Assembly: GCA_943704425.1 (NCBI GenBank)
Contig: CALSCP010000491.1
Span: 45,448 to 109,447 of the forward strand
Source: Ministeria vibrans ATCC 50519
Lineage: Eukaryota > Protista > Filasterea
Direction of reading: 5' to 3'
Length of the DNA: 64,000 nt
In this document: in pieces, positions 1 to 64,000 of the stretch
Numbering within the stretch: the stretch's first letter is position 1
How the letters are laid out: the number at the start of each line of letters is the position of its first letter
The notes under the pieces: model-generated
Seen by the model: the letters and a program-made list of their open reading frames with translations, nothing else
Told to the model about the DNA's origin: nothing
Databases searched by the model: none
Translations under genes and position numbers: made by a program

Positions 1-618
1 GGGTGCTCTTTTTTTTTTTTTTTCTTATGGTCCAGGTGGGGCTAAGGGCTTTGTAAAAACACACGCTAGGCTTATATTCATAGAGGGGAGCAAAGCGAGG
101 TAGGGGGGGTGGAGAGTTTCAAGGCACGAAGGTCTCGAAAAGTGGTTTGTTTTTTGGGCGAAGAAAAAAAAGTGATCGGGGTTGAGTGAAATTATATTCA
201 TGTCTTTGGGAAAAAAATCATTTTTGCGGGCGTGGCGATTCTGTCATCGCCACAACGATGAGCAACATTGAGGGAAGGTTAGAACTTAGAAGGGGAACGG
301 TCGGAAGTCGTGGGAAAGCGAAAAGGTCGAGGAATAGACGATGAGAGGCACGAGAGGAAAAAGTGGGGAGGAGGAGAGTGGGTTGAGTGTTTGATTGTGA
401 TGTAGCATGACAATTCTTACATTGACAAAAGTAACGTATCTTGCCGCTTGCGAGTGAGGGGGTTGCGCTGATTGCTGAAGCTCTAATAGTTTATAGCTCT
501 TTGGGTCTTGAGGCCTTGACGACTTTCCCTTTTCATCAATGGAGATAGTTTGTTGACACAACTCCCAAGTCCCAATGGAAAATTATTAGTTATTATTAGT
601 TATCCGTTCGCGTTCGTT

Positions 619-1359
619 ATGCGCGTTGTAATCCCAGTCCCCGACCAGGGCTTTGATCCTACGGAAGTTGCTGTTCCCTGGCAAATTCTGACGAGTGCTG
701 GCGTCGAGTGTACCTTCGCGACTGTGTCGGGAGGAGAGGCGGCTGCCGACCCCATCATGGTGGACGGCGTGGGCCTGTACATGCTCAAGTGGTCTATGCG
801 TGCCGATTCGAACGGACGCGGTGCGTATGCGGCGCTTGTGCGCTCGGGAGCGCTGAAGAACACGGTCACGTTCGCGCAACTGCGTGTCAGCGACTTCTCC
901 GGAGCACTGCTGCCGGGCGGACACTGCCCCGGCATGCGCCCGTACCTCGAGGACGACACCCTGAAGGCTTTTGTGTCGGAGTTTGCCGAAAGCGGCAAGC
1001 CACTGGCGGCTATTTGCCACGGGGTGGTGCTGGCAGCGCGCGCAGGCATCCTCGGGGGCAAGCGCGTCACAGCACTGCCCAGCTGGATGGAATCACTCGC
1101 GTTCAACCTGACACGCTCGTGGATGGGCAACTACTACAAGACGTATCCGGAGACGAGTGTTGAGGCGGAAGTGCGCCAGGCTTGCGCCGAATACGCAGTC
1201 GGTCCGCGCTCGCTCACACGCGATTCCCCCAAGAACCCGGCATGCGGCTTCACAGTGCGCGATGGGTCACTTCTCACGGCACGCTGGCCTGGCGATGCAC
1301 ATGCTTTAGGTCATGAGTTTCTTTCCATGCTCAAGGACGGCGAGACACAAAGAGTCTAA
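619..1359 (+). CDS. DJ-1/PfpI (class I glutamine amidotransferase-like) family protein, intronless
   Basis: ATG at 619; FDPTEVAVPW (conserved Glu), LLPGGH, AAICHG nucleophile elbow, LTARWPGDA C-terminal motif. Confidence 0.88.
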   Translation: MRVVIPVPDQGFDPTEVAVPWQILTSAGVECTFATVSGGEAAADPIMVDGVGLYMLKWSMRADSNGRGAYAALVRSGALKNTVTFAQLRVSDFSGALLPGGHCPGMRPYLEDDTLKAFVSEFAESGKPLAAICHGVVLAARAGILGGKRVTALPSWMESLAFNLTRSWMGNYYKTYPETSVEAEVRQACAEYAVGPRSLTRDSPKNPACGFTVRDGSLLTARWPGDAHALGHEFLSMLKDGETQRV

Positions 1360-1375
1360 TGTAATGTTAAGATGT

Positions 1376-1490
1376 AACAGAAGAAGAAGACAACCCATTT
1401 ATTTATGATGCAGTCACCAGATCTACAACAAAAGCACAAGTGCAATTGCTATCCAGTGAGGTGAATTGCAATGGTACGCCATACCCCCAC
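1376..1490 (-). mobile_element. Dispersed ~110 nt SINE-like repeat, most complete copy
   Basis: Reverse complement GGGGGTATGGCGTACCATTGC...GTAGATCTGGTGACTGCATCATAAATAAATGGGTTG(TCT)n is nearly identical to 59584-59690. Confidence 0.6.
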
Positions 1491-1732
1491 TAATTTGTAA
1501 AACTAAGAAGAATAAAAAACAAACACAATGATACCATGATGATAATATTTACGTTCTTGAGCAGCTTTGCGATACGACGCATGTCTCGTGTCTACCTCCA
1601 GCTGTCGTTTTACCTTGCTTGTGCACGCCTTAGGATATGGCGGCAAGTGTTTTGACGTGTCATTTGCGTCATTTGCGTCATTTGAGTCATTTGCGTGGCT
1701 CACACATTTCAATTAAAGTTTTATCAATTTTA

Positions 1733-3502
1733 CTAACTGGATGGTACGGCCTTGAAAGGATCAACACCATCTTCCTTCCATTGTCTCTGTTGGTCCAACA
1801 CGGCAGTAATACGGGGATTCATAATGCGGAACCAGAGAGGCGGAATAAGAGCCAAAAGAAGCATTCCGGCGTAGCCGGTGGGCATTTGCGGCGACTGATT
1901 CCACGAGCGGAGAATCTGGTAGCGACGCGTTGCATAGGCGTGGTGGTCAGAGTGGCGCTGAAGCTTAAAGACAAAGTAGTTTGTCAGACGGTGTCCGGCG
2001 TTCCACGAGTGGAGGGGCGTCACGCGGTCCGAGGGTGATGCGCGACGCAGTCCATAGTGTTCAATGTAGTTGACACACTCAAGGAGAGTCAGCCCAATCA
2101 GGGATTGTTGGAAGAAGAAGAGACTCGCAGTCGCATTGCTAATTGGACATAGAGAGAGTTGATAGAGTGTGAGATCAATACCATTACGATTGGAAAGTGT
2201 GGGAATGAGAGAGTTGAAACAAAATAACATTGATATGCAACAAAAAAGACTTACTAGAAGTGGAAGAGAAGAGAAGGAATGAGAACAAAGGAAACGAGTA
2301 GGGAGACAATAATGCGATTGTGAAGGGACCAGAAGGAGCGCTGCTTGAGGGCGAGACGAGTGCGCTCAAGATGGAGCGCGGAAAGAAACGAGAGGAAGAC
2401 GGAGCGGAAGTAGAAGGAGTAAAGCGACTCGTTGAGTCTACTGCTCGCCGGATCGTCTTCGGTTGAAACGCGCTTGTGATGACCCATAATATGTTCCGTC
2501 TCAAAATGACCATAGCAGGTCAGCCAGAGCAGACAACGCCCCACCACCGGCTCAGTCTTGGTCAGTTTGTGAATGAGTTCGTGTGCGACATTAATACCCA
2601 GTCCCGACGCAATGCCCATCGACAGAACCAGTCCAGTGTACTCGAATGTACTCATGTCGGGCTGCCAGTACAGGGTTTCAACGCAGTACCACAGTCCCCA
2701 CACCTAAGCAGAAACGAACATGAAAATTAGTGAAGTAAACAAACAACAAATTGCACAGTGCACAAGTAGAAAGTGCTCAAATACAACGCACTCATGGGTA
2801 TTTAAAGAACACTGTGTAAGCGTCTCTTCCCCACAGGCAAACACTGGGAGGACACCCTTTTGTAGATAGCGGACGCAGACTGAAACCACTCATTGAATGG
2901 TCTGCATTGATTCGTCAAGCAAAATGAAGATTGCGCGCTGAAGACGCCGCGGAAGAGAGCAAAAATAGCAGCACAGCGGATATCGCCGCGGAATAAGCCA
3001 CACACACAGTCTCACAGAGCGAAGATGCACACACAACAACGAAACAATCCCGACGGAATCGGAACTTAACAACCGGCAGGACAGAGCCGACGGAAAGGCC
3101 GGGAGAGTCCCCAAAGGGAAGCGTCTGGGATGTCGCATGCAACACACGCCATGGACGCGACTAAGCAATCACAGGGAGAGCAGTAGGGCTGACCTGAAAC
3201 GGAAGCCACAGAAATGTCACAATGCGAAACGACAGACGATCCGACAGCTCTTTCTCTTGCTCCTTCGACTCGGGATTCCATTCGTCAAGGCCAATGATCA
3301 CATCGGCAACTGCGACGCAAAAAGGGATCAGAGCGAGACGGGACGTCTGAGCCTCCTTACTTGGAATGAGCCCAAAGACAAGAAGAGGCACTGCGTAGGT
3401 GTACCAGCCGCCAAGACGCACGCAGAAGAGCATCGCAAAGACAATAAAGGTCAATGCATACGGCAGCGCAGACGGGTTGCGCTTAACCTGTGTGCTGCTC
3501 AT
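1733..3502 (-). CDS. alkB: Alkane 1-monooxygenase (AlkB-type membrane diiron hydroxylase); exons 3502-3361, 3309-3194, 2703-2255, 2138-1733 (370 aa)
   Basis: His boxes HELIHK, EHIMGHH, NYIEHYG, LQRHSDHHA; GT-AG introns join the ORF pieces in frame. Confidence 0.92.
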
Positions 3503-3764
3503 ATGAGTGTAGAGATAAACAAACAGAATAAAAATGACTGAGTGACTTTTCTGATCTTTTAATTTCAATTCTAGAGACTCCTCTGACCATTTTCTCAGCA
3601 AGTCGAGAGCGAAGTGACCAAGTCAAGTAGTCAACAGTTGCGCGAACGGACAACACCAATCAGCAAAAAAGAAAGAAGAACAAAAAAAGAAAAAAAGAAG
3701 AAGGAATCAAACAAAAATACAAGAAAAGTACAATCAAGTCAATCATTCAACTGCAAGCATGCAG

Positions 3765-9271
<5,507 letters not shown>

Positions 9272-9356
9272 CGTTCAAGTGGTCAAGGAAAAAATTGGCT
9301 AAAAGTGAAGAATCAAAACTGATTAAAATTTAAATTGTATCTTCAAATGAATAATA

Positions 9357-10595
9357 ATGATAGAAAAATTTATGATCACGTTTGTTACGAGTGGTACTGT
9401 TGGTGACATCCATTCCGTAGCACAGGTGGCGCTGCACAGCGTACATTACGATTCCGTGCAGCTTTTTGTCTTTGTCAACAGTGTGGAGAAAATCTCGTGC
9501 ACACAAGACACTTTCCGGGCGTTCTTGCCTCTAGATCACGCTGTAGACATCCACGTGCTGTGTGCTCAGGGGCACAAGGCGCTTGCATCGGCCCTCTATG
9601 CGCGCCTCGACCCAGAAGCGTCCAATCTGTTGGCGTTTCATTTGTTCGCGTGGGAGACAGCCGCCGTTGCCGACGCCTGTGGCTGTCCGAGCGTGGCACT
9701 CGCTCCCTTTGTGCCACAGTCTCGGCCAGATGGATTTGACGACGAATTCAAGCAGTGTGTTGCGTTTGCTGAGAGTGTGAGTGAGTCGCTGCGACGCAAC
9801 ATTGAAGAGTGGAGCTGGCGCCTGTACCTCGACGACAATGCGTCGGTTCGTGAGCACCTGGGCCTCGACCCCCTTGCGATTCTTGAGAAGCCGCCGTTGA
9901 GGGAAATCCCTCTTGTGTACGGCTGCTCTTCCATCTTTGTAGAGGGAGAACGTGTCCTGGGACCGTGGATTCCAACCCCATCTCCATCGGCTCACGAGCA
10001 TAAGCGAAACCTCAACCACGTCTTTGTCACTTTTGGCTCAATGGAATCGCTGGGACTCGTTACGAAGCGAGTCTACGAGATCCTGAGTCTCGTGTTTGAA
10101 CGTGTGCTTGCAAAACACCCCTACATGGAAATTACGATTCAAGCGGACGACACCTCAGATTTTCACCGTCATCATCGAGTGTCTGTACTTCCCGGCACGC
10201 TATCGAACAAGGAACACGTGCGAGTCATGGCGACGGCGCAGTTGGTGGTGCACCATGGGGGAGCGGGCACTGTGCAACGGTGCTGTGCTCTTGGCACGCG
10301 CCAGCTCGTCTGTCCCTTTCTCTTTGACCAGTTCCGCAATGCGGCACTTGTATCGCGCCTCCAATGTTGCCAAAGCAGTACTCTTAGTCCTGTGCTCAGT
10401 GATTCTTCGGTGCCAGTGCCACAAGCAGTCGAACAACTCGCGTCACTGCTGTCGTTGCTCTTTATCGATACCGATCCTACGCACTTTCCAGTGGTTCCCA
10501 TTGAATCCGATGGGGCCCAACGAACGGCCGAGTGGATCAATCATTACTTCACTGGGTGTCAAGGCAGTGCTGAGATCAAGCTTCAGAGAAGGTGA
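9357..10595 (+). CDS. GT-B glycosyltransferase (GT1/GT28, sterol glucosyltransferase-like), intronless
   Basis: TSGTVGDIH N-terminal motif, VFVTFGSM, VHHGGAGT, PFLFDQF. Confidence 0.82.
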   Translation: MIEKFMITFVTSGTVGDIHSVAQVALHSVHYDSVQLFVFVNSVEKISCTQDTFRAFLPLDHAVDIHVLCAQGHKALASALYARLDPEASNLLAFHLFAWETAAVADACGCPSVALAPFVPQSRPDGFDDEFKQCVAFAESVSESLRRNIEEWSWRLYLDDNASVREHLGLDPLAILEKPPLREIPLVYGCSSIFVEGERVLGPWIPTPSPSAHEHKRNLNHVFVTFGSMESLGLVTKRVYEILSLVFERVLAKHPYMEITIQADDTSDFHRHHRVSVLPGTLSNKEHVRVMATAQLVVHHGGAGTVQRCCALGTRQLVCPFLFDQFRNAALVSRLQCCQSSTLSPVLSDSSVPVPQAVEQLASLLSLLFIDTDPTHFPVVPIESDGAQRTAEWINHYFTGCQGSAEIKLQRR

Positions 10596-10684
10596 TTTGA
10601 AAGAACATATTATCTGCGGAGCTTTGATGAGGATGATAATAAGTCACTCAGAACACCAAAATAATAATAATAATAATAATAATA

Positions 10685-10723
<39 letters not shown>

Positions 10724-10982
10724 TATCGTTGTATTGCCCTCGTGAAGGGTCTGAACTCTGAAGACCAGAGAGTTTGCAATGAAAGAAACGCTACACTGAT
10801 TGCTTGATTCTGTGATTTTTTTACACTGATACGGTTGTTTTTAATTTTTCTAATAATATTCTTTCTTCAATAATCATTTTTATTTTTTATTACCTTCTCC
10901 CTCTCCAAGACACCCACAGTCTCTCTCTCCTTCTCTCTCTCTCTCTCTCTCTCTCTTCTCTTTTAACGTCTCTTTTCACAAC

Positions 10983-12712
10983 ATGTCACGCAAAATTGCA
11001 ACACTTCGCGACTTTGCCAACGACGACGACGAGGAACGCCCTCCCCGCGACAATGGCAACCAGTACTATGCCGGCGGTAGCACGCACTCGGGCCAGCTTG
11101 TCGAAGGTCCCCCACAGGATCCCAACCACAAAGTGATTGAGGATCTCCTCAAACTCGCACAGGACGGGTAAGTTCTCCTCTGGAAAACACACCGTTCTGT
11201 ACGCCTACAGTCGCGTTTGGCGATGGCATCACAATGCACCGCGTACAGCGTACTTCTCTCTCTGCGCAGTGCACCGCTCGTTGTCCTACAAACCACTCTT
11301 TTATGGGTCGAACAGCGATTGATTGTTGGTCGTGAACATTCACCAAAGCCATCTCTCGCTCGCCTCCCTGGTTTACCGCTGTATTCCCACCATCCTGACA
11401 CTACCGTATCGCTGCACACCTGTGATCTTATCGCGTTGCCTTTGCGCTGCACACTTGAGAAATAACTTGCAAACCAACAACTGCGCAGTGTCATTGCCAC
11501 GGCACACACGACGCACCCACCGCTACAGGACTATAAGCACACTAAGCACGAGCAACAGATATACACATAAACATACATCGCATTGCGCACACGCCTTTTA
11601 TTATTTATACCTGTCACTCACGACTCATTGGTTTTACGTTATGCCCCGTTTCAGGCATGGCCGTGAAAACTACGAACGATACCAACGGGAGCTTGAAGAG
11701 GCGCGCGCGAAGAAGAAGCAGAAGAAGTTTCAGTCGAAAGGCACACACAAACGACATCGTTATGCTATAGTAGTCATAACACAAATTCGTAGGACATCGA
11801 TTGGGGGATGGCACTGAAGAAGAGGCAGAGGCGGAGGAAGAAGCGGAAGACGAAGACGAAGATGACGAACCGGTACATTGGGGGATTTGTGAGGGGAACA
11901 TCGATTAACTATGTGTGTCACCGTAGCGACTGGTTCGACTGACGTACTTTAAAGACGGGTTTACAGTCGATGACGGAGAGTTGCGACCTTTTGCTGATCC
12001 GGCCAATGAGCCATTTCTCGCTGCTATCCAAAGAGGGTACTGTGACATTGAATGACTTGCCGACTCATTTATTGCCGTTTGGTTTCAGAGTGGTTCCTCA
12101 AGAACTGGCGCGAGGAAGTCGCGACGTGTCGATGGAAATGATTGACCGACGGGGAGAAATGTACTCGGCACCCAAAAAACAAGCGACTTCGGCCTTTGGC
12201 GGCGCAGGCTACACACTCGGCTCGTAAAAATTGACATATTCTTATCAACCGATGAGGTTTTTTATGTGTGCGTGCGTGTGTTGGCTGACCATGGGGGTGC
12301 ATGTAGTTTGACTCCCGAAGTGACGACTACAACGGCCACAACTAGTGCTGCTGCCGCTGCTGCTGCGAGTAGTGAGACTGCGAGTCCCGTTGCTCCGTCG
12401 CTCACCCTTGATCCCGCTCAGCCAGTCACAACCCTCCAGCTTCGTCTCATGGACGGAACTCGGTATTGACGCTACTATGAATCTTGCCACTCTGCTAACA
12501 ATAAGTTCAATGTATGTCTTAGTCTTGTGGGTAAATTCAACCCGTCGCACACCATTGGTCAGCTCATGGCGTTCATTCGTGCGTCACGCGCCAATCAACC
12601 GCCTTTTGAGCTCGTCACAACATTCCCATCCCGTATTTATGCTGATCCCGATGTGACGTTGGAGCAGGCGGGCCTTCTGGGTGCTGTTGTGATGCAGCGC
12701 AAAAAACAATGA
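10983..12712 (+). CDS. NSFL1C: p47/NSFL1C/Shp1 p97 cofactor (SEP + UBX), multi-exon
   Basis: YYAGGSTHSGQLVEGPP, SEP domain (DGFTVDDGELRPF...NEPFL..IQRG.VPQEL), FGGAGYTLG, UBX (TTLQLRLMDG...FNPSHTI...TTFP). Confidence 0.9.
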
Positions 12713-13496
12713 TAAAAATGAGGTGCACTACGTTTTTTTATTTTTTTATCAATCACAAACTAAAAGAGACAACGCGAACGGCTCATAAGCACTTATTAAG
12801 CTGCAACAGCATTGAGACAAATATTTGAGCGTGGAGAGGGATTGAGAAAAAAGGGAGGGAGATATTGTGATTACGATTGCTCAGCACGGAAACCTTTCTG
12901 ATTGGTTGAAACATTTGGAGGAAAGCCCCAAATGAAATACATAGATTACAGTGAATCATCAATCAATTGACTCGAGTCTAAATAAATAGTCTTACAGTAT
13001 GGTACATCCGTGAGATGGCGAGAGAAGTCGAAGGCGAGTCTCAGTCTCTCTGTCTCTCTCAGACCGGCACACAATAAATTATTTACTATTATTATTATTT
13101 TAAACTAAAATTACGTGCTGTCGTCCAACTCCCGCATTTTCCACTTTAGATTGAGTAGTGAATTAGTTAGACTTTCCTGTGCCTTTCTTCTGTTCCTCGT
13201 TTGACACTTTATATATACATGTCAAACTCATTTTCCCATTTTCACCTTTTCCAACGCGCCACAGGTCAACCTGCCTTTGCAATCGCCCATCACCCCACCC
13301 AAAGACCCACATATACCCCTTTCCAACACCTTTCTTGTCCAAACAGCCGCTTGGTGCGCCTTTATCTTGTGTTTTTATTCATTCTTGTTCCTCTCCCTCT
13401 CGTTTCCTTCTCTCTCTTCTCTTCCACTCTCCACTGATCCATCAATATGACAAGCATTTCACAGTATATGTACACTCTATATGTTCATCTTCGCCA

Positions 13497-16400
13497 TCAC
13501 TCGCTCTTGTGCAGCTCGTCAAGGTGCGCTCGCAGCTCTGAGGGTGCCGGATAGAATGGAATGGTGTCCTGCAAATGAAAAACACAACGCATTTCTCAGT
13601 CTATTGGCCATGATCGTACAGCTCTTTCAATGCGCACACCCATACACATAGGGAGAAAGACTGAAGCAGACAGTTTCAACGCCAAAATCGTTTGGGAGTT
13701 CGGTTTTTGTGTTTGCCATGCGACACTCGCACTCGCACTCACACTCACACACGCACATATAATATATATATACAAACACAGATAAAGAGAGACTACTGCA
13801 TTAGAGACGATGGTATGTTCCATTTGAGAACAGCCTCTCAACGCACAAGAGATTTCTCTCCTCTCTCTCTCTTTTTCGCTCTCTCTCTGCTCAAATCACC
13901 CTCACAGACGCATGGCAAACACATACCCTCATCACACACACATTTTCCCTTGGCTCGCATTCCCATTCCCATCGCATGAGATATCTCAATAAACTCAAAA
14001 AACAAAAAACAACCGCCCCACTACCACAAACACGTAAACAAACAAACACTCACGCTTTTGACCACTCACATACACGCACACACAATACAACACTCAATCA
14101 AAGCAGCGAGTCCTTTCATTTTACAACCACAAACAAACTCACACAATCAAACACACACAAACAAACTCACACGCAACACACACGCACACAGCAGTAACAC
14201 CACTTCTCACATGCCCCATTTGGCACACAATATTGACTATTCACTCTATGCAACATTTGTCTTGACAATTAATCATTATTTTCGGACACAATGCCACCAC
14301 AATGCAACTCACAACGTAACATCACCCCCCTTGAAAGATCAAAAGACCACTCTTCCTCGCTCCTTTCGCTCTCTCTCTCCCTCTCTATCACTGTGTTTCT
14401 CTCTCTCTCTATCACTTTGTCTCTCACTCTCTCTCACTCTCTCCCTCTCTCTCTCTCTCCCTCTCTCTCTCTCGCTCTTCCTTGTTTTGGTTCATATTCA
14501 CCTCTGGATCCCCCAACGGCAGCAAAACATCCTCTTCCGCCTCAATACTCCCCCGCCCATGGACCAGCTCCACAGTAGACCCTCGTCGCTGTTGCTGCTG
14601 TTGCTGTTGCTGGTGTTGTAGCAACTGCATCATGAGCTCGTCGCTGACCTCCCCGCGCTCACTCCAGTCGTGATACCCTCCAACCTCATCCGCCGAAATG
14701 GCCCGTGGTGCCAACGGCAGCAGCTGGTTCATCATCTGCGACAACTCGACGGTCGGCTGCTCTATCGACAGCGGAACAGACGGCGATGCTTCCAGTGACG
14801 CATCTCGCTGTCGCTGCGGCTGCAAGGGCATGTCCCAAAAGGGATCCACACTGCCCAGCTCACCCCCTTGGCCCCCTTGACCGCCGATCCTGACGCCCGC
14901 ATCAAGACCTACGCCCCACACACACTCCCCAATGTCCGGCAGCTCCATATCCGTCCCGCTACTCATGTTGCTGCTCGACACGCTCCCCTCCCGCCCACTC
15001 TCATCGTCCCCTCCTCCTCCTCCTCCTCCATCGGCGTCGTACCGCCGTGGCCGCCGTGGCCGCAGACGTCGCGGCTGCAACAACTGTGCTGCAACTTCGT
15101 CGTCTTCCGCTACAAACAGAATCGGGGAAAAAAAAAGTCCATGTCAGTTTTACTGTATCAACAAAGACAAGAGATGGCAGTCCTTGTTTGCTCCTATGTG
15201 CAAAATTCACTTTTTCTTCTCACTCACTCTCTCATCTCCTCTCTCGCCACACTCAAGAAATAGAAACATGGCAATTCATTCATATATATATATCTCTACA
15301 CTTTGTCACTAGATCCTCAATTCTCAAACCCAAACTCCCACACACACACACACAGATACATACACACATACACACATACACATAAATACCACTTGACTGA
15401 CACATTATACTCTTCTCAAATTCACAAAACTTTCCCCAACTCCCACCCTCTCCTCTCCATTACTACCCTCACCACACTACTTCTAACCCATATGACCGTT
15501 CAAACTCTCATCAAATTGACACGGAGTCTCCACCCAATCAAAAATGGTCGAGATTGAGTCAAGAGATGAGATTTTTTTTCTCAACTTTTTTTTCTCTCAT
15601 TCCCACTCTCTGCTTCTCTTATCGCACGTCATCCACTCAACTGATTACTCTGAATTGTTGAGTTCTCTTTGTTTCTCTTTTCCGTCTCTCTTTCTCTCTC
15701 TCGTCTCCCCTCAAAAAAACAATTACCGCTCTTCAAACTATCGCAGAATGTCACGCTCTCTCTCTCGCTGCACCAGCCACACAACACACATCCCAACCAC
15801 ACACTCCCCCCCCTTCCGCGGCGCCACCATGCACCGGTGCCCCCCCACGCCGATGTCATCCCCCATGCGTGAATCGCAACTCCCCACACTTCCTCTTCAA
15901 TATATCCCATCCCCTTTCCTCGCAAACCCATTGTGTACCAGGCTATTTGCTCATCATGCCTACTTTTTGTCATTTGACAACGCTTTTCTCCATTTTTCGC
16001 CTATTTATTTCGTGCCTCACTTTTTTTCACTTTCGTTTGGCCCAACCCCGCGATACACAGCCGCCATGGCCCCTCCCCTGCGCGCGATGGTGACGCACAT
16101 GCACCCCATCCCCTTTTGCACCACGTATCGTGTCCACTCCCCACCCGCTCGCTTGTGTTGCCGATATATCAGACGTTTTTTTTTTTTTTTTTGGCTTTTT
16201 TNNNNNNNNNNNNNNNNNNNNNNNNNNNNNNNNNNNNNNNNNNNNNNNNNNNNNNNNNNNNNNNNNNNNNNNNNNNNNNNNNNNNNNNNNNNNNNNNNNN
16301 NNNNNNNNNNNNNNNNNNNNNNNNNNNNNNNNNNNNNNNNNNNNNNNNNNNNNNNNNNNNNNNNNNNNNNNNNNNNNNNNNNNNNNNNNNNNNNNNNNNN

Positions 16401-17404
16401 NNNNNNNNNNNNNNNNNNNNNNNNNNNNNNNNNNNNNNNNNNNNNNNNNNNNNNNNNNNNNNNNNNNNNNNNNNNNNNNNNNNNNNNNNNNNNNNNNNNN
16501 NNNNNNNNNNNNNNNNNNNNNNNNNNNNNNNNNNNNNNNNNNNNNNNNNNNNNNNNNNNNNNNNNNNNNNNNNNNNNNNNNNNNNNNNNNNNNNNNNNNN
16601 NNNNNNNNNNNNNNNNNNNNNNNNNNNNNNNNNNNNNNNNNNNNNNNNNNNNNNNNNNNNNNNNNNNNNNNNNNNNNNNNNNNNNNNNNNNNNNNNNNNN
16701 NNNNNNNNNNNNNNNNNNNNNNNNNNNNNNNNNNNNNNNNNNNNNNNNNNNNNNNNNNNNNNNNNNNNNNNNNNNNNNNNNNNNNNNNNNNNNNNNNNNN
16801 NNNNNNNNNNNNNNNNNNNNNNNNNNNNNNNNNNNNNNNNNNNNNNNNNNNNNNNNNNNNNNNNNNNNNNNNNNNNNNNNNNNNNNNNNNNNNNNNNNNN
16901 NNNNNNNNNNNNNNNNNNNNNNNNNNNNNNNNNNNNNNNNNNNNNNNNNNNNNNNNNNNNNNNNNNNNNNNNNNNNNNNNNNNNNNNNNNNNNNNNNNNN
17001 NNNNNNNNNNNNNNNNNNNNNNNNNNNNNNNNNNNTTGATTGTGGTGTGAATTGTAGGGAGTAAGTTGAGAGGCGAAAAGAGAGCTCACAAAAAAACGAA
17101 CAAAAATCCCCTACTAATCAATCCCAATTTCCCGTTGTTAACTCCACCACGACAACCACCCTCTGCATGACACGTGATGCGTACCTCTTCGTCGCGTACG
17201 CGATGCTGTGCGTGGAATTTTCTGAACATCTTCACACTCCAGTCGCATATCGTCGCAGCGTTTGCACCGCCTCTGATCGGGGATTCGGGTGCACTTCTGA
17301 TGGGCATTGTGGCACTGGGCGCACGCGTGAGGCTGCTGCTTTTGCGCTTTCGCCCTATCTGCCTTTGGCACATCCTGCGCATCTTCGTCGGCGCTACTAA
17401 CCAT
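13497..17404 (-). CDS. Zn(II)2Cys6 binuclear-cluster transcription factor; first exon ~17404-17184, later exons ~15110-14502 and 13568-13497, spans the large N gap
   Basis: CAQCHNAHQKCTRIPDQRRCKRCDDMRLEC fits C-x2-C-x6-C-x8-C-x2-C-x6-C; linkage of downstream exons is inferred from splice signals only. Confidence 0.62.
16202..17035. other. Assembly gap (N run)
   Basis: Directly visible. Confidence 1.
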
Positions 17405-18417
17405 TGGATGGAGTGCGTCCTCGTCGTCGCCACCGCTCCCAAGGTACTTTGACACGGGTGTATAGGCTCTCTAGTGGCAGAGGTACGAGAAGAATTGATC
17501 TCTAGTCACGCCGTTGCAACTGTCGTTACGCTTGACGGGTCGCCGATCATGCAGGCAGAATGAATACCCGCCCCGCCCTCGCTCACACAAATCACTCTTC
17601 CATCCTCATCACCACTTACTTGGCTACCGCCCGATACCATTCCGAACCAAAACACCCAATAAAATCGCCGCCGGGAGCCGTGCAGCTCAGCCTCGCTTAT
17701 TCTTTGCCCTTCTCTTTTAAGATTGTGACGTTGCAAACCTTATATTCAACTCACTACTCGGCTTTCCTCGCCATTGAGACTATTGTTCACCCGCCACGCA
17801 TCTTGCACAATTCAGTAATGTGTGATTGTGGCAAGGACGGGCCGTGAGATGCTCATTCAACGAAGCTCCCGGATGCTTGTGCGCATTTGGCGTCCCCCTC
17901 AGCGTGCGCCTCTCCCTCCTCCCCAACTTCGGCCAATCGGCGTCGTATACACGTGCACACTGATGTGGTGCTCTTATCGTGCGGTGGCAGTCCCTCCCAT
18001 GCTCTGAATCGGCGGTGGGATCGTTATCGCGAAGACAGAAAGACGAAACAAAACCATTTTGCTGTAACAGAACGATGAGGTAGAAATTAATTCGATGCGG
18101 AGCGAATCGCTACTGAAGCGTGCAATACAAGCATGTGATGTCTGAAAGAATTGCATGATCCTACAGAGGAGGGAGCGGAGCCTCTGCCAAGCGTGCACTT
18201 GAGCAAACCATTGCAGTGCGTGTTTCAGACTGTGTGTGACCTTTGTCTCTACTCCAGTCCCTTCCTTCCCCATTCAGTCAGGCGGGCTATTCTGTATAAT
18301 CTCTTAGTTCTCTATGAGTGTCAGAGCGAGTCATCTTCTTTCACCCCCCCTTTTTTTCTTACAAGTACACAAAGTTTTTTTTATATAATATACAATCATG
18401 CATAAAATATATATATA

Positions 18418-20985
18418 TTACGTGGACTGGTGCAAGCGCAAGAAATGGGCAATGCGGCGATGGCACATGGACCAGAGAAAAGGCATTCGGGTGGTGTGTG
18501 CGCCAATCAGGGCACCAAGACGAACGCGGTCGCGCCAGCGGAGGAGGGCAAGGAGGGCCTCAAGGGAGGCAGGGGCGGGACGGGTGTCGTGGGAGAGAAG
18601 GGGCTGCGGAGAGGCCAGCCAGGCGTGAGGAGAGTCAAGCAAAATGGCGTCGAGACAATGTGCCAGCTCAATACGGGCCGTGAGTGTGTCGCCAATGCGC
18701 TGTACGCCATGCCAGACAAGATCGCCAATGCGCTGTCCGTCCCTGTACACCCCTGCTGCCGTACGGAGCGACTGCAGTACTGCCTCGCCCAGCACACCCG
18801 ACGCACCAGGCGCATAGTACAGCAAAGCGGTCAGCACAGACGACGGACTTGTAGCAGCAGTACTGCTCGTACTATTCGTAGTAGTAGAGGTAGTAGTAGT
18901 AGTAGTGGTGGCAGTGGTAGTAGTAGAAGTGGCGGTAGCACTTGAGAACAGCCCCGCAATGTTGGTCGCCACTTCAGCCGCAAATGACGACGAAATTAAT
19001 GCAAAAATGTCACCAGTGGCAGTGTCGCTTTCTCCATCGCTGCACCTACTCTCACTACAACCAAAGTTCGTTGTGCTCGCAGAGTCGTGTCGTTCGAGAT
19101 GTTCGAGTGCCCAGTCGATGAGGCGGAAGAGGACACTGCGCAGGAAGACAGGCTGCATTAGCAGCGCATAGAGTTGTGTGGCTGCGTCTTCGATGAGGCG
19201 GTTGTAGTGCACAAGCCAGCGCAGTGGGGCGGAAAAGAGAGAGCGCACAAAGGAGGAGCGAGCGGAACTGTCGAGGGATGAGCTCGCGAGAGAGCGTAAG
19301 AGATGAGTGAGCAGTGCACGCGCAAATGAGTCTCCCGAGGCACTTCCAAGGTCGTCACGGGCAGCAACAGTGGCATAGACAGAGGGATGTGTGTCGCGAA
19401 TGAACGCAACGAGAGCAGAGCGGATGTGAGTGGGGCTGGTGGAGTCGATTAAAAGCGCGGAAAGACGGATGGCGGAAGGGGAGAGGAAGAGTGCGTCGAC
19501 AAAGGGCTGTGCAAAGTCACAGGAAGGGGGGAGAGGGGCTGAGAGGAAAAGGGACAGTGCTGTATGAAGGAAGGGCGATGAAGGATAGAGAATGCGCTCG
19601 AGACGACGCAGAGAGTGTTCGAGAAAATCACTTTCGCGAGTGCTGGTGCGAGTGTTGTCGTGAGGCGACTCGTGTAGTGGGTGAGTTGTGATGAGAATGG
19701 CCGGGTGGATCAGATTGCGCTGTTGAAGTTGATGGAGAGCGCTCGTTGGCGATGGTGTGGTGAGAAGAAGTGTTTGGAAGTCGCGGAAGACTGTGACTTG
19801 TTGGTGGAGAAGATGAGTGAAGGAGAGCACAAGCGAGGGGAGGTGGGTTCGGAGGGGAAAGTGAAAGAGATGGAGGAGGGGCGGGAGAGCAAGGGAGTGA
19901 AGGGCGGACAAAAGGGCTGACTTGACGCTAAGAATGCCTTCGGTGTCAAGCTGGATGGGAATGCGACGGTCGCTTGTGCGAAAACGCGCCGCGATCGTCT
20001 TGTTGATGCGGTCGGCAGCGTGGCGCAAGACATCGTCGTCGAGAAGACGGTATTCGCGTGCGACAAAGTCAAGGGCTTGATGGAGGAGCGCCGATAGACG
20101 CGCGTCAATGGCACTTTCGATTGGGTTGCGAGGATGGTGCGAGACGCCGGTTGCGGCAGCGGAGGCGACGATACGTACGGTGCGCGACGCGGACGGTAAT
20201 GATTTTGTTGCCGTTGTGGTGGTAGCGGTGGTGCTGCTGCTGCTGCAGGTGGAAATGCCTTTAATCGAGGGGCAAGCAGGCGTGTAGAGGTGGCGAAAGG
20301 CGGAAGGAGAGCCGACTGGTGAGAGGAAGAGATCGTCATCGTCGTCGTCGTCGTTGTCGTCGTCGTTTGTTGTTGCGTCCTCGCTGCCTTTGTCGTTGGC
20401 AAAGACACTGCCAATGGCCACATCGTCATCGTCGTCACCATCGACACTACCATCGTCGTCGTCAGCGTCGTCGCTCTCTTCGCCCGCACTCTGCCTGTTG
20501 TCGAGTGCAGCCCATTCGGAGAGAGGCTGGACGAGCCACACGTCCAGCATGGTCAGCAGGAACAAGGCTTGCTCGTGAGAGCGGCGTTGTGCAATCTGTT
20601 GTGTGGTGTACCGCAAGAGAATCTGCAGGCCGACGTCGAGGGAGCCGACAAGAGCCTGTTCGCTGCTGGCGAAGGGTTGCGACGGAACGCGCACCAAATT
20701 CAAAATAGACGAATGCAGCGCACCGTGCCGCCGTGCCAGCGCAGTCAACAGCACCGCCAGACGTCCAGACAGCGTCTTGATGCGTCGGTAGCGCTGCTGC
20801 CGAACGTGTCGCGACGGTGCGGCCGGCGAGCGCGGCAGAAATAGACTTTGCGTTGTGTGTCGCAAATTCGTTGAGTGACCTCGAGGCGAGGCGAGAATGG
20901 GCGTCGCCGGCGCACCCACGGGAGTGAATCGGTGCATCCATGGTCGGCCGTCGGGCGGGTCTGGTGGAGTTGAGAAAAGAGGCAT
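18418..20985 (-). CDS. Large intronless helical protein of unknown function, weak resemblance to PXA/Nexin_C sorting-nexin regions
   Basis: ~855 aa ORF; LYALLMQPVFLRSVLFRLIDWALEHL resembles the Nexin_C helix; acidic and Thr-rich linkers. Confidence 0.55.
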   Translation of the reverse strand: MPLFSTPPDPPDGRPWMHRFTPVGAPATPILASPRGHSTNLRHTTQSLFLPRSPAAPSRHVRQQRYRRIKTLSGRLAVLLTALARRHGALHSSILNLVRVPSQPFASSEQALVGSLDVGLQILLRYTTQQIAQRRSHEQALFLLTMLDVWLVQPLSEWAALDNRQSAGEESDDADDDDGSVDGDDDDDVAIGSVFANDKGSEDATTNDDDNDDDDDDDLFLSPVGSPSAFRHLYTPACPSIKGISTCSSSSTTATTTTATKSLPSASRTVRIVASAAATGVSHHPRNPIESAIDARLSALLHQALDFVAREYRLLDDDVLRHAADRINKTIAARFRTSDRRIPIQLDTEGILSVKSALLSALHSLALPPLLHLFHFPLRTHLPSLVLSFTHLLHQQVTVFRDFQTLLLTTPSPTSALHQLQQRNLIHPAILITTHPLHESPHDNTRTSTRESDFLEHSLRRLERILYPSSPFLHTALSLFLSAPLPPSCDFAQPFVDALFLSPSAIRLSALLIDSTSPTHIRSALVAFIRDTHPSVYATVAARDDLGSASGDSFARALLTHLLRSLASSSLDSSARSSFVRSLFSAPLRWLVHYNRLIEDAATQLYALLMQPVFLRSVLFRLIDWALEHLERHDSASTTNFGCSESRCSDGESDTATGDIFALISSSFAAEVATNIAGLFSSATATSTTTTATTTTTTTSTTTNSTSSTAATSPSSVLTALLYYAPGASGVLGEAVLQSLRTAAGVYRDGQRIGDLVWHGVQRIGDTLTARIELAHCLDAILLDSPHAWLASPQPLLSHDTRPAPASLEALLALLRWRDRVRLGALIGAHTTRMPFLWSMCHRRIAHFLRLHQST

Positions 20986-21052
20986 AAAAAAATAAGAAAA
21001 ATAATAGATCACTTAGTTATAGTTGTTAATTGTTTCGCACACAAGTTCCATC

Positions 21053-22081
21053 ATGGCCGTCCAGCTAACGGACGGCATGGTGATTGCCCTCCAGCTCAAG
21101 GCGACGCACAGGAGTCTTAGGGTCCTTAAATCGGGCACTTTAGGTCATTTTGATTGATTTCAATTTTTGACATTCAGCGTCGATTAAAACCCGCCGCCCA
21201 CCTGCTTGCGTAGAGTGTACGGGTGATCAGACAGACCCTTCATGTCACTTTACAGTCAAAGAGAGTCAGTTGGCGCAAAAAGTGGTTTTTTTTTGGTTTT
21301 TTTCTAACTTTTCTCTTCTCAGCTCTCCCTCAAAAGTTTGAGTTTCATTCAGTCGGGGAACCGTCTCGTCAGCTTGGCGTTGCTCAAAATGGTCTTGCTG
21401 TGGGCTACACGCTGCCGACCAAGGACTGGATGACGTTTATTCCGCTCTATCACTCGGACGGATCCTTTTCTGTATGCAATGGCCATTCTATTCGCTGACA
21501 CTGAGTGAGCACTGACTCCGTCTTTCGCCCGCACCACCCGCTCCAGCTCAAAGTTGCTCACAAGTTCCGCAATGTGCTGCTTGCCTTTGACAAAAAGGGA
21601 AAGCCCGTCACGAATGTCAAGGATGTTAAGGAGACCAACATGTTTACCATGTTCCTCGTCGGCGGTGGTCCCCCGCCGCCACACGCAGGCCCTGCAGCAG
21701 CCGGCTATCCTTGTCCGCCAGGTGGCATGCAGGGCTACCCCGCTGCCTACCCTGCTGGCCAACCTGGCTACCCTCCCCCAGGCGCATACCCTCCCCCAGG
21801 CGCATACCCTCCCCCAGGCGCAGCCGCATACCCTCCCTCAGGCTCGGCCGCGTACCCGCTCCCAGGCGCAGCCGCGTACCCGCCTCCAGGCGCAGCCGCG
21901 TACCCTCCTCCAGGCGCAGCCGCTAACCCTGGCTACCCTCCTCCTCGTAACACACAGAGAAATGCATAGACGCCAACTCATTTTTTTCATACCTGTCTAG
22001 AAATGCAATACCCTCCTCCGCCTTCCGCGGGCTATCCTGCGCCCGCTCAAGGCGGCCCGCCCCAAATGCCTCCAGCATACT
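21053..22081 (+). CDS. Probable beta-trefoil (fascin-like) domain plus YPPPGA-repeat tail ending in a PPAY motif, multi-exon
   Basis: Spliced reading MAVQLTDGMVIALQLKATHRSLRV...GSFS|LKVAHKFRNVLLAFDKKGKPV; tandem AYPPPGA; last exon ...QMPPAYSEVEKK*. Confidence 0.55.
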
Positions 22082-22493
22082 CTGAAGTGGAGAAGAAATA
22101 AAAGACACAACACATCATCTTCTGATTTCTCAATTACGATAGTGATTGACTCGTGGATTCGCTTTTGACCGTACGTCTTCTTCTTCCTCTGCAAAAGACC
22201 GCTCACTCGGTCACCCCCGCCCTCTTCTTCACCCACTTAGTGTTTTATTTCAAATACACCCTGTTTCTACATCCGGATCTCCTGCCTTTGCTCTCAACTT
22301 CTGATGGATTCGGTGAGACTATTCAAATCAAACTTTCGAACCAATACTCAATTCTTATCAATTTTTCTTTGAAACACCCTCTCCACCTCCACCGCGGCCC
22401 TCCCGCCCTTCCCCCTTCCCCGTTCTCTCGTGCTGCATTGCGCTCTGGCCTGAATTCGGCTTTCTACAGCGTCTTTTTGTCCACACGGCTTCG

Positions 22494-23513
22494 ATGTATT
22501 CGCAAACAGCCACATCACGACGCGGTGGGCGCCCCCTGATGTATCCCACGGGCGGCGGCTCCGTGGGATCCACAGCCAGGTTCAACAATGCGCTCATGGA
22601 GGAGTCTGAGTACGAGGAGAAGCGTGGCAAGTGGAAGGTCGGCAAAAAAACGGTCTTGCTCGTGTTCGCGCTGGCTCTGGTCGCCTTTTACTACCTGTAC
22701 GCGCTGGAGGGCGCCGGCGGGCCCGTGGGCAACGCGCTCACGGTCGAAGGCGACACTGCAGACACCATGGTCGGCGTCAAGGCCGACACCGCCGAGCGCC
22801 TTCGCTCCGCCCTGGCCCACAGCGGCCACGAGAGCGCCCCGTACGCTGCGGCGCTTGTCGTCGCTGCCACTGAGGCGCTCTCTGCGGGACACGTTGAGAT
22901 GGCCCAGGAGAGACTGCGAGAGGCTATTGGCATTCGCGAAAGAGTCCTGGGCAGAGATCGAATGGTACCACAAAGGCACTGCGTGTCTCGCTGGATGTTT
23001 CAACCTTTTTTCCTTTCTTACAGGCGGTTGCAGCGCCACTCTTCACACTGGGCAAAATCATTGCAGACCAAGGGAACGTAGAAGGCTCGCTGCCTCTGCT
23101 GGAGCGCGCACGCAACATCTTCCACGACAAACGAGGTCCGCTGCACACAGACTACGCACACGCACTCATTGTTATTGGCGGGGTCCACTCGGCGCGTGGT
23201 GACTTTGACAAGGCCTTTGATAGCGTCTCGCAAGGCATTTCTATCCTCAGAGTACGGGGAAAGCGAGCCCTACACACATATATTTACTAACAGTGCCTCT
23301 CTGTCTGTCCAGGGAGCAACCCTCACTGGTCACAGCATCACCCACACTGCCATCAAGACCGCCACGCGTATCATCTCCGCCGATCACTGTGCCAAATCCC
23401 GTCAGCTCGTTGAAAAAGCAGTCCATCTTATGCCCGCCTCAGCAGACAATGCAGTGCGTGCATCCGCCCGTGCTGCAATGGATAGTCTCAAAGATCACTG
23501 TCCCGTTGCTTGA
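22494..23513 (+). CDS. Single-pass membrane TPR-repeat protein, 3 exons
   Basis: TM segment VLLVFALALVAFYYLY; kinesin-light-chain-type TPRs (LREAIGIRERVLG, LLERARNIFHDKRGPLHTDYA). Confidence 0.65.
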
Positions 23514-23679
23514 TCCTCACCTTTCCTCTCTCTTGTACATCTCATGTTGAACCACAAAACCCATTTTGCTTTAAAGTNNNNNNNNNNNNNNNNNNNNNNN
23601 NNNNNNNNNNNNNNNNNNNNNNNNNNNNNNNNNNNNNNNNNNNNNNNNNNNNNNNNNNNNNNNNNNNTGCTTTTTGAGT

Positions 23680-23808
23680 ATGTCACATGGCGGCGGTGGA
23701 GCAGACCAGAGCGGGGAAATGAAAGCAGAGTTGCGAAAACGCCTGGAGAACTCTGTCAACGAACTGGGACTGTTGTCGAAATTGCTTGTCAAAGGTACAC
23801 AATGGCGC

Positions 23809-23844
<36 letters not shown>

Positions 23845-24330
23845 CACTCTTTGCACTTCCATTCAGGCTCCGGGTCACACGAGTCAATTATACGTGTTGC
23901 CAAGTCGTTCAGTGCCTCCGAAACGTCCATTGGCTCGTGTGAGGCGGCCCTTCATCGCGCCGACGTGTCCTTGCGCAAAATCGATTTTTTGTAAGACTGA
24001 GTCTTTTCTCTCTGATCCCACTCACTCACTCACGCACGCACTCACTCACTCACTCACACACACACACACATCCATACACACACTTGTATTTGGCTTGGCA
24101 TGGCACTCAGAATGGCCCAAATCACAACAAGGTAAAGGCAAGAGAGAGACAGTCGCACTACCGCTCATCGCTCATCGCTCATCGCTCATCCGTGCTGCTG
24201 CAGTGCCTCTGAGATTCCCTGGATTGTCACCTACGCACATGCCCTGGAAAGAAGAGGCCGCACAGGCGCACCATCACGACCACAACCACCACCGGCGGCT
24301 GTTTCCAGTGACCCAACCGCAACCGAATGA
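23680..24330 (+). CDS. BORCS7: BORC subunit 7-like; stop either at 23994 or, after a further intron, at 24330
   Basis: LENSVNELGLLSKLLVK|GSGSHESIIRVAKSFSASETSIGSCEAAL parallels BORCS7 LTKQVLKGSRSSELLGQAARNM. Confidence 0.62.
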
Positions 24331-24372
24331 CTCCTTTTTCATAATATTGTACTCTATTATTTTTTTTTCATG

Positions 24373-25523
24373 TCACAAGTGCTGCTGAAGAAAGTCGGCC
24401 AGTTCGGTATGCTCAGCGACAGCATAGGAGTAGTCAAGTGCGGCGGGGGCGCGTTCGACCGCATCACAGACGTCGTCCAGGAGACGCGCGCGTGAGTGTG
24501 CGAGGCCCGACTGTGCAAGAAACACGCTCACATGGACAATGTGTACGTGCAGATGGTAGTATGTAGGCGGGTAATGCAGGTAGCACACCAGCTGGTCGCG
24601 CGTGACTGTCGCGTGCCGTTTTGTCAGCGTTTCCAGTGCCTGCTGTTGGATCTGTCGCAAATGCGCACTCTCTGCTTTGCTCTTGATCGACCGAATCGAT
24701 CGCAGTGCCCGATTTCGCGTCAACGCAACGTAGTGCAATTCCTGAACGTTTTTCCCTGCATGCACACAAAAGAATGAGAAAGGCGAAAAGTATGGATTCT
24801 GTTCGTACCGTCGAATTTGAGATCGGGATGAATCATAAACCCGTTTGTCGGATCAGGATCGTCAAAGACACATGCTTCCCATTCGCACTTGCGGCTCAGG
24901 ATGTTCTCCACCCACTGCGTGGTTGATGCGGGTATTTTGTCAACAAATAACGGTCTAAGAATAGTATAATATAATATAAATAATATCATTATGATTATTA
25001 GTAAAATTATTTATATTCATAACAAATTATTATAACACGTTTGACCTTACCCCAATTTTTCGTTGTAAAATTGAGCGGTTTCGCGAAAGAAGAACGATCG
25101 TCGATATGAGTACTTATCAATGTGCTTCTGAGTGCACGGATGGATCACACGGACTTTCAACTCGTCGACAATTTTGGCGCTTGACAGGAAACGACACACA
25201 AGTCAATGCGACACACAAAAAAGAGTTTCTCCTACCTCAAAACTGTGTAAATATCATTAGCCAGGTCCACAGTCGCAGTGGTTCCAGCAAGTTTCTTCAG
25301 TAACCCCTCGCCGTCGGCGGCAGACGGAGCGGTCTTTTGAATGAGAACCACCTAAACAGAGCAGATCAAGGACAGTCCGTCAATCTCTCAGTCTACGACG
25401 AACCGCATCGCCTTCCAGCTGCCCTTCCTCGAACGTCTGCGTCCTGATGAGCAATGCGATCATCTTCTCTTCGATGTACTCATTGATGCAGCGCACCACA
25501 GTGGCTCCGACCAGTGCGTCCAT
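24373..25523 (-). CDS. DCPS: m7GpppX scavenger decapping enzyme, multi-exon
   Basis: NDIY, VIHPCTQKHIDKY, WVENIL, DPDPTNGFMIHPDLKFDG, HIT motif HYPPTYYHLHVH. Confidence 0.92.
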
Positions 25524-25797
25524 CAAGAAGAGAAATATTATGAATATGAATAATTATTTTAGTTTTAAAGATCAAAAATCAAAAAGACACGTCGCTCAAC
25601 ACTTGGTGTGTGTCACTTCCCGGTAACCCGAACAAAATACCAAACAATTGCATCCCGGCCAACATGCCTTCGGATCTCAGTCATCTCACAGACACTTGTT
25701 CGTTTCTTAAAATGAGCACTTTCTACGCACTCACTGTCTGTCTGTCACACACACTGACCGCCCATAACGAAAAAAAGTAACGGGTATATAGTACGAA

Positions 25798-28766
25798 TTA
25801 CATTCCCTTCTTGCGGTGGAGCCGTTCGTACGCCTTTTGCATCATTTCGCGCATCCTCATTTCCCCCTTTGTCTTCTTCTCCTTCACCTTCTTCACTCGT
25901 CCCTTGTCAATCTCCCGATCCATCTTGTCATGCCAATTCCGCTAAGAGATAATAAAAAACAAACATTTAGTAGTGGGATATTTATTATTGCCATTGCTAT
26001 TCATATTTTTTACAGGATTTGTGTGAACCAATTTCTGAGAGTCGTTTGAATTCACTCCGGAATCCCACGATTGAACTATTCATACAAAAATAAAATTGAT
26101 TAAATTTATATAAAAAATTAGTATTACGAAATATTAACAGTAGTGTGTTTGTTTTACCGGTTGAGCCAAACCCGACAAATGAGCGATCTTTCCGCAATAG
26201 ACTAACAGTACTCTCAATTCCCTTCTTTCCCTTCCACATCAACACATTCTTCTTCTTCTTCGTTTTCGTTTCCGTGTTCTTCTCGTCCGTTTCGTTCTCT
26301 TCTCCTTCGTCCTTTGGCTCCGTCATTCTCATTCGCTTCTCTTCTCTTTCTTCTTCTTCTTTTTCTTTCTCTTCGTCTTCTCGTGCTCTCTTTTTCTTCT
26401 TCTTCTTCTTCTTCTTCTCACTCACCTCCATTCCACTGCCAATCTCACCCACTTTCATCTCACTCACTTTCTTCTCAATCAGTTTTTTCTCCGTCAATTT
26501 CTTCTCAATCAGTTTCGTCTCCAACCGCTCTCTGCCACTCTGTTGAATCGTCTTCTCCACGGCACTCCCTTTCAACTGTTGTTCCTTTTCCATCCGTTCC
26601 CGTCTCTTCTGTTCCTTCTTCAGCTCCTTCCGTCTCCGTTTCTTCTCCTTCCGACTCAGCACAGGGCTCTCTTCTTTCTGTCCTACTTCTGCTGCCTCTT
26701 CCTCATCGCTTGTGTCTGGCTCAGCCGCACACACAATCCCTTCCCCAAACACAACCGAAGCCAACGCACTCCCCTTCACACCACCACCACTACTGCTACT
26801 TGTTACCGTGGCCTTCATCTTGGGTCGCTTGGTTGACTGCACTAGCACCGCAGGCGCACTGTCGCTAATCTGAATGGGATTGGTGCGACTGTAGAACAGC
26901 AGATACGCCTGTTGCTCAAGCACAGTAGACTCGCGCACCCGTGACACCTTTACAATGTCATTTAGATGCACTCTCACTGCAACACTCGCTTCGTGCTTAC
27001 CGATTCATCGTTGCAGCAAAACCAATCGCCTTTGGGGGAGCGCACAAACGAGTAGTAATGACCTGAGTTGCACGAGTGACCCGAATGCACCAGCACCGCA
27101 TAGAGACGGTACACTGGCGCATCAGTCGACTGACAACCGGTCAGAGTGAAAATAAATAAGTGTGAGTGAATTTGTAATTTGAGTGGTTAAGTGTACCTTT
27201 TCTGTCATGTACGGCGCTAGAGATAGTTCCGGTTTGAATTGAACTGGACGGGACACTTTTCCGCCGTACGAGCCCCACTAAAAAAACGAGGTAAGACTTC
27301 AAAAAACAAACATATGAAAGAGACGGGAAAGTCTCATACTTGGAAGCGTTTGAGATGGATGGTGAGGATGTTTGGCGCGTGTGCAATAGTGAGACGCTTC
27401 TCCGCACGAACTTTGTTTTTGCAACTGGAAGAGAGTAAAAGAGAACGTGAGTGAGAGAGAGCGGGATGAAGAGATCGCAAAGCGATTTCATCACGTCTTG
27501 TTGTTCGAAGTGTTAGGAGTAGGCCTACACTTGACTTACCCTTCGCATTTGTACATGTTGTCCTTGTCAAGAGTTTCCTTGCGAGTAAACTTTGCCAATG
27601 CCGCATCCACCGACACAACTCCTTTGCTCAATTCCAGCGACAGATCCAACGCAGATTCATTGTGAGCCGAAATTCGTCGACAGTTCTACACATAAAAGTC
27701 ACAGTCAGCTTCTCGTACTCAAAACCCCGCCCACGGACACTTTTCTTTTTCTCTCTTTCTGTGTCTTTACTGTGCAAAGGATTTGAGAGCACAACTGCAG
27801 GCCAAACGTGCGATGGAGAAATGTCGTTTCTTGCACAGAAAACGGGAGTCTGAAACAGAGAAATAAGAATCACTTCAAAGTCTCTCTCTCTCTTTCTTTC
27901 TTTCTCAACGATTTTTAGCGTACTTTGGAAGATTCTTGAGAAATGAAGATTGAAGTTTGTCGAGCAGACAGCGCAGATACTCATGCGCATCCTCCTGATA
28001 GCCCAGTCGGAACGACCGGTTAATCACTGCCACATAGTCAAAGTAGTCAGTCGGTGAGTCAACGAGTGAATCAGTGAGTGAATCAGTGAGTGAGTCGATG
28101 AGTGAATCAGTGAGTGAATCAGTGAGTGAGCCAAAGGAAATAAAATAATAAGGAAATAAATAGGGGAAAAGAACAGTCAACGATTGAGTAACGTCGTAAA
28201 TGAATACAAACATGTACAATTTGCGTCACACTACGACGTTGTAAATGAATACAAACATGTACAATTTGCGCCACACTACTCTGTGTTGCCTTTTTGTCTT
28301 ACTTCTGAGTGATTTGACCATAGGAACAGGCTTAATGACTGGACGCAAAGACTTTTTTGAGGCAGAAAAGGAGGTACAGATGTGATGAACAAGAATACAC
28401 TGTGCACACGACGAAGAACCTACATATAATAAAAATATTATTTTCAAGGTTAGCGTTAGGGTTGCACTTGTCAGTAGGTAAGGCATAGCTGGATATCACT
28501 CGCTCTTGAACTTACAGTTTGCTCTGCTGTGCTGGTCTGTGAGTGCGTAGTTTGCGAGTGGCGCAGTGTGTGTGAGACACTGTAACACTGAATTCATAAA
28601 ACTACACCGGAAAAAAAAGAAGAAAAATATGCACTCAATATCTCAGATTATCAATATAAATGGTAGTACCAAGTGTTTCCACAGTTGATGAGTCCAGCGC
28701 CAGGCGAACGGTCTTCCTTCCAGTGCATAAGCGCGCATGCCCGCTCGACTGGGTACAACTGTGTCT

Positions 28767-28803
<37 letters not shown>

Positions 28804-29403
28804 ACACACAATGATTCTTGTTACTCTCCGTGCATATGTATTTGAGTGGGGGTGAGAAGCTGCATACGGTTTCCGGCTCTCTGCGTTTGGGCTCGTGCGG
28901 TGCTTTGGGGTCGTGTGCTGCAGATGCAGTGGAGGAGGATGAGACGCCCTTGCTCGAACTCTCTTTGGTCGTCTACAAAGACACGCATTCGGTCAGTGTG
29001 CTGCCGCCAACAACCGCTGAGCGGCACGGTGTGTTTGGTCAAGGATAAGCGCGCGTGTGAGGGGAAAACGGAGGACACAAAGACACTCAGTCCATCGCCG
29101 CTCAGTCTGCCGTCACCCCACGCGAATTGGACTGCCTCCCGTGTTTACTGCCAGACGGCTGCCACGCAGATCTGTGCATTGGCGGCACAGCACACACGCG
29201 ATTCAGCCGGAAACGGAATGGCACGCGAGAACAGCAAATTTCCATTTTTTGGCTCTTTGCTAAAAGCACAAAATCCAAAGTGCCAACGAACGTACCAGTT
29301 GAAATGGATCGGGACGACGTGCTCGGTGGAACTTGATCTTGCGTAGAGGTGCCGAGGACTTCTCCTTCTGGACGATTTTCCTCAATTTTGCAACGTCCGT
29401 CAT
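25798..29403 (-). CDS. USP36/USP42-family ubiquitin hydrolase, multi-exon
   Basis: GLINCGNT|CFMNSVLQCLTHTAPL Cys box, QEDAHEYLR, LTIHLKRF, LVHSGHSCNSGHYY His box, AYLLFY, K/E-rich tail with DKGRVKKVK. Confidence 0.88.
28050..28282. repeat. Intronic (GTGAGTGAATCA)-type repeats and a ~45 bp tandem duplication
   Basis: GTAAATGAATACAAACATGTACAATTTGCG occurs twice (~28196 and ~28241). Confidence 0.85.
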
Positions 29404-29875
29404 TATGCAGAGTAGACAAGCGAGAAGAGACTCAAGAGAGTGTGGCCGGTCAATCAAAGGCCCGTGCTTCTCTCTCTTTTTCTCTTCGTGACCGTATACG
29501 AATCAAGATTCAAGAAACGTGAATAAAAAGATTTCAATTTGATTCAATTTGATTCACACAAATCTTCATCACATCCGCCTCCACTCTACAGGCTGAAAGG
29601 TTTTATCCATACCTCGGCCGATCTTCCATCTTTCATCTTTGCTCTCGTGTCTTCCTTACTGGCGATCGATTGCCCATCAGAGAAAACGTTATTAAATTTT
29701 TATGTACAATCTATGAATATTGAGTCTCACGCTCCCTCTCACTCACCACGACCACTATCACGTTAATTACAGTCCGCGACAAGCACCACCACTCCACCAA
29801 CTCACGCACGCCTTAACGATTGTTTTGTTGTTTTCAGTGTCAATCTCCATCAATCAATCAACCTGCGGTTTCACA

Positions 29876-30994
29876 ATGCGATTCTTAACGCCACGCCGCA
29901 TCCTCGTGGCGGTGATTGTTGCCGCCACGGTGTTTGCAGTGGGCCAGTACAGCATGCTCCACCTCGACGATGCACGCGAGCCCGTGTGGGGCACGCGCGC
30001 CTGCATCCTCTACGTTGTGCGCAACCACAATCTCGACATCAAGGAACTCTCGGCGAGTCTCTTCACCTTGCAAAAGTACAAAACATCGCTGCGCAAGTAC
30101 CCCGTCGTCATCCTCGCCGAGGGTCTCAACGGCTGCACGGAAAACCGTCTGCGACGCGTCGCACCAGATCTCGACATTCGGTTTGAGGCTGTGTCGCTAG
30201 ACGACCTGGAAGACGCCATCATTGACATGGACAAACTGACGTACACGGACGAGGATCGTCTGCGCAACCATCGCCCCTTCGACAAGGTTGTGCGCTTGCT
30301 TCTGGGCGACATCTTCCACTTCAACGAGCTGCACCGATTCACTCACGCACTGCGTCTCGATACCGACTCAGTCTTTGCCAACACCGAGAACCACCCGTCG
30401 CTTGTCGGCGTCTCCGTGCGCGATCCCCTTGCACACGCCATGCAACACGAGCTTATCTACGCCAGCTGGGGTGAGACACTCGTCTGCGGCGACCGAGTGA
30501 GCAATCTGCACAGCACACTCCGCGATTATGTCGCGGCCAACAGCGCCAGCAACACCTGGGCCAACCCCAGGGAGCAGCAGCTTGCCATGGACCTTGACAC
30601 CAATGCCAAGGCTGTCGTGACCAAGGCGGACACGCCTCTCCTGGCCGCACAGCTGCACCAGCTGCTAGAGAAGCCCCGCGACAGCCAAAGGGACACGTGC
30701 ACCGACACGGCATGCCACTGCCAGGCCGGCTACGACACCTCGCTCGAAGTATTTGACCTGCGTGTGTTTCGCTCCGACTCCTATCAACATCTCGTCGATC
30801 ACATTGAGCGCGCCGGTGGCATTGCTCACCACGGTTGGGGCCCCGACGTGCTTCGTCGCGCCATTCTCTCCCTTCTCGCACCCCCCGACACTGTGCAAAT
30901 CATCAATGTCAAAGACTACGCCCACAAGAAGGAGCAGTGGGTGAAGATTCACGAGCCTGGCTACAGGCCAGTTCAGATTTGTCCCGATGAGTAA
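29876..30994 (+). CDS. GT15 (Kre2/Mnt1-like) mannosyltransferase paralog with degenerate motifs
   Basis: Type II TM anchor; colinear with the neighbouring gene (CILYVVR, YPVVIL, LRLDTDS, WANP, CHC.GY, VFRS). Confidence 0.72.
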   Translation: MRFLTPRRILVAVIVAATVFAVGQYSMLHLDDAREPVWGTRACILYVVRNHNLDIKELSASLFTLQKYKTSLRKYPVVILAEGLNGCTENRLRRVAPDLDIRFEAVSLDDLEDAIIDMDKLTYTDEDRLRNHRPFDKVVRLLLGDIFHFNELHRFTHALRLDTDSVFANTENHPSLVGVSVRDPLAHAMQHELIYASWGETLVCGDRVSNLHSTLRDYVAANSASNTWANPREQQLAMDLDTNAKAVVTKADTPLLAAQLHQLLEKPRDSQRDTCTDTACHCQAGYDTSLEVFDLRVFRSDSYQHLVDHIERAGGIAHHGWGPDVLRRAILSLLAPPDTVQIINVKDYAHKKEQWVKIHEPGYRPVQICPDE

Positions 30995-31379
30995 AATATA
31001 ACTAGTAATCTCCTACGACTCACTGTCAAATTACTGTTGTTTTGAACTGCTGCAAACACCAACGGATGCAACTTCTGTTCTGTTGATTGTGCTTCCCTCA
31101 CCAGCTGCGGTTCCCTCGCCATCCACAACCACAGACCCCAATGTCTCATTGACCCCCCCNNNNNNNNNNGTCGGCCGCCTTGCGCTGCTCCTTCACCACC
31201 GTCTGCAGTCCCCCCCCCTACGCTCGTTCAATTTTCTGCTCTCATTGCTCATTTGCGCCACACTTGTCGCTCATCTCCACAATCTCTCTGCCGTTCCCGT
31301 CATCATCAATGCTTGGCACTGATACTAATTGATAGTGTTTGTTATTGTGACGCTTATTATTACAAATCTCAGTCTCTTC

Positions 31380-32540
31380 TTAACAGACTTTGGCGTTTTG
31401 GTACTCCGCAGGGTCACCCGACGCCATATGCTTTCTGTGTTGGTACGACTTGAAAGGTAGCACCTTCCACGCCTCTGGACGGCTAAACAGTGCAAGAGTG
31501 ACGCGTCTCAGCACAGCGTCGCCCCAACGGTGCATGGGGATACCTCCGTGTGCGTCTACTGCGTCGTACAGGGCAGTGCGCTCCGCAGAGCGAAACACGC
31601 GCATGTCTGCCACTTCAAAATTATTGTAAAAGCCCGGTAGACAATGACAGTCGTTCTTGGCCGGTAGACACGTTGGGCGAAACTGTTGGTGCTTTGTTTC
31701 TTCCAGTTCACGTGCGACGGGTGCATACGCCGCGGCAACGGCGTCGCGGTTCATCGCTGTAAACAGATCGTGCTCTTTTGGATTCGCCCAGACTCCATTG
31801 AGGTGCTCCTTTGCAAAGGCATCAGCCAACTCAAGTATTCCTTCAATGTACATGCCACAGTCGACGTTTTCGCGCCATGTTGCATACTCGAGCTTATGAT
31901 CAACGGCATAGCGAAAGGGGTCGTTGAGCGAGGCATCTTCGAGGGAATCAGACAAGAACTTGGAGTCACTGTCGACGCGCAGATAGTGGGTGAACTCTTG
32001 GAGTTCGGGAAGAAAGAAGATCTGGCGAAAGAAGAAACGGCACATGCGCTGGTAGCTGTCACCGTTCTTTGATCGTGTCGGAAAGGACAACAGTTCAAAA
32101 TTGCCAGGCGGTGACGACAGAGTGATCTTGACAAAGCGCACGTCGAGCTCGGGACGCACGGCGCGCACCATCTGTTGAGTACACTCGCTAAACCCCTCGT
32201 GCAGCACAATGATGGGGTAGGTGCGCAATTTGGCCTTGTGTTGCGCAAGTGTGTACAGCGAGAAGGACAGCTCTTTCAAATCGTCCGGGTGAGTTCGAAC
32301 AAGATACACAATGCATCCCTTCACCTTTACAGGACTATCAAGAGATGGTGGGAGCACTGATGGAGCAGAACGAACGGCCTTTTCAGCAGCAGGAATGGCC
32401 TTTTCAGCAGCAGAAATGGGAGCAGAGGCGAGCGGGGCAAAGTCGGATTCAACGCTGGTCGAAAAGGTGTTCCTGAGGATCAAGAGAGAGCCAATTGCCA
32501 GCACCAGCACCACCACCGTCGTGAACAATGAGAATCGCAT
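31380..32540 (-). CDS. GT15 (Kre2/Mnt1-like) alpha-1,2-mannosyltransferase
   Basis: SYQRMCRFF, YLRVDSDS, FYNNFEV, HRWGDAVLR; type II TM anchor. Confidence 0.85.
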   Translation of the reverse strand: MRFSLFTTVVVLVLAIGSLLILRNTFSTSVESDFAPLASAPISAAEKAIPAAEKAVRSAPSVLPPSLDSPVKVKGCIVYLVRTHPDDLKELSFSLYTLAQHKAKLRTYPIIVLHEGFSECTQQMVRAVRPELDVRFVKITLSSPPGNFELLSFPTRSKNGDSYQRMCRFFFRQIFFLPELQEFTHYLRVDSDSKFLSDSLEDASLNDPFRYAVDHKLEYATWRENVDCGMYIEGILELADAFAKEHLNGVWANPKEHDLFTAMNRDAVAAAYAPVARELEETKHQQFRPTCLPAKNDCHCLPGFYNNFEVADMRVFRSAERTALYDAVDAHGGIPMHRWGDAVLRRVTLALFSRPEAWKVLPFKSYQHRKHMASGDPAEYQNAKVC

Positions 32541-32867
32541 CAGAAAGAAGAGTGAATCAAACTGTGCACACGTGCAACTGATCAATAATGATGATGATTG
32601 AATGATAGCGTCGCGAGAGTAAATATCAACTAGCATCAGTACTCAGTTATTGAATACTAGAGTAAGGAGTGCCGGTGGTGCCGCAGTGGCACTCATGGCA
32701 GAGTAGACTATGTCGCCGTGGCCACTGCGGGCAGTGAGGCACTTACTGAGCGTCGTTAACTTGGAATGGTACGAATAAGTTCAAGTTGTTCATATAGAAA
32801 ATGACAGCTACTGTACAAAAGAAAGGCTCTGTCTGCGGCCATGGCGAGCGGGGTCGGGCGGGCGCGA

Positions 32868-33274
32868 TCAGGTGAAGACGCAGGTGACAACCTGGCCAAC
32901 GCGTCGCACGAGAGCCTCGTCGCCGTTGGCCATCTCCAGGAGGACTGTGGGCGCTGCATCGCTGTCGGACGGGTCCAGGTGCGCCGCTGAGTCCGCCAGC
33001 CGTGCAACGTAGCTCGCGACATTGGCGGGAACCGTTCCGCGAGCTGAAAACGAAGAAGAGCAAAAAGGAAAAAAGAATATATTATATCACTCGACACACA
33101 ACCCACGACAAGCGAAGACGCCTTACTGGCAATGCACAGCCCTTGTGAGTCTACAACTACGACGCCTTTAGTTCCGGCCTTTCCCATCCTGTGTACAGAA
33201 AGAAGCGAATGAGTTGGTCGATTTTTCAATTTCCCGTACGCTTCATCGAGAACCCTCTCCAGCTGCGACTCCAT
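32868..33274 (-). CDS. LAMTOR5: Ragulator subunit LAMTOR5 (HBXIP), 3 exons
   Basis: MESQLERVLDEA|MGKAGTKGVVVVDSQGLCIA|TRGTV...AAHLDPSDSDAAPTVLLE is colinear with LAMTOR5. Confidence 0.82.
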
Positions 33275-33657
33275 CTGTGGCACTGTGTGTCTTGTAAAGT
33301 GGGAAAGAATTAAGAATCAAAAAGATTAACTGATTGAATTGAGTCAGACTCGTCAATGAGAGAGTGACTAAGATCTCACAATCACAATTCACAATTATTG
33401 ACGATTCCCAAGTCGCTGCTACAGCATGACGAGTTTGAGTTGGCGGCATAACGAGTTCGATCACTTTCAAAACCCGCTCTCTAACGTGGTTTTCACTTTT
33501 CAGCACATTCTGAGAACATTTGGGATCGGCCGTTTGCACGGGCAAAAATGGTGGTTGGGCGTCGAAGATGGGTTTTTTATCATATTCATCGTATCACATT
33601 ATCTGTCGATTATCACAATTCACACCATTGAATTTCTTTTTGAGTACAGTTGTATAG

Positions 33658-36448
33658 ATGCACGCGACGGTGGCGATCGTGGCACTGGTGGTGGCACTTG
33701 CGTATTCGCCTGCAAACGTCGCTGGCTTCTACTTGCCGTCTGCGTCGCCCAATGACTTTTCCGTTGGTGACGAATTAACGGTCCAAGTCGTGAAGCTCAC
33801 GTCGCGAAAGACCCAGGTGGGTATCAGTGTGTTGCATGGTCGCCTATAGCTCTGCTTGGTTCTTGTCCAATCCTCTTAGTTCCAACACTATGCTTAGTTT
33901 TTTTTTTTTTTCCATCTCTCTTTCGGTCTGAGCTGGCACACACACACTCACACACACACACACGCTCACGCTCACACTCAATCACACACACATGCGATCT
34001 GCTCAGCGCGAACCGTGGCGTAGCAGCCCTCTGCGTGGCCCGTGCCCTGTGCCATGGTGCGCTCTTGCTGTGCGATGGCCGTCGATCGTCGACTGCCGCG
34101 CAACGCCGTGCCATCCACTCCATGGGCATCGGCGCACCTTCTCCTTTGTTGAACTGCCTCCGCCGCCCTCCTCCCCGCGCTGCGTCTTCCTCCTTCCTCA
34201 ATCACAGCGCCCCATGATGAGACATGCCGCATCATATCATCGTTGCTTGCTTGTCAGGCGCTTCCTTCTCATCCACGCGTCCATCTTGCTTAAGCATTCC
34301 TTTTCTCACCGTTTCTCTCATTCTCCAGCTTCCGTATGAGTACTACTCGCTTCCCTACTGCCAACCCGAGGACATTAAACGCCACGGAGAGAACCTTGGT
34401 GAAGTGCTCCGAGGTGATCGCATCATGACAACGCTCTACAAGGTATGGAGTGAAGACCCACCCACACACAGAGATGTGTCTCATTTATTTTATCGTAGGT
34501 TCAAGTTGGAAAAGACCTTGACTGTGCCTCACTTTGTGAGCGACCCTTTGATGCCCATGAGGTGTCGTTGTTTGCGGACCGCATTCAGGAAGACTACCGC
34601 ACACACATGATGTTGGACAACCTTCCGGTTGCGCTGGTGGTCATGTCGACCAAGACGAAGAAGTTTAAGTACTCTCAGGGCTTCCCTGTGGGCCGCTGGG
34701 ACGTCAAGACGGGTCGTATTGTCCTTTTTAACCATCTTCGCTTCAAGGTATGTTGCCAAAGAGAAAGGGGGGAGAAGAGGAGTAATTTGTGTGTGTGCAT
34801 AGATCAAGTACAACATTGGAAAGAGCGGCAAGTCGCGCATTGTTGGGTTTGAAGTGCAACCGCAAACGTGGGATTACAATACCATCACGAGCAGCAAGGG
34901 AGAAGCGTTGTTTTCAACGGGAGCGAGCAGCGATAAGATTGTGCGGTGCAGCAAAGGAAGTGAACAGTCGCCACAGGAGCTCACGTCGACGGGCGGAGGA
35001 CAGTCACTGCGCTTCTCGTACGAGGTGGTGTGGGAGAAGTCGGATGTTGAGTGGAACAAGCGATGGGATCCCTATTTGCACTCGAGTGAATCGCAGTACC
35101 ATTGGTACAGCATTATCAACTCGCTCATTGTCGTGTTCATCTTGACGTTTGTCGTCGCGCTCATTATGGTTGGGAGTCTCAGAAGAGACATCGCGGGGTA
35201 CAACAGTGAAGAGTTCCTCGACGATGACACCTACGAAGAGACAGGTATGTATTGTGAGTGAGGGAGAGGTCGGAAAACTCTTGATGTGTTTAACCCTGAC
35301 CCCAACAACGTAGGATGGAAACTTGTGTATGGCGATGTGTTTCGTCCGCCGCAGCACAGCACACTGTTTGCCGCTATTATTGGTAGTGGTATTCAGATTC
35401 TTCTTATGCTTCTGGTGGTGCTCTTCTGCGCTGCAATGGGTAAGAATCCGTTCTTCATTTTTTGTTGCATTGCGTCTCCACTGTATGACTTTCTCTGGTT
35501 GTGACTGACAAGCTAATGTCTCTTCGAGTGCATACCCATTGAGTGTCGGCTCTGTCTCACTCTTTCTATCTGTCCCTTTTTTTTCTTTTTAACTTTCTTT
35601 ACAAACTGAACTTTTCACGCCTTGTGCTGCTAGGAATGCTTTCGCCTGCGTCGCGTGGCTCACTCGTTTCCGTTGCCGTTGCGCTGTTTGTGCTAATGGG
35701 TGTGTTTGCGGGATACTTCTCAGCGCGTGTGTATCGCACCATCAAGGGCCAGCACTGGACTCGTGCCGCTGCTCTCACATCGACTTTGTTCCCTGGCACG
35801 GTCTTCACTGTCGTGTTCATTGTCAATTTTTTCGTGTGGGGTGCTCAGTCGAGCGGAGCCATTCCCATCACAACCCTCATTGCACTGCTCTTTATGTGGT
35901 TTGGTGCAAGTGGACCTCTCACCTTCTGTGGCTACTACTTTGGCTTTCGAAAGGGTCCCTTTGACACTCCCTGTCGTACCAACCAGATTCCCCGTCAGGT
36001 ACTTTTGAATACTTTGTGACCATGTGTGTTACTATCGTCTTGTTTATGTCAATGTTCATCTTCTTATGTGTCACATCTGTTATGATCACACACATTCACA
36101 TTCACATTCACACTTACATGTCCTCACTCACTCTCTCTTTTCTACAGGTTCCTGAGCAGGCGTGGTTCATGCACCCTCTCTCTGCTATGATGCTTGCGGG
36201 TATTCTTCCCTTTGGCTCTGTCTTTGTTGAGCTCTTTTACATCTTTTCTGCGCTTTGGGATGGAAAGGAGTACTATCTCTTTGGGTTTCTGTCGCTTGTC
36301 TTTTTGATTGTGGTTGTGACGATTGCCGAGAACTGTGTCACAATGTGTTATTTCTACTTGACCAACGAAGTACGAACCTCCAACATGTGACTGCTCTTCA
36401 TAAATCACTCAAAACACGACTCAACACAGAATGCGCTCGTCTCTCTCA

Positions 36449-36538
<90 letters not shown>

Positions 36539-37291
36539 ACACACCGCGTACCATCTCAGCCCTCTTTACAGCGCGCACATTCTCTATATCACTCACAAAA
36601 GACATCACTCACACTCTCTATTATATTACTTTGTTTTTTATTCTCTCACACTAACTCACGCACCCCCCTCAGGACTACCACTGGTGGTGGAAGAGTATGA
36701 TCATGGGCGGCGGCTGTGCCATTTACGTTTTCCTCTTCAGCATCTTCTACTTTGTCTCCCGCCTGCAAATTACCTCCTTTGTCTCCACTGTCCTTTACTT
36801 TTCCTACGTCTTTCTTATTTCCGTCTCCTTTTGGTTTCTCGCTGCCACAATTGGTTTCTTCGCCTCGTAAGTCATTTTCTATCAGTTTGCTTCCTCCTCT
36901 CTCTCTCTCTCTCTATCACTTTGTTTCTCTCTCTTTTTATCACTTTGTATCTTTCTCCCTCCCTCCTCTCTCTCTTGAACTCTTGAACTCTCTCTCTCTC
37001 TCTTGAACTCTCTCTCTCTCTCTCTCTTGAACTCTCTCCCTCTCTTGAACTCTCTCTCTCTTGAACTCTCTCCCTCTCTCTTGAACTCTCTCTCTCTCTG
37101 AATGTCACTGATGCGCTCTATCACTTTGTGCGTCCTTTCTTTCTCTTATCACTTTGTTTCTCTCTCTCTCAAACTCAATTTATCTTTCAATCTTTCTTCC
37201 TTCTCAAACTCTCGATGTATATATTATATGGTTTTTTCTCTCTAGGTTCTTTTTTGTTCGTATTATTTACTCGTCAGTGAAAGTGGATTAA
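33658..37291 (+). CDS. Transmembrane 9 superfamily (nonaspanin) protein, TM9SF4/TM9SF2-like, multi-exon
   Basis: [63 protein letters not shown]-terminal IYSSVKVD*. Confidence 0.93.
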
Positions 37292-37361
37292 GAAAAACAC
37301 AACAGACGCAAAGAAATAATAAAAAATCGGGTATTACAGAAGTTACACTATTAAATAGGTC

Positions 37362-40300
37362 TTAAGAAATGGAAGACGAGGGCTTTCGAATAGGCTTTGG
37401 GGGTTTAGAAGCGGCACGAGCAGCAGTGATCTTCGCACGAGCACGACGCATGGCCTCAGCGTCAATGTCAATGTCATCAGTGGTGGCAGAAGTAGTAGAA
37501 GTTGGTGTTGAAGGAGCTGTGGAAGGAGTTACGGGAGAAGGAAGAGTGGGAGTTGTTGTTGAGGTGGTGAGGGCGGAGGACGGACGAGAAGTGATTGGAA
37601 GTGGCGGAGGTGATTTTTTAATGCGTTGGGCAAGGATGCGTTGACGGGCGAGGAAACGTGCTTCTTCATCAATGGTGGGGTGGTGAGGAGCAAGAGTTAG
37701 AGTGGGTTTTTTGGTAGGGATTGGTGGAGGTACTGCTGCTACTTTGTCGCAGCGAGATTGTTCAATGCGGAGGAGTGCGCGGCGTCGCGCTTCCTGGTCA
37801 ATGTCGGAGAAGGGAGAAGGAGGAACAGGCTTCTTCTTCATCGTCTTGGGTGAGGATACTGCTGTGGTCGTTACGGTTGTGACGAGTTTGGGGGGGACAG
37901 TAGAACGAGGACGGAGAGAGGGTTTGGTTGCCGGAACGGGAGGGGGTGCAACTGGCTTTGGAGGGAGCTGCACAGACACAGGACGGTTAATGATGGGCTT
38001 GGGAGGAGGGGGAGAAGGACACACAGCTACAGCCACAGCCACAGACGTAGATGCAGGTGAAGATGGAACAGTCAATTGAGGTTGAGGCGTGGGTCGTGAG
38101 GGTTTCCGCATGGGCCGTGGTCCTGACGTGCGTCGCTGCACTAAAGGCCTCGCTGTTACCCCTGCGTCCTCTGCAGACTCACGAGCCTCTTCAAGCTCGT
38201 CCAACCTCTTCTCTTCCAACCTCTTTTCTTCCAATCTCTTCTCTTCCATTCTCTTCTCTTCCAATCTCTTTTCCTCCATTCTCTTCTCTTCCAATCTCTT
38301 CTCTTCCAATCTCTTTTCCTCCATTCTCTTCTCCTCCATTCTCTTCTCTTCCAATCTCTTCTCCTCCATTCTCTTCTCCTCCATTCTCTTCTCTTCCATT
38401 CTCTTCTCTTCCAATCTCTTCTCTTCCAATTCTCTTCTCCTCCATTCTCTTCTCTTCCATTCTCTTCTCTTCCAATCTCTTCTCTTCCAATCTCTTTTCC
38501 TCCAATCTCTTCTCTTCCATTCTCTTTTCCTCCAATCTCTTCTTTTCCATTCTCTTCTCTTCCATTCTCTTCTCTTCCAATCTCTTCTCTTCCAATCTCT
38601 TCTCTTCCATTCTCTTCTCCTCCAATCTCTTTTCCTCCATTCTCTTCTCCTCCATTCTCTTCTCCTCCATTCTCTTCTCTTCCAATCTCTTTTCCTCCAT
38701 TCTCTTCTCCTCCATTCTCTTCTCTTCCAATCTCTTTTCCTCCATTCTCTTCTCCTCCATTCTCTTCTCCTCCATTCTCTTCTTCGCACTCTCATCCACT
38801 GTCATTTTGACTGATTTCGGTCTCAGCACAATCTTTGGCTTTGCTCCAATTGCTGGTTTCACTTGCAATCGTGCCTTTTGTGCCTCTTCTTCTTCCTTCT
38901 CTGTTTGCTTTTGCAGTGTTTCCATCTCTTCCAGTCTCTTCTTCTCAACTTCCACCCTTTTCTCCTGTTCCTTCCGTTCTTTCTCTTGTTTCTCTTTCTC
39001 CTCTGCTTCTTTCTTCTTCTTCTTTCTCTCCTCATTATTCTTCTCTTTCTCCTTCAGTCGCTGTTGTTCTTGCTGCTCCTTCAATATCCGCTCTTGTTCC
39101 CTCTGTTCCCTTTCCAGTCGTTCCTTCTCCTCCTCCACCAATCGCTTTTGTTCTCTATGCTCTTCTTCCAAACGTTCCTTCTCCCTCTCTTCCACCAACA
39201 ATCGCTCTTGTTCTTTCTGTTCCTCCTCCAGTCGCTCTCGTTCCCTCTTCGTCTGCTCCTCCAATCGCTCTTTGTCCTTTCGTCTCTCCTCCGCCTTCTC
39301 TTCTCTCTCCCTTCTGCGCTCCTCAATCAGCTTCTTCCGCTCGCTAGCCTTCTCCTTCCGCTCTTCTTCTACTTTCACTCGTTCTGCCTCTCTCTCCTCC
39401 TCCACCAACCTCCGCCTCTTTTCTTCCTCTCGCTTCATTTCCTCCTCTCGTTCTCGTCGCTCCATCTCCTTCTTCCCCTTCATCCGCTCCCGTTCCTCCA
39501 GCTTCTCCTGTCGCTTCTGCTCCTCCGCCCTCCGCCGCTCTTCATTCGCCCTTGCCCGCTCCCCGTCATCATACAGCTCCACCTCCTCTCCCTCCTCCAT
39601 CACACTCTCATCCATCCTTCCACCTCGCACTCCAACTTTTTCCTTATCCCGCTCCGTGTCCAGACTCATCCGTCGCCCCATTGTCGCTCCATCCTTACCA
39701 CCCCTGCTGTCACCACCAGGCACCGTCTTTCCACGCACCCCAACGTGTGGGTTTCCAATCGACCCGGTACGCACAATCGACGATCCCCGTCCGCTTGCTG
39801 CTGCCGCTGCCTTCTTCTCCTTCCGGCTGCGCGTTCCCTCTTCCACAGCTGACTTGCCCTCGTTCATGGCCTGCAATATCGCATCCAGCTCGGCATCCGT
39901 CGGCTCCTTTTCCGCCATCTTCTTCAAGTCTTCCTTGGATGCCTTTTGACGTGTTCCATCAGCCAGCGGTGGAACTCCTCGATATGAGGCGTCCTTGAAC
40001 AAATGATAGAGCGAGCTAACCTGCATGGAAACAAATAAATCGGGAAAAAGACAGAATATAAAACAAAGATGATTATTTTGACGCAAATTAGTGCAAGCTG
40101 GACTGTTGTTGGTGATGCTTGGTGAATGGAGTGTGAGAAGGCGCAAAAGACGAGTGCGATCAATTGGATGTGAGAAGAGAGAGACACACACACACAGGCA
40201 CATGAATGTGGAAGGCGACGGTCAGAGGACCAAACGACACAAACGGCATGCTTGTTGCTGAGAGAAGATGGCTCAAGAAGGAAGAGACGTGGCTGTCGGA

Positions 40301-40774
40301 GGGCAAAGCAAAGCAAAGCATCAAAACAAACGGATTTCGTTCACGTACGTAAATCATCAGACTGCGCCAGTCGGCACCACCGGTCACATCTTCCACGTCA
40401 AGATAGCGGTACACAGAGAGAGATTCGTCGGCGACGCTGAACACCGCGTGCATCGTGGCGGCGGCGTCTGCGCGAGAAGAGCAGCGTCAATACCGCAGCG
40501 ACGGAATAAGGTGAATTGGAACGCCAATCTCACCGTTGCGCACGTAGTAGTCGCTATAGTCAATGAGGTCGGGTCGAAACCGATGCAGCACGGCCAGAAA
40601 TGCAAGGCCGCTCTCCCAGCTTGTCCTGAGCGCACACAAATGTTAAGTACAAGTGCAACAGTCATATCATAACACCTCGTACGAGAAATTTTGCACGTCT
40701 ACACCCGGATAGCCCAACGTCACCTTCTGACACCATATCAAGAGGTTCTGCTTGACCGTCTTAGAGGTCGCCAT
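37362..40774 (-). CDS. CH-domain (MICAL-L/EHBP1/smoothelin-type) protein with long E/R/K helix, EEKR(L/M) repeats and Pro-rich tail; 1-nt frameshift near 38431
   Basis: [21 protein letters not shown]|[23 protein letters not shown]...DWRSLMIY|VSSLYH; repeats continue across two frames. Confidence 0.8.
38200..38785 (-). repeat. 15-bp coding minisatellite ([10 protein letters not shown])
   Basis: TTCTCTTCCA(A/T)TCTC units directly visible. Confidence 0.92.
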
Positions 40775-40909
40775 TGAAAATAGTGTGATTTTTAGACTTT
40801 TTTCCTGTATTTTCACTTTTAAGCCACAACTGAGTAGTCAACTCAGTCAATCGACTCACTCGAGAGTCGAGCAATTTTTTATTTTTAACTGTATTCTCTT
40901 TTTGCCAGC

Positions 40910-42895
40910 ATGAGCTTTGACGACTTGGCATCGGGCGGCACGTCAAACAGATCATTTGGCGGTCCCCCGGCCGGCTCGCAGTACGGCTACCAACAGGGCG
41001 GCCCAGTCAGCAGTAACAGCGCATTCGGTACGCTCTCTCTCGCTCGCTCGCTCTCTCTCTTGCTCTCCCTCTCTCCCCCTCTGCCTGCCCATGCGGTGCG
41101 CCATCTGCGCCTCTGCTTCTCTCGCTGGTTTTTTTTATAACTCTTCCCAACCCATTTCGTCCCGAATCGGCGCACTGAGCACGCATTGCCCGTGCGACGG
41201 TGGGGCGTGTGCGAGTGTGGGAGGCGCGTCCTTCACTTGAATCGCCCTGGATGAGCTCGTAATTTGGCTTTTCCTGTGTGAAATTTCCCCAAGACGTTTT
41301 CCATGTCGTGTCTCTCAAAACGCAACTCGTGACTTGCGCCGCAGCCCGTGTCGCCACGCCCGCCCTGTCTCCTCCGTCCGTATACGTGCCTTCTCCTCCC
41401 TTGTCTGCCCCCCTCTCTCTCTCTGTCCTACACCCTTTTTGCCCCATCCCAAACTTCTTTTTGCCTTTTTCCCTTTCCCTCTCTCCCTCAACGCCTCTCT
41501 CCGTCAATTGCCGCCCTCTTTCCTGCGTATCGCTTACCGTCCGCATTGCCGTCACTTTCTCTCTGACCGACAGCTGTTTCCCGTCTCAACAGTCCCCAAC
41601 CAAATCCCTTTCTCTCTCTCACTCTCTCTCTTTTTTATTTTTTTTTCCTCTGCTTGTTCTCACTCCCTTCTCGATGTTTCACTGACTATGATGTGCAGGA
41701 AGAAGCAGTAGTGGACGTGACGGCGATGCCGAGTACGTGCGCGTGAGCGAGCAGATCTCTCAGAAGCTGTACGAGATCAACAACAACGTTGGCAACCTGC
41801 AGCGCATGTCGGGCATGATTGGCTCGGCCAGGGACACTCCACAGTACCGTGAGAAGCTGTACGTTCCCGTTGAGATGGTGGTGGGGTGGGTGTGTAGTAT
41901 TAATGTCTGAGTGTGTGTCTTTTGTGCGTACGTAGCATGAGTGCAATCAACGTGACACGAAAGTTGACTAAGGAGACGGGTGGACTGCTGCGTACGATGG
42001 GCAGTGTTGATGGGGTAACCACTTGCACATTCTTTATATAGTTTGGTTTGACTGATGTTTGCTGGAATAATGTGTGTGTGTGTGTGTGTTTGTGTGTGTA
42101 GGTTGGAGAGCGAGAGCAACGAGAACGACGAATGCAACAGACCAAGTTGAGCAAAGATTTCCAGCAAATGGTTCGCAGCTTTGACGAAGTGCAAAAACTG
42201 TGTGTGCAAAAGATGCGCGCGTCGGTTGCACGAGCCAAGGAGACGATTGCGGCGGACCAGGCGGCGGGAGACGACTATGGAACATTTGGAGTGCGGGATG
42301 AGGAGGCACGACTGATTGAGTCGGACCGGATGCAGGCGCAGCAGCAGATTGGCAATGAGGTGGAGTATAATGAGGCGCTCATTCGCGAGAGAGAAGAAGG
42401 TCAGAGAATGTTTTTTGTGTCGTGTGAGTAGAGTGAGTTGTATTGACCTGCGATTGTAGGGATTATGGAGATTGAGTCAACGATGATTGAGATCAACAGC
42501 ACAATGCGTGACATCACAATGCTTGTGCACGAACAAGGACAGATGCTCGGTACGACATGTGAATGAAGGTTTTTATGACCACTATCAATTCTCTTATTCA
42601 CATTCACATACACACACACACACTGCCGTGTACTCTCTCGCACAAATTTCTCACACTCTTTCTCTTGCAATTTAACGCTATTGACTCGTCTCCATTTTTT
42701 ATCGTGTTCTAACGTGCAGACCGCATTGAGGACAACATTGAAGACACTCACGAGAAGGTTGAGATTGGCCATGACGAGCTTGTCTCTGCGCGAAGATACC
42801 AAAAGAAGGCACGCAAGAAGATGGTCTGCATTCTGGTGGTGGCTGTTATTGCTGCTGCCGTGGTGGCGACTATTGTGGGCATTAAAGTGCATTAA
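40910..42895 (+). CDS. Syntaxin 7/12-like Qa-SNARE, multi-exon
   Basis: MIGSARDTPQYREKL, QQTKLSKDFQ, LIREREE|GIMEIESTMIEINSTMRDITMLVHEQGQML|DRIEDNIE, C-terminal TM. Confidence 0.88.
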
Positions 42896-43012
42896 GTGAG
42901 TGTGAGAGTGAGTGAGTGAGCGAGTGAGAGGTATTACAGCGTGTTTTTTAACGACCAAGAAGAAGAATATTTTTTGCTGTATGGAGTGTGTACATAGCAC
43001 TTGTAATGCGAA

Positions 43013-45131
<2,119 letters not shown>

Positions 45132-45380
45132 GATGAAAAAAAAAAAGTATTCAGTTTCAAGTTTTTCACAAAATGACACCAAAATAATTATTCGGGAATT
45201 ATGACAAATCTATTTTGTTTTTTGCTGTAGCCTGCAAGGAATTCAGTACAGTTTGGTCGGCCGATTGCCATTGGTTTGCTTGGCATACGACATTCGTTAC
45301 CGAGAGGATCGTCTGTTGATTTTGTTCTGACTGTCGCTATTCCCTGACTTCATTTTACATTTTTCACTTTCACACTTTTG

Positions 45381-48300
45381 ATGAACGGCTGCTCGGCGAT
45401 CGCCCCAAGACTTGTCCTCTTGGGCATTGTCCTGGTCGCAGCGTTCATCCCATCGTCATCCTCAGTTGAATGTGACGGCTCGTTCAGCACGTCACTCACA
45501 GTCACCTCTTCTCCTCCTGCTCCCTCCATCACACTCACCCTTCGCCGCGCCAACTCTGACGTGCCTTTAGAGCTCTTCCTTGCCGACGTAACCAGCAGCG
45601 AATGGTGAGCTCACGAAAAAACAAACAGATTTTAAAAAACCTGAACCCAAATTTGAATTTTGTTTCCAGCTCGCCTGTGTGCCCAGGCAACAGCAAAGCC
45701 ATGGTTCCAAACGTAGACTACGAGCTTGCAAACCGTACGGTGCGTTGGGAGGCCAATTCGACGCGCGCATTGGTCCATCTCCGACTCCTCTCCAGTCGAT
45801 CATCCTCCTCCTCCGCCGCAAAGAACATGTTTGCTGCATTGGCTCTTTCGCGCACGTCGACGATGCGCAACGCCAGCAGCCAGCTGTGTTCGGGTGTGGG
45901 GTCGCGCCACGGGGTGCTGGTGCAGCAGCGCTTGGTCGAGAGCAGTGTGTCGGCAACGTGGCTCATCATGGCGCTGTCTGCGTCGGGCATTGTGGTGTCG
46001 CTCGTGTTCATTGTGGCCGTCTTCCGACTGCGAAAGCATCCTTTGCTGCGCGCCTCATCGCCGTCGTTTCTCTTTGTTGTGCTCGTTGGTTGCATCGTGG
46101 CCTTTTGTGCCTCCATCGTGGCAGTGTTGCCGCTCACTGACGCCATTTGCATGGCAACGCCCTGGCTCTCAAACGGTGCCTTTCTCGCCACTTTTGGCGC
46201 GCTCTTTCTCAAGACGTGGCGCATCACACGCATCTTCATCAACGACAATTTGCATCGTCTTGGACGCCACTGGAGCAACACACGACTGCTCATCGTCATC
46301 GGGGTGCTCATGCTTGTTTTCTGTGTCTACATGGCCGTGTGGATGGTCGTCGATCGTCCGCGGCTCCAGGAGCGTTCTTCCTTTGGCAACGACTGCGTCA
46401 CCCTGCTCACTTGCAGTGCCAGTGACTCGCCCTTTCAGATTGTTCTTCTCTTCTTCGAGGGCATCATGCTTTTCCTTGGCATCTACCAAGTCTGGTATGG
46501 GCGCAACATTGCAGACGCTTTCACCGAAGCAAAGGTACACGAAGGAGCACGTCAAGAAGGATAATCATCACCGCAATCGTTGTCTTTGCTGTAGTACATT
46601 TTTATTGTGTTCCTTGTGGCTGCTCTGATGGCCCTGATCATGTTCGTGTCCTTGCGCACAGCCGTGGCTGCAGAGCCTATTGCGGGCATTGGGGTGCTCG
46701 TGGGAGCACTGGGCACTCTCTTGGTCATGTTCGTGCCCAAGTTTGTTATCATCTACCGTCTCAAGGACGACGACGACATTGCACTGCTGCTCAAACCGCA
46801 CCGTGCGCTTAGCGTATCGCTCACTACAAGCAGTGCTGTGCCGCGTCGCTCGTCGTTTGCCACAACTCACACCGAAGGTAGTTCCACGGCCCCTGCCTCC
46901 CCTGCTTCCGCCACCCGATACCGCCGCCAGTCGTCCTCCAGCTCACTCCTGCACCACCACACCTCTACTCGCCCTACCTCTGCTTCGTCTTTGTCCCATG
47001 ACCGTCGCAACACCACATTGCGTCCCGACAGTGTTGCGTCTGATCGCGACTCACTCAACTCGTCCTGGGGCTCCTCCAACAGTGCCAGTGCGCGCACAAG
47101 CATTGCCCTCAACTCTGACATCGACTCCTCCGAATTCAACAGTATGATTCCCCTTCTCGCTGCGTCAAACACCGCTGCGACGACTGCAACAGCTGACCTC
47201 ATGGCCATCAGTGAAACCAACGAAGACCCCCTTTCGCGTCAATCGTCTCGCCAGAGGCCATCGCAAGGCGCAACTCCCGAGCAACAGCAGCAGGAAGAAG
47301 ATGAGGAAGCCATGGAACTGACACAGATGAATACGACAATCGCAAGTGAGGCTGCTGCTACTGCTGCTCATGAAGACCCTGCTGATCATCATGTGGATGT
47401 AAGTGGCGCAGCGGAACACACTGAGTCATCGTCGTCTGCTATGCCGCATCCTCCTTCACACTCGCGACAACGCCACCAGAGCATAGCAACAGACGTGCGC
47501 ACGGCAGCCCATGCGGCACGTCGTCGTCGCCAAGACATGCTCAATGAGTCCTCCATGGTTGGTGAGTTTCTGCGTGCGCTCCTCAAGGCCGCCGACGACT
47601 CTGGCGTTGCCATCAACGGCAGTCCCACCAACGCCGCCAGCACAGCACACGTGCCCCTGCGCAGCACAGGCACTTCCCACCGCCACCACCACCACCATCG
47701 TCAACAGAGACGTCGCTCACGACCCGCTGAACACTACGCTCTACAGCGCAGCATGAGTGACATCTCACAGGCTGTCAGTGGTGACTCAGCAGCAGCAGGT
47801 TCAGTCGCTGATCGCGTTGCTGTTGCTGTCCCCAGTGGCTCTGAAAGCCTTTCGCCCGCCTCTCAGCGGTACAGTTGGTTCTCGCGTCTTTCTGGCTCGT
47901 TTCGTTCGATACGTCGCAGACGTCGCAATGCCGCCGCAGCAGCAGTAGCAGCAGCAGATCCAGCAGAGCAAAAGGAGCAGCAGCAGCAGCAGAGAGTGCG
48001 TGGACACGGACCTATTGAAGAAGTGTATAGTGAGCCGCATCTCTATGCACAGCGCACCGAGTCAAACGCGAGCGAGACGGACGCAGTAGCACCACAGTCG
48101 TCGTCGCTGCACGTGCTGTCGCTGATGAACCCTCCGCCGTCCAAGGTAAGTGCGCGCAGCGAGGGCGGCAGCAACGAGTCTGTTCTCGATGCCGCTGTGC
48201 TTGCTGCAGCTTCCGCCTCGTCGCTGCGTCCTGCCCTGCGTATTCCTCAGACGGCCACAGTTGATCTTACTCGAGTGCCGTCCGCTCCCTCGACTCTGCT

Positions 48301-48598
48301 GCGCTCTAAGCCACAACCGACCATTGTGGTCGTCAACGCTGACCATACCGACGACGACCACAACATCAACGACGACGAGCCCATTGGCGCCGTCTCGCTG
48401 TTCACTGCGCCCCCTCCTACGCCTCCTCCACCCTCCTTGCAAGGCACAAGTGTTGTCCGCAGTGCAGCCAAATTCCGGCGTCGGCGCTACTCGCCCAGTC
48501 CCACTGCTGTCGTCTCCCCCGTGGATGCCATAATGCAGCCGTCACCACGGCGACCCAGCGAAGATGTTCCTCTTCATCTCAATGTCACTGATGTATGA
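45381..48598 (+). CDS. Class C (7tm_3, GABA-B-like) GPCR with short ectodomain and ~600 aa low-complexity tail, 3 exons
   Basis: Signal peptide; LRASSPSFL, CMATPWL, ALFLKTWRITRIF, AFTEAK|YI, MFVPKF. Confidence 0.85.
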
Positions 48599-48789
48599 AT
48601 AAGTGTATTCAATGCAACCTTCACTCTTCAGCCGGACTTCATAGGAAAATAAATAGAGAATCGAGAGGTCAATGTCAAAACAAAACTATATACAAACAAA
48701 GAGCACAATACTTCCGCCGTAGACTTCAAGACAAGAATGACCTGAAAAAAGCCCATAGACCCACTGATACTCCATATATTCAATGCAGG

Positions 48790-49010
48790 ATGGAACGCTG
48801 AGCTGCATTTTTTTCTCTTATCATCTGATCAGTCGCTCTGCCCTCAGTATTTATATCTTTTTGAGAGTGAATAACTGTTATTTAATCAGGAATTCAGAAT
48901 GGAACGTTGCGCTGCATTCCTTGTCCCCTATCTGATTATACCTTTTGAGAGTGGATAATTGTTATTCAATGCAAAATGCAATTTCTTCCTCCCCTATCTG
49001 ATCAGTCGTT
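48790..49010. repeat. Imperfect tandem duplication (~105 bp unit) upstream of the ArfGAP gene
   Basis: ATGGAACG.TG.GCTGCATT...TTTTGAGAGTG.ATAA.TGTTATT twice; ATCTGATCAGTCG recurs. Confidence 0.7.
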
Positions 49011-49027
49011 TATTGAATTTTTTGAAG

Positions 49028-50581
<1,554 letters not shown>

Positions 50582-50848
50582 ATATACCTTTAACCCTTGT
50601 GACTTTGTGACTTGACATATTGCTATTATTTGGTAAACTACGCAAGTGTGACGTGCGGGTTAGAGTCATTTGCACTTTGATATTCATTTAATTGGGGAGG
50701 CGTTTGCGACATGCAGTTGAGAACTAATAATAATACAATCTTTTCCTGTTTCACACACAGTTGTCCAATTTCCATTGACCATTCCTTCTTTCGCTTTGCA
50801 CTTTGTTGATCGCTCTGACGGCCTGACGCTCGCTGTGAACAACCTTGC

Positions 50849-52476
<1,628 letters not shown>

Positions 52477-52563
52477 CTCTTTAGTAATAAACCACTATCT
52501 CAAAAAAGAGCCAAGAGAAGAAACACATAGAACAGCGTGTGTGCGTGTATATATATGTGTTAT

Positions 52564-55043
<2,480 letters not shown>

Positions 55044-55299
55044 CCTGCTCAAGAAATATTCTGATCTGTGAATTGTGGATGATAAAATGAGTATTGACTA
55101 TCGAGTGGCCGACTGGCCGCTCGGTCATCACATTCATCTGCGCCCGTATGATTATGATACGGGTTTGCTTGAGCCCTGGTCGCACGTGCTCTCGGTAATC
55201 AGTAGTTTCTAGTTAGTACACTGGGTAAAGAATGTTCCAGTATTAGTCCACTGCACCAACTCACGGCACCCAAGACTGAATATTTCATTTTTCTTGAGA

Positions 55300-56037
55300 A
55301 TGCGAGTTGAGCTACTTCATAAGGAGACGCTGGCTGAAGGCTCGGAGTTTCCTGTGCGTCTGTTTCGAGTGTCGCTGCCGACGGGGCGACGTCTTGGCGT
55401 CAATGCGGCGCTCGGTGGCAAGATAAAGCTCTTTTCCAATCGTCTCCGAAAACCACGCTCGTACACCCCCATCTCGCCACCGTCGGCCACGGGCCACTTT
55501 GAATTGGCTATCAAGATCTATCGTGGGGGCGTGGCATCCAGCTACATTGACAGCTTGGCCGTCGGCGACGCGCTGACCATCAGTATCCCGACGCCTCGTC
55601 TGAAGAGAATAACCCGCGTCGAGGGAGCCTCACACGTCGGCTTGGTCGCGCTTGGCATTGGCATCACCGAGGCGTACATGGTGGCGCTGGCCGAGCTTGA
55701 GTGCGACGACGTCTCGCTGGTTTGTCTGCTTTTTGTGAACCGAACGCGCGCCGACGCTGTGTTTGCGGACCGTCTGGCGCATTTGAAGGGGAAGTACGGC
55801 GACCGGTTTCGCGTGCAGTACGCCTATTCACGTGATCCAGGGGTATCTGGTGCTGTCGATGGACGCGTCTCTGAAGAGATGCTTGCTGCCGTGTTCGAAG
55901 GATGGCCCAAAGATGGAAAGTCACGCTTTCTTGTTGTTGGCACCAAGCGCATGAAGAAGGCCGTGTGGACGATGCTCGCTGGGTGTGGGTGGGCGCGGTC
56001 CATTTCGATGTTACATGCTAAGAGGCATTGTATTTGA
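55300..56037 (+). CDS. NADH-cytochrome b5 reductase-like FAD/NAD oxidoreductase, intronless
   Basis: RSYTPIS, FELAIKIYRGGVASSYIDSLAVGD, LLFVNRT, GRVSEEML. Confidence 0.82.
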   Translation: MRVELLHKETLAEGSEFPVRLFRVSLPTGRRLGVNAALGGKIKLFSNRLRKPRSYTPISPPSATGHFELAIKIYRGGVASSYIDSLAVGDALTISIPTPRLKRITRVEGASHVGLVALGIGITEAYMVALAELECDDVSLVCLLFVNRTRADAVFADRLAHLKGKYGDRFRVQYAYSRDPGVSGAVDGRVSEEMLAAVFEGWPKDGKSRFLVVGTKRMKKAVWTMLAGCGWARSISMLHAKRHCI

Positions 56038-58820
56038 TTGTGGATATGGTACTTTGTTGGTGTATAGTACAAAGGTAGGCTTTTCGGACCCGACAAATGC
56101 GTGTGTCAAAGGAACAGTGGCTCGGTCCAAGGAACAATACCCTTGGCAAAGGGAAGGTCATCATGCTTCAACGTTCAAGTAGATTCGGTGTTGATGTAAA
56201 GTTTAACTGACAACATAAGAGCGTCAACAGCAACACTGCTGCTCAGAAACACCGCTGACTGAGACGACCCATGGCACTTTAATTAAACTTTCAGGTGACT
56301 TTCATACGACCCAAGGCACTCTGATATCACTCTCACCCTCTATCTTCTCCGTAGGAGTCAGTGAGAGATCTACAAGACTGTGCACGCCTCGGGTGCTTTT
56401 TCTCTCTCTACAAACTTTCTCTCTCACTCTTTGGACACACTCCTCCCCATGTGGAACCCAGATGCCCCGCGAAGGAGCGCCAGGATATGCCGTGACGCGT
56501 AGTAGTATTGATTGCTCCTTTTTATATAGTAGCTTTCAAGTAACCTTTCATTGATACAAGCCAACATAATGTTCTGTCACTGTCATCTTTAGAGGGTGAC
56601 GTAGTCGCGCTCTTTTATCGCATCTGCTCCTCTTTTGCATCTGTTCGCTTCCGTGATCCGTTCACCGCATGTCGTCTCTCCGACTTGGTGCTACTCGTTT
56701 GCGTCCAAGCCTTTTATTTCTTCTCAATTATCTTCTTCTTTTCCTATGAGCGTTCACCAAGGCCTTTCGTTTCCTTCTGTGCGCGCAGCGCAGCCTTTCG
56801 CTGCCCGCTGTCTTTTTGTTTTTTTTTGAAGTTCTAGCTAGCTAGGTGTAAATTTTGTGTTCCCGTGCCCCATCAACTCGCTGTGGTCCTCGTCTGTTAT
56901 TACGCGCTGGCGACCAAGCTATGCGTGCAAGTGCTCCTGCGAGGGTGCTTGGATGGATGGATAACTTCCAAAAAAATATTTACGAAGAACTTTGTCCTTG
57001 TCACTCCTCGTGGATATTTCTGTCCCATCTTTTTGTATCATCTCTCATCTCCACCACTATCACTAGCAGCATTGCTGACTGAGAAGCTGTAAAGGGAGGT
57101 CGAGACGTCATACCCTCAACGCATTAAATTAAGCCGTATATATAAATTTGAATTAACCCGTGAAATGAGATTTAATGTATTGTATTTCGCCTGATGTGAT
57201 ATTTTTAAACAACTTATTTACTCAAAAATAATATTCTGCGAAAACCATTATATTTTGCTTTAGCCGGGATAAATGATATAACCCGAATTATAACTTCATT
57301 TTGATTATCAATGGAATTAGGGTGGGCAAGATCAAGCTGAAAGCGATCGGCAGTAATGAAAGTCACTTGAAAGTTTGGTTGAAAAAAGGTACGAAGAGGT
57401 CGAGGGGTGAAGGTATCACCGACTCTTTTCTTTCGAGAAGAAAAACGACGTCGTCTTAAGCGTGCCGCGGGTTGGCAAGTCTTTGCCTTTGTTTTTTTAA
57501 AAGCCCTTCTGCCAAAATGACCACATCTCGTCGTTGGACGGAGTGCGATGATGCGAGGATAGGGGTCGCGACGTTTGTGGTGTTTGGAGAAACCCTAAGA
57601 AAAAATTGAGGTGGTTTCACACGAAGGAAACCGTGATGAGGATGACGAGAGTGTCGCCGATGGCAGGTTGTTTTTTTGGAAGTTTCCTTAGGGCAAAAGC
57701 TTCATTATACAAGACAATCTAACCAAAGCGACTGTTTCACACCCACATGAGCCGAAGCGAACAGTCCGAGAGACTTGCGCTCAAGCAAGTGAAGATGGAA
57801 GGTGATGGAGAATTTTGGGGCTCTGATTTGGTCGCCAGCAAGCGAAGTGAGGCAGCGCCAAATTCAGGGATGGTTAGACAATGAAACTTTTACCCTAGCT
57901 AGGCTAAAGTCGAGGCTAAAGTAGGAATTCCAAAATAAAGAAACCATATTATCCCAGGAGCCCGTTGACAGGCATGCATGATTCATACATGGACGCGCAA
58001 CAAGGAAGTACTCCGATATGATGAGGCAGAGGAACATGAAAGACAGCGGGCAGTGAAAGGCCGTGCGCGCTGAAGGCGACGTAGGTAATGTGGTCCTTTC
58101 CTTGGCCGGGCGGAAGCCTGGCGCGGGAAGCTGTATCTAAATTATCAACTTTCCCTCAAGACCTCAACTTTTCCCAACTTCTTCCCAACCTCCCATGGAT
58201 GAGAATGTTTAAAATTGTGGTACGCGGTCGTCGTGTACACACATTCTCTACCCTCTAACCTCTTCCTCTCTCTCTCTCTCTCTCGAGGCACGCGTAAACT
58301 TCTGTACACGACAGTCTCCAGCCGGGAGTGGACCATATATTACGAATATATTACGGCTGCTTTCGATCAAGCTAAATGCCGCCGCGAAAGGGAGCGGAAT
58401 CGAATAGCTTGGTCAACTCGGTTGGCAAACATGCAAGTTGGCTTGCCTGCGTGCGCATCTGCCAACCTAGTTCTCAATTAAGTCGCCGAGACACGAAGTA
58501 CTCTCGAAGTACACTCAGTACTGTCTCATAATTTCGCCCTCTCTCCCACCTCTTTTTAAAATTAACGACAAACATCACATACTGGCACACACACACACAC
58601 ACACGCGCACACACACGCACACAGATAAAGCATTCACCATCATGCCGCAGCGTTTGTTCACTAGACCGGTCAGAAACCGGTCATTCAACATTTTTTGCGC
58701 TATCCACCTGAGTGCTCATTTTCCAACGGTGGGACTCGGCCGTTGCCACCGTGTTGATGTATAACATAGCTATTTGCTTAATTCACCGCGGCCGGCAGGC
58801 TGTTTTTGCACCACAAACAT

Positions 58821-58927
58821 AAACGAACAAAAAACGAACAAAAAACGAACAAAAAACGAACAAAAAACGAACAAAAAACGAACAAAAAACGAACAAAAAA
58901 CGAACAGAAAACGAACAAAAAACGAAC
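58821..58927. repeat. 11-bp minisatellite (AAAAAACGAAC)n
   Basis: About 9-10 copies directly visible. Confidence 0.95.
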
Positions 58928-59411
58928 CGAATACGTCACAACAAATTGCGTCACCCAAGGATACATACATGCGAGTACTTGTAACTGCATATGAAGTCAC
59001 ATGGCTTGCTTTTAACTACGACCAATGGCCTTCCCTCACCTTTCACGCATTGTTAGCAATGTAACTTGCATTTTCCTCCGTGAATATAATAGTACTCAAA
59101 CCTATTTGGTTCCTACTTGGATCATTATTTTTTCCTCTCTTCTTAAAAGTAACTTTCTCGAACAATAAGCACCACGCACTGACACACACACATAATCCAA
59201 ACACTCACCAACACGCCGCAACGTCTCCTNNNNNNNNNNNNNNNNCGCAAGGATATATACGTGTGAGTACTTGTAACCATATACGCAAGCCTACGACTTG
59301 CTTTTCACCACGACATCTACTCACCGACACGCACTGCAACGAAAGCGTTTTTGGGAAGAAGAAATAATAAAATTAATAATCCATTATTTCTCCAGCCAGG
59401 GGTAGAACAAA

Positions 59412-61478
59412 ATGCGCTCAGTTCTCATTCACGTGCTCGCTGTGCTGCTTGTCAGCTCTACTGCATACGCTGTGTGCAACCCAACTTGCGCCAACGGCGG
59501 TACTTGCGACTCGTCCTTGTGCGTTTGCTCGTCTGGTAAGATACCCGTAACATAATAATAGTAATAATAATAATAATATAATAATGGCGTACCATTGCGA
59601 TTACCTCACTGGATAGCGATTGCACTTGTGCTTTTGTTGTAGATCTGGTGACTGTATCATGAATAAATGGGTTGTATTCTTCTTCTTCTAATTATTATTA
59701 TTATTTTTTATTCTTTTGTTAAATTGATAGCCTTCACCGGTCCATCTTGTGCGACGATTGTGGATCTGTGCGAGTCGAGCCCATGCAGCAACGGCGGGTC
59801 ATGTGTTCAGAATGGCACTGAAGCAAGCTGCGACTGTGTCGGGCATTACACGGGCGACGCATGCGAGAACGATCCGTGCACATCCAGTCCTTGTTTGTAT
59901 GGTGGCAACTGCACCATCGCCGTGTTCGAAGAGCTGCTGGCCTCGGCTGCGACATTTGCCGTGTTCGGAGGTACTGCGGGCGTGACCAGCTCCGGCGTCA
60001 GCACAGTGATCACAGGCAACTTGGGCTCCACCGGTGCTTCCACCCTTGTCACCGGGTTCCATGACACAAACACGGACTGCACCTACACGGAGACGACTCT
60101 AAATAAGGGTTTTGTTGACGGTCTTATCTATACTGCTGCACCGCCCCCAACGGCTGGCTGTCAGATCGAGGGCACTACGCAAACACATGCCATTGCAACG
60201 GCAGCACGCGGCGATATCCAGACCGCCTTCACCACTCTGGCTGGCCTGCCCTTTGACGTGTCGCAAGCCCAAAACTTGGGTGGCCTGACGTTGACACCCA
60301 ACACCTACTCGGCTGCTGCTTCGTCCTTCATCATCGAAGGAGGAGATCTTACGCTTGACGCTCTGGGTGACAGCGCTGCAATCTTTGTTTTTCAAATGGC
60401 TTCAACGTTGCGCATCGGAGGTCCAGGCGCGGCTGCTCCCCAAAACATCATCTTGGCTGGCGGCGCACAGGCAAAGAATATCTTTTGGCAGATTGGTAGC
60501 TCTGGTATTATTAACGCAGGCGGTGGTGGCACTGTGTACGGCACGTTCATTGCCGCGGCTGGAGTAGCAATATCAACCGCTGGTAATGTTGCCTTGGTCA
60601 CTATCAACGGCCGTGTGCTGTCCACGGATGCATCTGTGACCATGGTGAACACCGTTATCAATGCCCCATCTGCAACACCTGACACCTTTGAGTGCTCGTG
60701 TGCCAGCCCTTTCTATGGCGACCAGTGTGAACTCATTCCCGAGCCAGCGGTTAATTCGACAAGTTTCACTCGTTGTGTGTAAGCACCCTTAGCAGAACCC
60801 ATACTACTTTTTATACTGTTATTAATCATTATTCTGTAGGGTGCATCTTTACTGCACAGGCGATGTTTCTGCCAAATCTAACAATAATCTGCAGGCGACA
60901 ACAGGCAGCGATTACGTTCGTACCTCCTGCAAATTGGTACGCGGCGAGAGATTCTCTTTTTCATTTTTGGATTAGAATTCAATATAATAATAACATCAAA
61001 AACAACAACAACAACGACAACAACAACAATAATAATAAGAATAAGAATAATAAGAATAATAAGAATAATAAGAATAATAAGAATAATAAATTATTCTTAT
61101 TATTATTCTCATTATTATTATTGTCTTTATTATTATTATTATTGTCTTCATTATTATTATTTTGTTATTGTTTATTGTCGCTTCTCGTTTATTGCTATTA
61201 TTCATTAATGATTGATTTCTCTTCGTTTGAATATGTAGCAGAGCTCCGGGAACACATTTTGCTCGGTGGATCTGCTTGCGCGAGGATCCAACGCAACGGC
61301 ACCAACTGAAATCATTACTGCCAGTTTTTTCCCGCTCGTACATATCGGCGTAGATGAAACGGACGCTTGCACACTTGGCTCCGTGGCTGGTGGGAACAAC
61401 CTTGTCACAGGCAGTGTTGTCGAGCAGAATTCAGCGTCATGCACTGTCGTCACAAGCCGCTTTTACCGGGCGGTGTAG
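59412..61478 (+). CDS. Secreted EGF-repeat protein with DUF3494 ice-binding-like domain; exons 59412-59535, 59731-60778, 60840-60936, 61239-61478
   Basis: Signal peptide; three EGF modules; DUF3494 motifs FAVFGGTAGVT, ITGNLG, LGGLTLTP..Y, LTLDALGD.AIFVFQ, GGAQAKNIFWQIGSS, INGRVLS. Confidence 0.88.
59584..59690 (+). mobile_element. SINE-like repeat copy in intron 1 of the EGF/ice-binding gene
   Basis: Near-identical to the reverse complement of 1376-1486; sits in an (AAT)n tract. Confidence 0.6.
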
Positions 61479-61718
61479 GAGCGAAACAAAAAAATCGAAA
61501 GGATAATAATTATTCATGACAAAAAAACACCAAAAAAAAACAAAAACACCAAAAAAAATAATAATAGAAGAATATTAATAAAAATAATATAAACGTTATT
61601 ATTATTATTTTTTGGAGGGCGAGTACTTTTTAGCCTTCAGAAGGTTAGACGAGAGTGAGAAGAAAAAACAAGAAAAACTGAAACAAATTAACCCAGAAAA
61701 CTATTTTTAAGCCCTCAC

Positions 61719-61765
61719 TGGGGGTATGGCGTACCAATGCGATTGCCTCACCTGGATAGCGACGA
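61719..61765 (+). mobile_element. 5' part of the same repeat family
   Basis: TGGGGGTATGGCGTACCAATGCGATTGCCTCACCTGGATAGCGA. Confidence 0.5.
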
Positions 61766-62289
61766 CACAACACCCTGACCTGCCACTTTTTTATGTTACC
61801 CCTAGCTAGCTAGAGTGAGTTTCGGTTGAGTTTTTGCAAGGATTATAAAGGGCCGCAAGGTGTGACTTCGCATGGTGAATGTATCATTTCTAAATTGGTT
61901 GGTTGGTTCTTCTTCTTATTACTATTATTATCTCAAGGACGGCAAGCTGGTCAAAGGCAGTGGGAAAGCGGTTTACAAATAAGTGGTAGGCTCGCCTTTA
62001 TCTTTCAGAGCCCACAAGTGCCTCCCAAGTGCCTCCCACAAGAGACTCCCAACTGCCCACTTTTCTTCATCTTCATTCAGTCGCGACAATGCGTGAGCGC
62101 TCCAACCGTCTTGCAGCCGACCAGCCCCCTGCGCATTACAGCCGAGTACACTACAGCCACCGAGACCTGTCACCGCCGACCACCAGCCCGATTGCTACAA
62201 CAACGACTTTGACTTGACTCTCTCTGCTGATAGAGACACCCCCCCCCCCCCCCCCCCCCCCCCATGGTGTCAAAGCCCGAAGCTCCCTC

Positions 62290-62336
62290 TGAGGGTATGG
62301 CGTATTATTGCGATCGTCTCATTAGATTGCAACGAC
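62290..62336 (+). mobile_element. Diverged 5' part of the same repeat family
   Basis: TGAGGGTATGGCGTATTATTGCGATCGTCTCATTAGATTGCAACGAC. Confidence 0.4.
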
Positions 62337-62508
62337 GCCTCCTGCAGAGCACATGCAGCTCTGGTCTACCACTGCTCTCCCATTACCATATAATTCAGTG
62401 ATATAAAGTGACTGCAGCCCAGCCAGCCACCGCGCAAACAAAGCCAATAATACGAGAAAACAAAACGAAGCCTTCGAATTTTTGACGGATGAGCCGGTGA
62501 CCGATCTT

Positions 62509-63615
62509 TTATTCAAATGTATTGTTCAGATCATGGGCCACAACAGTCGTATTCTTGCAGTCCTGCCATGCCTGCATTCCCGTGTACTTGAGGAAGTTGC
62601 AGTACCACTGCATGCCATTCTGCGATGCCTTGTGGATTGTGCGCGTCTCCACCGAATTGTCAATCGCGAGTGCCTAACAACATCGTACTCAGCAAAATCA
62701 CAACAGACTATGCGTTGTCATACCTTCTCAAAGGTCATGTTCAAGAAGCGCATGTAGTACGAGCCAGACATTTCACCTGTGCGTGTGTGTAACACAGTTG
62801 AGACAACCAATGAACGCCAAGCGAAACACACAAAGACTCACCGGTGCGATCCATGCCTGCCTCACAGTGAATGTACACCAAACGGCTCTGGTTGCCCGTC
62901 GTCTCCAGCAGACCCCGCAGCGAGTCCATCTTCTTCGGCACCTTGTCAATCTGCCAAGAGTCCAGCTTCTTGGCCATCTCTACGACAGAGGTCGGGGCGA
63001 GTGAGAGCCGCGAGCAAGGCACGTTGTTGCTTCGGTACCTTTACGAATGGACTCTGCATACGACTCGGGGTTGGTCAGGTCCCCGACAATGGGCCAGTCG
63101 TGGTATTCGGCGAGGCTCGGGTGCTCCTCAATCCACTTTTTCTACACCACAGACGGCGGTGAGCACGCAAGCTCTCTTGCCCCCGCAGCGCCTTACCTCG
63201 ACCTTCTCGTCTTTCAACTCCAGCGGGTTCAAGAAGCTGACGACGACAAGAAACATTCTACGGAGGAGAACACGTCAGGCCAAAACACCGGACACTTTGC
63301 CAGTCTCGTACGACGCAGGCAGCGCAATGCCAGCCTCCTTCATCGCAACACTGCGCGCAGAGGACAACAGCTCGCTGTAGGCGAACGTGTGGTTCGACAG
63401 AACGGGAAGGTCTCCGCTGCGCAGCAAAAAATAAACGAATGTCAATGTTTTGCTTTCACCACAAAAAAGGACACAGAGGACACAGACCGAAATAGATAGT
63501 TGGTCATGCCGGTGGAAACGGTGGCATTGTCAATGTAGTGCATCCGGTCCGGGCTAAACGAGGAGGCGCGCGCCCCAATCGCCAAAACGCAAACAAACGC
63601 AACGACTCTCAACAT
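62509..63615 (-). CDS. Signal-peptide-bearing cysteine-based (PTP/DSP-fold) phosphatase, multi-exon
   Basis: VYIHCEAGMDRTG|E CX5R loop; N-terminal MLRVVAFVCVLAIGARA; last exon ...MQWYCNFLKY...NNTFE*. Confidence 0.78.
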
Positions 63616-63860
63616 GAATAAAACTGACAATTTTAACAAACCGAAGTTACCTTATGATCTTCTCAGCAAACTCCCCACAGCAGAGTAAACAAAACGGAAA
63701 CCACTTTACAGTTTACACCAGGCACCAGCGAGCGAGTAGACCACAATCGGCAATCCTGATACATTGTCATAATACGGAGACGATGTGGAGACGATGCGTA
63801 ACTTGACGAACTTCTTTATTTTTATTATTTTACTTAAAATTCACTCACTTGATTATACAC

Positions 63861-64000
63861 ATGAACGAAGGGAGCACGCAGAGTCTTGTCGACGTGCTCG
63901 TGGCTAAGTCGCTTGTGCTGACGGAGACGTGCGGCTCCGCGCTGCTCAATCGAAGTCGGTGTTCGACTTTTGCCTCTCTTGTCTCCAACAGCGTCACAGC
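63861..64000 (+). CDS. Possible 5' end of the next gene (truncated by the window)
   Basis: ATG after an AT-rich spacer, GC-rich open frame MNEGSTQSLVDVLVAKSLVL, head-to-head with the phosphatase. Confidence 0.35.
   Translation, partial: MNEGSTQSLVDVLVAKSLVLTETCGSALLNRSRCSTFASLVSNSVT

Follow-up and report, generated by a model that had tools for sequence, protein, structure and literature searches.

In the window, a stretch of 64,000 nucleotides from Ministeria vibrans ATCC 50519 (contig CALSCP010000491.1), we identified a four-exon gene that probably encodes a secreted protein in which an ice-binding domain (DUF3494) of bacterial origin is nested inside a split EGF module. On the reading that we favour, and that we consider likely as a whole, this gene was duplicated, both copies have been kept under selection, and the product displays the nested domain, with ice as the leading candidate for what it binds.

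Gene structure

The frame at 59667-60782 of the plus strand is open throughout, and the predicted product, obtained by joining the exons, is 502 residues long and encoded by four exons spanning 59412-61478 (+); searches and folds were run on single exons, one by one. Exon 1 (59412-59535, +) contains the start codon, a leader of about 20 residues that ends in A-Y-A and by eye has the features of a signal peptide, and Cys1-5 of a short first EGF module (EGF1), for which Pfam gave weak hEGF and EGF_2 matches. It is followed by a GT donor at 59536 and a phase-1 intron that ends at 59730. Exon 1 of the paralog (described below) is also 124 nt long and also has a phase-1 boundary. Exon 2 (59731-60778, +; acceptor AG 59729-59730, donor GTAAG at 60779) has identical boundaries in the paralog and encodes the end of EGF1, the intact EGF2, the split EGF3 with the nested DUF3494 domain, and a short tail ending in F-T-R-C; its residues are numbered here from 59730, counted as the first codon. 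Exon 3 (60840-60936, +; acceptor AG 60838-60839, donor GT 60937) starts a cysteine-bearing C-terminal domain, of which exon 4 (61239-61478, +; acceptor AG 61237-61238) supplies the remainder together with the stop codon. Exons 3 and 4 keep the frame, and their products align with the single continuous third exon of the paralog.

The original prediction ended the gene at an in-frame stop at 60780. Instead, a splice donor begins at 60779, matched in position by a GT donor in the paralog, and the signal-peptide exon as well as the two 3' exons encoding the tail domain are new to the present model. The earlier expectation of a probably secreted protein without a membrane anchor is strengthened by the signal-peptide exon; no transmembrane stretch was noticed by eye in the 502 residues, and we infer that the product is secreted.

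Several repeats accompany the gene. Intron 3 (window 60990-61200) is full of simple repeats rich in AT, among them a run of (aataag)n; the paralog lacks an intron at this site, and its AT-rich repeats are located in its intron 2 (L002:2550-2700). Upstream of the gene, window 58780-58950 consists of tandem units of about 24 nt, one frame of which reads a repeated K-T-N-K-K-R-T-K-N-E-Q peptide, and a 16-base N run (an assembly gap) occupies 59231-59246, 166 nt before the start codon.

The nested domain and its bacterial origin

The insert (59916-60677, +) comprises 254 residues: a complete DUF3494 beta-solenoid, preceded by a linker of about 7 residues and followed by one of about 5. Its match to Ice_binding (PF11999), at nt 59970-60662, scored 150 bits (cut-off 28.7) and took in positions 3-208 of the 208 in the model. 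Word and full-library searches gave 53-65% identity to bacterial DUF3494 proteins, with 60-65% for the beta- and gammaproteobacterial relatives; the named ones belong to Rhodoferax, Hydrogenophaga, Ramlibacter, Caenimonas, Actimicrobium, Rhodanobacter, Luteimonas and Steroidobacteraceae, and many of them carry N-terminal Big_5 domains. The genera of the nearest named relatives are known mainly as soil and freshwater bacteria. In the bacterial relatives the domain starts at about exon 2 residue 70 and ends at most 2-3 residues from residue 314, and since these limits coincide with the borders of the insert, the insert is one whole domain with its two linkers. The original prediction placed the entire arrangement in one exon, which agrees with the continuous alignment of the insert to bacterial homologues, free of any sign of a hidden intron, and with the open frame of exon 2.

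Two cysteines of the insert, exon 2 residues 117 and 144 (nt 60078-60080 and 60159-60161), occur without exception in the 47 aligned sequences of this DUF3494 clade. They probably pair with each other, so that the EGF would gain no unpaired cysteine from the insert.

In a maximum-likelihood tree of 102 DUF3494 domains, the two eukaryotic copies (the window gene and its paralog) formed one monophyletic group (SH-aLRT 100) with a stem of 0.72, placed within a clade of 62 rows (SH-aLRT 97). All named members of this clade are Beta- or Gammaproteobacteria, and inside it the two copies adjoined a Hydrogenophaga group (SH-aLRT 91). Judged by these sequence comparisons, the insert is an acquisition from a beta- or gammaproteobacterium. 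The placement fits a single transfer, followed by nesting and then by duplication; because the insert is unmistakably bacterial, the nesting would have taken place in the eukaryote, after the transfer and before the duplication (dS 0.46).

Two halves of one EGF module

To find out whether the cysteine-rich flanks of the insert belong to a single module, we used a 35-position profile HMM built from 229 canonical six-cysteine EGFs at other loci of the same genome. EGF2 (59763-59867, +; exon 2 residues 12-46) matched it in full, over positions 1-35, with 36.9 bits (Pfam EGF, E 9e-7). EGF3 matched in two parts. The N-terminal half (59871-59915, +; residues 48-62), which holds Cys1-Cys3 and the first hairpin residue, corresponded to HMM positions 1-15 (15.9 bits, i-E 6e-7), and the C-terminal half (60678-60731, +; residues 317-334), which holds the second hairpin strand, Cys4-Cys6 and a closing Glu, corresponded to positions 18-35 (15.4 bits, i-E 9e-7). 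The two matches are thus complementary and do not overlap, they sum to 31 bits as compared with 37 for the intact module, and the hairpin-tip positions 16-17 alone are replaced, by the 254 residues of the insert. Pfam reported one intact EGF in exon 2 besides Ice_binding, and its EGF_laminin family reached only E 0.33 on the C-terminal half.

The cysteines of EGF3 are residues 50, 55 and 61 (Cys1-3, nt 59877-59912) and residues 322, 324 and 333 (Cys4-6, nt 60693-60728). They conform to the six-cysteine EGF pattern, C-x4-C-x5-C followed after the insert by C-x-C-x8-C, with aromatic-x-Gly before Cys6, and this pattern is invariant in an alignment with 60 intact EGF pairs (alignment A2). The coordinates originally predicted for the break, with Cys3 ending at 59912 and Cys4 starting at 60693, were reproduced exactly; the large insert is likewise present, with 254 residues in place of the estimated 260 or so.

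A second locus under purifying selection

The genome contains exactly two copies of PF11999, both nested in an EGF. The second, locus L002 on contig C334 (PF11999, 150.5 bits), resembles the window gene in its signal-peptide exon, in the intron positions of exon 2 and in its split EGF3, and is 87% identical over exon 2; the complementary half-EGF matches to our HMM hold there as well. We consider the two genes to be paralogs rather than alleles, since their surroundings and tail exons differ and dS is 0.46. All six EGF3 cysteines and the aromatic-x-Gly motif are kept at this distance. The two complementary half-matches, together with their conservation at a second locus, exclude a chance resemblance to EGF. 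Beside the paralog, L002:3473-4003 (-) is an open frame that encodes a short collagen-like stretch of G-x-y and, after it, a globular part.

Between the window gene and its paralog, dN/dS was 0.136 over exon 2, with 0.086 in the DUF3494 core as compared with about 0.30 in the EGF parts and 0.38 in the EGF3 halves (33 codons). We also considered that the insert could be spliced out. The sole in-frame GT..AG pair noticed by eye would bring Cys3 and Cys4 to within three intervening residues of each other, which is not enough for the hairpin of an EGF, and given the dN/dS of 0.086 we rejected this option and regard the insert as translated.

It is hardly conceivable that the arrangement is an artefact, be it contamination by bacteria, a chimera produced in the assembly or a dead gene. 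The bacterial type of the insert and the assembly gap upstream of the start codon would fit such an origin, but the in-frame architecture occurs on two separate contigs, with eukaryotic introns on both sides, and no stop codon interrupts it. Contamination, chimerism and decay are excluded by the second locus, by the strong purifying selection and by the matching GC3 of the insert (0.58) and the upstream EGF part (0.61); the stem of 0.72 moreover indicates a long residence in this lineage.

Predicted structure

Exon 2 was modelled with AlphaFold2 in two runs. In the first, based on a bacterial alignment (A1, 45 bacterial rows), the insert reached a pLDDT of about 90, with a helix at residues 150-172 and coils on either side, that is, in prediction, the discontinuous right-handed beta-solenoid with a long flanking alpha-helix that characterises the DUF3494 fold. 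Foldseek matched the insert model with probability 1.00 and target-normalised TM scores of 0.74-0.90 to ice-binding proteins (IBPs) of solved structure, namely 6eio, 6bg8, 7bwx, 3wp9, 3uyv and others; the sequence identity of the insert to any such IBP was only 25-32%. Every EGF part, the intact EGF2 included, remained below a pLDDT of 55.

The second run used the query, the paralog and the 60 intact EGF pairs of alignment A2, in which intact modules are aligned across the insert; it was limited to EGF rows because MAFFT --auto misplaces these once bacterial rows are added. Here the pLDDT was 85-95 for residues 1-60 and 94 and 86 in residues 321-340, and the insert was poorly modelled. EGF3 scored 86-94 (about 91-93 in its N-terminal half), and residues 60-63 and 320-323 formed the strand pair of the EGF hairpin. 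Tandem-EGF crystal structures superposed on the trimmed model (residues 10-337), among them DLK1 (76 of 78 residues, Z 6.1), Del-1 and Notch-1. Since the alignment presupposes EGF homology, we take this run as a sign of feasibility and not as proof. The check by structure prediction that had been suggested with the original prediction therefore yielded the solenoid in one run and the reassembled EGF3 in the other, not both with confidence in a single model.

The low scores of the first run, together with a dN/dS in the EGF3 halves (0.38, 33 codons) above that of the insert, could mean that the cysteine-rich flanks are relics that no longer fold as an EGF and serve as linkers only, or pair with other cysteines. 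We find this improbable. In that run the scores of the intact EGF2 were just as low, which points to the depth of an alignment without EGF rows as the cause; the EGF3 halves nearly add up to the score of an intact module without overlapping, the six cysteines and the aromatic-x-Gly motif survive at the divergence of the two genes, the EGF-aware model pairs the two hairpin strands, and at least 11 other modules of the genome are broken at the same point (see below). Most likely, as far as sequence patterns and models indicate, the EGF3 halves fold back into one EGF with a Cys2-Cys4 bond across the insert.

The geometry of the DUF3494 fold is compatible with such an insertion. Its final coil adjoins the initial coil (PMC11645318), so the ends of the chain can exit side by side, as an insert in a loop needs; the original prediction, which had both termini at the same end, agrees with this description. 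Its central proposal, that of a domain within a domain, is borne out by the complementary halves, the six cysteines kept in the paralog, the adjacent ends of the fold and the reassembly in the EGF-aware AlphaFold run.

The C-terminal tail domain

The last 115 residues or so of the product form the cysteine-bearing tail domain, which matched no Pfam family in our scan and gave matches only at noise level in the Atlas. The domain is shared with the paralog and with two small secreted proteins of the genome (L034 and L035), and in all four two tail cysteines are spaced by nine residues. The latter two genes (L034:1270-1851 (+) and L035:1483-1994 (-)) encode a signal peptide and an A-F-S/A-R-C motif, followed by an intron and a domain of about 107 residues. 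In the window gene, their F-x-R-C motif with the intron just downstream has its counterpart where exon 2 ends, a correspondence which suggests that a gene of the L034/L035 kind received the EGF block between its leader and its body.

Other split EGFs in the genome

We applied the half-profile method to about 170 kb of loci, a part of the genome that had been fetched for EGF similarity alone. It revealed at least 11 additional, distinct EGFs that are split at the point seen in EGF3; their inserts are 119-199 residues long and their frames continuous. The number is a lower bound, as some of the following loci overlap one another. On the plus strand they are L010:1651-2274, L010:2626-3231, L014:916-1521, L021:493-945 and L029:810-1430, and on the minus strand L004:1003-1635, L004:2460-3104, L016:282-905, L017:439-1080, L019:1291-1755, L019:2218-2685, L023:2410-3048, L024:391-1086 and L028:862-1548. 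As in EGF3, the match to the profile breaks off after positions 12-18 and resumes at positions 17-21. These modules differ from EGF3 in that they hold other insert families, namely DUF4082 and beta-rich domains without a name, and belong to giant multi-EGF proteins, whereas the gene with the ice-binding domain is a small one, with an insert far closer to its bacterial relatives. Ten of the inserts were scanned with Pfam: three matched DUF4082 (one just above and two just below the cut-off), and the other seven, apart from the EGF halves, came near no family cut-off.

The gene described here is thus one instance of an EGF nesting that is lineage-wide, and the one with the clearest outside origin. 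A broader reading, to which we give rather little credence for now, is that the lineage recurrently grafts whole foreign domains, bacterial ones included, into the hairpin tips of EGFs, the EGF serving as a general display socket.

Occurrence elsewhere and comparison with known systems

A search of 1.84 billion cluster representatives with exon 2 returned 6861 matches, and among the best 150 of these none showed the nested layout, as none ran beyond query residue 324; those matching in several stretches were tandem DUF3494 or Big_5 proteins. A word search with the C-terminal junction recovered the DUF3494 end only, with no EGF continuation, and scanning metagenomes with the junction peptide yielded 54 loci; in the four longest matches a stop codon directly follows the domain, as in bacteria. 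The literature that we searched contained no mention of DUF3494 together with EGF, a survey of prokaryotic IBP architectures included no EGF, and a search for split or interrupted EGFs returned only papers on split EGFP. The EGF-nested DUF3494 was therefore found in no described ice-binding protein and in none of the protein and metagenome collections searched. With regard to the host organism itself, its cytosolic Hsp70 (L037:1489-3399 (+), and L040) is intron-less and has its best named matches in animals (70-73%, Hsc70). The environmental contig ENA ERZ23497041 carries a 100% identical Hsp70, so that the organism or a very close relative was present in that sample.

The nested design as such has a precedent in laminin, where the L4 domain is inserted between Cys3 and Cys4 of an LE module (PMC5338690), the same site as in EGF3. 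The LE host, however, has eight cysteines and EGF3 six; L4 is a CBM35-like beta-sandwich, in contrast to the beta-solenoid with flanking helix found here; and L4 is an old animal matrix domain, whereas the present insert is a datable bacterial import. With its six-cysteine host and PF11999 insert, the protein may work in a laminin-like manner without being a member of the laminin family. In view of this precedent and of the many other nested EGFs in the genome, the novelty that had been claimed for the original prediction holds for this particular insert, which we did not find elsewhere, and not for the nested-EGF design.

Compared with proteobacterial DUF3494 proteins (e.g., P0007 from Rhodoferax ferrireducens and P0029 from Hydrogenophaga), the insert shares the whole domain at 60-65% identity, its limits and the invariant internal cysteine pair. 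The bacterial domain forms the C-terminal end of its protein, usually after Big_5 or a lipoprotein leader, and the gene stops directly after it, whereas here the domain is internal, with EGF halves on both sides. Eukaryotic DUF3494 proteins from algae, fungi and bdelloid rotifers resemble the present one in their bacterial origin, secretion signal and eukaryotic genomic context (PMC11912409, PMC11645318). In the sources consulted they are described as stand-alone domains, unlike the nested one. One eukaryotic DUF3494 protein is reported to have an added root-cap domain.

Proposed model and function

In the model that we favour, a DUF3494 domain would have been transferred horizontally from a beta- or gammaproteobacterium and placed in frame inside an EGF within this eukaryotic lineage; the whole gene would then have been duplicated, and selection would keep both copies. 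The chain would consist, in this order, of the signal peptide, EGF1, EGF2, EGF3 with the solenoid in its Cys3-Cys4 hairpin tip, and the tail domain. The halves of EGF3 would refold, with the Cys2-Cys4 bond bridging the insert. Because the first and last coils lie side by side, the solenoid would jut sideways from a short, disulfide-stiffened stalk of three EGFs, and the chain would run on into the tail domain, which may be free for another contact. The displayed domain would bind an ordered surface outside the cell.

As for the nature of this surface, ice is the leading candidate, and from the sequence family and the predicted fold we would give it about an even chance. The fold of the insert matches ice-active proteins with TM scores of 0.8-0.9, and the eukaryotic DUF3494 proteins known by 2024 were all from icy habitats (PMC11645318). 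Weighing against ice are the identity of only 25-32% to solved IBPs, the nearest named relatives from genera known mainly from soil and fresh water, and the presence of DUF3494 in ice-free settings as well. It is possible, though on the present evidence rather unlikely, that with the same nesting the domain binds a mineral, a polysaccharide or the surface of another cell, as an adhesin or matrix component unrelated to freezing. Such a role would accord with the nearest named relatives (Hydrogenophaga, Rhodoferax, Ramlibacter, Caenimonas, Rhodanobacter and Luteimonas), most of which combine the domain with Big_5 surface domains, and with the many other binding-type domains that the host genome nests in EGFs. 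The DUF3494 family is also represented in caves, groundwater and hot springs, and its members may bind substrates other than ice (PMC11645318); temperate rotifers possess such proteins too (PMC11912409). Both the habitats of the eukaryotic proteins and the fold match nevertheless speak against this alternative, and we retain ice as the leading candidate.

Significance

On the favoured reading, this DUF3494 domain would be the first to be displayed from a loop on a disulfide-bonded stalk instead of standing free or at a chain end, and it suggests a way to fix the distance and the orientation of a binding face relative to the cell coat or matrix. As a case of domain insertion it is unusually clean, since the origin of the insert can be traced, its borders are those of the natural domain and the host module around it is intact. 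With it and the other nested EGFs of the genome, one can test how grafts of this kind come about and why they are tolerated in the EGF hairpin. It also offers a natural precedent for the use of EGF in protein engineering, as a scaffold for loop-displayed domains. If the lineage does use EGF as a display socket for foreign domains, the gene would be a datable case of such grafting.
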